This document shows positions 1 through 64,000 of a stretch of 64,000 bases of DNA, in pieces. Location: the NCBI GenBank assembly GCA_036785375.1, contig JAWMAR010000024.1, positions 4,774,001 through 4,838,000 of the forward strand. The letters are read 5' to 3'. This DNA is from Leucoraja ocellata. Lineage: Eukaryota. Each line of letters starts with the position of its first letter. The stretch's first letter is position 1. A model generated the notes under the pieces. That model was not told the origin of the DNA, made no database searches, and saw only the letters and a list, made by a program, of their open reading frames with translations. The translations under genes and the position numbers were made by a program.

Positions 1-495
1 TTGATCAGAATGAACTTAATTGAGAGTGATATTTATTGGTATACAGAATGTAAGTATCTCATGGGACAACAAATTGTACAGCGAGTAGAGATGCTGCCTC
101 AAGCTTCAATGACCCAGGGTTGATTCTGACGGATCCTGTCTGTGTGGAGTCTGCACATCTCCTGATGATTGTGTGGGTGTCCTCCAGGTCCTCCAGTTTC
201 CTCTAACACCCCAAGACCTTTGGGTCAGCGGGTTAATTGGCTGTTGTAAGTTGCCCCAAGTGTGTACGTGAGTGGTAGAATCTGAGGGGAGTAGATAGGA
301 ATGTGAGGAGAAGAAAATGACTCAGGGGTAGGACAAATGTAAAATAGGTACTTGACTTGGTGGGCTGAAGAGTCTGTTTCCATGCTCTCACTGAAGCCCA
401 TATCTATGTAGAAACAAGGAGCTGCAAATGTTGGTTTATCAAGAAAAGACACCAAATGTGCAGTAACTCAGCCGGTCAGGCAGCATCCCTGGAGA

Positions 496-697
496 TGTGT
501 AGACAGGAACCCCAGATGCTGGTTTAAACTGAAGATATACACAAAATGCTGGAGTAACTCAGCGGGACAGGCAGCATCTCTGGAGAGAAGGAATATGCAA
601 GTCTGAAGAAGGGTCTCGACCCGAAATGTCACCCATTCCTTCCGTCCAGTGATGCTGCCTGTCCCGCTGAGTTACTCCAACAATTTGTGCCAATCTT
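496..697. mobile_element. Fold-back Penelope-end insertion nested in another copy (~408-850)
   Basis: Inverted arms (tgctggagtaactcagcgggacaggcagcatc / gatgctgcctgtcccgctgagttactcca). Perfect 15-bp TSD cagcatccctggaga at 481-495 and 698-712. Confidence 0.8.
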
Positions 698-2699
698 CAG
701 CATCCCTGGAGAATCTGGATAGACGATGTTTTTCGCGTCAGGACCCTTCTTTAGACTGCAGAAGTGTCCCGATCTGAAATGCCACCTATCCATCTTTTCC
801 TGGGGATGATGTCTGACCTGCTGATTTACTCCAGCGCTTTGTGTCTTCCCACCTCCATCTAGATGTTCAATGATAGAATGACACAGCACTCCACCATAAG
901 GTCTACATCAGCCGGCTCTTTGAAAGAGCTCTACTCTGAGTCCTACTCCTCAAATCCCTGAAAATGTACTGCCATTGAAAGACACTGTTGAATTTTGCTT
1001 CCACTGTCCTTTGAGCACGTGTGTTGTGGAACATTTAGAGGAGATTTGCTGGTAATTAGATTTAAAATACTGGCCCGTGACCGAATCCATTGAAATGAAG
1101 TTAGTTGGTCATCGCAGTTTAGTGGGTGAGCTGGGGGTTAGTTAAGCAGCCTCAATAATGGGCCAGTGCGATTAGTCATCATTAAGGGGATACTTAGAGC
1201 AACTTGTGAAGCAGAGAAGTGTAATCGGTTGGAGTGCAAGAGTTTCTCTGCAGCTAAAGGCTGGGGAGACAGGGGCACCAAGCTGTGGCAGGCCTCAGCA
1301 GTGGCAGACGGATGGCACAGCAAAATGCTGGAGGAACTCAGCAGGTCAGGCACCATCTGGGAGGGCAATGGACAGGCGACGTTTTGGGTCAGAACCATTC
1401 TTCAGCCCATTGCAATATATATATATATTTTTTTGCAATGAGGGCAATGCTGGCATTGCATACCAAGAACGCAGGAGGCAATGCCCGAAAGGAGACCAGA
1501 TTTTCTACCCTAAGTGGAACTGTGACCAGTTTATTGAATCGCAGATAGTTAATCTGAATTCTAGTTCTTAATATGCCACAGATGACTTGCAACCTCTGGA
1601 TTATTAGGTCAAGCTTCTGCGCTGAGGCCCCAGTCACACAACACTAGATCACCGCTCCCATTGATTATGTAGAGAGCATTCTGATTAAGATGGATCGGTA
1701 GACATAGACGACGCGGGCAAAGTCAGAAAGAGAGAAACAAAGAAAATACCAGGGTGACAGAGAGATAGGAACAGTGTTTGAAAGCTAAGGAAACAGAAAT
1801 AAAGAGACGAATAGATATTTCTTTGGAGAAACTGTGCAAAATTTGATAGAGAAAGAGAAAAGAAAATGGAATAAATCCTGCACAACACACAGCGATGATG
1901 TATTGGATCACAAATGGCTGATTAGCGAATACAGGAAGACAAATTTACCAATCGAAAGAATCTCCAAATGGCAAACCTGCAACTGGAGTAAAATTTAATA
2001 ACCTGCGGCTCGACTGCAGTGTAAAGAACAGCTTTCATTTACTGAGCGGGGATGTGTTTTTTTAGAATACAACGCAAATCGTTGAATCTGATCAATTGGC
2101 ACTGTGAGGAAATGGAAAGCGATTAAAGGCTAAAGTTGTGATGATCACTGGTTTAACACATGGAGATGGAAACTGCTGAATTAGTTCAGTTCATTAAAAT
2201 CATTAATAGTCATGAAATGAAAACCACTTGAGTACAAAGGCTTGAGAATCTATCCGTTTTAATTAGGTGCCAGCAAATCTGAAGTGAAACGCAAGCCTAC
2301 TAGTCGCACATACTTTACAAAGCAACTACTCCTCTCCACAGATCAGTAGGATCTCAATTAAAATTTTGTTTTAATTAAAATTGATCGCATTAAGAAACTG
2401 ATGTGCTTAATTAACTGAATTCCAGGAGTTCCTTGAATGTTTTACGGCTGCATTGTACCATCATTGTTCAGCGTAATAAATAAACCACACTGGAGAATTG
2501 GGTTTCAAACGAACATCTCCAAGTTCTGTTCAATCAAGTTTGTTGCAACTTTTCAAAGTTTTAACACGTCTAACTTGTTTGTCCTGGTGCAGATATCAGT
2601 TGAGAAGGATTGCTGATAACAGCAGGTCAAAGATATCTCAGGCAGACATTCCTGGGAAAGCCATGACATGTGGTTTCATGTAATATCCTACATCTCTGT

Positions 2700-3016
2700 T
2701 AGATGTTGTCAAGCTGGAAAAGGGCGCAGAGAGGATTTATGAGGATGTTGCTTGAGCTATAGGGAGCGGTTGAGCAGGCTAGGACTCTATTCCTTGGAGC
2801 GCAGGTGGATGAGAGGTGATCTTATCGGAGTGAACAAAACCGTGGGGGGAATAGATCGGGTAAACGCACAGAGTCTCTTGCTCAGAGTAGGGGAATCGAG
2901 AACCAGAGGACATAGTTTTAAGTTGGGGGGGGGGGGGGGGGGAAAGATTTAATAGGAACCTGAGGGTGGCGGGTGTATGGAATGAGCTGCTGGAGGAGGT
3001 GGTTGAGGCAGGTACA
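2700..3016 (+). mobile_element. CR1-like LINE fragment
   Basis: SYRERLSRLGLYSLERR...RTRGHSFK. Confidence 0.85.
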
Positions 3017-5529
3017 GGTATTGTTGTGGTGTACATTATTTACAATATGTAAATATCCATCATCCACAGCAACGTGCTAGGTACAAAAAAACTAGAACTG
3101 AACTGTAGTGTTGATCCTACATTTCGTTGCCCATGTCTCACACAACACCCGATTAAGTAGATGATGTTAGCTGCTCATTGAGTTAGTAGACATTGTTTGT
3201 TGTGATTCCTGAGGCAAGGCTGACTCGATCTCCGATTTACTGTACTGCCGTCAATTCTAACTTCATATACAAAATTACATTCTGTAACTGGGGACAAAAT
3301 GCTCATCTGAAGACATTTCTTCATGGCAGCACAGTGGCTTAGTTTAAATTAGTTTAGTTTAGTTTGTTTAGGGATACAGCATGGAAATAGGACTTTCGAC
3401 CCAGCAGGTCCAACCCGACCATTGATTGCCCACACACTTGTTGCATGTTACACCACTTTCACATTCGACACTCTTGGGGCAATTTACAGAGGCCAATTAA
3501 CCTACAAACCTGCACATCTTTGGAATGTGGGTAGAACCCGGAGCGCCCGAAGAAAACCCACACGGTCACAGGGAGAATGCGCAAACTCCGCACAGACAGC
3601 ACCCGAGGTCAGGCTCGAACCCGGGTCTCCGGAGCTGTGAGGTTAGTTGCTGACTTACAGTGCCAGAAACCCGGATTCCATCCTGACCTCGGGTGCTATC
3701 TGCATGGAGTTGCTTCATTCAACCACATGGGTTTTCTCCAGGTGCTCCGGCTTCCTCCCACACTCCAAAGATGTGCAGATTTGTAGGTTAATTGGCTTCT
3801 GCAAAATTGTCTCTAGTGTGTAGCATAGAACTAGTGTACAAGTGATCGCTGGTTGGCACGGCTCGGATCTGTGGATGCTTGTTTAAACCAAAGGCAGACA
3901 CAGAGTGTTCGAATAACTCAGCGGGTTAGGCAGCATCTCTGAAGAAAAAGGATTGGTGACGTTTCGGATTGGGATCTTTCTTCAGACTGGGGGTGAGATT
4001 AGAGTAGAGCTAAGAGTCAAGAGTTATTCTACTACCCTGACCTACTCCAAACAGCAAACTTGTCCACGGTGTCAAACCACATAAAAAGTTTGTTTCAACA
4101 TCTCCAAGACATGGCACGGACAATCTCATGCACAACCAATGTTTGATGCAAACTAGGAAACAGCCTGTAGGATCCATAGACAAGTTTGCAGAAGATGATT
4201 CCCAGATCAACAGTCACGGAGCACTTGAGCAGTTGGAAACAACAAAGAGTTTCAGCAAAAGATAATCTGAGTCGTTGGGGGAGATGTTGTAGAGTTAACA
4301 ATAGACAGCCTTTGTGATGAAAGGATATAGGGTGGGAAATTCAGATCAAGATCAAATATGACATCAGAATTCTTAGTGGCACAAAATGCTGGAGTAACTC
4401 AGCGGGTCTCTGAAGAAAAGAAATAGGTGATGTTTCGGGTTGGAGCCTCGTCAGACTGAAAGAAGGGTTCTGACCCAAAATGTCTTCCAGTCTGATAAAG
4501 AGTTCTGACCTGAAACTTCACCTATTCCTTTTCTCCAGAGATGCTGTCTGACCCCGTTAAGTTACTCCAGTATTTTGTGTCTATCTTCAGTGGAAACTAT
4601 TATCTGCAGTTCCTCCTACACTGCTGATAGGGAGAGGTTGGGCTGGGCATAACTTTATTCCTTGAACCATCGGAGACTGATGGGTGATCTTATAGAGGTG
4701 TATACTATCATGAGAGGAATAGATAAGGTAATGCACACAATCTTATACCCAGGATTGGGGAAACGAGAACTATAGGGCAGAGGTTGATGGTGAGAGGGGA
4801 AAGAAGGGTTCCAACCCAAAATTCCATCACAAATTCTTTTTCTCCAGAGACGCTGCCTGACCCGCTGAGTCAATCCAGCTTTTTGTGTCTATCTTCGGTA
4901 TAAACCAGCATCTGCAGTTCCTTCCTACACAGATTGCTGAGTGGTCTGGTCTGAGCAGCAGGGATGTTGAGAAGGAAAACAATTATTAAGGCTTCTTGCA
5001 GGAACTCTGCGCCCAATCATTTAGTAACCTCGGACTAAAATAGGAAATACACTTGCACACAGTAGCATCTTGTTCATCGACAGAACCTTCCCCATTATTA
5101 AATCCACAAGTGGTTTTAGTCATTGTGAAAGATGTGAGGGGAGCATGACCCTAGACAGTAAAAATGCTCGTAAAATAAAATATTCTTGTTTGGAAATACA
5201 GCATCTGACTTCTCCTTGATAACATTATGAACCAGAGGCATAAAGCAACAGCACTGACAGCTTCAGTATTACATGGTGCATGTACTCCCTTCCTTCTTGC
5301 CGATAAACCACATGCCAGCGCTGCCCAGCCACTGGGGCATTCGCTGCCATGGAATGCCAACATTAAGAGTGGGTAAAGTGAAACTAACCAACAATGGGGC
5401 CTTGCATTTATACAGCAGCTTAAACGTGGCAGAATATCCCAAGAATCTTCACAGGACCTTCATTAAAAAATAGTTGAGTCAGATAGTAATATTAGAACGG
5501 ACAGGAAAATGGAAGGTTTTAGAATATAA

Positions 5530-5807
5530 AACTTAGAATAGGCCTTTCAGCCAACCAATCTTGCACCGGCCAGTGATCGCCCCCATACACTAACACTATC
5601 TGACACACACACTAGGGATAGGTTTTTACAATTTTACTGAAGCCACTTCACCTGTACGTCTGTGGAGTGCGGGAGGTAACTGGATCACCTCACGCAGTCA
5701 CAGGAAGAACGTACACACTCCATACAGACAGCACCCGTGGTCAGGATCGGACCCGGGTCTCGGGAGCTGTAAGGCAGCAACTCTACCGCTGCGCCACCGT
5801 GCCGCCC
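5530..5807 (-). mobile_element. HE1-like SINE
   Basis: Head ...ctctaccgctgcgccaccgtgccgccc. Confidence 0.8.
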
Positions 5808-6699
5808 TTTCTGCTGAACTTTCTGCAAACTTCGGGAGGAACTGAGTGAATCAGGTGGCATCTGTAGAGGGGAAACGGACAGCGTTTCAGGTTGAGGCCC
5901 TTCTTCAGACTGGCAGATATCGTTTCAGGTTGGGACTCTTCTTCCGACTCCTGAAACGTTGTTTGTCCATTTGCCTCCACATATGCTGCCTGACCCGCTG
6001 GGTGTCCTGTTTAGCTCAAGATTCCAGCATCTGCAATCTCTTGTGTCTCATATTCCACCCCATTACCCGCCCACCTGTCAACTGCGTAACCATCAGACTC
6101 TGTCATCGGTCCAGCTACATTCACCTTCCTCATGCTACCTCTACTTTGGGGAGCAGACCAGTTCCCACGCTGAATGGTTTTAAAACAATTTGAAACCATG
6201 CTGCAAACAGGGATTGAGACAGATGGACTGTGATGCAAAATGATTTCCCTCCAGGGACCTTCAGAATAAGCTGACAGTATAAATGGTGCGTGAAGCTTAT
6301 TAAACAGGAAAGGAGCCCTTTCTACTGATCCACCCCCTTCTTCACTGGAAGTCAGGCTGCCAAAGTGCGACCACTCTGCATAATATTGATTTGCCCAGTG
6401 TCGATAAATTAATTGCCACGCAGTCAGAATAGCTCTTGGCCACTTAATGCTCCAAGCAAAAAAAAAAAAAAGTAATCAGTTTGATTGATAAACAAGGACC
6501 CAGTTAAAGCAGGTTTAATGAACATCTGCCTGGCCTCAGCTCCATAAACGGGACTCGCTTTGCACCTCTGGAATCTTAAATTATAGCAAAAGGCAGGGAC
6601 CACGGCAGAGATTCATTGCCATGAAACTATACATCTCCATCACCACCGCAACTGCTCCCAAGTTGAGGCTTTGCATTCCAGGACATCGGTACAAACTCG

Positions 6700-7100
6700 C
6701 TGGTATTTAGGGGAGGATGGGGGTGGGGGACACCTCATGGGAAGCTACCGAATCACGAAAGGCCTGGGTGGAGTGGATGTGGAGAGGATGTTTCCGCTAG
6801 TGGGAGAATCTAGGACCAGAGGCCACAGCCTCAGAATATAAGGACGTACTTTTAGAAAGGTATGGAGGTGGAATTTCTTTAGTCAGAGGGTGGTGAATGG
6901 ATGGAGTTCGTTGCCACAGATGGCTGTGGAGGTCAAGTCAATGGAGGAGATTGACAGATTCCTGACTAGTACGGGTGTCAGGGGTTATGGGGAGAAGGCA
7001 GGAGAATGGGGTTGAGAGGGAAAGATAGATCAGCCATGATTGAATGGCGGAGTAGACTTGATGGGTTGAATGGCTTAATTCTGCTCGGAGAACTTATGAA
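6700..7100 (+). mobile_element. CR1/HER1-like LINE 3' end
   Basis: ggaccagaggccacagcctcagaat...ttctttagtcagagggtggtgaat...cagccatgattgaatggcggag tail. Similar fragments at ~27130-27540, 35920-36300, 53175-53510. Confidence 0.8.
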
Positions 7101-7199
7101 CTTGTGATCTTTCTTTAGTAAACGTGGGTTCCTCCTGCTGTTAAAGATGGATCGCTCACCCACGTCTCCTCTGTGTCCCGTAGTTCGGGTCATGCTCCC

Positions 7200-8390
7200 C
7201 CTCCCCTCATAAGGAACAAGAATAGAATCCCCCCAGTCCTCACCTTTTTACCCCACCGGCCTCCACATCCAACACGTCATTCTCCGACATTTCTGCCAGC
7301 TTCAACATGATCCCACCACTAGTCACATCTTCCCATTCCCACCCCTTTCTGCCTTCTACAGAGACCGCTCACACTGCAACGCCTTGTTTCACTCATCCCT
7401 TCCCACCCGAACTAAACCCTCCCCAAGTACTTTCTCCTGCAACCGCTAACACCAGTCCCCTCACATGCTGTGCATCCAGGGACTCCAGCGGTCCTTCCAG
7501 TTGAGGCAGAGGTTTACATGCACCTCCTCTAACCTCATCTGCTGCATTCAGTGTACCTGGTGAGACCTCCTTAATGTTGGCAAGACCAAGCCTAGACTCA
7601 GCAACTGTTTTGCCAAACACTTGTGCCTGGTCCGCCAAGGCCTGTTGGATCTACCGGTTCCCAACCATTTTAACTACACTACCCATTCCAATGCTGACCT
7701 TCCTGTCCTGGGCCGTCTCCAGTGCCAGGTTGAGGCCACATGCAAACTGGAGGAATAGCACCTCATATTCTACTTGGATCACAATCTCATAAGGCCATAA
7801 GTGATAGGAGTAGAATTAGGTCATTTGGCCCATCCAGCCTGCTCCGCCATTCAGTCATGGCTGATCTATCTCTCTCTCTCTTAACCCCATTCTCCTGCCT
7901 TCTCCCCAGAACCCCTGACACCCGTACTAATCAAGAATCTATCTCTTCCTTAAAATTATCTATTGATGGCCTCCATAGCCTTCTGTGGCAAAGAATTCCA
8001 CAGATTCACCACCCTCTGACTAAATAAATTCCTCCTCATCTCCTTCCTAAAGGAGCATCCTTTAATTATGAGGTTATGACCTCTAGTCCTAGACTCTCCC
8101 ATTATTGGAAACATCCTTCCACATCCACTGTATACAGGCCTTTAACTATTCAGTAACTTTCAATGATGTCCATTCAATTTAATGGTATGAACATTGAATT
8201 CTCCAATTTTAGGTAACTAACCTACAACCCCTGTTGTTTCTTCTCCTCACCCTTTCTCTGTGTCCTATGCGGTTTTGCACCCATTTTTCCGCTTTACCCT
8301 CCCCCTCCCCCTCCCCTTCCACCTGCATTCTTTCCTCTCTCTTCACAATTCTACCTAACCTTATCTCATACTTTTTATCCTTTCATCCTG
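7200..8390 (+). mobile_element. Decayed Penelope-like GIY-YIG region interrupted by a CR1-like LINE 3' fragment (~7786-8170, minus strand)
   Basis: gaggtttacatgcacctcctctaacctcatct...aaactggaggaatagcacctcatatt is homologous to the 15074-15472 element, and resumes at 8176 (tttaatggtatgaacattgaattctcc). Confidence 0.75.
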
Positions 8391-8404
8391 TGACTGAAAA
8401 CAGT

Positions 8405-8716
8405 AGTTGAGTTTAGTTTAGAGACACAGTGCAGAAACAGGCCCTTCAGACCACCGAGTCCACGCTGACCAGCGAACCCTGCATGCTAACACTATCCTAC
8501 ACACACTTGGGATCATTTACAATTAACTTACAAGGCAATTAACCTATAAACCTGTACGTCTTGGGAGTGTGGGAGGAAAGTGGAGTACCCGCAGAAAACC
8601 CAGGCAACTCATGGGGAGAACATACAAACTCCGTACGGACAGCACCAGTAGTCAGGGTCAAACCCAGGTCTCTGGCGCTGTAAGGCAGCAACTCTACCGC
8701 TGCGCCACCGTGCCGT
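8405..8716 (-). mobile_element. HE1-like SINE
   Basis: Same head, core and tail in reverse orientation. Confidence 0.88.
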
Positions 8717-10688
8717 GTAAATGTATGAAATACACAGCAGATCAGACAGCATTGCATAAGGAGAAACAATGAACCTTTCATGCCTGACAGAGCCGTTTTC
8801 CCAGCGTTGAAATGTCAAAGACTAAAGGGCATATCTTTACGATGAGAAGCGCAAAGTTTAACGGAGATGTGCGGAGCAAGTTATTTATCCCAGAGTGTGG
8901 TCGGTGCCTGGAACGTGCCGCTGGAATTGGCGGTGGAGGCAGGGTGTATAGGCGGATTAAGAGGGTTTAAGAGGAACATGGGTGGACAGGGTATGGAAGG
9001 ATATGGATTACATGCAGGAAGAGGAGATTAGTTCAACTTGGCATCATGTTGGGCATGGACATTATGCATCAAAGGACCTGTTGCTGTTCTTTACTGTTCT
9101 ATGTCCTATGTTCCGATATGTTGTCAGAAAGGCTGTGACCAGATGTGGTAATGGGTGCTGCTACAAGCAGATTATTTGCCTATGTAATGTGTTGGGAATA
9201 ACTAGAAAGACTGGGGGAGAGAAGAGGAAAGTTCGTTTTACAGAGAAAGTTTTGATATTTGTCTATTATTGTTATGTGGCCCTTCCATATCTCTGTGTCT
9301 CCCTCTACCCTGACTCTCAGTCTGAAGGAGGGTCTCAATCCTAAACACCACCCATTCCTTCTATCTAGAGATGCTGCCTGTCCTGCTGAGTTACTCCAGC
9401 ATTTTGTGTCTATCTTCTATGTGGTGAGTGCAACAGGTCGACCAAAGAAAGAAAACAGAGTGTGAAATATAATGGTACCATTGTAGGGAAAGTGCATTTT
9501 TTTTAAAAATGTGCAGGGGCCACAACAAGATAGGTTGGAAGATGGAGGATACATCCGATAAGAGTTCAGTTCTCGATTCTGATAACAGTTGAGTAGAAGC
9601 TGTTCCTGAATCTGGCAGTCCGTGCTATCAAGATTTTGTATCTCCTGCCCGATGGGAGAATGGAGAAGAGGGAATGATCGGGGTGTGAGTAATTGTTGAA
9701 CGTGTTAACTGCTTGACGTAGGTGAGGTCTGGAACGCACTGCTGGGAAGGATGATCCAAGGGAAAAAACTCCTCATATTTAAACTCTACCTCGATGGGTG
9801 CATGACATGTTGTAACCTGCAGGGCTAAGGATTTAAAGCCGGTGGATAGGATTAATGACTGTCTATGACCAGCACATACAGCACAAGTTCCATGTTCTCC
9901 CTCTCTGTGGCAACTTCTCCGTCCATCTATGAGCCAGTTTGCCGTTGATTCACATGCGGGTGATACTTTGCCAACTGAGGCAGATGATCGAAAGGGTCCA
10001 TGGTGAGATTTGCACTGCAGGACTACGAGATCCTCAGAAAATTTCATCACCAAGTTTCTCCATTGTCAATTTTCTCATCGGGAGCTGAGTTAACTAAGCT
10101 CAGTTTTCAGGAAGACTAGTTCCTTTCATTTGCCTCCAAAGACCTTTGGGCCATTGATTCACACCATCCTCATGATACATGCTGGCATGAAAGGCAGGTT
10201 TTTTAATTGAAGGTTGCTGGATAGTTTTGATTACACTGAGGAACAGTTTGCTTTATCGGAGCTCCCAAGTTGCATATTTAAAGGGATAGTTTGTGCAAGT
10301 AATACCTTCAGGGGTGGTGTGGCCTGCTCCTGTTGAGTCACCTATGTGCACAGCTGATAACATAGAACATAGTAAAGTGCATCATAGGAACAGGGCCTTC
10401 AACCCACTATGTAATTAGATGTGGCCCTTGTGGCTAAAGGGATCAGGGGCTATGGAGAGAAGGCAGGGATGGGATACTGAGTTGGATGATCAGCCATGAT
10501 CATATCGAATGGCGGTGCAGGCTCGAAGGGCCGAATGGCCTACTCCTGCACCTATTTTCTATGTTTCTATGTTTCTATGTCTGTGCCAAACATGATGCCA
10601 AGTTGATCTAATCTCCTCTGACTGCATGTGATCCATATCCCTCCATTCCTTGCATCCATGTGCCTATCTAACAGACTCTTCAACATGA

Positions 10689-10986
10689 AGTTTAGTGTAG
10701 AGATAGTGCATGGACACAGGCCCTTCAGCCCACCGAGACAGTGCCAGCCATCAATCACCCCATACACTGGTTCTATCCTACATATTAGGGACAATTTACA
10801 GAAGCCAACTAATCTACAAACCTGCACGTCTTTGGAATGTGGGAGGAAACCGGAGCACCGGGAGAAACGCATGTAGTCACAGGGAGAGTGGGCAAGCTCT
10901 GTACAGACAGCAGCCGTAGTCAGGATCGAACCCGGATCTCTGGCGCTGTGAAGTGGCAACTCTACCGCTGTGCCACCGTGCCGCCC
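10689..10986 (-). mobile_element. HE1-like SINE
   Basis: Same head, core and tail in reverse orientation. Confidence 0.88.
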
Positions 10987-11861
10987 AGTGTGGGAGGTGG
11001 GATCTGAACCCAGGTTTCGGGACTGTTGGCCCATGTGTCTGGGTTATGAAACCTGCTGGTGTGCTCCTTCTGTAAGCTACCATTCCACGATTCCCAAAAC
11101 TGCTCCAGTTGAGGATTTCTGTTACAGAAGTCAAAATCTTCGAATGCAGTTCAATGCCTCCAACATACTGCAGCTTTGGGGGCCTCTGGTGGTGACAACA
11201 CACAACTGCAATTAGGGCAAATGTTTCTGAGACCAGATACAAAATAAGGTCACAGAGTGCTGGAGTAACTCAGCGGGTCATGCAGCATCTCTCGATAGAT
11301 GATGTTTCAGGTCTGGACCTTTCTTCAGACCCAAAACGTTGCCAATTCATGTTCTCGGGAGATGCTGCCTGATCCACTCCATTTGGTAACTTTTTTGGTA
11401 AACCAGCATCTGCAGTTCCTTGTGTCCTCAAAATAAGGTGGAGGCTCTAGAGACTGCAGAAGCTGGAGCCTGGAGCAACAAAAGGCGAGTAGCTGGAGGA
11501 ATTGAGAAACGGCTGACAAGTTGATTCAGGAAGCGATGGACCGGAATGCAAGAAGATGGGAGAGTTGAGAGGTCAACCGTTTGCGAACAGTCACCAGTCA
11601 TCTTTATCTTGAGAAACCCAAGTACATTGTGCCGTTTTGACAGATCAAGCACTCGAGATGAAGACTTCCTTCAGTATCCAGTGGATCTGAAATCACACCG
11701 AGCCTGAACCAACATTTGGACTGCAGGATTTGAGCTGATTGAAGATCCGATTGTCACAGTTCCAAAAGGTCATCACTGCAAGGATTGCTCAGAACTTCTA
11801 TCGATGCTAGATTCACCATATGAAGCATGTATAACAAAGTCACAGATCATTTGAAGCTTAA

Positions 11862-12181
11862 GGGCAGCACGGTGGTGCAGCGGTAGAGTTGCCGCATTAC
11901 AGCGCCAGAGACCCGGGTTCGATCCTGACTACAGGGTACTGCCTGTATAGAGTTTGTATGTTCTCCCCGTGACCTGCTTGGGTTTTCTCCAGTTGCTCAG
12001 GTTTCCTCCCACACTCCAACAACGTACAGGTTTGTAGGTTAATTGGCTTCTGGAAAAATTGTCCCTGGTGTGTGTGTAGGATAGTGTTAGTGTTAGTGTA
12101 CAAGGATCATTGATCATTGGGGACACAGTGGGCTGAAGGGTCTGTTTCCACACTGTATCTCTAAATCTAAACTAAACTAAA
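11862..12181 (+). mobile_element. HE1-like tRNA-derived V-SINE
   Basis: A box tggtgcagcgg, B box ggttcgatcc, V-domain, LINE-like tail, (ctaaa)n. Confidence 0.9.
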
Positions 12182-12679
12182 GTAAATGATACCTTGTCTG
12201 GAGTAGTTAAAAATCAGCAACAGAATTTAAAGTTTTGGCAAAGAAGGGGTAGAGAGATGATTTGATTTTAATGTTTGTGATTCTGAAGGAATTAGTTCGA
12301 ACCATAACGGCTATTTCTCCTAGTCCAGAACTTTAAAAGCAGATCTAGAAGACAAAACAGCACAATACAAATCTGCAGAAACACTGCATTAGTGATAAGT
12401 GAACAATTTCTGGTAAGACTGGGAGATAGTATACAGAACATAGAACTGTACAGCACAGGAACAGGCCCCTCATCCCACAATGTCTGTGACCAACATGATC
12501 CCAAGTTCAACTAATCTCCAATGCCTGCATGTGATACATACCCATGCATTCTCTGCCTAAGCCATGTGCCTACCTAAAAGCCTCTCAAACATCGCTACTG
12601 TATCTGCTTCCACCACCACCCCTGGCAGCATTTTCCATGCTCCAACCATTCTCTGCAAAAAACTTCCCCCGCACATTTA

Positions 12680-13605
12680 TCTATCTATATATCTATATAT
12701 ATAACCAAAACTCTCATCTTGTTATCTTCCAGTTTGCGTTGTTTTTCTATTTGCGCAGAAATGGTGCAGGATAACGCTACGAATTTTCACCACCTTACCT
12801 ACCATTCTTCTGTGCTGCAAGTGCAACAAGTTTTGTTCCGACCGATGGTATATTTTAAAAGTTTAAACATCTTAAAAAATTCACATTCACAGATTGGTCT
12901 CCTCTCCTGTCAATCACTGCCACACAGATTGGTCTCCTCTCCTGTCAATCACCGCCACAGACGGGAAGGCGACGCCCCTTCCTGCACCATCGCCGTACTG
13001 ATTGGCCGCGTCCACTGTCAATCACCGGTGGCACCCGCCTCGCCTGGCATTGCCCGGCGCCTCAGTCACAGTTGGCGGAGGGCATGGCCACCGCCACAGC
13101 CGCCAGGGAAATGGCCCGCCGCGAGGAGAGGGAGGTTATGAGGGAGGGATTGGGGGAGGGAGGAGGAGAGGGGAAAGCAGAGTAGAGTAGTGGGAGTGCT
13201 GGGGGAGGAGGGGGAATAGAGGGAGAGGATGGGGGTGTGGGGGAAGTGAGGAGGGATAGTGGGGGGGTAGGGGTAGGTGAGGAGTGGGGGAGGTGGGGGA
13301 TAGAGGGATAGGAGGGGTTACGTAGGGGAGAGGAGTTATGGAGGGAGGGAGGGAGGGAGGGGTGACTGAGGGTAGGGGAAAGGAGGGGGAAGGAGAAGTG
13401 AGGGAGTGATTGGGGAGGGGAGGAGGAGTGGGAAAGGAGAGGGAGGATGAAAAGTAGGGGGAGGGAGTGCAGGAGGATGAGGGGAAATGAACCGCGCCTG
13501 CGCAGTTGGGGGCTATGGGTAAGTGGTGGAATATTGCCTTGGAGGAATGGGTTGCATTGGGGGAACGGGTGAGTGGTGGAATATTGGGTTGGGGGAGCAG
13601 ACTAA
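12680..13605 (+). mobile_element. Possible non-autonomous Helitron-like element
   Basis: Starts TCTAT...CTATATATATAA inside a LINE tail. Contains a 30-bp direct repeat (cacagattggtctcctctcctgtcaatcac x2), a GC-rich core and a G/A-rich tract. No CTAG/hairpin 3' end seen. Confidence 0.45.
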
Positions 13606-14865
13606 TGCCCCTGTCCCACTTAGGAAACCTGAACGGAAACCTCTGGAGACTTTGCGCCCCACCCAAAGTTTCCGTGCGGTTCCCGGAGGTTGCAGGTGGT
13701 TGCCAGAGGTTGCAGGTAGTGGAAGCTGGTAGGGAGACTGACAAAAACCTCCGGGAATATGCTTCTATTGGGTCTTCCCTTAACCTGCTACGCTCCAGAG
13801 AAAACAATCCAAGTTTGTCCAACCACACCTTACAGCTAATATCCATTTGGATGGGCACGTGAAAGAGCAGGGAATAGATGGATATGGACAAGTAGAGGCA
13901 GAGGAGATCAGTTGAACAGCATCATGTTCAGCACGAATATTGTGGGCTGATGGGCCTCTTCCTGTCCTGTACTATCCTGTGTACTATGTTTTATATTTAT
14001 TCCTTCTCAGCCATTTTTGCTTTTAGTCATAGTCATACAGCGTGAAAACAGGCCCTTCAGCCCAACTTCTCCACACTGACCAACATGTCCCATCTATACT
14101 AATCCCACCTGCCTACGTTTGGCCCATGTATCCCTCTAAACCTGTCCTATCCTTGTACCTGTATAATTGTTTTTTAAACATTGCAACAGTCCCTGCCTCA
14201 ACTACCTCACCTGGCAGCTTGTTCCATACACCCACCATCCTTTGCGTGAGAAAGTTACCCCTCAGGTCCCTATTAAATCTTTCTCCCTTATCTTAAATCA
14301 ATATCCTCTGATTCTCGATTCCCCTACTCTAGGCAAGAGACTCTGTGCGTCTACCCGATCTATTCCTCTTATGATTTTATACATCTGTTTACTTTAGTGT
14401 TTACTTGTTCAATGTTTACTATTTGTTTTACCAGCACTATTTGTTTTACACAGCACATCTTGTGGGAGAAGGAGAAGGGACAGGAAGACATTGGTTTGCA
14501 AGTCAAGGAATCTGCCTGATAGTAAATCATACCAACAATGCTAAATTAGTCTATCAGTCGTGCATTATCTTTATTCATCTGCTCCTTCTGGGAGTGAGCA
14601 GGTACAGACAAGGACTAAGGTTTTGTTTTTATATGAGTTAGGAAGTATGCAGGGAAAGTTGTAACCCAATGCTGTGATGTAAAGTAAGATTTGCGTGCTG
14701 GCTCCATGCAGGATTGGGTATTCAAGGATATGTATATTCTCAAGTCTGGGAAAAATTAACATTCCACTGCCAATTGCAGCAACAAAGGACTCACAGAGCA
14801 ACCTTGGTTCTGCTGAAATTATGAATGTAGATATCATGATTACAGCCAGCAAAGAAAATATCTGA

Positions 14866-15527
14866 GGTACACAAAAATGCTGGAGAAACTCAGCGGGTGC
14901 AGCAGCATCTATGGAGCGAAGGAAATAGGTGACGTTTCGGGCCGAAACCCTTCTTCAGACTGATAAGGGGTAGGGGGGGAGAAGGAAGGAAAAAGGGAGG
15001 AGGAGGAGCCCGAGGGCGGGGGGGATGGGAGGAGACAGCTCGAGGGTTAACGAAGGGGAGGAGACAGCAAGGGCTAGCAAAATTGGGAGAATTCAATGTT
15101 GATGCCCGCCGGACGCAGGCTACCCAGGCGGAATATGAGGTGCTGTTCCTCCAATTTCCGGTGTTGCTCACTCTGGCCATGGAGGAGACCCAGGACAGAG
15201 AAGTCGGATTGGGAATGGGAGGGGGAGTTGAAGTGCTGAGCCACTGGGAGTTCAGGTAGGTTCTTGCGGACTGAGCGGAGGTGTTCGGTGAAACGATCGC
15301 CCAACCTCCGCTTAGTCTCACCGATGTAGATCAGCTGACATCTAGAGCAGCGGATGCAGTAGATGAGGTTGGAGGAGATACAGGTGAACCTTTGTCGCAC
15401 CTGGAACGACTGCTTGGGTCCTTGAATGGAGTTGAGGAGGGAGGTAAAGGGACAGAGTTCCCAAGCAGTCATTCCAGGTGCGACAAAGGTTCACCTGTAT
15501 CTCCTCCAACCTCATCTACTGCATCCG
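14866..15527 (-). mobile_element. Penelope-like element 3' portion: GIY-YIG endonuclease, pLTR/3' end and a 5' inverted segment
   Basis: ORF 15074-15472 contains NLIYCIRCSRCQLIYIGETKRRLGDRFTEH...VAQHFN...LEEQHLIFRLGSLRPAGINIE. About 15460-15527 is an inverted copy of about 15348-15418. Confidence 0.9.
14931..14958 (-). ncRNA. Minimal hammerhead-ribozyme-like motif in Penelope pLTR
   Basis: Minus strand reads CTGAAGA-a-gggt ttcg gccc-GAAAC GTC: conserved core, stem II, palindromic ACGT stem III and GUC site. Stem I is only ~2 bp. Confidence 0.6.
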
Positions 15528-15925
15528 CTGATCATCCAACTCAGTATCCTGTACCTGCCGTCTCTCCATACCCCCTGATCCCTTTAGCCACAAGGGCCAC
15601 ATCTAACTCCCTCTTAAATATAGCCAATGAACTGGCCTCAACTACCTTCTGCGGGAGAGAATTCCAGAGATTCACCACTCTCTGTGTGAAAAAAGTTTTC
15701 CTCATCTCGGTCCTAAAAGATTTCCCCTTTATCCTTAAACTGTGACCCCTTGTCCTGGACTTCCCCAACATCGGGAACAATCTTCCTGCATCTATCCTGT
15801 CCAACCCCTTAAGAATTTTGTAAGTTTCTACAAGATCCCCCCTCAATCTTCTAAATTCTGGCGAGTACAAACCGAGTCTATCCAGTCTTTCTTCATATGA
15901 AAGTCCTGACATCCCAGGAATCAGT
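15528..15925 (-). mobile_element. CR1/HER1-like LINE ORF2 C-terminus, little decayed
   Basis: Open ORF GLSYEERLDRLGLYS...RRLRGDL...RTRGHSLRI...FFTQRVVNLWNSLP. Confidence 0.92.
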
Positions 15926-17011
15926 CTTCTCCTCCCAGAACCCTTTTTTGCTTAAGTCCACCCTCCGACACCACCAGTTTAAATTTGATTTGGAATATTT
16001 TGGAGGACCAAGAAGCAAGAAGCAAGAGCCAAAGGTTTTGATCAGAAACGTCACCTATTGCATTTCTCCAGAGATGCCATCTGACCCGCTGCGTTACTCC
16101 AGCACTTTGTGTTTATCTTGAGCACTACCCACAGTGATTATTCATTTGGTTTCTCGCTCCCCCTTAACGGTGCCTTTTGCTCTAATGAGGTTTGATTATT
16201 CGAGGCTATTTTCTGGCCTGTATCGACGGAAATACTTTTCGGAGTGAATAAATCATAAATCACAGGAGTGTCCGGAGGATGTCAGGCATGGCAATAATAC
16301 CTGAGGGAAGTGGCTGCACATTGTCTGAACTACACAACAATGCACATCCCGGACATTTCCCCCACCTCATTATATTCTCTCTCAGCAGAGAGAACAAAAC
16401 AAATAAAAGGCAATTAGTGCTGGATTCTGAGGGCGGCTCTCCGCTGTACAGTGTGTACCACTGGGAACTAAAGCAGAACCTGCATCTCTAAGAGGTGAGA
16501 GAACCGATGTTGGAACACACTGGGCTCCATTAATACAAAACCTCCGTCAAATAATATTTTTCATTTACCTGGCCTTAAATTGCATGTAGTAACCCGACTG
16601 GATCTGTTGTGCTTCAAGTATTTTATTGCCGCATCAACTCTTCATCGTAAAGATTAACAGCTGGTTTAGTGAACAATCAATAATTAATTTCCTTTTGCAG
16701 CTAGAACATCATAAAAACATTACGCTTCAAATGAACTCCTTCTAAATTCTCTTACCCTGTATTAATATGTGCCCAAATATTGAGCTGAGGAGATTAATCT
16801 GCTGTTGTTTTTCAAGCCATCACGAATATGTTTGACGATTGATGTAAGGAAATGAGTTGCTAATCTAATCTAGGTCCTCAATTCAATCCAAGACTATTCT
16901 AACTCTAGCCAAGGCACTAAAGAAAATCCCATCGTTTCCACTTCCAATTGGATTTGATGATAACTCAGTGGGAGAGCGTGTGAGTTTGGCACACACAGGG
17001 TTGGTGGGGAG

Positions 17012-17423
17012 CAAAGATCCTATAGCGGAGCAAGATAGACCACTCCTGCTAAATGCAATGTGCTGACGTGTAGTACGCAACGGAGCGGAACGTGGGCCTT
17101 TTTTCATCCATTTCAGTAACCCGACCCGACCCGACCCGACCCGACCCGACTCGCAGTGTAATCAACGTTGCGGGGGAACAGTTTGTGTTAATAAATTATA
17201 ATTCTGAAAAATTGATTTTTACCAAAGAACTTTTAATTTTACGAGGATGTTTCTGTAACCGGCTTCCGTCTCCGCACTAGTATCTTTGCTCCGCTATGGG
17301 ATCTTTGGTGCGGAGACGGAAGCCGGTTATGGAGATGGGGCCGAAAATTACCCATGACTCTGCCCATGACCGTACTATGTCTTTTTCGTCGAGTGATCTA
17401 TCTTGCTTGCTATAGGATCTTTG
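17012..17423. mobile_element. Non-autonomous DNA transposon, P-element-like termini
   Basis: TIR caaagatcctatagc/gctataggatctttg. 8-bp TSD gtggggag/gtgggtag. Internal (acccg)n tract. Confidence 0.8.
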
Positions 17424-17497
17424 GTGGGTAGATGACACTATTCAGGAATCTCCATTGAATGGTTAGCAGATGGCACATAATTGTGTCAGTAAGGATA

Positions 17498-18001
17498 GTG
17501 CAGGAAGGAACTGCAGATGCTGGTTTACACCGAAAATAGACACAAAATGTTGGAATAACTCAGCGGGACACGAGGCATCTCTGGAGAGAAGGAATGGGTG
17601 ACATTTCGGGTCGAGTCCCTTCTGCAGACTGAGAGGCAGGGGAGAGAGAGGGACAAAGAGATATGGAAGGGTAAAGTATGAAAACAAGAGATCAAAGGGG
17701 CCAATGGTCAAAGAAAATGTAGCATGGATCATTGTTAGCTGGGGGAAGTTGACACCGAGGCAAACAATCAGTGAAATTTAATCAGGAGGACAGTGGAACT
17801 AGTCAGAGAACTAGGATGGGGGAGGGATGGAGAGAGAGGGAAAGCAATGTTATTTCACACCTTACCCTCCAATATCTCTATATCTCCCACTCCCCGGACT
17901 CTCAGTCTGAGGAAGGGTCTTGACCTGAGGTGTCACCCGTTTCTTCTCTCCAGATGTGCTGCCTGTCCTGCAGTGTTACTCTAGCATTTTGTGTCTATCT
18001 T
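17498..18001. mobile_element. Longer fold-back Penelope-end insertion
   Basis: pLTR end in minus orientation at ~17500-17840, inverted copy at ~17850-18000. Confidence 0.65.
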
Positions 18002-18713
18002 TAGTGAAGACAGAGTTGTCCCGGGCAAGATGTGCACCAGGGGTACATCTCAAAAACATTGCAACGCCTCACAGAGTCCAAAGAGAAAAAAACAGGGAAC
18101 GCGCATCCCATCCACTCCCTCCTACACCATCTCACCCCGCAGCTAGGGATCAAGGCCTCATGCTCTGCCCTCTCTGTTTGTGCAGGATAGTGAATCAGTG
18201 GTAAGCGTTTAGAGGATCTGAGGAGTAACTTTGTAATACAGTAGTAGGTATCAGGAATGAGCTGCTACAGGAGGTGGTGAAGGCAGGAATAGTAACAACA
18301 ATTAAGGGATGAAAAGGTAATTGAATGGGGGCAGCACCTAGAGTGACATGGAAGTAGGATTAGTGGAGATGGGCATGGTGATTAGCATAGACGCAATGGG
18401 CCGAAGGGTCTGTTTATCTGCTGAGCCACGCAGTGATTCAAAGATTACCTTGCTGCTGAACCTCAAGACAAGTAAATTATTTCCTCCCCGGATGCTGCCA
18501 GACTTGCTGAGTTCCTCCAGCACTTTGAGTTTTGTTCAAGACATGGGAATGTGATTCCTTACACGAGAATCGCAATCCCCTTCCGTCAACTTGGGTAGTA
18601 ATTCCACACCTGCATCCGGGAGGTCTACTGTGAAACCTGAATCGCTCGATCCAAATGTTGTAGAATCTGGGAGACCACAGCGCTGCAGGAACCCACTCTA
18701 TTCCACCATCTTT

Positions 18714-19006
18714 AGTTTAGTTTAATTTAGAGGTACAGAGTGGAAACAGACCGGGTCCGTGCCGACCAGTGTTCCCCGCACAATATCCGAAACACACTGG
18801 GGATAATTTACAATTATGCAAAACCAATTGATCTGCAAACCTGTACACCGTTGGAGTGCGGGAGGAAACTGGAGATCCCGGAGAAAACCCACGCAGGTCA
18901 CGGAGAGAGCATACAAACTCTGTACAGGCAGCATCCGTAGTCAGGATTGAACCTGAGTCTCTGGCGCTGTAAAGCAGCAACTCAACTGCTGTGCTATTGT
19001 GCCACC
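18714..19006 (-). mobile_element. HE1-like SINE
   Basis: Same head, core and tail in reverse orientation. Confidence 0.85.
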
Positions 19007-20150
19007 TTTATTGAAGAGGAGAAAGCCGATTTTTGCTGATTTCTTTAGGTGCCTGATTGTGCTGCACATTAGCCATGGAAATGTGATCATGGCAGGAGCC
19101 TTCGCTGCTGGTTAGATTTTGTTTACAATCCATTCGAGGGGATAGGGTTTCAATCAATCCAGTCATTGATTAAAATTTAACAAGATTCCACAGTCAATGT
19201 TAATGCGAAAAGAAAAATAAGAAGCAAGACACAAAATGACATACCGTAGATCAGAGGTTTCTTTGATCTGAAGATAGATAGCTAGGTGACCTAATGAGGC
19301 TCATGTGTAAACAATTATCCAGTTAAACCTCAAAGTGATGAGTTTAATTTAGCACCGAGTATGTATTCTGGCAGTAATTGCATGCAGCCCAGAATAAGAT
19401 GATCTTCACTGTGGTGGGTGGTCTGACTTCAACACAATCCGCTCTTGTTACCATTTGCTCAAAGCCTAAACTCGCCGTGTCAATGAAGCACAAGAATTAA
19501 AACCTCAAGAGGTTGGCACTTTGGTGCAGCAGGTAGTGCTGCTGCCGCACAGCTCTAATGCCCCGTGTTGGTTCCTGACCTCTGGAGCTGGCTGCATGGA
19601 GTTTGCATGTTCTCTCTGTGACCGCGGGGATTGCCACTAGATCCCAAAGATGTGTGGATGAATAGGTTAATTGGCCCGTTTAGATTGCCCCTAGTGTGCA
19701 GGTGGGGGGAGGAGAACCAGTGAGTGTGCGTGTGTGAGAGAATGGATTACAGGGATAGACACAAAAAGCTGGAGTAACTCAGCGGGACACGCAGAGATTT
19801 GGAATGGGTGACGTTTCGGATCTACCCTTCTTCAGACCTGTCGAGACCCGAAACATCAACCATTCCTTCTCTCCAGAGATGCTGCCAGTCCTGCTGAGTT
19901 ACTCCACTAAGCCCAGGGTTGTTTGTTGGATGGTGATCATTGTATTTAAACAGACAATCGGCTGTCCCATTAGATGTCACTTTCCTGTAAAAACATTTCC
20001 TTGAGTCCTGGGGCAATGTGGAGATAAAGGAATTGGGAAAAGTATCTGTCCCACGGTTGCCCAGCAGACGTGGCGATCCTGGAATATTGGGATCAGATGT
20101 GTTTATTCGATCCTGGCCACTAAAATGAATTTGAACCTCCCATGTAGTTA

Positions 20151-20376
20151 TGCCCCTGTCCCACTTAGGAAACCTGAATGGAAACCTCTGGAGACTTTGC
20201 GCCCCACCCAAGGTTTCCGTGCAGTTCCCGGAGGTTTTTGTCAGTCTCCCTACCTGCTTCCACTACCTGCAACCTCCGGCAACCACCTGCAACTGCCGGG
20301 AAACGCTCGAAATCCTTGGGTGGGGCGCAAAGTCTCCAGAGGTTTCCGTTCAGGTTTCCTAAGTGAGACAGGGGCA
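20151..20376. mobile_element. PIF/Harbinger-like palindromic MITE
   Basis: Long TIRs beginning tgcccctgtcccactt. TTA TSD on both sides. Confidence 0.85.
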
Positions 20377-20824
20377 TTATATCCTCCCAGTGTGATCTTC
20401 TGGCAACCATTGGGAGTGAGCCAAAGCAAGCCCCGCTCACACCATGTTCAACCCACTGTTCAATAATCACCAGTCAAACCATGTCCTTGACCTAACCAAC
20501 TAAAAGTGTCCGGACCTGAACTACCACCTGTCTATCTCCCTCCCCAGATGCTGCCTGACCTGTTTAGTTCCTCACACTTTTGTCTTTTGCTCATGTCCAC
20601 ATAGGTCATTTCTTGTCCAATTTCACATTCTCTTTCCTTGATGCTTTTAAGTACTCAGTACCAATAACATGCTGCTAGGATGCTGTATGCACAATTAAAC
20701 TACTTTGAGTCATCTGATTCGGTTCAGTCAGCGAGCTATTAATCAGGTGGAATCAAAATGCCAATTAAGTTCCCAGAAGCAGCAGCAGCTTGGTTGCTCC
20801 AATCATGTTTGTCTTTCATTACGT

Positions 20825-21072
20825 GTACAAAGATGCTGGTTTAAATAGAAGATAGACACAAAATGCTGGAGTAACTCAGCGGAACAGGCAGCATCGCTGG
20901 AGAGAAGGAATGGGTGATGTTTCGGGTCGAGACCCTTCTTCAGACTGATGGACTGAAGAAGGGTCTCATCAGTCTGAGGAAGGGCCTCGAACCGAAACGT
21001 CACCCATTCCTTCTCTCCAGAGATGCTGCCTGTCCTGCTGAGTTACTCCAGCATTTTGCGTCTATCTTCAAA
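20825..21072. mobile_element. Fold-back Penelope-end insertion
   Basis: Inverted arms. Perfect 13-bp TSD tctttcattacgt at 20812-20824 and 21073-21085. Confidence 0.85.
20974..21001 (+). ncRNA. Minimal hammerhead-ribozyme-like motif
   Basis: CTGAGGA agggcctcgaacc GAAACGTC. A second copy lies on the minus strand at about 20915-20943. Confidence 0.5.
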
Positions 21073-21650
21073 TCTTTCATTACGTTGGTCTGTCGTTTTC
21101 AATGTATCTTTTTCGCCAACTCATCGGAGCAGTGAGGGTTTTCCAACAGCGAAAATGTCTTCCTAAACTGCTGGCTAACGTGACCTGCCATCTTCCAGCC
21201 CGCGAGACATCACGCGCTCCAGCATCAGCCCTGTCTAGTTAAACAAAACCCAGTTGCAAAGGTTTCTTAAAAGCTTTCTATTTATGTTTAAGTGCAGATG
21301 GCTCGATCTAAAATAAACAAATTTAGATTTTTACTTTTGAGTATGAACCTGTAATTAAGTTAGTCTGTAATTTAGGTACACATAACCTCCTGTGGGCTAA
21401 GTTTTTATGAAGTGAAATCTAAACATGCCATTGAGCTTTGAAGTTTGCCGTTTAACTCCTGAGTGATGGCAATGGAATTGTCAAGGATCCATAGTGACTT
21501 TTATATTTGCACGTAGGTTGTGGGAGATGATTGTTTCACTGCCCATCCCCCCTTCTTAATGCTCTGAATCTGGGGCCTATTTCCACACGGAGCCTCTTGC
21601 ATTTCTATAGCAGCGTTAATGAAATAAAACATTCCACGACTCTCCAAGAG

Positions 21651-21962
21651 TGGCGACACGGTGGCGCAGCGATAGAGTTGCTGCCTTACAGCGCCAGAGA
21701 CCCGGGTTGGATCCTGACCATGGGTGCTGTCTGTACAGAGTTTGTACGTGCTCCCCATGACCACGTGGGTTTTCCCCGGGTGCTCCCGTTTCCTCCCACA
21801 CTCTAAAGGCGTGCAGGTTTGTAGGATAATTTGGCTTTGGTAAAAATTGCAAATTGTCCCTAGTGTGTAGAATAGTGCTAGTTTACGGGGATCGCTGGTT
21901 GGCACTGACACGGTGGGCCGAAGGGCCTGTTTCCATGCTGTATCTCTAAACGAAACTAAACT
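21651..21962 (+). mobile_element. HE1-like SINE
   Basis: Full head, core and tail. Confidence 0.9.
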
Positions 21963-22523
21963 TCAGAGTCAGGGAAAATTTGATCTCAAATCACCTCCTG
22001 AGTTAACAGTTTAACAGGTACTTGTTCAAAGGATTTGGTGTTAAGAGAGAAAAGATTGGATATAGATGGGATTCCAGAGATTAGGGTTCCATGCAGTGGA
22101 TGGCAATTCTGCCATTGCTAGAGTGGATGCACCCTAGGGCAGAATCGGAGACTTGGAGAGTAGTCAGATAGCTGTGTAGGAATGAACTGCAGATGCTGGT
22201 TTACACCGAAGATAGACACAGCATGCTGGAGTAACTCAGCAGGTCAGGCAGCATCTTTGGAGAGAAGGAATAAATGACGTTTTGGGTCAAGACCCTTCTT
22301 CAGACTGCAAATCTTTTTCTTTTCACTGCCTTGTAGAATTTATATCTAATCAATAAATCCATGCACTGTGATTGGACTCCTTAATCACTCCCTCCCCCAG
22401 CATCTATCATTCAGATCACCATCATCTGGGCTATGCCCTCTGCTAGCTGTTATCATTAGGCCAGAAATACATAAGCCTGAAGTTTTTTGTTTGCACAGTC
22501 TTTTTTCTCTTCACTGCCTTTAA

Positions 22524-22842
22524 GGGTGGCAAGGAGGCGCAGCGGTTGCTGCCTTACAGCGCCAAAGACCCGGGTTCGAATCCGGCTACGCATGATGTCT
22601 GTACGGAGTTTGTACGTTCTCCCCGTGAGCGCGTCGGCTTTTCTCTGAGATTTGTTGGTTTCCTTCCACACTCTAAAGACGTACAGATTTGTAGGTTAAT
22701 TGGCTTGGTATAAATGTAAATTGTCCCTAGTGTGTGTAGGATAGTGGTAATGTGTGGGGATCGCTGGTCGGCGTGGACTCGGTGGGCCGAAGGGCCTGTT
22801 TCCGTTCTGTATCTCTAAAACTAAAACTAAAACTAAAACTAA
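22524..22842 (+). mobile_element. HE1-like SINE
   Basis: Full length, with (aaaact)n tail. Confidence 0.88.
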
Positions 22843-23973
22843 GCCTTGTATAATTTATATCTAATTAATGTAGAATTTATATATTTGTGTGTTGGCTGAG
22901 TCTATATGCCTCTGACTCTGCTGCAAGCAAGATTTTCATTATGAAGATAGACACAAAATGCTGGAGTATCTCAGCAGGTCATGCAGAATTTCTGGAGTAA
23001 AGGAATAGGTGACGTCTGGGAACCGTAAAGTCACCTATTCCTTTTATTCAGCGATGCTACCTGACCTGCTGAGTTACTCCAGCATTTTGAATCTATCTTT
23101 GGTATAACCAGCATCTGCAGTTCCTTTGTACACATAAATATGTCAATTGTCCTTGCACCTCACTGTATTTGGGCATGTGGTAATAAACTCGACTTGTCTT
23201 GGCATGACTTTCATTATTAGACAGAAATGATAATTTTATATTGCTTTTCCTTCAGGTTAGATTCCTCGTTATTTATTGTGAAATCTAACCATATCGTACA
23301 CTTTGCAGTTCATTATCGCACTAAACTGATCTTTGCAGATTCTGCTCCACAATCCAAATATTTACTAAACCAACCAACAATGGTGCAGGAGCTTTTTCTT
23401 TCAAATTGTTTCGTCGCCAAGCAGTTCACCGTTCAATGTTTCTCTGGAGTGCTTAGTTCTTTTCAGGTGGCACTTTGAAGATGATGTGTTAGAGGGAAAT
23501 TGAAAACGGTGGATGACAAAAATCCACTGCAATTTGACAAGTCCATTTTCCTATCAGGAACGTCTGGGTGTTCAGAATTGTATCAGATTGACCCCGAAAT
23601 CTTCACTGCAATCAGAAAGATCGGAAAATAGAATTACTGTTTGGAACAGGGTTACATGAGAAGCATTTGAAGTAATTTCATTCCCATTACAGAGGACATG
23701 GTTGGGGCTTTTATATTTTATGGCAAATGAAAATATTATCTCGGCAGAGAAGAAGTATGAACCTGAGATGCTTGCAGATATGTAGGCCGTGGTTGGACTA
23801 GAAATGCCAGTGAAAAGTCTATTGGGGTTTTGGATAATGAACTCTGGAAACATCTGAAAATAATCGAGGAACGCGCTGCCAGTGGAAGCAGATACGATAG
23901 TGGTGTTTAAGAGGCTTGCAGATGGGCATGTGGATATGCGGGGCAAGGAAGGACATAGAACAGAGGAGATTAG

Positions 23974-25023
23974 TAGCAATGTTACAAAATTTAAATTTAA
24001 ACGAGATTTAAAAAATCAAGTCTGCAATTTATCCCATCAGATAAAGCATAACAATAAGTTTAATTTGACACCTAATTCATTTTCATATCTCAAGTAATAA
24101 AAAAGTTATGGCCATTTTCATACCCGGAAATTAGCATCTTGTTCCCTATTGATTTTCTATGGACATAACAAAAAAGCTGTGATCGAGGACAGTCAAAAGC
24201 CCATAACCTTCTTAAAAATGAAGAGAACTGAATGAAATTTTCAGTTATCATAGATTGAACCATTCTGAAACAAATATAAAATAATCTTACTTGGAGGATC
24301 TGAAATTAAAGCATATAATTAGTTAGTTACCCAATTGTAGCTAATTTCAAACTTCAATTACTAGATCTAAACATCTATCCATTTCTTAATAAATGATTAA
24401 CATTTTTAAATAGCCTAAGTGTCCAAATAATATTCACAAATAATTCACAATAAAACATGATTTTTAAATCTCATTTACATCAATTTATAGGCCAAATGGA
24501 AGGAATTTGGTGTTCAATTGCTGTAAATTAAAGTCTATTTTAAATCGGCTTTCTAGTGGGATCCTGTGAACGCACTGGTTTAGAATGTTCACATTGCAGT
24601 GGATTTGTGCCCTCAAATGCCCAGAAAAATACTGCGGGATATAAAGAGCCCAAAATGAATAATTCGCTATAGAAAACTTTATATACAGGGTTCTTAAGAA
24701 GCCCCTTTTAATGTAAAAATAAGGTACATACCTTTAATTGTTTGCTTTATAAAACCCTGGGGCTGCAAGAGGTCGCGGGTTGAGAGAGTGGTTTTTAAAC
24801 TACTATAACTATTATACAAGGCCATAAAAACTAATAATACCTTTTGCGACAGGGTCTTTCAGCGATTTTCCGTTAATGATTTACTAGGCTGAACATTTTT
24901 GATTGCAACAGCCTAGTAAAAATCGCGTTTTAAACCCGCCCCCTCTAAACAGCGCCAAAATCACACACACGGCCTGGGGGCAGATTCTCATCGACGATTC
25001 GGGTAGGTTTTGTAACATACCTA
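23974..25023. mobile_element. Non-autonomous DNA transposon (~1.05 kb, AT-rich)
   Basis: Imperfect TIR tagcaatgttacaaaa/ttttgtaacataccta. Perfect 7-bp TSD agattag. Splits a LINE 3' tail. Confidence 0.8.
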
Positions 25024-28000
25024 AGATTAGTTTAATTTGGCATCATGTTTGGCACACATATCGTCGGCTGAAAGGTCTGATCCTGTGTTCTACTGCTTTA
25101 TCCACCATTAACTTATTTTCTATCTTGTTTTGCATTAATGTCTTGACTTTTACACAGCATTTTTAATTTCACCAAATAGAAACATAGAAACATAGAAATT
25201 AGGTGCAGGAGTAGGCCATTCGGCCCTTCGAGCCTGCACCGCCATTCAATATGATCATGGCTGATCATCCAACTCAGTATCCCGTACCTGCCTTCTCTCC
25301 ATACCCCCTGATCCCCTTAGCCACAAGGACCACATCTAACTCCCTCATAATATGTATGTATGATTTATGTTTTTGGCTGTTGTCTGAATATGTGCTGGTG
25401 AGCAAGATTTTCATTGTACCTCATCCATATTTGTGCAAATGACAATACACACACAACTTGACTTGACTGTTTTTTTTACCTGCACTTTTTTAAACTATTC
25501 ATACTGTTTTTATCAGGAACTGGATTGTATTTTTTATCGTTTTTATTTATGCGTGAAATGTTTAAGTTTTTATGTGCGATGCTCCGGTAACGTCTTGGAA
25601 ACGTCTTCTCATTTTGCACTGTACAATTGTTGCTTTGCAAGATGACAATAAAAGGATGATAATGACATATAAGAAGATAGACACAAAATGCTGGAGTAAC
25701 TCAACGGGTCAGGCAGCATCTCTGGAGAAAAGGAAAAGGTGAGGTTTTGGGTCGAGACCCTTATTCAGACTGAGAGTCAGGGGACATGGAAACAAGAGGT
25801 ATGAAAAGGAACAGAACAGATCAGAGCCGGTACCGATGACCCAGGAAATGTGGAGCCCATAATGGTCCATTGTTTGTTGTAGAAGAGGTGAGCATGAGGG
25901 GATACGAACAGTAAAATTAGCAGGATGATTAGGGTGGGGGACAGACAGAGATAGTGGGAATTCATGTTCTATATCCCAAATTAGTTGTTTGGGAAAATAG
26001 GGGTATTGATGTGTTATCTTATGGGATGAAAGACTGAGCGACAAGACCAGCATATCGCCCATCCCTAATGGTCTACCCCGACTGCGGGAGAAAAGGAGGA
26101 AACAAGATAAGACTTTATTGCCTTCCATCACAGTGGGGAATGTGGTGGAGCCACTGTGGTGGATGTTTATGTAAAATTTTATGTAGCTGTGTGTCTTGTT
26201 GCTATTTTTGGTTTGATTGTGTGGCAAATACATTTCTTTGTATGTTGCAAAATATACTTGGCTAATAAAATTATGATTACGGTTGAAAAATCCACAAGAC
26301 AATGATTTTAACCGCCCTGTTCGAGAGTTTAATGATCTTGACTCAACAGTGGTGAGGTATTGTGGATACATTTTCATAAAGGGAGAATGAGTAATTTGAA
26401 GGCAAATCTTGGGGTATTCTCATACGCCTACTTCATGTGTCCTGAGTGGGAGAAGTCGAGGGTTTGGGATATACCATGAAAGAAAGATGGATGAAGAAGG
26501 GTTTTGCCCCGAAACGTTGCCTATTTCTTTCGCTCCATAGATACTGCCTCACCCGCTGTGTTTTTCCAGCATCTTTGTCCAACTTGGATGAATTGCTGTA
26601 GTGCATCCTGTACATAATAGCAACTTATCACAGAGTACCCAGACATTGACCTGGGATGGCCATCGTAATGTAACTGTTCCAATGGATCTGGCCAGTGAAG
26701 TTGTTGATGGATTGGATTCAGCAATACCAGTGAATGTCAAATTGAGCTTTTTAACCTCCTCTTTTTGGAAATGATAGCAGTTTGGCATTTGTATCATGAT
26801 ATTCTTGCCACAATTCAATCCATACTGATTGGGGATGATCAGCCATGATCACATTGAATGGCGGTGCTGGCTCGTAGGGCCGAATGGCCTACTCATGCAC
26901 CTATTGTCTATTGTCTATTGTCATACCTGAACGTTGTTGTGTAGGTCTCGTTACAAGAGGGGGTTAGTACACTTCCAAACACAAAATAACTGTTCATAAA
27001 TTAGCCTGTCTATGTGGAGTTTGCATGTTCTCACTACGACTGTGTTCTCCCAGGTGCTCTGGTTTCCTCCCATATCCCAAAGATGTGCTGGTGGCAGGAG
27101 AATCAGTAGTTTGCAGGAGGAGAGCCATTAAGGTCATAAGGCATTATGGACCAGTAGTAGAATTAAGCCATTCGGCCCATCAAGTCTGCTGCACCATTCA
27201 ATCATGCCTGATCTATCTCTCCCTCCTAACCGCAATCTCCTGCCTTCTCCCCATAACCTCTGACACCCGTACTAATCAAGAATCTATCTATCTCTGCCTT
27301 AAAAATATCTGCTGACTAGGCCACCACAGCCTTCTGTTGCAAAGAATTCCACAGATTCATCACCCTCTGGCTAAAGAAATGTCTCCTCATCTCCTTCTTA
27401 AAAGAACCTCCTTTAATTCTGAGGCTGTGTGTGACCTCTAGTCCTGGACTCTCTCACCAGTGGAAACATCCACTCCGTATCCACTCCATCCAAGCCTTTC
27501 ACTATTTTGTATGTTTCAATGAGGTCCCCCCTCATTGATGGGGACGTGAGGGTTAAATTGAGTTAGTGTAGACGGGCGCTCGATGATTAGTCTGGACAGG
27601 GTGGGCCAACAAGACTTTTTCCATGCTGTATGTCTCTGTGACAATAAACAGGCATTTTTCCAAACCCTCAATTATAACATGCTGAGAAACATAATTGTTA
27701 TATATGATTAATGGCAGATGAAAGCACTAACAGTTTCATTAGGACATAATTAAGGCAGAAGATTTATTGTGATTTGCTACTCACCTGTCTCGTTCATTCA
27801 TTAATATCTCTGCTTGGGAGAAGGGCCAGAAATGGACTGGGAGCCTCAGACTATGTGTAAAAAAAAAAAAACAAGAAGTCTATCAAAACACAGCTGCTGA
27901 AAAAAAAACCACTTCGCGATTGAGTTTCTCTTGATCAGTCACCACTATTGAACAGATGAATAGAAGAATAACTCGGTAAAGTTGTCTGTGCTTTGCCAAT

Positions 28001-28141
28001 GCACCAGGTTTTGTGCAGCCCTTCAATGCATTTGTTGCTCAGCGCTGCACTGTCAGAGTGCCACTTGCAGATGAACTTTAAACCAAGGCTCTGTCTCCAA
28101 ACTCCAGAGGAAAGAAAAAGTCCCTAGGCAATACTTTGTAT

Positions 28142-28332
28142 GAAGGTAGACAAAAATGCTGAAGAAACTCAGCGGGTGAGGCAGCATCTATGGAGCGAAG
28201 GAAATAGGCAACGTTTCGGGTCGACCCGAAACGTTGCCTATTTCCTTCGCTCCATAGATGCTGCCTCACCCGCTGAGTTTGTCCAGCATTTTTGTCTACC
28301 TTCGATCTCCCAGCATCTGCAGTTCCTTCTTA
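28142..28332. mobile_element. Fold-back Penelope-end insertion (near-perfect palindrome)
   Basis: Palindrome centred on gggtcgaccc (28218-28227) with arms of ~80 bp. TSD aatactttgtat at 28130-28141 and 28333-28344. Confidence 0.85.
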
Positions 28333-28789
28333 AATACTTTGTATGACTCGTTTTCACCTAACCCACAGCTAACAATGGACTGTTTCCTTGATCATCGTTA
28401 CTTTTTTGCAAATCTCTCATTTATTTGTTCTATGTCTCTATATCGCCATCCATATCTATCGTTCCCCTTTCCACTGAGTCTGTCTGATGCAGGGTCGCAA
28501 CCCCAAACGTCACCCATCCCTTCTCTCCAGAGATGCTGCCTGTCCCGCTGAGATACTCCAGCATTTTGTGTCTATCTTCAGTGTAAAGCAGCATCTGCAG
28601 TTCCTCCCTGCACACTTTACAGAAGGCTGACTTCAGGGCACGGAAACTGAAGGCCTGGAGGGGAGAGAAGGGTGGCTTCCTGTTGATCCGAATGAGGGGA
28701 GGGCTGCAACATGTCCTTTATGGCCAGCTGCAGCTAGGACTGTGCAAAATGGTGCCAAAATCTGGCAATAATTGTACATGGACTCGTAG

Positions 28790-29243
28790 TTTCACACAGA
28801 AAGGAAACAGGGCCTTTGGCCACACCGTCCAACATGTCCTATCTACACTAGTCCCACCTGCCTGTGTTTGGCCCATATTCCACTAAACCTGTCCTATCTA
28901 TATACCTGTCCAAATGTTTCTTAAAAGTTATGATCGTCCCTGCCTCAACTACCCCCTCCAGCAGCTCATTCCATACACCCACCACTCTTTGTGTAAAAAC
29001 GTTACCCCTCCGCTTCCCATTAAATCTTTCCCCCCTCACCTTAAACCTATGTCCCCTTGTTCTTGATTCCCCTACTCTGGGCAAGAGACTCTGTGTGTTT
29101 GCATCTCGATCTATTCCTCTCATGATTTTGTACATGTTTATAAGATCACTCCTCATCCTCCTGCGCTCCAAGGAATAGAGTCCTAGCCTGCTCAACCTCT
29201 CCCGAGAGCTCAGGCCCTCGAGTTCTGGCAACATCCTCGTAAA
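28790..29243 (-). mobile_element. CR1-like LINE 3' fragment
   Basis: ORF 28848-29234 LGLYSLERRRMRSDLI...FTQRVVGVWNEL, followed by 3' UTR. Confidence 0.9.
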
Positions 29244-30359
29244 TCAAGTTTCAAGTTTGAATCTTGCCAGGACATGAGGGCCTGGGCTATAGGGAGAGGT
29301 TGGGCTGTTTCTGTGCATGGGGTACTTAATCAGGGATCGTCCTTCTGTGAGGCAAAGATCTCACTGATCTATATGCAAACAAATGTATTTCACTGTTCCT
29401 AGGTACACATGAACTATTGAATCAGAAGAGCAGATGTGACCTTCAAGTTGTCCTACAAGTGCATAACATGTTTCAAGATTATAAAAGTATCTGGCTGGAA
29501 TTTTAATTGGATACATGTACAGTGAAGGCTCCCAAAGGCTAGAAATGTAAACGTCTGGAGAAAAGCGAGGATAATTATGGTCTCCCGCTACTTTATTTGA
29601 AGTCAAACAAGGTTAGGATTAGAGGATATTAGCTATAAGGAGAGGTTGGACAAACTTGGAATGTTTTCTCTGGAGTTTGAGAAGCGAAGGAGATACTGAC
29701 AGAAGTATATACAATTATAACAGGCACAGGTGGAGTGGGTGTTCAGAACCTTTTTCCCAGGGTGGAAATGCCAGGATGAGTGCAGAGCTTTAAACTGAGA
29801 GAGGCAAAGTTTAATGGAGGTGTGCGAGGCAAGTCTTTTATGCAGAGAGTGGTGGGTGCATGGAATGCACTGCAAAGGTGGTGGTGGAGGCCGATACGAT
29901 CGTGGGATTTAAGAGGCTTTTAATAGGCACATGGAAATACAGTGGGATGGAGGGATGTTTTCACGAGAGAGTTAAATTTAGCTTTTAGGGCTAAAGGAAT
30001 CAAGGGATATGGGGAAAAAGCAGGAACGGGGTACTGATTTTGGATGATCAGCCATGATCATATTGAATGGTGGTGCTGGATCGAAGGGCCGAATGGCCTA
30101 CTCCTGCACCTATTTTCTACGTTTCTATGATATGGATCACATATGGGCAGAGGTAATTAGTTTAACCTGCAATCGTGCTTGGCACAGACATTGTGGGTTG
30201 CGGTGGTGAACTTTTGCATGTACTATGTTCGACTTCAGAAATGCTAGTTCAACTGGATTTGGGCATTGTGGAATGTGAATGGAGAATGTTCCTTCGGAAG
30301 AGTCTCGCTCCGTTTTATCATGATTCGGTTGACGTGCGAGTCCGGGTTAATATTAAGTT

Positions 30360-30475
30360 TCATACCTGTACGTTGAGGCTGATTTTTGGTCTAACAACGA
30401 TGTTGGTGGCATCTTGCCCATATTCCTTTTGCACTCGTGCATAATTGGCTCTGATCTCCACACTTTGGCGGCTCG
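30360..30475 (-). CDS. DCDC1: DCDC1 last recognisable coding exon (ASRQSVEIRANYARVQKEYGQDATNIVVRPKISLNVQV*)
   Basis: ttttctctttcctgcag acceptor in phase 1. EIRANYAR...AT.IVV matches the human C-terminus (recalled). Ends either at TGA 30362-30360 or at a CAG|gtatga donor at 30366. Confidence 0.9.
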
Positions 30476-30876
30476 CTGCAGGAAAGAGAAAAAAAATTGG
30501 TGATCAATAACAAACTATGGAGATACCTTCCCAATACATCACACACGCAGACAATGGAAGTGTCTACAGACCATTGATGACCTGATTTGGAACAATATTT
30601 GCATTCAGGGTAAGCGGCAATATAAGCTTCTCGCTTCTAAACAACAAGACATCATTTTGAACATGATACAGATTTACCCACTGAGGTAAAACGTCGCCTG
30701 TTCATTCTCTCCAAAGACGCTGCTTGACCCGCTGAGTTCCTCTAGCACTTTGTCTTTTGGCCACTGACAATCCCTCGTACCACATTGAGCCATGCGGCAC
30801 AGAGACAGACCCTTTGGCCCAACTTGTCCATGCCAACCAAGATGCCCTATCTTGGGGGGGGGGGGGGGGTGGAATG

Positions 30877-31192
30877 GGACATGGTAGCACAGCGGTAGAG
30901 TTGCTACCTTACAGCGCCAGAGACCTGGGTTCGACCCTGACTGTGGGTGCTGTCTTTACGGAGTTTTACGTTCTCTCTGTGATCACGTGGGTTTTCTCCA
31001 TGTGCTCCAGTTTCCTCCCACACCTCCAGTTTCCTCCCAGATGTACAGGTTTGTAAGTTAATTGGTTTCAGTAAAAATTGTAAATTGTCCCTAGTGTGTA
31101 GGATAGTGCTAATATACGGGGATCGTAGATCGGGGTAGCCTCGATGGGCCGAAGGGCCTGTTTCTGTGCTGAATCTCTAAACCAAACTAAAT
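30877..31192 (+). mobile_element. HE1-like SINE
   Basis: Full head, core and tail, inserted in a LINE tail. Confidence 0.85.
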
Positions 31193-34100
31193 CTAAGCTA
31201 GTCCCATTTGCCTGTTTTTGGCCCAAATCCCTCCTAAACGATACTTATCCATAAACCTGTCCAAATTTCTTTCAATTATTATTATTGTACCCACCTCAAC
31301 TACTTCCTCATGCAGCTCATTCCATATGAGTAATGACAATCCACATTTATATCATTGGCAAAGTATCACAACAGAGATTGAGTCGGCTGAATCCATGCTG
31401 TTTCCCTTTCCCAATGGCGACCAGCTGATTGAGAATAAATAAGTTGATCCAAGTGTGTTTTGAATACTCTTGCTATACCATCTTTCTGGTGCTAAGAGTA
31501 TGAAGACAATTTGCAAATGAGTAGGAGGCTTTCTGTGTGGAGTTTGCACATTTTCCTTGTGACCTGGGTTTTCTCCATGTGCTCCGGTTTCCTCCTACAT
31601 CCCAAAGATGTGCAGGTTTGTAGGTTAATTGGCTTTAGTAAAATCTGTAGTGTGTAGGACAGTGCTAGTGTACAGGGATCACAGGTCGGCACAAACCTGG
31701 TGTGCTGGAGAGCCTGTTTCAGCGCTGTATCTCCAAAACTAAACTAAACTACATTAAACTAAACTAAACTAATTGTAGGGGACATTTTTTCATCATTATT
31801 TCTGCACGATGTGCCTCGTTTGCTTTAAGTCTGATGCAATTTTCTCAGGGTCAGTGGACAACTGTCTGCCGTGATTCTGCTCTCTAAATTGTGACTAAAC
31901 TTGGCGCAAACTTTTCAAGCTCTAATTGTGCCAAAGAAATCCTCCTGATTCCGAATGGACAAACATTTTTGTAGCAAATGGTTAATAAATAGCTCGCTGT
32001 TTTAATTTTCTTCAAAGAGCAACATGAATGAAACCCGTACTTTCTGCCGCAACCAAGTAAGTGTGCTTCTGTCAGACGGCATGCAATGTTCAAGTCTAAT
32101 GAAAAGCTTGTTTTTCCAAACTTTTTTGGGTCCTTTGATCTTTTATTTACAATTCTGAGGAAAAGGAAAAGAGCAGCAGATCTTATCTGAGCCAGACTGG
32201 GATGCATGCCAGAGTTTGCATGGCCTTCTAAAATATCAGCGCAGCGACTTACAATTTTCGACTATCTATATCAGAATGTCTAAAATAATAGTTTTCCAGA
32301 GTTGCAGACCTTGCCTCTGTGTGCTGGGGGTTCTTTAACAAATAAACCATTGTGGAAAACTGACATCAAGAAATTTAATCTTGCTCACTTGTGTATATGC
32401 CAGCAGAGAATTAGTGTGCAGTGAAAAATGGTACAAGGAAAACAAATCTGTAATATAATGAGCTGGAAGGTGGGGGTGGTGAGGTGTATGGCTGCTTTAA
32501 CTCATAGTCAAAGCGTAGAAACAGGCCTTATGGCCCGACTTGTTCATTCCGACCATCTAGGCTAGTCCCAGTTGCCTGCATTTGACCCTTATCTCTCTAA
32601 ACCTTTCCAATCCATGTATCTGTGGAAATATCCTTTAAATGCTATTATTGTACCTGGATTATTGTACCGGGATCAATTACTTTTTTGGGCAGCTCATTCC
32701 ATACACCCACCACCTTTGCATGAAAATATTGCCCCTCAGGTTCCTTTTATATCTTTCGCCCCTCACCTTAAACCCTGGGTAAAAGATTGTGTGCATTACC
32801 TCATTTATTCCTCTCATGATTTTATACACCTCTGTAAGATCATCCCTCAAACTCAAGGATTCAAGGAATAAAGTCCTGCCCTGACCAACCTCTCCCTATA
32901 GCTCATCAGTCAAGACCTGGCAATGTCCTCGTAAACCTTCTCTGCACTCTTTCAAACTTAATGGTATCTTTTCTAGAACAGGGTGACCAGGACTGAGCAT
33001 AATACCAAGTGTGGCCTTACCAACATGCCTATTGTAATACTTTGACAAAAGGCAGGCTGACCTTGTGGTCACATTTCAGTGCAGTTCCATAGGAGCTTTG
33101 TATTGCCAGAGATGCCATTTTTGACAGACGTTTTAATTTAAAAAGATTCCTAAGCGCTATTCAATAAATGTAAATCTTCTGGAGAGAATCACAATGAGAA
33201 GCAGGTTGCCTTCCAAGACCCGAGCATGATTTAGTAAGTTTACACTCGGTCTGATATTAAGGCATTTAAATAAACATGGACCCATCCAATCCATCAGATA
33301 CAAGATGTAAGCCTTGAAAATTGATTCCAAAGCATGTCATTTTTTTATGTACTAAACAAGTGAATCAAGGTGTACAATTGATCATGAGAACAATATCAGC
33401 ACTTTATAAAACAGATCATGGATCACATGCTTCTAGAACATGGAACATAGAACAGAACAGTAAAGGAACATGACCTTCAGTCCACAATGTCTGTGCCTAT
33501 AATGGTGCCAAGTTGAACTACTCTCCTGTACTTGGTCAACCTCTCTTCTTGGCCTGCCCTGTTTTGCCGATTATACAAAACCTTGACAGCGCGTACAACC
33601 TGATTCAAAAACAGCGTCTTTCCTGCTGGTATCAGACTCTTGAACGATCCTCTCATAAGCTGAGGATGTATTCCCATTCTTCCAATCTACCTCATTGTGG
33701 CCCTTGTACTTTTTTTAATCTGCACTTTTTCTGCAGCTGTAATTATATTCTGCACTGATTTATTTCCTTTCTTGCACTATCTGTTGTATTCATGTTGATT
33801 TTATTATACATATGTATGGTATGATTTACCTGGACAGCACGCATAGCAATGTTATTCCACCGTATCGTGGTGCAGGTGACAATAATAAATCAACATCAAT
33901 GCACTTTTGTGTCTTTCCTTGGTAAACCAGCATACACAGTGTCTTGTTTCTACCTAGTGGATGAGGCAGTGGGATAACATACAGTAGAACTAGTGTGAAT
34001 GTGTGATCGATACTGTGGATCCAGTGGGCCGTAAGGTCTGTTTCAATGCTATACCTCTAAACTAGAATTAATTTTGAGAGGAGGCCTTCAACTTTATGAT

Positions 34101-34797
34101 TGAGAGGAGAGAGGATTACAGACTGAGCCATGGATGCCTATTGATGGAATTACTGAGTTACTGATTACTGAATTACTAAGTCTAGTGATGGAATTAGTTG
34201 CACACCAAAAACTAAAATTCTGGAAAGTAGTAAGCGAATAATGAAAGAACAATTTAATAAAAATTCTGTGCTACAGCCCGACTGTTTTCCTTTAATAGTT
34301 TTCATTAAAGTAAAAACTAATGGAAGGTGCCAAAAGATACTTCAAGTTTGAACGGGCAGCCTAACAAACACTGAGTGTTTCATAGTGCCATACATTCTTC
34401 CTGTCGAATTAAAAACCTGAAGGATCATCTCTTAAATTGGGAACACATTTCAGCAACTCAATCTTTAATCCATTGGAGCATTTCGTGGAATTTGGAAATA
34501 ACAGTTAAAGAAGCAAATCTTTCAAAGTGCTCGTGGCAATTAAATCTCACGAGTTGATGTTTTTCTCGATAAAGGTTGACTCCAAAATTTCATTTCAGAA
34601 CAGGAAATAAGGAACAGTGCAGGATCCAAACATGAAATGGAAACACAACCGGGCCTCCCAGAGCAACCTTTGCGTGAGAGAAATGAGTTAAGGGTAGCGT
34701 ACACTCGGCTTTGCTGACAACTCTGGGTTTCTACAGACGTCATGCAATGGGCAAGAGGTCATCTCCGGGAGATGATCAGACCTGCAACAGCAACTAG

Positions 34798-35096
34798 CAG
34801 CACGGTGGCATGGCGGTAGAGTTACCGCCTTACATGCGCCAGAGACCCGGGTTCGCTCCTCGCTACAGGTGCTGTGTGTACGGAGTTTGTAATGTTCTCT
34901 CCGTGACCTGCGTGGGTTCTGTCCGAGATCTTCAGTTTCCTCCCACACTCCAAAGACGCACCGGTTTGTAGGTTAATTGGGTTGGTGTAGATGTAAATTG
35001 TCCCTAGTATGTGTAGGATAGTGTTTGTGTACGGAGTTCGCTGGCCAGTGGGCCGAAGGGCCTGTTTCTGCGCTGTATCTCTAAACTAAACTAAAC
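34798..35096 (+). mobile_element. HE1-like SINE
   Basis: Full head, core and tail. Another copy at ~35416-35652. Confidence 0.85.
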
Positions 35097-37181
35097 AGCA
35101 AAATGGCATCAATAATCTGTGGCAAATGTTGATGCCTACAGGTTTCCTCAGGCGTCAGATGTGTTGAATGTGTTACCCTGAACATGGAAGAAAGGAGTTG
35201 CAACCAATAATAGTTCAATACTTCAATTGCTACTTTATGTCACATGTTGCTAGATACGGTGCAATGCTTTTTGCATGCAATCCAGTAAAATCATACTGTA
35301 CTGTACATACACAATCAGTTACACAAGAGTGTAAATATCTTTAAAGTCTAGTAAAAGTCTAAAGTGTAGTGATTGTAATGTAAAATAAAGCTGAGTTCTA
35401 CTGAGACAGGACAGTGGGAGGCACAGTGGCGCAGCGGTAGAGTTGCTGCCTTTGAGCGCCAGAGACCCGGGTTCGATCCTGCCTATGGGTTCTGGCTGCA
35501 TGGGGTTTTCTCCAGGTGCTCCAGTGCAGGTTTGTAGGTTAATTGGCTTCTGTAAATTGTCCCTAGTGTGTAGGATAGGGCTAGTGTACAGGTGATCGCT
35601 GGTCAGTGTGGACTCAGTGGGCCTGTTTCCACATCTTTAAACTAAACTAAAGTACACAATAAGTCACCATATTTCACGCGCCATGTTGTAGCTTTTAAAT
35701 ATCATTCTTAAAAATATCAAATCTTATCTTGGCCTTAAAGGCCATTTATCGTGGCGCCAGCACTGTATTGGTGATGTAGTGGATGGCCTGGTGCTATCGG
35801 TACCTTCCACCGCTGCACCACACCACACCACTCAGCAGGTCAGGCAACAACTCTGGAGAAAAATAATAGGTCAGAACCCTCCTCAGACAGTGGTTTCCTG
35901 AGTTTTGGGAATTAGTTTTCACAAGTTCCAGGAGCAGAATTAGGCCATCAAGTCTACTCCGCCATTCAATCATGGGTAGTCTATCTTTCCCTCCAAACCC
36001 CAATCTCATACCTTTCCCCAAAACCCCTGACACCCGTACTAATCAAGAATCAATCAATCTCGGCCTTAAAAATATCCACTGACTTGGCCCTCCACAGCCG
36101 TCTGTGGCAATGAATTCCACAGATTCACCACCGCCTGACTAAAGAAATTCCTCATCATCTCTTTTCTAAAGGTGTATCCTTTTATTCTGAAGCTATGTCC
36201 TAGACTCTCCCACTGGTGGAAACACCCTCTCCACATCCACTCTATCCAGGCCATTCACTATACGGTAAGTTTCAATGAAGTCCACCTTCATCCTTCTAAA
36301 CCTTTTCTGAGGCTATTCCATAACACACGTGGTGTGGAGCTTTGGGAAGCAATCTATGTAGGTGTGGGTAACACATGTATTAGATGTGCATCCGACACCA
36401 GGAAAATGCCAGGTACTCTAATGCAAGTGGTGACAAGAGGTGCTCAGTCCAATTTAATATTTGGCATGATTTCACCTGGCAATGGTAGCTCACGTGATTT
36501 ACTCAGAATGAGATCACTTTTAAATCACATGGGATTGAAAAAAAATATATATAAATCATTTCTGGGCTTAATTTTCTACCCGGTGCAGTTCAATGCAGTG
36601 CACCTTATTTTCAATGGCAGCGGGTAACTTTATATTATTATGGAGACATAGAAAATATAATCCAATTAAATCCCTTTCGTCGCAGCTTCTACATCAACTC
36701 CTTTTAGATGTCTGATCTGCTTGTTACCTGAAATTCGAGGCCTCTTGGGTAAGATTGAGAAGAACTGATTATTATGCTCTCTGTTTTCAATTCAGTTTAA
36801 ATTTTGTCATTTCAAATTTTCTGCACACTTTTTCAATAAGTAGAAAGGTTATATTCAACAAAACAGGTTCCATCTGGCAAAATATTCAAAATTTTCAGTC
36901 CAGAGGAAGGGTCTCGAACCAAAATATCAGCTGTCCTTTTCCCCTCCTCCTTCCACAGATGCTGCCTGACCCATGGAGTTGCTGCAGCAGCTTCTTATTT
37001 TTACTCAGGGTTCCAGCATCTGCAGTATCTTGTCTCTGACAGTTGATTTGAGTTGGTTTTCAACCAGCTTTCCTCATTGTTATGTATTGTCACTGGACCA
37101 GATTGGTTCCTTGATAACACAAGTGCAGTGAGGCTGTTTGATTTGTGTTTTTCTCCCGTTTCATTTTGGAGCATCTTGAGT

Positions 37182-38137
37182 CAGGGGCAGATCTACTATG
37201 AAACTAATGAAGTTTAAGCTTCAGGGCCCCTAAACCCGGAGGGGCCCCAGAAGCGACTTTAGTCCAGATATTCTACAGATTTAAATTGGAATTTCGATCT
37301 TTTTGTTTTCCTAGAAATTAATCTGATTTTTCATCTCAACTAAACCCCTCTCCTCGACTAGACTTCACCTTACACTTAAACCTCAACTCACTAAACCTCT
37401 CCTCGACTAAACCTCCCACCTTACACATAATCCCCGCCTTGATTAATCGCCGCCTCTCTCCCACTCCCGCGGGGAGGGTCTGCGGCCGCTGCCGCCACCG
37501 TGGGCGGGGGCGGGGCTCAGGCTTGACGTCAACATCAGCGTGCGAGCGCCCCTCCCACCGTAGCTGTGACCCGACTTCGGAGCTTCGGAGGTTCCGGCTG
37601 CAAGCCCGGTGGACAGGAATATCGGGAGCTCGCAGATCCCTGGTGGGAGGCCGCTTTTTGGAGCTCCCGCAACGGCAACTTCTCCCGCTGGAAGCACGGT
37701 GTTTAAAGGACTCGGAGCGGGGCCTAACTTCGCCCGGCGCGGCTTAAACGGCCCCGGGACTTACCATTGCCCGCAGGGGGCTTTAACATCGGGAGCCCCA
37801 GTTCGCCTTGATGCTGCAGTTGGACTGCTGGACCGTGGGAGAAGACCAAAGGGAAGAGTTAAGATTTTTGCCTTCCATCACAGTGAGGAGGTGTTGGGGA
37901 TTCACTGTGATGGATGTTTGTGTAAACTGTGTTAAGTGTGGGTCTTGGGTTTTTTTTTGTAATGTAAGACTGTTGAAAATGCAATTTTGTTCAAACCAAG
38001 CTGTTTGAATGACAATAAAAGGCATTCCATTCTATTCTATTCTAACAGTGGTTACTCAGACCTTGTTTGCTGGTTGCGAAGAGGCCCCCCTGTAACAGTT
38101 CAAGCTTCAGGGCCCCATAAATGTAGGTCTGCCACCG
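37182..38137. mobile_element. hAT-like non-autonomous element with a nested GC-rich retro-like insert (~37440-38044)
   Basis: TIR caggggcagatctac/gtaggtctgccaccg. 8-bp TSD tcttgagt/tcttgagg. Subterminal aagcttcagggcccc occurs twice. The insert ends in aataaa plus (ttcta)n. Confidence 0.75.
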
Positions 38138-39066
38138 TCTTGAGGAAGGATGGAATGTTTTAACCCTGCATGGACAGAGGTTTTATCAGCAACTGAAACC
38201 CCTAGCTGAGATTTGCTCCTTTTAGAGCTGTTTTCAGAGCAGTTTCAAAGAGTTTAGAGAGTGGTTGTGAATGATTGAATCCAGCACTCTTTTTGAAGCC
38301 CATTAACTCCTGATAAGAATCAGAAACAAACAGTTGTCGATCAGGCATGATGAGTGTACAGCCTCAGCACTTCAACCTCATTCTCCAAACTGAGCACATC
38401 ATCACCCCCCCACCCCCCCCCCCCCCCCAAAAAAAACAAAGTTTGGTCAATGAATTATGTTTTAAGGTGAAAAGAGATGCAGAGAAACAGTAACAGCAAG
38501 AAAGGGAATTTTAGAGCTTTAGGCCTTTGTTCTGCTGCCTCCGCTGGGATTCCAGAAAGTCTAGGACATGTAAGGGACCAAGGTTGAAGAGGAACAGGGG
38601 TCTCGGAGGTCCGTGGGATTGCTTGCAGGGATTGGTATGCTGAGATCAGAGTAAGAATTTAAAGTCAAGACACTGCTGGAGCTGAATTAATGCAGAGAAT
38701 TGGTACATTTATACGCTGGTCACAAGGAAAGTCATTTATTTTGTTCTACTCAAATGTTAAATCTGTGGTCCCTGATCCGATATAAACCCAAGTAGAGGAA
38801 GAAATGGCTGGGGGGCAAATACATTACACCAACTCGCGTTAAAATGACCCGAATAGCTTGCTTCCATAATTCCATAAATCATATAATAATTCCAATCTAA
38901 ACGGTCATTCCATAAACTGAGGTGCAGCCCCAATTTTCCAACCTACCTCATTCTGGACATGAGAAGCTTTCTCTGGTACTGTTATGCTACAGTGCTGAGA
39001 AACTATATCTTCACTGAATATACTTCCTTTCAAGTAACCTCTTGAGTTCAGTGGCAGCAACATCTA

Positions 39067-39301
39067 AGATAGACACAAAATGCTGGAGTAACTCAGCGGG
39101 ACAGGCAGCATCTCTGGAGAGAAGGAATGGGTGATGATTCGTGTCGAGACCCTTCTTAGGTCTGAAGAAGGATCTCGAGCCGAAACATTAGCCAGTCCTT
39201 CTCTCCCGAGATGCTGCCTGTCCCGCTGAGTTACTCCAGCATTTTGTGTCTATCTTTCGGATTAAACCAGCATCTGCAGTTCCTTCCTGCACATTTTGTC
39301 T
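39067..39301. mobile_element. Fold-back Penelope-end insertion
   Basis: Inverted arms. TSD gcagcaacatcta/gcagcagcatcta (12/13 match) at 39054-39066 and 39302-39314. Confidence 0.8.
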
Positions 39302-40107
39302 GCAGCAGCATCTAGTCGGGGTCAGTCACACTCCCTGTGGATGTGGAGACACTTTAGAGAGTCAGGGGGTGAGCTAACCTCCACGCGAATAAATCTCTGG
39401 ACTGCTGCCTTAGAGTGATGGACAGGTATGCAGTTGCTGTTAGACTTCAGGCTCCAGACTGCCATTGAGGGAAGATAAGTGAAATCTTTGAGCTCTCTAC
39501 GAGCGAGTGAACAGATTCAATTTAAAATGTAAATGTATGTAACTGGCAAAGAGTAATCAACGTAGATGATACAGATTATGCTCCTGCTTCGACACTGCCC
39601 AAAGGCATGTGTTGCAATGCTGTTATTAATTTTGGAAGCTTGCCAAAAGGTAATGGAATTTACACGGTACTTACTTATTTCTGTGTTTGACACTGCACAT
39701 TTATAAACTTATGCTGATGGATGTTCATCCTTTGTTTTCATGAGATTGAGATCGCCTTTATCAGCCATCAAAACAACAGCAATCACATTCATGCACAGAA
39801 CATATTGAGCAGATGACATTACCATGGTGATAACGGACCTAAGTCTTGTACAATAATATTCACTGACTCGCTGCTTCCTTATTATCTGCCTCCTTTCACA
39901 CCTTCTCGGTCTGAATTGTCAAGGTTATTTTGGGAAAGATGGTTTTCAGAGGGACTGTGCATCGATCAGACATTTATGAGGCTTGGATTTCATTATAATG
40001 GCCCACACCGGTTAAGTTAAAAAATAAAAATCTACTTTCAATAATTAGGTTAGTCACCTTACCTCATCAGAAGGCTTTGACCTCCCTCACCACTATTGTG
40101 TCACTTT

Positions 40108-40302
40108 TAGACCCAAAAAGCTGGAGTAACTCAGCGGGTCAGGCAGCGTCCCTGGAGAAAAGGAATAGGTGACGTTTCGGGACGAGACCCTTGTCCAGAA
40201 GAACGTCTGAAGAAGGGTCTCGACCCAAAACGTCACCTGTTCCTTCTCTCCAGAGATGTTGCTTGACCCATTGAGTTACTCCAGCTTTTTGTGTCTATCT
40301 TC
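40108..40302. mobile_element. Fold-back Penelope-end insertion
   Basis: Inverted arms meeting near 40200, with decayed hammerhead-like cores. Confidence 0.7.
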
Positions 40303-42698
40303 AGTTCTTTCCGACCCACTGTGTCAATTTTGTTGGGAAATGAGTTAGATACACCCATTAGTTCAACTGGCAAAATACAAAGTGCCAGAGGAACGCGGCA
40401 GATCGGGCAGCATCGGTGGAGGGAATGGACAGACAAGGTTTCAGGATGGGACCCTTCTATAGGCTAGAAATGACAAATGCCTGGCAAGTCATAGGTGAAT
40501 ACAGGTGAGGAGAGTTTTATTGGCAGATTGAGAGGAGCAAGTGACAAATGCGAGAAGTGTAAAGGCTAGAGGTCTTTCCCAGCTTTCTTCACCCCTAATG
40601 CAATCTGTCTGAAGAAGGGCACTGGCCCAAACCGTTGTCTGTCCATCCCCTGCACTGATGCTGCCTGACCCACTGAGTTACTCCAACACTTCATGTTTTG
40701 TTCAAGATCCCAGCATCTACAGTTCCTTAATAGTACCTCTATTAGTTTACCTGTGTTTTTCTGACCATGCAATACAGCACAGGACCATGTTATTAGATTC
40801 AACTTACCCCAATTGCTTGCATATGATTTATATCTCTCCATTCCCTGCATGTTCATGTGATAGGGACAGAATTAGGCCATTCGGCCCATCGTCTATCCGC
40901 CATTCAATCATGGCTGATCTATCGTTCCCTCTCCACCTCATCCTCCTGCCTTCTCCCCATAACCCCCGACGCCCATGCTAATCAAGAAGCTATCAACCCC
41001 TGCCTTCAAAATATCCATTGACTTGGCCCCCACAGCCTTCCGCGGCAATGAATTCCACAGATTCACCACCCTCTTGCATTTGTTCACGTGTCTGTTAAAA
41101 TGCCTGACAAAACATCACGAAAATCGCATGTTTAAAAGAGATGCAAAAGAAATCAAACCTGTAGACAGGCTGAAAATGATGCCTCTTTAGAATTAAAGGA
41201 TGATAGAAACCTAGAGAGTACTGGAGGCATCCCCTTGGTCTATCAATTCTGTACCAACCCTTTCAAAGATCAGTCCCACATGTCCAATTGCATACCCTAT
41301 GGCGGATACTGTGCTTTTTTTCAAGTACTTATTGAATTTCCTTTTAACAGCTACAACTGAATCCCTATCCATTACCCTTCCAGAATTACAGTATATTCAC
41401 AGCTTGAACCACTTGCTGGATGAGCTTTACTTCATATTGACTTTGGTTCTTTTGCCAATCAGTATAAATCTGGTTATTGCCTCCTGAGTTTCTCTTTGCC
41501 TTTGTCAGAAGTTACGTCATGTTTTGTGAACAAAGGAGTCTTGTATTATTCTTTGAAGGCGAGGCAATGCAAAAAGACTAAGCGTGTTACTGCAATTCAT
41601 ATTTAACCTTGCGATGACAATAGATGTGGAGGTTGGATTCATCCACTGTCATGAATTGGTTATGTTTGAATGCAAATGCTGTTCATGGTTTAAAGAAGAA
41701 ACAGTGGGGCGGGGGTGGGGGGAGAGGGGAATGGAAAGGAGAAGAGAGGAGGAAAGGGAGGGGGGTGAAGGAAAGGACACTGGAAATGAAGGGAAAGATG
41801 AAATGGAAAGGGATTGAGGAGAGAAGGGATGAAATGAGTAAAAAAATGTGGGAAAATAAATGAGGGAAGGAGAAGGAAGCCGATGAGATAAGCCATGGAA
41901 CCAGGCCCTTTGGCCCACATGTCCTAATCGCCCATCATCCAAGCCATCATTTACACTAATCCTACACTAATCTAATTCAGGTTTTTTCTCTCCATATTGT
42001 TATCAATTCCCCCCCCTCCCCCCAGATTCTACCACTCAATCACACGCTAGGAGCACTTTACAATGGCCAATTAACTTGGTGGGCCAAAGGGCCTGTTTCC
42101 ATGCTGCATTCTTAATCTAAACTAAACTAACCTATCGATCCCCCGTGTCTTTGGGATGAGGGGGCGAAACAGGGACACCCGACTGATTCTACACTCTCCA
42201 TGAGCCTTGTTAATTCTGGAGAGCTTGGTGAATAACAAAGAGAGTACATTCATAAGATGAACACTGATTAGGGACATTATACTATGAACCCCAAATCACA
42301 CCACTATGTGTGACCTTAAATCCATTAGATACTCATATCATATCTCCAAACCCCAAGGCAGATTTTCAACAGCAGCCTACTCCCACATCACCTTTCGCAC
42401 ATCTTGCAAAGTCAAGTGTTAAAGAAACAATCAGTGGTTTTGTTTCTACTGATTTCTCATTTTTAGGATCAGGAATTGTTTAAAATTAAAGTGTGCTATG
42501 ACAACAAAAAATGTCATTTTACAATAGGTCACGTTATGTATTTGGATGAAGATTGTGTGTGGACAGGCTATTAATTAGTGTACTGGACAACATAAACCAG
42601 GCTTTCTATTCCTTGCTCTGGACGATAAAGCCCATTAATTTGAGGGGCACTATGTATGTTAAGGCAATTTTTCATCTGCTTGTCAATATAGGGCCAAC

Positions 42699-42849
42699 CT
42701 GCTCTGGTCATGAACGGCTCCCCTTGAGAGACGCACACCAACATGTCTCGTTCGACTCGTTCCCACGAGGTGATCTGCTCTCCGTCAGGGCTGTAGAGGC
42801 ACTTGGCTGCAGATCGCAGCTTCAGGCGGGCTGTGCAGTTCTCCAGCAG
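42699..42849 (-). CDS. DCDC1: DCDC1 coding exon, last DCX-like domain (LLENCTARLKLRSAAKCLYSPDGEQITSWERVERDMLVCVSQGEPFMTRA)
   Basis: ttctacag acceptor, CAG|gttggc donor, 151 bp (phase 0 to 1). Matches human LLQDCSSRLKMTHPARALYTPSGEPIQSWDDIERDMVICVSMG (recalled). Translated by hand. Confidence 0.94.
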
Positions 42850-44819
42850 CTGTAGAACAGAAAGAACATTAGTTTAGTTTAGTTTAGTTTATTGTCACGT
42901 GTACAGAGTGAAAAGTTTTTGTTGCGTGCTAACCGGTCAGAGGAAAGACTATACATGATTACAATCGAATCATTCACAGTGTACAGGTACATGGTAAAGA
43001 GAATAACTTTTAATGCAAGGTAAAGTCCAGTAAAGTCTGACTAAAGATAGTCCGAGGCTCTCAAGGGAGGTAGATCGAAACTCAGAGCTGCTCTCTAATA
43101 AGAAGGTTCAGTTGCCTGAAGTTGGAGGTGTGCATCTTAGTTTATTTAATGTCCCATGTAAAAGGTGTTGCCAGCAACAACACATCATCACCTGGGTACA
43201 TCACTGATGTTACAGCCGAGATTTTGTCTGTAGGTCTCTGGATTCAGGCTGAATATTTTCCCTCAGGCATGAGATTATTTGCACTGTATATTGCACAGAA
43301 CAACAGTTTACACACATATTCTAACCGGAGAAAATTTTAATATATGTTGGCCTTTTATTATCAACAGTTTTTGAGCCACACCTGAGTCACATAGTGATTC
43401 TATTGTTGGTTATCCAATGTGTAGATAAACCAGACAATTCAACATAGTTATACCAGGTCATTTAACGTGCAGTTAAACCAGGGCGTTTAACTCTGTCTTT
43501 CTGATGTTGCTGTGAACTGAGGTCCCACAAGGTAGAAGATGCCTGCACTCTGTCTACTCCATCCAACTGGTGTCCCAAATGCTCACATGTGTATGCAAGC
43601 TATACATGGGTCATGCATTCGTAACTGGGGAGAACCTGTAGTAACCTATGTTGTTCCATGATTGAGCAGACACAGATAGTCATCTACACCGTACTCAATC
43701 ACAACTGATGCCCTCGGTAATCTCTACAACCTCTAGTCCCAGCTGGGCAGGACGTGCCTGGCATCATGGGAGGGTGGCTGGTTACATCTCGAGGAACACT
43801 CTTGAGATTCTCAGCATCATTCCAAACATTTGTCTCTACTTTGAGAAGTTCGTGGTGTAGAGGCTCTCAAGAGTCAGTGCAGATGTTTCAGCTTCTCAAG
43901 GAGGCTTTCATAATATCGTTGTATCTTTTCCCCTGCTCACATGGTCATCTTTTCACCTAATAGAGCATAGAAGGGGTGTCTTTTTAGCACGCAAGCCTTG
44001 CCACAATGAATGGGTGTCTGCGTGGTTATCGTGGGGCCCTACTTTGGTCTGGTATTGTCTGTGGGCACCACTGGGGAGTGTGCAAAGATCATCCCTAGAT
44101 TTCCCGTAAAGGTCAGATTCAAGTGATTTGAATGTCTCAGACCTAGACTTGCAACAGAAAAGGCTCCACTATCGTACTGGAGCCCATGCAACTGGATCCT
44201 GACCCAGATCTGTCCAGAACCGTGTGGTGGCTGTCTGTGCACCAGTCTCCCCACGTTAAACAAAGTCACGCACAGGCGTCCTCCCAACTGAGGAAGTCAT
44301 ACCAGTTTCGAGTGACTGCCGATGATGATGAGACTTCAATAGGGGGTTGATCTCATGGTACATCCATGGTTTCCAGCTGCGAACATTGAATTGACATACA
44401 GTCTTCTAGACACTAAATGATGAAGCCTGTGACAGCACTGGCTTGCCCTGGTGAGTCCTTGACCAGTCCTTGCTATTTCAACATCCTTTCCCATTCCCAC
44501 AACAATCTGTCCAACCTCAGCCTTCTCTACTACCAGGGTAAGGCCCAAACTGGAGGATGTTGGGCATCACATTCAGTAGTCTACAACCCGATGGTACAAA
44601 TATTGCACTGTCCAATTTTAGGTAAACCTTCCCCCTCTTCTGATCCTCCGCCACTTCTCCTATTTATGTCCCCTTTCCCATATTCCTTCCTCTTGCCCAC
44701 CATTACCTATTTTCTTCCCCCTCTCCCTCCAATTTCTGTCCACCAACTTCATACACAACTTACTCACCAGCTTCACCCCACTCCTCTCCACTGACCCTTC
44801 CACCCTCACCCTCTGCATC

Positions 44820-45240
44820 CTTCCATGAAGCCAATGTTCTATCCATTCCAGCTACCTGTCCTTGGATCCCATATGATCTAATTTTCCAAGAGCAGCCTAC
44901 CATTCAGAACCTTGTCAAATGCCTTGCTAAAATCCAACATCTACAGCTCTGCCCCCATCAACCTTTTTGGTCACATCTTCAAAAATCTCGACCAGCTTCG
45001 GGATACATGATCTCCCATGCACTAAACCATGCTGCCTATCCTTAATTAGCCCGTCACCATCTAAACGTATGTATATCTTATCCCTCAGGATACTTTCTGG
45101 GAACTTTCTCACCACAGATGCTAGGCTCACTGGCCTGTGGTTCCAAGGCTTTTCCTGGCAGCCCTTCTTGAATAGAGGCACAACATTTGCCACCTTCCAG
45201 TCTTACGATACCCCACCTATATTTAATGATGACTCGTAAG
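44820..45240 (-). mobile_element. CR1-like LINE RT N-terminal fragment
   Basis: ANVVPLFKKG...NHRPVSLASVV...QHG...GRSC...AVDV. Confidence 0.88.
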
Positions 45241-46056
45241 TCTCAGTAGTTGATCGTGTAGGAATCTAGATTTCACTGAACCTCAGGTCATACATTTACT
45301 AACCCCCCTCTTGCACTGAGTTTTAGTTACAGCATAAAAGATTTATGGTTCTTCGCCATAGCTGCCATGTATAATGATATATATTGTACTGTACTAGAGC
45401 TGATATATGAGGTAATCTGCATAAAGTAATCCGTGCCACACCTTGAGCATATTGTACCACCTATTACACCATACTACATCTCACAGCTGTAGTCCCCTAC
45501 ATTGCATTAAGTCACAGCTCCAACGTATTGTTATCAATACTACACTGTCAGAGCTGACACACATAGTAATTTACTTTAGAGAGAGTCACATCTGATGTGT
45601 ATAGTAATCTATATTGCCCTGAATCACAATTGATGCTTATGGTATTCTACATTGTACTGAGTCTCAGCCGACCTATGAAGTAGTTTATATCGTACCGACC
45701 CCGAGCTGAAGTATGTAATAATGTATAATGCCCTGAGCCTTGGCTGACATATAAAGCAATTTACATTGATGATCCACACAGCACTGAGTCACAGCTCACA
45801 CATACTGATATCTATATAGAATCGAGTCACATCTGATAATATTAAAAAAATTGGGCAGCAGTTGGCCATGTAATAATCCATATGGCACTGAGCCCTGGTT
45901 GATAACTACAACAATCTGTTACACTGAGCCACAATTAACACTTGTGGTAATAAAACAAAGAGGGGTGACTTGACTAAAAGGTAGAAGCATAGAACAATAG
46001 AGACATTCGGGCGGCACAGTGACGCAGCAGTAGAGTTGCTGCCTTAATATAACATA

Positions 46057-46282
46057 TGCCCCTGTCCCACTTAGGAAACCTGAACAGAAACCTGTGGAGA
46101 GTTTGTGCCCCACCCAAGGTTTCCGTGCGGTTCCCGGAGGTTTTTGTCAGTCTTCCTACGTGCTTCCACTACCTGCAACCTCTGGCAACCACCTGCAACC
46201 TCCAGGAACCGCACGGAAACCTTGGGTGGGGCGCAAAGTCTCCAGAGGTTTCCGTTCAGGTTTCCTAAGTGGGACCGGGGCA
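46057..46282. mobile_element. PIF/Harbinger-like MITE (same family as 20151), inserted in a SINE
   Basis: Nearly identical to 20151-20376. A half copy also lies at ~13606-13757. Confidence 0.85.
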
Positions 46283-47497
46283 TTTTTTTACAGTGCCTTA
46301 CAGAGACTTGCTTTCGGTATGGAGTTTGTACGTTCTCCCTGCGACCACGTTGGTTTTCTCTGGATGCTCCGGTTTCCTCCCACACACCAAAGTATAGGTT
46401 TGTAGATCAATTGGCTTCTGTAAATTGTACTTAACGTGTAGGATAGTGCTAGTGTGTGGAGATCGCTGGTCGGTGCGGACTCGGTGGACCGAAGGGCCTG
46501 TTTCTCCGCTGTATCTCTGAACTAAAAAACCTGAGTGGACCAATGAGCAAGTGTATTCACAGACATCATGTACAGTATGAACTGCCCAGAGAGAACGCAA
46601 AACAATGTTATTTTCACTGTAGATAGACAATAATAAACAGATGCCAGTATCATAGAGAAGAGATTGGGGAACAAAGAGCTATGGGAAGCTGACACATAGT
46701 GCATCTGAACCCAATGTAGATTAGCCGTGATGATATTGAATGGCAAGGCAGGCCTGAAGGGCCCAGGGACCTACCTCTGCTTCTATTTTCCTATGTCCTT
46801 GTGTTCTTGAAATCGATATTGAATAGAATTACAGATGACACACAATGTAATCTATATTACACTGAATCACCACTGAAACTTATTGCCCAGAGCTATCATT
46901 TCTGCTTGTAGTAATCTGCAATGTATTGAGCCACTATCACACAGACAGTAATTCATTTACCCACAACTGTAGTAGGCATCTATAGGAAACTATATTGCGT
47001 TTAGTTCCAGGTGAAACTTATAATAAAGTGTAACGCCCTGAGCTATAGCTGACTATATAGTCATTTGTATTGCAATGATCCACAACTGTCGTATAAAGCA
47101 CAGAGCCGCAGCAGATAGCTTTTGTAATCTCTATTATAATGAGCTACAACTGATGCATTTAATATTTTACATTCATTGAAATCACGGCAATTTTTATTAT
47201 ACTGTACTGCAGCTTCTACTTACAGTAATCTATCTAGCACTGAGTCATAGATGCTGCATAAAGTAATTCTTGTTGCAATGAGCTATTGCTGCATCTTATT
47301 GTAATCTGCATCGAATTAAGTCACAACTGAAATATATAAAAATCTATATAGTACTGAGGCACACCTTGGTAATGTGTCTTATCCTGAGCTTCACCTTGTG
47401 CATTTGGTGATCTACATCACACTGAGCCACTACTGACATGTATGACAATCTATAGGTTTGTAGGTTAATTGGCTTCTTTAAATTACCCTTAGTGTGT

Positions 47498-47808
47498 AGT
47501 TTAGTTTAGTTTAGAGATACAATGCGGAAACAGGCCATTCGGCCCACCGAGTCCATGCCGATCAGCAATCCCCATATTCTAGCATTATACTACACACTAG
47601 GGACAATTTACAATCTTTACCAAAGCTAATTAACCTACAAACCTGTACGTTTTTGGAGTGTGGGGGGAAACCGGGGCACCTGGGGGAAACCCACGCGGTC
47701 ACGGGGAGAACGTGCAAACTCCGTACAGACAGCACCCGTCGTCAGGATCGAACCCAGGTCTCTGGCGCTGTAAGACACCAACTCTACCGCTACGCCACCG
47801 TGCCGCCC
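47498..47808 (-). mobile_element. HE1-like SINE nested in an oppositely oriented SINE fragment
   Basis: Full reverse copy. The flanks 47455-47497 and 47809-47920 are plus-strand SINE 3' parts. Confidence 0.88.
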
Positions 47809-49029
47809 TGTAGGAAGTAAAAATAGGATAAAATGACTGGTGCACGGGTGATCAATGGTTGTCATAAACTCGGTGGGCTGAGGGGCCTGATTCCATGCAG
47901 TAACTCTAAACTAAACTAAAGTATACTGCACTAAGTTACGACTCGCACATACTGAAATCAACATTGAACTGATCCACAGATGACAGATATATTAATCAAT
48001 ATCACCCTGAGCCATATCTGGCACACATTCTAATCTACTTGGCAACGGGTTACAACTCAAGCATATAATGATGCATAATGCCCCAAGCCGCAGACGACAT
48101 GTATTGAACTGTTGATGTATACAGTAATCTATATGCAACTGACGCATATATTAATCAGCATAGCCCTAAATCATAGCCACTGTATACAGTAAACTATATT
48201 GTTCTGAGCCACTACTAATGCAAGCATTAATCTATATTGCTCAGAAGTACAAATGAAAAGTATAGTTATCTATATTGCACTGAACCCCTGCTTGAGCCTA
48301 TAGTAATGTACTATATGTATCTCAACACAATTGTATTTCAAGCTGAATTTTACATTGCAATGATGCCAGAACAAAGAAGTCTAGTTTCACAGCCAAACTT
48401 GCAAATCACACAGATAATTTACTGAGTGTTATCCGGGAGGGAATCTAATATTTCAGATTTGAGCACCAAATATTTCATAAACAATGGTAAATTACTTGCA
48501 CAGGCATGTCAGGCAGAATGGATGAATCTTATGGTTTATAAATCCACTGTATAATGCATAATGCATCAACTTTAAGTCCCAAGGAATTCCTTTACAATCC
48601 TTCGGGAGCTATTGATGTGCAAGGTATACAGTGTGGAGTGATGTAAATCTTGGTGCAAAGCACAACTGACTATTCCGCTATTAAGCTGATTCTCCCGCCT
48701 GCAATTGCCACACATGTGAACACTGTCCAGCAAGGACAAACTCCGCATTTGCACAATTTATAGAGATCATCAATTATGTGCGGTTTTAACATGGCATCTG
48801 CTGAGGCAGATCTCGTGGGTGTTGGCGCTGTGGGTAGTTGGTGCAGGCGCTGTCTTGGAATTTGCTGAATGTTTCTATCTATCTCAACAATAGAAGCATT
48901 AGCGCTTGCTCTGCTGGATCTGGAGCTAAACTAAGAGCAGGAGAAGATGGGCTAAAGTGGGCAAGCATGAAGGAAGAGAGAAAGCCCCTGGCTAGGAGCG
49001 GCTCAGCATCTTACTGTGGTCCTTATACG

Positions 49030-49635
49030 CTCATGACTGTGTGGTCAAATACCTATCCAACTCAATTTTGAATTTGGCCAATGATACCACTGTAGTGGGC
49101 CGGATATCAAACAATGACGAAACAGAGTACAGGAAGGAGGTTGAGAACCTGGTGCCAAGGCACCAACCTCTCCCACAATGTCAACCAGACAAAGATTGTG
49201 CTTGGCCGCAGGAAGTGGAGCAGTACACACACACACGGGTATACATTGATGGAGCCGATGTAGAGATGGTTGAAAGCTTTAAGGAATAAATATCACCAAC
49301 AATTTGTCCTGGACCACCTGCATTGAAGTAATGGCCAAGAAAGCTCACCAATGCCTCTACTTCTTTAGAAAGGTTGGGAGGTTCGGCATGTCCCCAACAA
49401 CCCTCGCCAACTTCTATAGATGAGTCGTAGGAAACATTTTATCGGGATGCATCCCAGCATGGTTTGGGAACAGCTGCATCCGAGACCGCATGAAAACCAT
49501 CCTCCCTTCCATTGACTCCATCTACACTTCACGCTGCCAAGGCCACCAGCATAATTAAGGACCAGTCTTACCCCGGTCACTCCTTCATCTCCCCTCCCCC
49601 GTCCAGCAAGAGGTAAGGAAGTTTGAAAATGCATA
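49030..49635 (+). mobile_element. Rex1/Babar-like LINE RT C-terminal fragment
   Basis: Decayed (F)ADDTTVVG motif read as LANDTTVVGRISNNDETEYRKEVENL. Confidence 0.7.
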
Positions 49636-49701
49636 GTATAGTATAGAGCCCATTCTCACTGATGGGAATGAAGCAAAGAGTCTTGGTCATCAAGCGCTTA
49701 C

Positions 49702-49878
49702 CTCGGGAATAGTCTTGCCCCATGCAAACACTCCTTGATCTGGGCATTCACCATTCAGATAGGCCAGAACTCTCTTGACATTTGGTTGACTGTAAAGAAG
49801 CCTTTGACTGGAAACCATCTTACTGCCAAACGAGGGCCGTTCTTTCATTAGCATATATTGGACTTCTGATAGATGCAT
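49702..49878 (-). CDS. DCDC1: DCDC1 coding exon (MHLSEVQY...LYSQPNVKRVLAYLNGECPDQGVFAWGKTIPE)
   Basis: ctcttag acceptor, GAG|gtaagc donor, 177 bp (phase 0 to 0). Matches human LYKQPNTKRVWIYLNGGRPEDGTYAWGKTISE (recalled). Confidence 0.95.
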
Positions 49879-50858
49879 CTAAGAGATAGAGGAATCATTC
49901 AGTTAATACATCATGTCCATATTATGTGTGCACAGTCAATATACCATTTGCATTCAGAGAATGTGAAGCAGCAAAATGTCCAAGGTGAGAATTTTGGAGA
50001 TATTTCTCTTTTCCATATGTGGATGAAGGCCAGTGAAGGCCTTGCATTTGTTTAGAATTTAGAGATACAGCGTGGAAACATCCCCATCAGCCCTCAGGGT
50101 CCACACCGACCATCGATCACCTGTTCAAACTAGTTCCATGTTATCCCACTTTCTACACACTAGGGTCAATTAGCAGAAGACAATTAACCTACAAACCTGC
50201 ACGTCTTTGGAATGTGGAAGAAAACCTGCACGTCTTTGGAATGTGGAAGAGATCCGGTTTTCCGGAGGAAACCCATGTGGTCACTAGGAGAATGTGCAAA
50301 CTCCGCACAGGCAGCGACTGTAGTCAGCATTGAACCGGGTCGCTGCTGCCCCTTGCACACTTGTAGAACTCAAATATAATCCAGATATCCCAAACCACTT
50401 TACGGCAAATTAGGTACTTTAAAAAGAGATGTTAAAATAGTGATAGCAAACTGTGTTTATAACCCTTGGCCACTGTCTGGTGTGTCAGGAAGAGATGCCA
50501 AACATAACATTAGAAATAAGATATCGAAGCAGGAGCAGCCTTTGCGTTCCCTGTGTCTACTCCACCATTTGATATGATTATAGCTGAACTTACACCTCAG
50601 TATTTCTACTTCCAAAAATCGAGTTAATACTACTTTATAGTGTTTGGTGTGTGCCTGGAACAGGGGAGAGATGGTGGAGGCAGATTCGGCAGTGCCATTT
50701 AAAAGGCTATTGAATAGAGACATGGATATTTATAGTCACATATGTTAATTATTAACACAGAGAAATCATTTACTTTACAAATTGTCCAGTAATCACCATA
50801 CCCCCGATCCTCAATTAGCAAGTGTACATGACTAATCTACTGAGCGGCATGAAGTTTG

Positions 50859-53800
50859 CAGGGCTGCCAACATTGGTTGAGAGTTGGTAGTGAGAAATTG
50901 CGAGAGACTGAGGTGGGTGGGGGGGGGGGGGGGGTAGGATGTGGGAGGGGGGGGTGTGTCCCCTCCCATTGGTATGGAGTTTTTGCATTTCTCAGTTTGA
51001 AATTGTGCAATCTGGTGCTTACTGTAGCGAGTCTTAAAACTTACACTTGAATGCAATATTTATGCTTTAAATTGGATTAGCTATGAATAAGGTTAGGCTA
51101 AATTACATTCCTAATTACATTCAACAGTAGAGCCAGACTCTGATCAACAGGTGCAGCACATGAAAGATCTTAGTATATTCATGTATGGAAATCAGATTAT
51201 AATCAAACACTTGGCCCATGTTGACCAACCTGGGTCTCACTGCACACCTGGTACTACCCCTGACCCTGAGTCCAGTTGCATACCTTCTCTTATTTTGACC
51301 CTGAGTCCAGTCTTACACCTGGCCCCCTATCCTACCCTGATCCCAGTGTTGAACACTCCCATTGTCCCAGCTTTGACTGCACACCTAGTATTATTCCAGA
51401 CCTTGACTCTGGATGCACACTTTGCCTTGCTCCTAATCCCTCTGCACTGACAATATATCTGGCCCAAACATAAAGCCCCATATCTGACCCCCTGGACTTA
51501 ACCTATTATGTTCAAGTCCACAGGTGCTTATCTAATGCGGTAATCTTTTATGCTGCACTTCACAGACCAAATTTTGCATAACAAAATTTGCTACATCCAT
51601 TGCATTCCTTGTTATCTCATATGCTAGTTACTTTGTCAATTGGTTGAACACAATTTCTCATCCATAAAATTATACTCACTCAGCTGTATAAGTATTCTGT
51701 TACCATTTCCTTCATTTTCCTAACAAACTGACCTGAAGTCATTTTCACCCCCAATATTTTCAGTATTTTGCCGTCTTCCTCTCAGCTGGGACTTTTCCGA
51801 AATGCAAAGTCCAATGACTATATATATTTAAGCAATATTATTCTATTAAATGTGATCTTGAGAGTACATAATATTTTCTGTGGTATTCATAAGACAACAA
51901 TGATAAAAACATCTTTGTTTTGATTGCACCTACCAACATGCATACATTATTATATTAAGTTAATAAGTACCGAGGGGAAATATTTGTTCCAATGCTTCAG
52001 ATTCCCAACTACATTTACATTGAAGTGATTGAAATCCAAGTGGTTGAAGTCAGTATCAGCACAATTACTATATTAAACTTTGAATCTTCAGATGTCCTGG
52101 TTCAGGCTAAAACTAACAACAAATAATAACCTCTTCAAATGTTCCCCTGTAAGTATCTCTGTCACTCCTTTAAATATGCCCCTTCTTTGAACAAGCTCTT
52201 AAACATCGCATCTGAATCAGTTGCAATCTGATTACATTCTTTGAGGATGTTCATCCGCGTGTTCAATTAATAAAACAATGAGATTGGGGACATTTCTATT
52301 CAACCTGTCATAGGAATTTTGGGGGGGGTAGAAATAGTCAGTGAGGTAAAAACAAAATTATAGTTAAGTGGCAAATGACAATAGTGCTGCCTTCCCAATA
52401 TTTAACTGAAGGAAATAATGGATTATCGGGACAGTACGTTGTGACAGACAGCCTGACACCAAGCATGTCATTTTAATATTACACTTATCCCATCCCCTGG
52501 ATATTCCAGATTAATAAATAAAGGTTTTGGCAACTAATTACAAATCAGGCTAATTACAAATCAATAACATTAGCCAACTCTGAAACACGAAGCGCTGAGC
52601 ATTGGGATCCAGACATCACGGACATCTGGCCTCAGTACTCGCTCACATCTGTCTGAACCAGGGGCCATGGAGCGTTTTTGAAAGTGGGGAGACTGACTGA
52701 TCACTGGCCTTGGGGGTACCCGACGAGGGAGTGGAGCAACTGAGTGGGGAGAGGGTGTGGGAGGTAGGGACATTTTCAAATTTGTTGTATTAAAATCATG
52801 TTTTAGTGCATTGTAGAAGTATTATTTCAATGTTTTTTGTTTGTAGTATTTTTACGAGGTAACTTTTTAAAGGGTAACTTTTTCCACACAAAGGGTGGTG
52901 GGTGTATGGAACAAGCTGCCAGAGGAGGTAGTTGAGGCAGGGACTATCCCAACATTTAAGAAACAGTTAGACTGATACATGGATAGGACAGGTTTGGGGG
53001 GGATATGGACCAAAAGCAGGTAGTGTAGCTGGGACATGTTGGCTGGTGTGGGCAAGTTGCGCCAAAGGGCCTGTTTTCACACTGTATCACTCTATGACTA
53101 CATTATACCTCCACCATGCATGAATGCTTCACAATTAAGCATGGTCACGTTTTATTACCATATACTCAAGCTTAGAAACATAGAAAATAGGTGCAGGAAT
53201 AGGCCATTTGGACCTTCGAGCCAGCACTGCCATTCAATTTGATCATGGCAGTTCATCTAAAATCAGTACCTCTTTCCTGTTTTTCCCCATATCCCTTGAT
53301 TTCGCTCCAGGAGCTAAATGTAACTCTCTCTTGAAAACGTGCAGTGAATTGGCCTCCACTGCCTTCTGTGGCAGAGAATTCCACAGATTCACAACTTTCT
53401 GGGTGAAGAAAGTTTGTCCTCATCTCAGTCTTAAATGGCCTACCCCTTATACTTAAACTGTGACCCCTGGTTCTGAACTTACCCAACATCGGGAACATTT
53501 TTCTTGCAGTTAATGTAAGTGAAAATCTTGCAGGCAAGCAGGATGCTTTCTCCAACCACCCCCATTTAAGGCCACTATCTACCACCATTTCTACCCAATG
53601 CTTGGTACTTAGTTCCAGCAGCCACTGGTTGTCCTCCAGGATGCACTGAGCCTCAGGCTGGTCTATGCCGGTCACCAGGGCGAATTCGGCACAGACACTC
53701 TCACGGCTGCGGCGCAACGCTTCCAACGACTCCGACGGCCTGGGACTCTTGCACTGAGGCTGCTCCATGGCTGGAGCTGCAACGAGCGACTCGCCAGCCC

Positions 53801-54063
53801 GGCTAACAACCGCCAGCCCGGCAAACATTCGCCAGCCCTGGCTCCCCATTCGCATCTGCCCCCGCCGCTGCTTCTGCTTCCATCCCTCCCTCAGCACCGG
53901 CTCTCCAACACCCACGCCCCATGCAGTTGATATGCGTTTTAAATTGTCGTTGATCACAGAACTTCTCACGACAGAGCGTAGAAATTTGTGATCAGCGTGT
54001 GAGCATGAGAATTTGGCCAAATGCGTGATTCTCACGCTCAATGCTTGTGCGTTGGCAGCCCTG
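50859..54063. mobile_element. TIR-bounded non-autonomous DNA transposon carrying cargo
   Basis: Perfect 13-bp TIRs cagggctgccaac/gttggcagccctg. Direct repeat agtttg on both flanks (50853-50858, 54064-54069). The two flanks join into a SINE V-domain sequence. Confidence 0.75.
53613..53768 (-). pseudogene. TDP2: Orphan TDP2-like first coding exon (N-terminal UBA-like segment), 52 codons
   Basis: gccATGG start. MEQPQCKSPRPSESLEALRRSRESVCAEFALVTGIDQPEAQCILEDNQWLLE resembles human TDP2 RRLLCVEFASVASCDAAVAQCFLAENDWEME (recalled). Followed by CTAAGT, not GTAAGT. GC/CpG-rich. No further TDP2 exons found in the window. Confidence 0.7.
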
Positions 54064-54541
54064 AGTTTGTACATTCTCCCTGACTGTGTGGGTTTTCTCC
54101 GGGCGCTCCGAATTTCTCCTGCATTCCAAAGACATGCAGGTCTGCAGGTTAATTGGCTTTGGTAAAATTGTAAAATTGTCCCTAGTGTGTAGGATAGTAC
54201 TAGTGTACGGGGATCGTACGGACTCGGTGGGCCAAAGGGCCTGTTTCTGCGCTGTATCTCAACATTAAACTAAATTAAACTATTACATCTTGACCGTCTA
54301 TCCTGAAGAAATAAGTAGACCCTCAATTTATCACTTAATCTTGATAATAACATTCCACTTGCAACAAAATATTTGTGGAATATCCGTCTAGATTATGTCC
54401 GCAGTCTTGGAGGGTGACTTTGAATCTCAGCCTTCAGATGTAGATATGTGAAGTACCAGCTGAGTTAAACTGACATCGAGTTGCATGATCATGTCGCTTA
54501 GTGTCTTGAATGGGGACAGAAGCAATGGAAGGCCCACCTAC

Positions 54542-54678
54542 CTCCATGTTTTGTACATCTTCCATCAGTTTCACTTCCTCTGAGGAAGGTTCTGTCCATC
54601 CACCTTCCACCACAACGGGCTGAATCGGAGATTTTGTTGGAACCATGTTGGCAGGACACATGGATCCCACTCGTCTCC
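54542..54678 (-). CDS. DCDC1: DCDC1 coding exon (GRRVGSMCPANMVPTKSPIQPVVVEGGWTEPSSEEVKLMEDVQNME)
   Basis: atcacag acceptor, GAG|gtaggt donor, 137 bp (phase 1 to 0). MVPTKSP[IV]QPVVVEGGWTE is nearly identical to human DCDC1 (recalled). Confidence 0.95.
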
Positions 54679-54694
54679 CTGTGATAAACATTGA

Positions 54695-55107
54695 ACAAAG
54701 AAACAAAAAAACAGGTGCAGGAGTAGGCCCTTCGGCCCTTTGAGCCAGCACTGCCATATTATGATCATGCTGATCATCCAAAATCAGTACCCCATTCCTG
54801 CTTTCTTCCCATATCTCTTGATTCTGTTAGCCTTAAGAGCTATATCTAACTTTCTCTTGAATACATCTAGTGAATTGGCCTCCACTGCCTTCTGTGGCAG
54901 AGAATTCCACAGATTCATAACTCTCTGGGTGTAAAAGTTTTTCCTCATCTCAGTCCTAAATGGCCTACCCTTTATTCTTAAACTATGACCTCTGGTTCTG
55001 GACTCCCCCAACATTGCGAACATTTTTCCTTCATTTAGCCTGTCCAACCCCTTTAAGAATTTTATATGCTTCTATAAGATCCCCTCTCACCCTTCTAAAT
55101 TCCAGTG
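54695..55107 (-). mobile_element. CR1/HER1-like LINE 3' end abutting a DCDC1 acceptor
   Basis: ORF 54784-55047 RTRGHSLRIKG...QRVMNLWNSLP. Tail ...ctcctgcacctgtttttttgtttctttg. Confidence 0.9.
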
Positions 55108-56082
55108 GGGCAAGAGGAAGCCTGGTAAGTGATGGGTGGATTCACATGATGTATAGAGCGGGAGTAGTGGGAGACGGTCTCACAGGTGTACAGTAAAGAG
55201 CAAATTGACTGGTTGCATCATAGTCTGGTTCGGCAACTCGAATGTCCAGGAATGAAGATTACAAAAAATAGTGACAAAAACTGCACAGTCCATCACGGGT
55301 ACTGACGTCACCAAATTGAAAGAATCTACAAGAGTCGTTGCCTCAAAAAGAGACCTACACCAACCTGGTCAGGTTCTTATTTCACTCCTGCCTTCTGGAA
55401 GGTACAGGAGCCTGAAACTGTGATAATGTTCAGCTTCTGCCCTACAGCAACCAGGCTATTAAACACTACTACCTCCAAATAAGCTCTGAACCACAAAGAC
55501 TCGGGGACATATTTTTGCACTATTTTTGTGTATTTGATTGTCTCATTTTTTAATATATATTCTGAACCTTTTTTTGTTTATTGTGGATTTTACAGAGTAC
55601 TATGTTTATATATCTGTTATGCTGCTGTAAGTAAGAATTTCATTGTTCCGTTTTGTGACATGACAATAAAAGACTCTACACTGTCTTGACTAGAACTCCT
55701 TTCAGAGGATGAGAACTTCTTCAAAGTGGCCATACTTTGAAGAGATTTTGTTAGCCCAGTGAGTTACTCACTGATAGCCCAGTGAGTAACATTGCTGAAG
55801 GATTGTGTAGGATGGAACTGCAGATGTTGGTTTAAACCAAAGACAGACACAAAAGGCTGGGGTAACTCAGTGGGTCAGGCAGCATCTCTGGAAAAAACAA
55901 ATAGGTGACGTTTCGAGTGAAGAAGGGTGTCGACCCAAAACATCACCTATTCCTTTTCTCCAGAGATGCAGCCTGACCCACTGAGTTACTCCAGCCTTTT
56001 GTGTCTTGCTGAAAAAGTGTCAGGTATCAATAGCCGAACAAAGCAGAACCTCATGGTGGAGTGTCCTGTTCAGCTTCATTAC

Positions 56083-56184
56083 CTTGAAGGTGACGCATTT
56101 TGTGCTTCATTTTATCAAGATCGGAGAGAACTTTTTCTTTCTGCAACCAATGCTTTTGCTGGAGCCGCAGCCTTTTGTTCAATT
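56083..56184 (-). CDS. DCDC1: DCDC1 coding exon (ELNKRLRLQQKHWLQKEKVLSDLDKMKHKMRHLQ)
   Basis: tttcag acceptor, AAG|gtaatg donor, 102 bp (phase 1 to 1). Resembles human QNWLKKDRILADLDTMRHKMRQLK (recalled). Not in the ORF track; translated by hand. Confidence 0.92.
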
Positions 56185-56907
56185 CTGAAATTTAAAGACA
56201 GTCAGGGTTACCATTTCACCACATGCACACTAGTGCATTTTACCAGTTGTTCACACACTGGAGGTGCTTAAAGATTAAGCCTTACTCTCCAAAGTAACTG
56301 CTGCTTTCTGTGTTAGCAGATCTCCCGAAGAGCTGGCTGTCATAATAGCAAGGTTGACGAGAATCTACTCTTCAGCCTCAAGGAGCAAACGTCTCAGTTT
56401 GTTAGGGCTATTATGAAAAGATGAAGTGATAAACTCTGTATCTACTAATCAAGGTGTCTGGGAGAGTATAACACTCTCACAGTATAATCTTCATGGTGGA
56501 AAATGAAAATAAAAGTGTGTAAGTTTACTTGAGAGAATTATACAGTACAGGTCTAAAGCGAAGATAGACACAAAGTGCTGGAGTAACTCAGAGGGTCAGG
56601 CAGCAACTCTGGAGAAAAGGAAGAGGTGACGTTTCGGGTTGTAAACCTTCTTCAGATTGAAAGATAGTGGTTGGGAGGGACTAACTCTACAGAAAGTTTT
56701 TCCTTCCATTATTTATTATGTAAAAGAATATGTGTGTTATTCAGATCAAACCAGGCATTTTTTCATCTCCAGTCTACCCCCCCCCCCCCCCCCCCCCCCC
56801 CCACCCCACCCCCACAGCTCCTATGGTTTTCCTACAACGCAAAGCTTCTTAGGCACACCAGAACTGCCTATAAGCAAGTGCAAGCATTTGTGAGTCAGAC
56901 TAAAAAA

Positions 56908-57126
56908 AGGGCCCGTCCCACTTGGGCGTCATTTGCTCGTCATTTACGCGACATCATTTACTCGTCACGACGCACAATGAACATGGTGCGCATTAAACGC
57001 TTATGGTGCGTGGTGATGTAGGCCGTGACGTGTGGTCGCGCGCGGCGCCCCAGGATTTTGGGATGTACAAAATCTTTGCGCGCCATCTGCGTGACACGCA
57101 AATGACGCCCAAGTGGGACAGGCCCT
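56908..57126. mobile_element. PIF/Harbinger-like MITE, second family
   Basis: TIR agggcccgtcccacttgggcgtcatttg / caaatgacgcccaagtgggacaggccct. CpG-rich, suggesting a young copy. Confidence 0.75.
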
Positions 57127-57687
57127 TAAATGTTTACTACAACCCTGTGTGGATGTGGTGTATGTGAGAGAATGTGTGCGAGTGAGACAGAATGGGAAAA
57201 GCACGTGCGCGCAGTGTGTGTTTTAACCCGAGTGTAAACATCGGAGTCATGAGTGTGTGATGAGTGTGTAAATGTGGTTGATTATTTTAGTATAAGAATG
57301 AGAGAGATGGTGTGAGGATGTCTGGGAATATGAACTAGGAATAGCATAAAACAGATAGTGAGAGCATTTGAGAGAGAGAGAGAGGGAGTGGATGGAGTGA
57401 GATGTGAGAAAGAGAGTTTGAGAGTGTTTATTGAGCAGAGAATAGTTTGTTCCATTTCCAGGTAATTTGCTGACTACAGGAAAAGCTTCATGTTACAGAT
57501 AGCCTCTGGCCCAAAGAGATTGTACTACATTATAATTATAAATTTACTGTAAACTAAAAAGTTAGCCAAGTGTAAAGATTTCATGTGGTTTTGCATCAAG
57601 AATTTAACTCGTATAGTTGAGCTCTCTTTGACCCTAATGCAGCAGCTAATGTAAACCTGTAAAATACCGTATAACCACATAAATGTG

Positions 57688-57996
57688 TGGACAGCACAAT
57701 GGCGCAGCAGTAGAGTTGCTGCCTCATTGTGCCAGAGACCCGGGTTCGATCCTGACTACGGGTGCTGTCTGTACAGAGTTTGTACGCTCTCCCTGAGACC
57801 TGCTTGGGTTATCTCAGAGATCTTCAGTTTCCTCCCACACTCCAAAGACGTACAGGTTTGTAGGTTAATTGGCTTCCGTATGAATGTAAATTGTCCCTAG
57901 TGTGCATTGGATAGAATTAGTGTGCGGGGATTGCTGTTTGGGGCGGACTCGGTGGGCCGAAGGGCCTGTTTCCATGCTGTATCTCTAAACTCTAAA
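57688..57996 (+). mobile_element. HE1-like SINE
   Basis: Full head, core and tail. Confidence 0.88.
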
Positions 57997-58371
57997 ATAT
58001 AGTGGGAAGATTCCTCAGCAATAGAGTGTGCAGCTTGCTGAATGAGAGTGAGTAAGGACCAATTCCAGCTGCTGAATATGGGTCTCCTCATGAAACTATT
58101 GGAGAGTACAGGTTGTAATCTTATTGTCTATTGTAAATTAATATATGGCTTGAAACTTCTTCAACGATCTGAGCATTCCAAAAAATCTGTCCATCCCCAA
58201 TATCGTGTTCCCCCTGGATATGTCTGGCCACTTTGAATTGAATTGAAATGAAAGAAACAGCATAGAAACATGCCCTTTAACTCAACGAGTCCATGCCAAC
58301 CATTGATCACCTGATCATATTAGTTCTCTGTCATCCCACTGGCCTGGGTTAAATAACACATGTACATTCAT

Positions 58372-58675
58372 GGGCGGCACGGTGACATAGCGGTAGAGCT
58401 ACTGCCTCACAGCGCCAGAGACCCGGGTTCAATCCTGACCATGGGTGCTGTCTGTACAGGGTTTGTACGTTCTCCCCGTGACCTGCGTGGGTTTTCTCTG
58501 AGATCTTCGGTTTCCTCCCACACACCAAAGACTTGTAGGTTTGTAGGCTAATTGGCTTGGTTTAAATGTAAATTGTGTAGGATCGTGTAAGCGTGCGGGG
58601 ATCGCTGGTCAGTGCGGACTCGGTGAGCCGAAGGGCCTGTTTTCGCGGTCTATCTCTAAACTAAACTAAACTAAA
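58372..58675 (+). mobile_element. HE1-like SINE
   Basis: Full head, core and tail. Confidence 0.9.
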
Positions 58676-59239
58676 ATGATGGAATGTTTAAAATTCACTG
58701 AGCTCAGCAATGACTATTTCTGTCACACCTTAAATTATACAGGCTCGCAGGGCCCTCTGAAGGTGTTGGGTGGTATTTCTGGTGAACTGCAATAAATGGA
58801 TGGAAAAGCATTGACTTGATATTATGATGCTGACTTGGAAAGATATGCAAAAACACGTAGCATAAAGAGCATGGCTAGATACATTCAATTAGTTTGAAAG
58901 CTTACTACTCCTTATCATAATGGATTGTTTCCACCTGTCCATTCCCCAATCTCTTTGTCCCATCACTCACACACGTGACTTCATCGGTACAAGTCCCAAA
59001 CTCTGGATATTATCTCTCTTCTTTTAGGACTTTACCTACATTTTGTGCTGTGAAAATAATTATATTAATTTGTGTGTGAGTGTTGTGTAGAGATTTGCAA
59101 TGGAACTCAAGAATGTGTGATCCAAGATGCAATCCCCTTATGTCGATTCTTGCAAAAATTGCATCTTTTCGGCTGGTTCCCAAGGTAAGAGTTTTGATTA
59201 TCATAGATGTAAGCCAAAACTGGCACAGAAAGTTTTAAT

Positions 59240-60310
59240 AAACTACACAAAGTGCTGAAGTAACTCAGCAGGTCAGGCAGCTTCTCTAGAAAACATGAAT
59301 AGGTGATGTTTTGCGTCGGGACTCCTCTTCAGACTGATTGTAGTGAGGAGGGGGAGAAAACTGGAAGAGAAGTGCAGGAGGTAGCACCGATGCAGTCATC
59401 AATGTAATGGAGATAGAGTTTGGGGATAGGGCCTATGTACGCCTGGAACAACGTTATTACAAAGAGGCAGGCAGAGCTGGGGCCCATGCAGATGCCCATA
59501 GCTACACCTTGGACTTGGAGGAAGTGGGAGGAGTCAAATGAGAAGTTGTTGAGGGTGAGGACCAGTAGGGTGTTAGTTGAAATTGGATGATTCTGCAGTC
59601 GAGGAAGAAATGGAGAGCTTTAAGGCCTTCCTGGTGGGGGCTCGTAAGGTGGAAGTCATTAAAGAGATGAAGGGCATGTGAGGTATCTTGGGCATCGGTC
59701 GGGAAATATTGGACCAGGGGGGATAGGATGGAGTCAAGGTACGTGGAAATCATTTCTGTGGGACAGGAGCAGGCAGAAACCATGGCTCTGACAGGGCAGT
59801 TGTGTTTGTGGATTTTGGGGTGAAGGTAAAAACGGGCTGTGCGGGGCAGGGAAATGATAAGGTTGGAGGCTGACAGCCAGAAGTGATGAAATCAGTAATG
59901 GTGTTTGAGATTAAGGCCTGGTGCTCATCTGTGCGATCATGGTCCAAGGATAAGTAGGAGGTGTTTGAGATTTGTCACTTAGCCTCAGCCTGGTAAAGGT
60001 CACCATGACGGACTACCACGGCACCTCCCTTGTCGGCTGGTTTGATTATAATTTCAGGGTTGCTGCAGGGTGAGCGGAGGGTTATACATTCAGAGGGGGT
60101 GAAGCTGGAGTAGGTAAGGGGAGTGGAAACGTTGAGACGGTTGATGTCATGCCGGTAGTTAGAAATAAAGAGGTCTAGAGAGGGTAGAAGGCCATTCTGG
60201 GGAGTCCAAGAGGAGGGGGGCCGGTGGAAACTGGAGAAGGGGTCATCACTGGGTGGTGAGGAATTCTTCCCATAGAACAAGGCATGGAGGCATTGGCGAC
60301 GGAAGAAAAG
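59240..60310 (-). mobile_element. Decayed Penelope-like element, RT region and pLTR fragment
   Basis: IIIKPADKGGAVVV motif in ORF 59975-60355 and ISTYLDSILSPLV in ORF 59502-59783. Frameshifted. Confidence 0.85.
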
Positions 60311-60750
60311 ATTAGAAGCTATGGAATGACCAATAGTCTTCGTACCTCTCCTCACCTGGTGGACTAACTCATGTTAAATTTCACTTGGAGATTAAATATG
60401 GTGGGACAAGTCATAACCTGCCTTATGGGCATGAGCTTTCTGGTCTCAGAAGAGTTGGCAGGGTTATCATGGAGTTACAAATGTTATTGGGGGGGGGGGG
60501 AGAATTCTCCTCGATGTTTGTTGCCCAATTCTCTGTGCAGTCCCAGCATTTTCTGTTGTGTTGTGAAACTAACGAGACACAGGGGACTGCTGATGCTGGA
60601 ATCTGAGGCAATAAACTATCAGACTGCAAATGCTGGAAACTGGAGAAACATGCAATCAAATGCAGTCACTCTCATCATGCACAGGTTCACTGTCGCTTCT
60701 AGGATCAAGGGCATGAGTACATTCTGGCACTGCCCATAATGAACCCTAGT

Positions 60751-60967
60751 CAGGGTTGTCTTAACAGCATTGTAGGCCCCCGGGCAAAGCAGCGCACTGG
60801 AGCCCCCACACTTCCAGTTTCTTTATGCCGAATCAAATATGCCGTCATGCACTTGCGATGTTCTTCCCCGTTTTCATGTTCTACACATTCATAGACTAGC
60901 ATGGGGCCCCTATGCTCGTGGGCCCCCGGGCAACTGCCCAGCGTGCCCCTGCATTAAGACGGTCCTG
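60751..60967. mobile_element. hAT-type MITE
   Basis: TIR cagggttgtcttaa/ttaagacggtcctg. 8-bp TSD accctagt/accctaat. Internal ggcccc(cggg) repeats. Confidence 0.8.
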
Positions 60968-61013
60968 ACCCTAATGCACTTCCGGAGCAATGGTGAGGGA
61001 GTGTTGCACTCTC

Positions 61014-61291
61014 TTTTTTTTTTTTTTTTTTTTTTTAAATTTTAATCAAAAAATTTATTCAATTATTAAAAAATAATATTTACACTACAATAAAACAAGC
61101 CAGAACCCACCACCATAAATACAATACAAACATATATCCATAATAAACTATTATACAATTATGATACAATCCTTATTGAGGATACATTCAACACCCTGCG
61201 GAGCCCAGCGGTCCCGGAACTCCCTCAGGGTGCCCACATACAGGGCATATTCCCTTTCTAATCCCACCCGGGAACGGACGTAACCCCGGAA
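61014..61291 (-). mobile_element. 5'-truncated Tx1/L1-clade LINE with poly(A) tail
   Basis: Poly-T at 61014-61036. Minus strand reads FRGYVRSRVGLEREYALYVGTLREFRDRWAPQGVECIL. Perfect 15-bp TSD gagtgttgcactctc at 60999-61013 and 61292-61306. Confidence 0.85.
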
Positions 61292-61678
61292 GAGTGTTGC
61301 ACTCTCAGGGGTGACATTAGATGAGAAGACTGACTGTTTAATGGAAAAAACGAGCAGCCAAACTCTCCAATGTCAGGGTCTCTCATCAATCACGACGTAA
61401 GCTGGTATTGTGCTGCGTGTATTTTCCAGCGACATAGAAGGAGGCCATTTAGCCCATTGAGTTTATGCTGGCTTTCGAGGTAATCTACAAGCGCACAAGA
61501 AAATGGGAAGCTGGTGCGGGCCATGCCTGCAAGGCTTCGATCAGAAACATTAACAGTCCCTTCCCCCCACAGACGCTGCTTGACCCATTGAGTTCCTTCA
61601 GCAAATTGTTTGTTGGAGTTTTTTCTAGATATGCTACACCTATTTTAGAAACTAGGAACATCAATTTTAAGCACTTAC

Positions 61679-61807
61679 CACTAAGAGGTACAAAGGGCTC
61701 TCCACAAGACACCCAGACCTCAGGAGGGTTTCTGATGGTTGGGTTTATTTTAAAGTCTTCACGGATGTCCAAGTCATCACTTTCAGGAGTCAATAATTTT
61801 GCCCCGT
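61679..61807 (-). CDS. DCDC1: DCDC1 coding exon (DGAKLLTPESDDLDIREDFKINPTIRNPPEVWVSCGEPFVPLS)
   Basis: Pyrimidine tract plus ctactag acceptor, G|gtaagt donor, 129 bp (phase 1 to 1). WVSCGEPF matches human RNPIAIWVSCGEPFLP (recalled). Confidence 0.93.
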
Positions 61808-62859
61808 CTAGTAGTGAGGAAAAGGAGGGGAGAAATTATCTGCTCAACATTCGCCGGAAGTATACAAGAAAAGTTACTCCACGCAGTTTCTGACCTAGAA
61901 CCATTCCACGAGCCCTCAGGATGGTGGTGTAACTGCAAACAATCAAGCATTGCCCTGCCAGGTTTCCGAACAGCCCTTCCATTAACTAGGCTACTGTTTG
62001 ATTAACCTCCTGCCTCATTGAGGACATTGGACTTTGTCCAAAGAACTGATGCGCTACAATGCATTACAATGCTGAGAACTATATTCTGCATTATGTATGT
62101 GTTACCCTCTGCTCTATCTATTATACTTGAGTTTGACATATATTATGGCACATTTGATCTGTTTGTATAGTGAGCAAAGCAACGCTTTGAATATAAAACT
62201 GCACATTAAGGACATCCCATTATTAGACCTCCACCACCCTCAGTACAGAGAATTTCAGAGAGAAACTACTCTCTGAGAGAAGATGTGTCAATGTTTTAAA
62301 TGCTGAGACTTTTATAGAACATTGAATGTTGATCAGTACAGCACAGGAACAGTCACTTCACTCCATGATGTCTGTGCCGTCTATGATGCTAACATAAATT
62401 AATCCCCTCTGCCCATGCATGGTCTATATGCCTCCATTCACTGCCTCTTCATGTGCCTAAATGCCTCTTAAACATTGCTGTTGTATTTGCTTCCACCACT
62501 TCCCTTGCCAGTGTGTTCCGGGCACCTACCACTCTCTGTGCATCTGCTTGGCCCACATATCTCTTTTAAGCTTTCCCCTTTGATCGCAGAAACAGGAATA
62601 GCACGCAAGTTTCACATCGATAGAGCCAGAACTCGAGATCAAACCTGGGTCACTGTAGCTTTGAAAAATCAACACTAGTTATTCTACTGCCCTAGTTCTA
62701 CCACATCCCAAGGCAAGTTCCTAGGTGTAGCCCAGAGGCAATGGATTGGACCATAAAATGCCATTGCCCAAGACATTAGAGGCAATAAATTGTATGTTAA
62801 ATCATACTGATAACATTTATTTGGTCTCTCCCTGTTGATCATTCCCTTTGGCTTCCTAC

Positions 62860-63025
62860 CTTTGTTTTCTTTAGCTTGTCTCCATTCCAGCTCTTTTTCC
62901 TGTGATGTGTCATTGATTCCCCTTGTCACCAGTTCAGCAATAGACAAGACCAGGTTTCCATCAGCGGTGTACAGTCTGCGAGCAGGCCTGGTTAGCTTTA
63001 GTCTTTTAGTACACAGGGCAAGCAA
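62860..63025 (-). CDS. DCDC1: DCDC1 internal coding exon (DCX-like domain: LLALCTKRLKLTRPARRLYTADG...KENK)
   Basis: Acceptor cttgccttgatctag, donor AAAG|gtagga, 166 bp (phase 0 to 1). Peptide resembles human DCDC1 as recalled: LLTECTEQLGLARAASKVYTKDG. Confidence 0.88.
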
Positions 63026-64000
63026 CTAGATCAAGGCAAGTAGGGGGTTAGCACAAATATACGCACTGAGAAAGAAACTATTACTGTCAATGATGTTTGC
63101 GCAGCATTCTTCTCTCTAATACTTAAGAGAGTGATTAACCACTTTAATTTCAATAGTTTAATACTGTTAAATCATCTGAAGAAGGGTCTCAACCCAAGAC
63201 ATCACCTATCCATGTTCTCCAGAGATGCTGCCTAATGCATTGTTGTGTCCTTTAGTTTAATACTGTTGTTGGAACAATGGGCAAAGAGGAAGCAACATAT
63301 AATCCCAGAAATCAATTTTGGCTATATGACAATGTCTCATTAAGTGAAATATTACTTCATCACATCGCTGCCCTTAGAATCGGTGATGTTCAAAAATTCA
63401 TTCTAGTCTTTCCCAGCTGCATGTGGATGTGAAGAGGATGTTTCCACTAGTGGGATAGTATAGGACCAGAGGGTAAGGCCTCAGAATAAACGGCCATTGC
63501 AATCCAACTCATTTCTCCCCCACCCCCACCACAATCAACCTCAGTTACTTCAGCTCCACAGCCATCCATCTTCCCCATCCACCCCTCCCCATCTTGATCC
63601 ACCCTCGAACTGTCTCACCCACCAACTCTCACAATAATCAATTTCTCATCCATCCCTCCTCATCCACACACATTCTCCCATACAATTTTATAAGCTACTA
63701 ATAACAATAATAACATGCTTTGTGATATTCATTAATGACCTGATACAGCATATATTCTATTTGTTTAATAATAGAGTGAGAGTGATTATTAAATGAAACA
63801 GATGTATGTGGATGATATAATGTGGCCAGCTATTGAGAACGGACATTTCTGACAAATGGACAAACAGAACTAGAGTACTGGGTGATTGCTGGTTGGCACG
63901 GACTTGGTGGGCCGAAGGGCCTGTTTTCACGCTGTATCTCTAAACTAAAAATTAAACTAATTAGGCAATTTCCTCTTTCCCCCATTATGAGAATTCACAC

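Follow-up and report, generated by a model that had tools for sequence, protein, structure and literature searches.

The systems closest to the one described here are animal Pack-TIRs, bat Helitrons and plant Pack elements. In animal Pack-TIRs, as outlined by Tan et al. 2021 (PMC8277862), host gene sequence lies inside a TIR element while the donor gene is unflanked by the element, and several copies with different duplications, GC-rich 5' cargo and hAT as the commonest carrier belong to the picture given there. Four multicopy cases are counted among 370 animal Pack-TIRs, with the share given as 1.4%, the worked vertebrate multicopy example being a frog case with three copies, and the conclusion stated is that animal Pack-TIRs are nearly all single-copy repair accidents; neither shark nor cartilaginous appears as a word in the main text (PMC8277862). 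For the bat Helitron HelibatN3, a cargo of the NUBPL promoter, 5' UTR, exon 1 and partial intron 1 is described at about a thousand copies (PMC4224331). The Pack-MULEs of plants and the wider Pack-TYPE elements, Pack-hAT among them, are described as non-autonomous and mosaic, with intron-bearing gene fragments (PMC8903248, PMC8277862). In the plant Pack-TYPE model, as summarized in PMC8903248, composites arise from neighbouring or nested insertions and are moved by their outermost ends.

We analyzed a 64,000-nucleotide stretch of DNA from the skate Leucoraja ocellata (the window), in which a transposon at 50859-54063 carries the 5' end of TDP2. Helitrons, as rolling-circle elements, lack both TIRs and target duplications; the skate element has both. 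With HelibatN3 it shares the kind of cargo, a vertebrate host and serial captures, and its copy-number scale is closest to that of bat Helitrons (PMC4224331). Like the plant elements it is non-autonomous, mosaic and intron-bearing, but it differs from them in being found in a vertebrate, where a single cargo has reached a very high number of copies, and its 13-bp TIRs and 6-7-bp duplications contrast with the long TIRs and 9-10-bp duplications given for Pack-MULEs (PMC8277862). It has the defining features of Pack-TIRs: TIRs at both ends, varied duplications, a parent locus unbounded by the element and a retained intron. However, animal Pack-TIRs, as presented in PMC8277862, are rarely multicopy whereas the skate family has thousands of copies, and the skate cargo appears to have been handed between TIR families with different duplication lengths. 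We consider it highly probable that the window element is a decayed copy of a high-copy non-autonomous transposon, in which about 1 kb of the TDP2 5' end was likely captured by a small hAT-like element and likely spread by a second one enclosing it. The multicopy vertebrate Pack-TIR, with its thousands of copies, is real and larger than first claimed; assembly of the composite by relay between two transposon families is likely. No earlier description of a TDP2-bearing skate family was found in the literature on gene capture in cartilaginous species, skates or Leucoraja or on Pack-TIRs, and the family may be catalogued in Repbase or Dfam. A search on gene capture in skates gave one preprint, which mentions neither TDP2 nor hAT, and among the Pack-TIR papers listed, Tan et al. 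was the sole one on animals. Literature searches with the TIR motif returned unrelated papers only, among the matches listed.

The element was initially placed in a DCDC1 intron, and this setting holds. Among 133 frames scanned across 36-64 kb of the window, two contain DCDC1-type doublecortin exons, both on the minus strand: 42574-42873 (E 6e-7), downstream of the element in gene direction, and 62687-63025 (E 1.6e-4, under the curated cut-off), upstream of it. The TDP2 cargo lies on the same strand. The 13-bp inverted repeats at 50859-50871 (plus strand) and 54051-54063 (minus strand), located by motif search, are perfect as described and are the sole two matches in the window even at 2 mismatches. 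The AGTTTG duplication was read directly from the sequence on both sides (50853-50858 and 54064-54069, plus strand), in line with a family that makes duplications of 6 or 7 bp. The preliminary description further proposed that the flanks rejoin as one SINE. On the right, SINE sequence indeed runs from AGTTTG on (49 copies in one comparison, 124 hits in another) and represents the 3' part of a SINE; on the left, the 60-bp flank matches only itself, and its likeness to the SINE extends over no more than about 11 bases. The SINE "empty site" for the window copy is unsupported.

Inside the TIRs, two elements can be distinguished. The outer element consists of a left arm (50872-51203) common to subfamilies without TDP2, an interior typical of the window-type subfamily (51204-52658), and a right arm with repeated CTCACGC motifs (53924-54050). 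The source of the interior did not emerge from our searches: none of the 19 frames examined to the left of the cargo gave a Pfam match, comparison of 50859-52871 with 43.7 kb around the donor gene gave no match except common repeats, and a genome search with 51204-52658 returned mostly family copies, a 521-bp part of it yielding 1472 first-look candidates. The inner element occupies 52659-53923. It begins with an end and arm with the terminus CAGGGGCCAYGG (52659-52871), shortened by a deletion at the cargo junction, and is followed on the minus strand by about 0.74 kb of TDP2 intron 1 (52872-53612) with two LINE 3' remnants ordered as in the donor, by 52 codons of TDP2 exon 1 counted from the second ATG (53613-53768; UBA-like domain, ending in phase 0), by the CpG-rich TDP2 5' region (53769-53916), assigned by donor alignment, and by a remnant of the other inner-element terminus (53912-53923; CATGGGCCGCGG in the family), which a deletion at a CGCGG microhomology fused to the cargo. 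Both cargo junctions were trimmed by deletions at short shared motifs. The window copy has lost its GT splice donor (CTAAGT vs GTAAGT), and the in-frame upstream ATG of the donor, which would add 32 more codons, is out of frame. A stop-free frame of 338 codons (53253-54269) was discarded as chance, as it spans SINE, TIR, exon and LINE sequence and shrinks to 142 codons in the consensus.

The assignment of the cargo to TDP2 is based on several matches. The best solved-structure match of the 52-codon frame (53768-53613, minus strand) is the TDP2 UBA domain (E 0.0011) and its best named protein is TDP2 of Leucoraja erinacea (70% identity, E 2.9e-12), which bears out the first reading of a TDP2-like first exon. 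The donor was located at a single locus with the remaining exons: TDP2 on contig C127 of genome G000, whose exons match the Leucoraja protein at 82-100% identity and which alone gave downstream TDP2 exons (C127:5313139-5345266). TDP2 matches outside C127 cover the first 90 residues or less, so that no catalytic EEP-domain exons are included. An in-frame ATG lies 32 codons upstream in the donor, as in the Amblyraja protein, and no element arms stand beside the captured span. DCDC2 and TDP2 are neighbours in mammals, and a doublecortin-domain gene 0.2 Mb from the donor TDP2 fits this neighbourhood. The window aligns over 52872-53916 (about 1.05 kb) with the donor 5' region, exon 1 and 0.74 kb of intron 1. 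Of the roughly 2.4 kb originally regarded as intron-like cargo, only 52872-53612 is thus TDP2 intron 1, the remainder of the left side (50859-52871) having no donor match. Over leader, exon and intron, the family consensus differs from the donor by 8.7% substitutions, and the copies, which keep 0.74-0.8 kb of intron 1, have nested LINE junctions identical to those of the donor. Because intron 1 and its LINE remnants were retained, capture took place at the DNA level; retroposition is ruled out, and the proposed genomic capture of a GC-rich TDP2 5' end by a vertebrate TIR element stands.

Rather than the single insertion first envisaged, the element is one copy in a family of thousands. Genome searches with the right 504 bp turned up 3772 first-look candidates. 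Of these, 40 were scored; all of the scored ones match at least 469 bases, and the 39 places other than the window copy are 85-89% identical. The left 382 bp gave 2783 first-look candidates. The opposite end was within range in 12 of 20 right-end and 6 of 15 left-end copies fetched, and complete copies are collinear with the window element, about 3.2-3.4 kb long and 4-7% from their consensus. Exact searches found 1925 and 1291 occurrences of the outer end motifs and 904 of a 26-mer across the TDP2 exon-1/intron-1 junction, with none for the reversed controls. As this 26-mer is intact in 20 of 63 copies, the assembly would hold about 2,850-3,200 junction copies in total, a number inflated by partial haplotype duplication (6 of 7 doublecortin-domain loci occur in pairs). 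We infer 1,500-3,000 copies per haploid genome. Mobility is evident from the target sites: the cargo is TIR-bounded at many other places, with different target duplications per copy, as the early reading required. Among 59 TIR-bounded copies examined, 54 were distinct, and 38 of these have a duplication of 6 bp (24 copies) or 7 bp (14 copies) with at most one mismatch, 23 of them exact; the corresponding values for shuffled flanks are 0.7 and 0.1. RNA reads of organism A and contigs of organisms D and E extend over all 30 bins of the window element, so the family is common to at least three organism labels. Family trees are star-like, which agrees with neutral decay of the copies.

The inner element also exists on its own. 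Stand-alone copies are 1.3-1.5 kb long, with their own ends and more donor sequence than nested ones; L069, for example, measures 1356 bp, with ends different from those of the outer element and a 5-bp duplication. The L069 arm gave 611 genome candidates, and its best 30 matches are split evenly between places with private flanks (15) and one shared site in the outer element (15). Seven distinct stand-alone insertions have both ends; an exact 5-bp duplication was seen in 5 of these and was absent in 2. In an empty-site comparison of the L069 flanks with LINE copies, the offsets were 8-10 bases.

Both elements are hAT-like, and we regard their membership in hAT as probable. Animal hAT elements typically end in short CAGGG/TAGGG termini, and termini of this kind speak for the assignment. 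Further, the 5-bp duplications of the inner element, the 6-bp duplications of the outer element and the short TIRs match the hAT5 and hAT6 groups, which are placed within the Blackjack lineage (PMC12730594), and Repbase is cited as containing hAT families with 7-bp duplications (PMC4455052). The hAT-5 and hATm treated in PMC6004678 are distinct from hAT5. A different, rather unlikely possibility is that the capture took place as described with one or both carriers lying outside hAT, in some other or still unnamed superfamily that makes 5-7-bp duplications. This would be in agreement with the finding that an 8-bp duplication, as in canonical hAT elements, is present in just 1 of the 54 outer copies, and with an outer element that generates 7-bp as well as 6-bp duplications, which sets it apart from hAT5 and hAT6 as characterized in PMC12730594. 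It would also agree with the missing partner transposase. A check of PF05699 loci, 30 short and 20 long ones drawn from the top 150 among 2657 candidates, gave no transposase with the same ends, and none lay inside a bounded element at 40 right-end loci read 9.6 kb inward. The 124 frames of 8 bounded elements yielded just reverse-transcriptase, ALKBH8_N and one Tc1-type DDE fragment, and comparing hAT frames with the elements produced only LINE-type matches among the matches listed. Since no transposase was found with either end set, the name hAT is based on the ends and the duplication length.

The outer ends are not tied to TDP2, as subfamilies without it have the same ones. One of them (915 candidates) contains an island-like piece that is 71% GC and includes a splice-donor motif; this piece is present at 9 of 40 right-end loci that were picked partly to favour other interiors. 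A donor for this piece was not found with 4 RNA reads, which ran into a common repeat with 1313 matches. Further subfamilies carry LINE, SINE and Tc1 fragments. Right ends also occur in series, two or three in a row, at about 10 of the 40 left-end loci examined, which is the pattern predicted by the plant Pack-TYPE model as summarized (PMC8903248). A more far-reaching and doubtful reading is that skates harbour a true Pack-hAT system, in which a TIR family would serially gather CpG-island first exons, partly by swallowing transposons that are already loaded, and in which some copies would now act as promoters or first exons adding the UBA domain in frame. This serial-capture reading counts TDP2 and at least one second GC-rich piece, that of the subfamily with about 900 candidates.

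The captured exon decays neutrally, and the TDP2 sequence most likely travels as a passenger. It seems improbable that the CpG island or UBA exon aids movement or escape from silencing, or that many copies serve as new first exons. Such usefulness could explain the presence of the TDP2 piece at 22 of the 40 left-end loci, which were drawn from the first 44 listed (17 of 40 for the right-end loci, again picked partly to favour other interiors), and the 35 of 63 full-exon copies with ATG, open frame and GT donor. It would also be compatible with CpG decay being uneven among copies beyond chance (p 5e-5), a few such as L067 being nearly intact, and with the statement in PMC4224331 that bat Helitrons with 5' gene ends attain higher copy numbers. 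However, in the 63 full-exon copies, 10 of which were chosen by protein similarity and thus favour intact ones, the exon has diverged like its surroundings (non-CpG divergence: exon 4.0%, leader 4.1%, intron 4.4%) with a pN/pS of 0.81 (p 0.09), 18 copies are frameshifted and 4 have a stop. A GA-rich tract additionally splits the exon in many copies. CpG decay is 25% in the copies vs 0/26 in the donor, and the captured island decays as fast (27%) as the rest of the element (21-40%). RNA reads of a related species (two runs, 5% of each) cover the non-LINE interior at a depth of about 4-25 per strand and the exon at 22/22 and 22/12; similar depth on both strands fits passive transcription, and is also compatible with a few active copies. 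A chimeric named protein with the captured exon was not present among 14 and 25 candidates, a weak test by protein search. With catalytic EEP-domain exons never captured and neutral exon divergence, the copies differ from a functional TDP2 paralogue. The phosphotyrosyl chemistry of TDP2, at first thought to make the cargo relevant, is unsupported as a reason for capture, since only the UBA-coding exon was taken and DDE transposases are not known to form phosphotyrosyl links.

The 13-bp-TIR element was initially taken to be the capturer. Under such a one-step capture, which we consider very improbable, the outer element would have taken TDP2 itself, with the inner ends being incidental or mobilised later. 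In most copies, a distance of about 140 bp does separate the cargo from the right TIR of the outer element, and a target duplication of the inner element at its site in the outer element was looked for and none found. The trees do not force greater age on stand-alone copies either: in a 33-row tree, one stand-alone copy branches first (97/94), another sits among nested ones and most branches are unresolved; a single clade of nested copies is neither established nor rejected (p-AU 0.052). What largely refutes one-step capture is the structure of the copies. Besides having their own 5-bp duplications, stand-alone copies span 2882-4116 or further in the donor coordinates of L077, vs 2990-4040 for the window type, corresponding to about 75-110 bp of extra donor sequence per end; the original capture comprised at least L077:2882-4116, about 1.23 kb. 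L069 groups with the donor in a 64-row tree and extends further into its upstream DNA than the main family, and six exon-1 bases absent in other copies are kept in the stand-alone L069 and L372, as in the undeleted donor exon. Moreover, all forms examined have an inner terminus directly next to the cargo. The opposite direction, in which the TDP2 first exon derives from the transposon, has nothing beyond the shared sequence in its favour and is refuted by the alignment of the peptide to the UBA part of two solved TDP2 structures (6q00 and 4f1i), which makes the exon far older than the transposon family, and by a donor without element arms or CpG decay.

The inner element with its other ends and 5-bp duplications therefore most likely captured TDP2. 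In the relay that we favour, a non-autonomous element with CATGGGCCGCGG/CAGGGGCCRCGG ends would have acquired a copy of 1.23 kb of TDP2 (C127:5312881-5314115), with template switching in the course of repair as the probable mechanism, and then transposed. One inner copy would have ended up inside an element with CAGGGCTGCCAAC ends; as no duplication is seen there, either a copying event may have placed it there or the site may later have been trimmed. Both cargo junctions would then have been shortened by microhomology deletions, and a transposase acting in trans could have mobilised the composite in a burst, after which the copies would have become methylated and would now drift. The order from inner to nested long to nested short is drawn from structure, as the tree does not resolve it.

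In conclusion, the significance of the family is that of an unusually large vertebrate gene-fragment capture, with no working gene and no new repair function. It shows that a vertebrate cut-and-paste element can amplify the 5' end of a gene to thousands of copies, a scale known until now from bat Helitrons, and that transfer of cargo from one transposon family to another is possible. Because stand-alone, nested long, nested short and double-ended intermediates survive, the capture route can be reconstructed. In maize, silencing of captured copies has been reported to feed back on the donor gene (10.1101/777037). The skate family amounts to a natural experiment in which the same CpG island lies at thousands of sites and has lost a quarter of its CpGs there while the donor has lost none, so that two questions become testable in a vertebrate: does island sequence alone resist methylation, and does silencing of the copies feed back on the donor gene?

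The outer family, the high-copy TIR transposon represented in the window, carries a second cargo (positions 1402-1736 of the fetched locus L266), which was also seen in elements of the L229, L123 and L233 types. With a GC content of 71% and a CpG observed/expected ratio of 0.76, this segment holds a three-codon mini frame together with a GTGAGT donor motif and looks like the first exon of a gene other than TDP2. RNA reads exiting the second cargo were followed and its donor gene was not found. The genome search returned 915 candidates for it, and repeat counts are inflated in this assembly because many loci are present twice through haplotype duplication. A third segment, CpG-rich and with CCAAT, adjoins a right end (element positions about 2020-2290 in L233; also in L124 and L103) and could be either a promoter acquired by capture or one that belongs to the parent element itself.

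In one subfamily (L096, L099, L101, L104, L108, L111, L117 and L119), the TDP2 exon is interrupted at the equivalent of window position 53685 by a GA-rich tract about 0.5-1.4 kb long, and a second element end often comes after this tract. The four split-exon copies in the phylogeny form one younger clade (support 100/100). A 338-codon stop-free frame on the minus strand (window 53253-54269) spans SINE, TIR, TDP2 exon and LINE and was rejected as a chance occurrence, the consensus not keeping the frame.

A Tc1-type DDE transposase fragment (L321:8770-9135) lies within a 1450-bp element that has outer-family ends and shows a 6-bp duplication. Contigs C251, C719, C770, C807, C892 and others contain dozens of hAT dimerisation-domain matches that are almost identical to one another; many of them lie at intervals of 17-50 kb on small contigs, a pattern that suggests a large unit in tandem repeat.

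The donor TDP2 gene itself holds an outer-family end and GA-rich tract in a later intron (L079:580-800; C127:5328580), about 15 kb from exon 1, which is probably a later insertion. In the donor 5' region, a segment of about 57 bp whose ends are short and inverted (L077:2939-2988) is absent from the captured copies and was likely inserted after capture, an event that could serve for dating.
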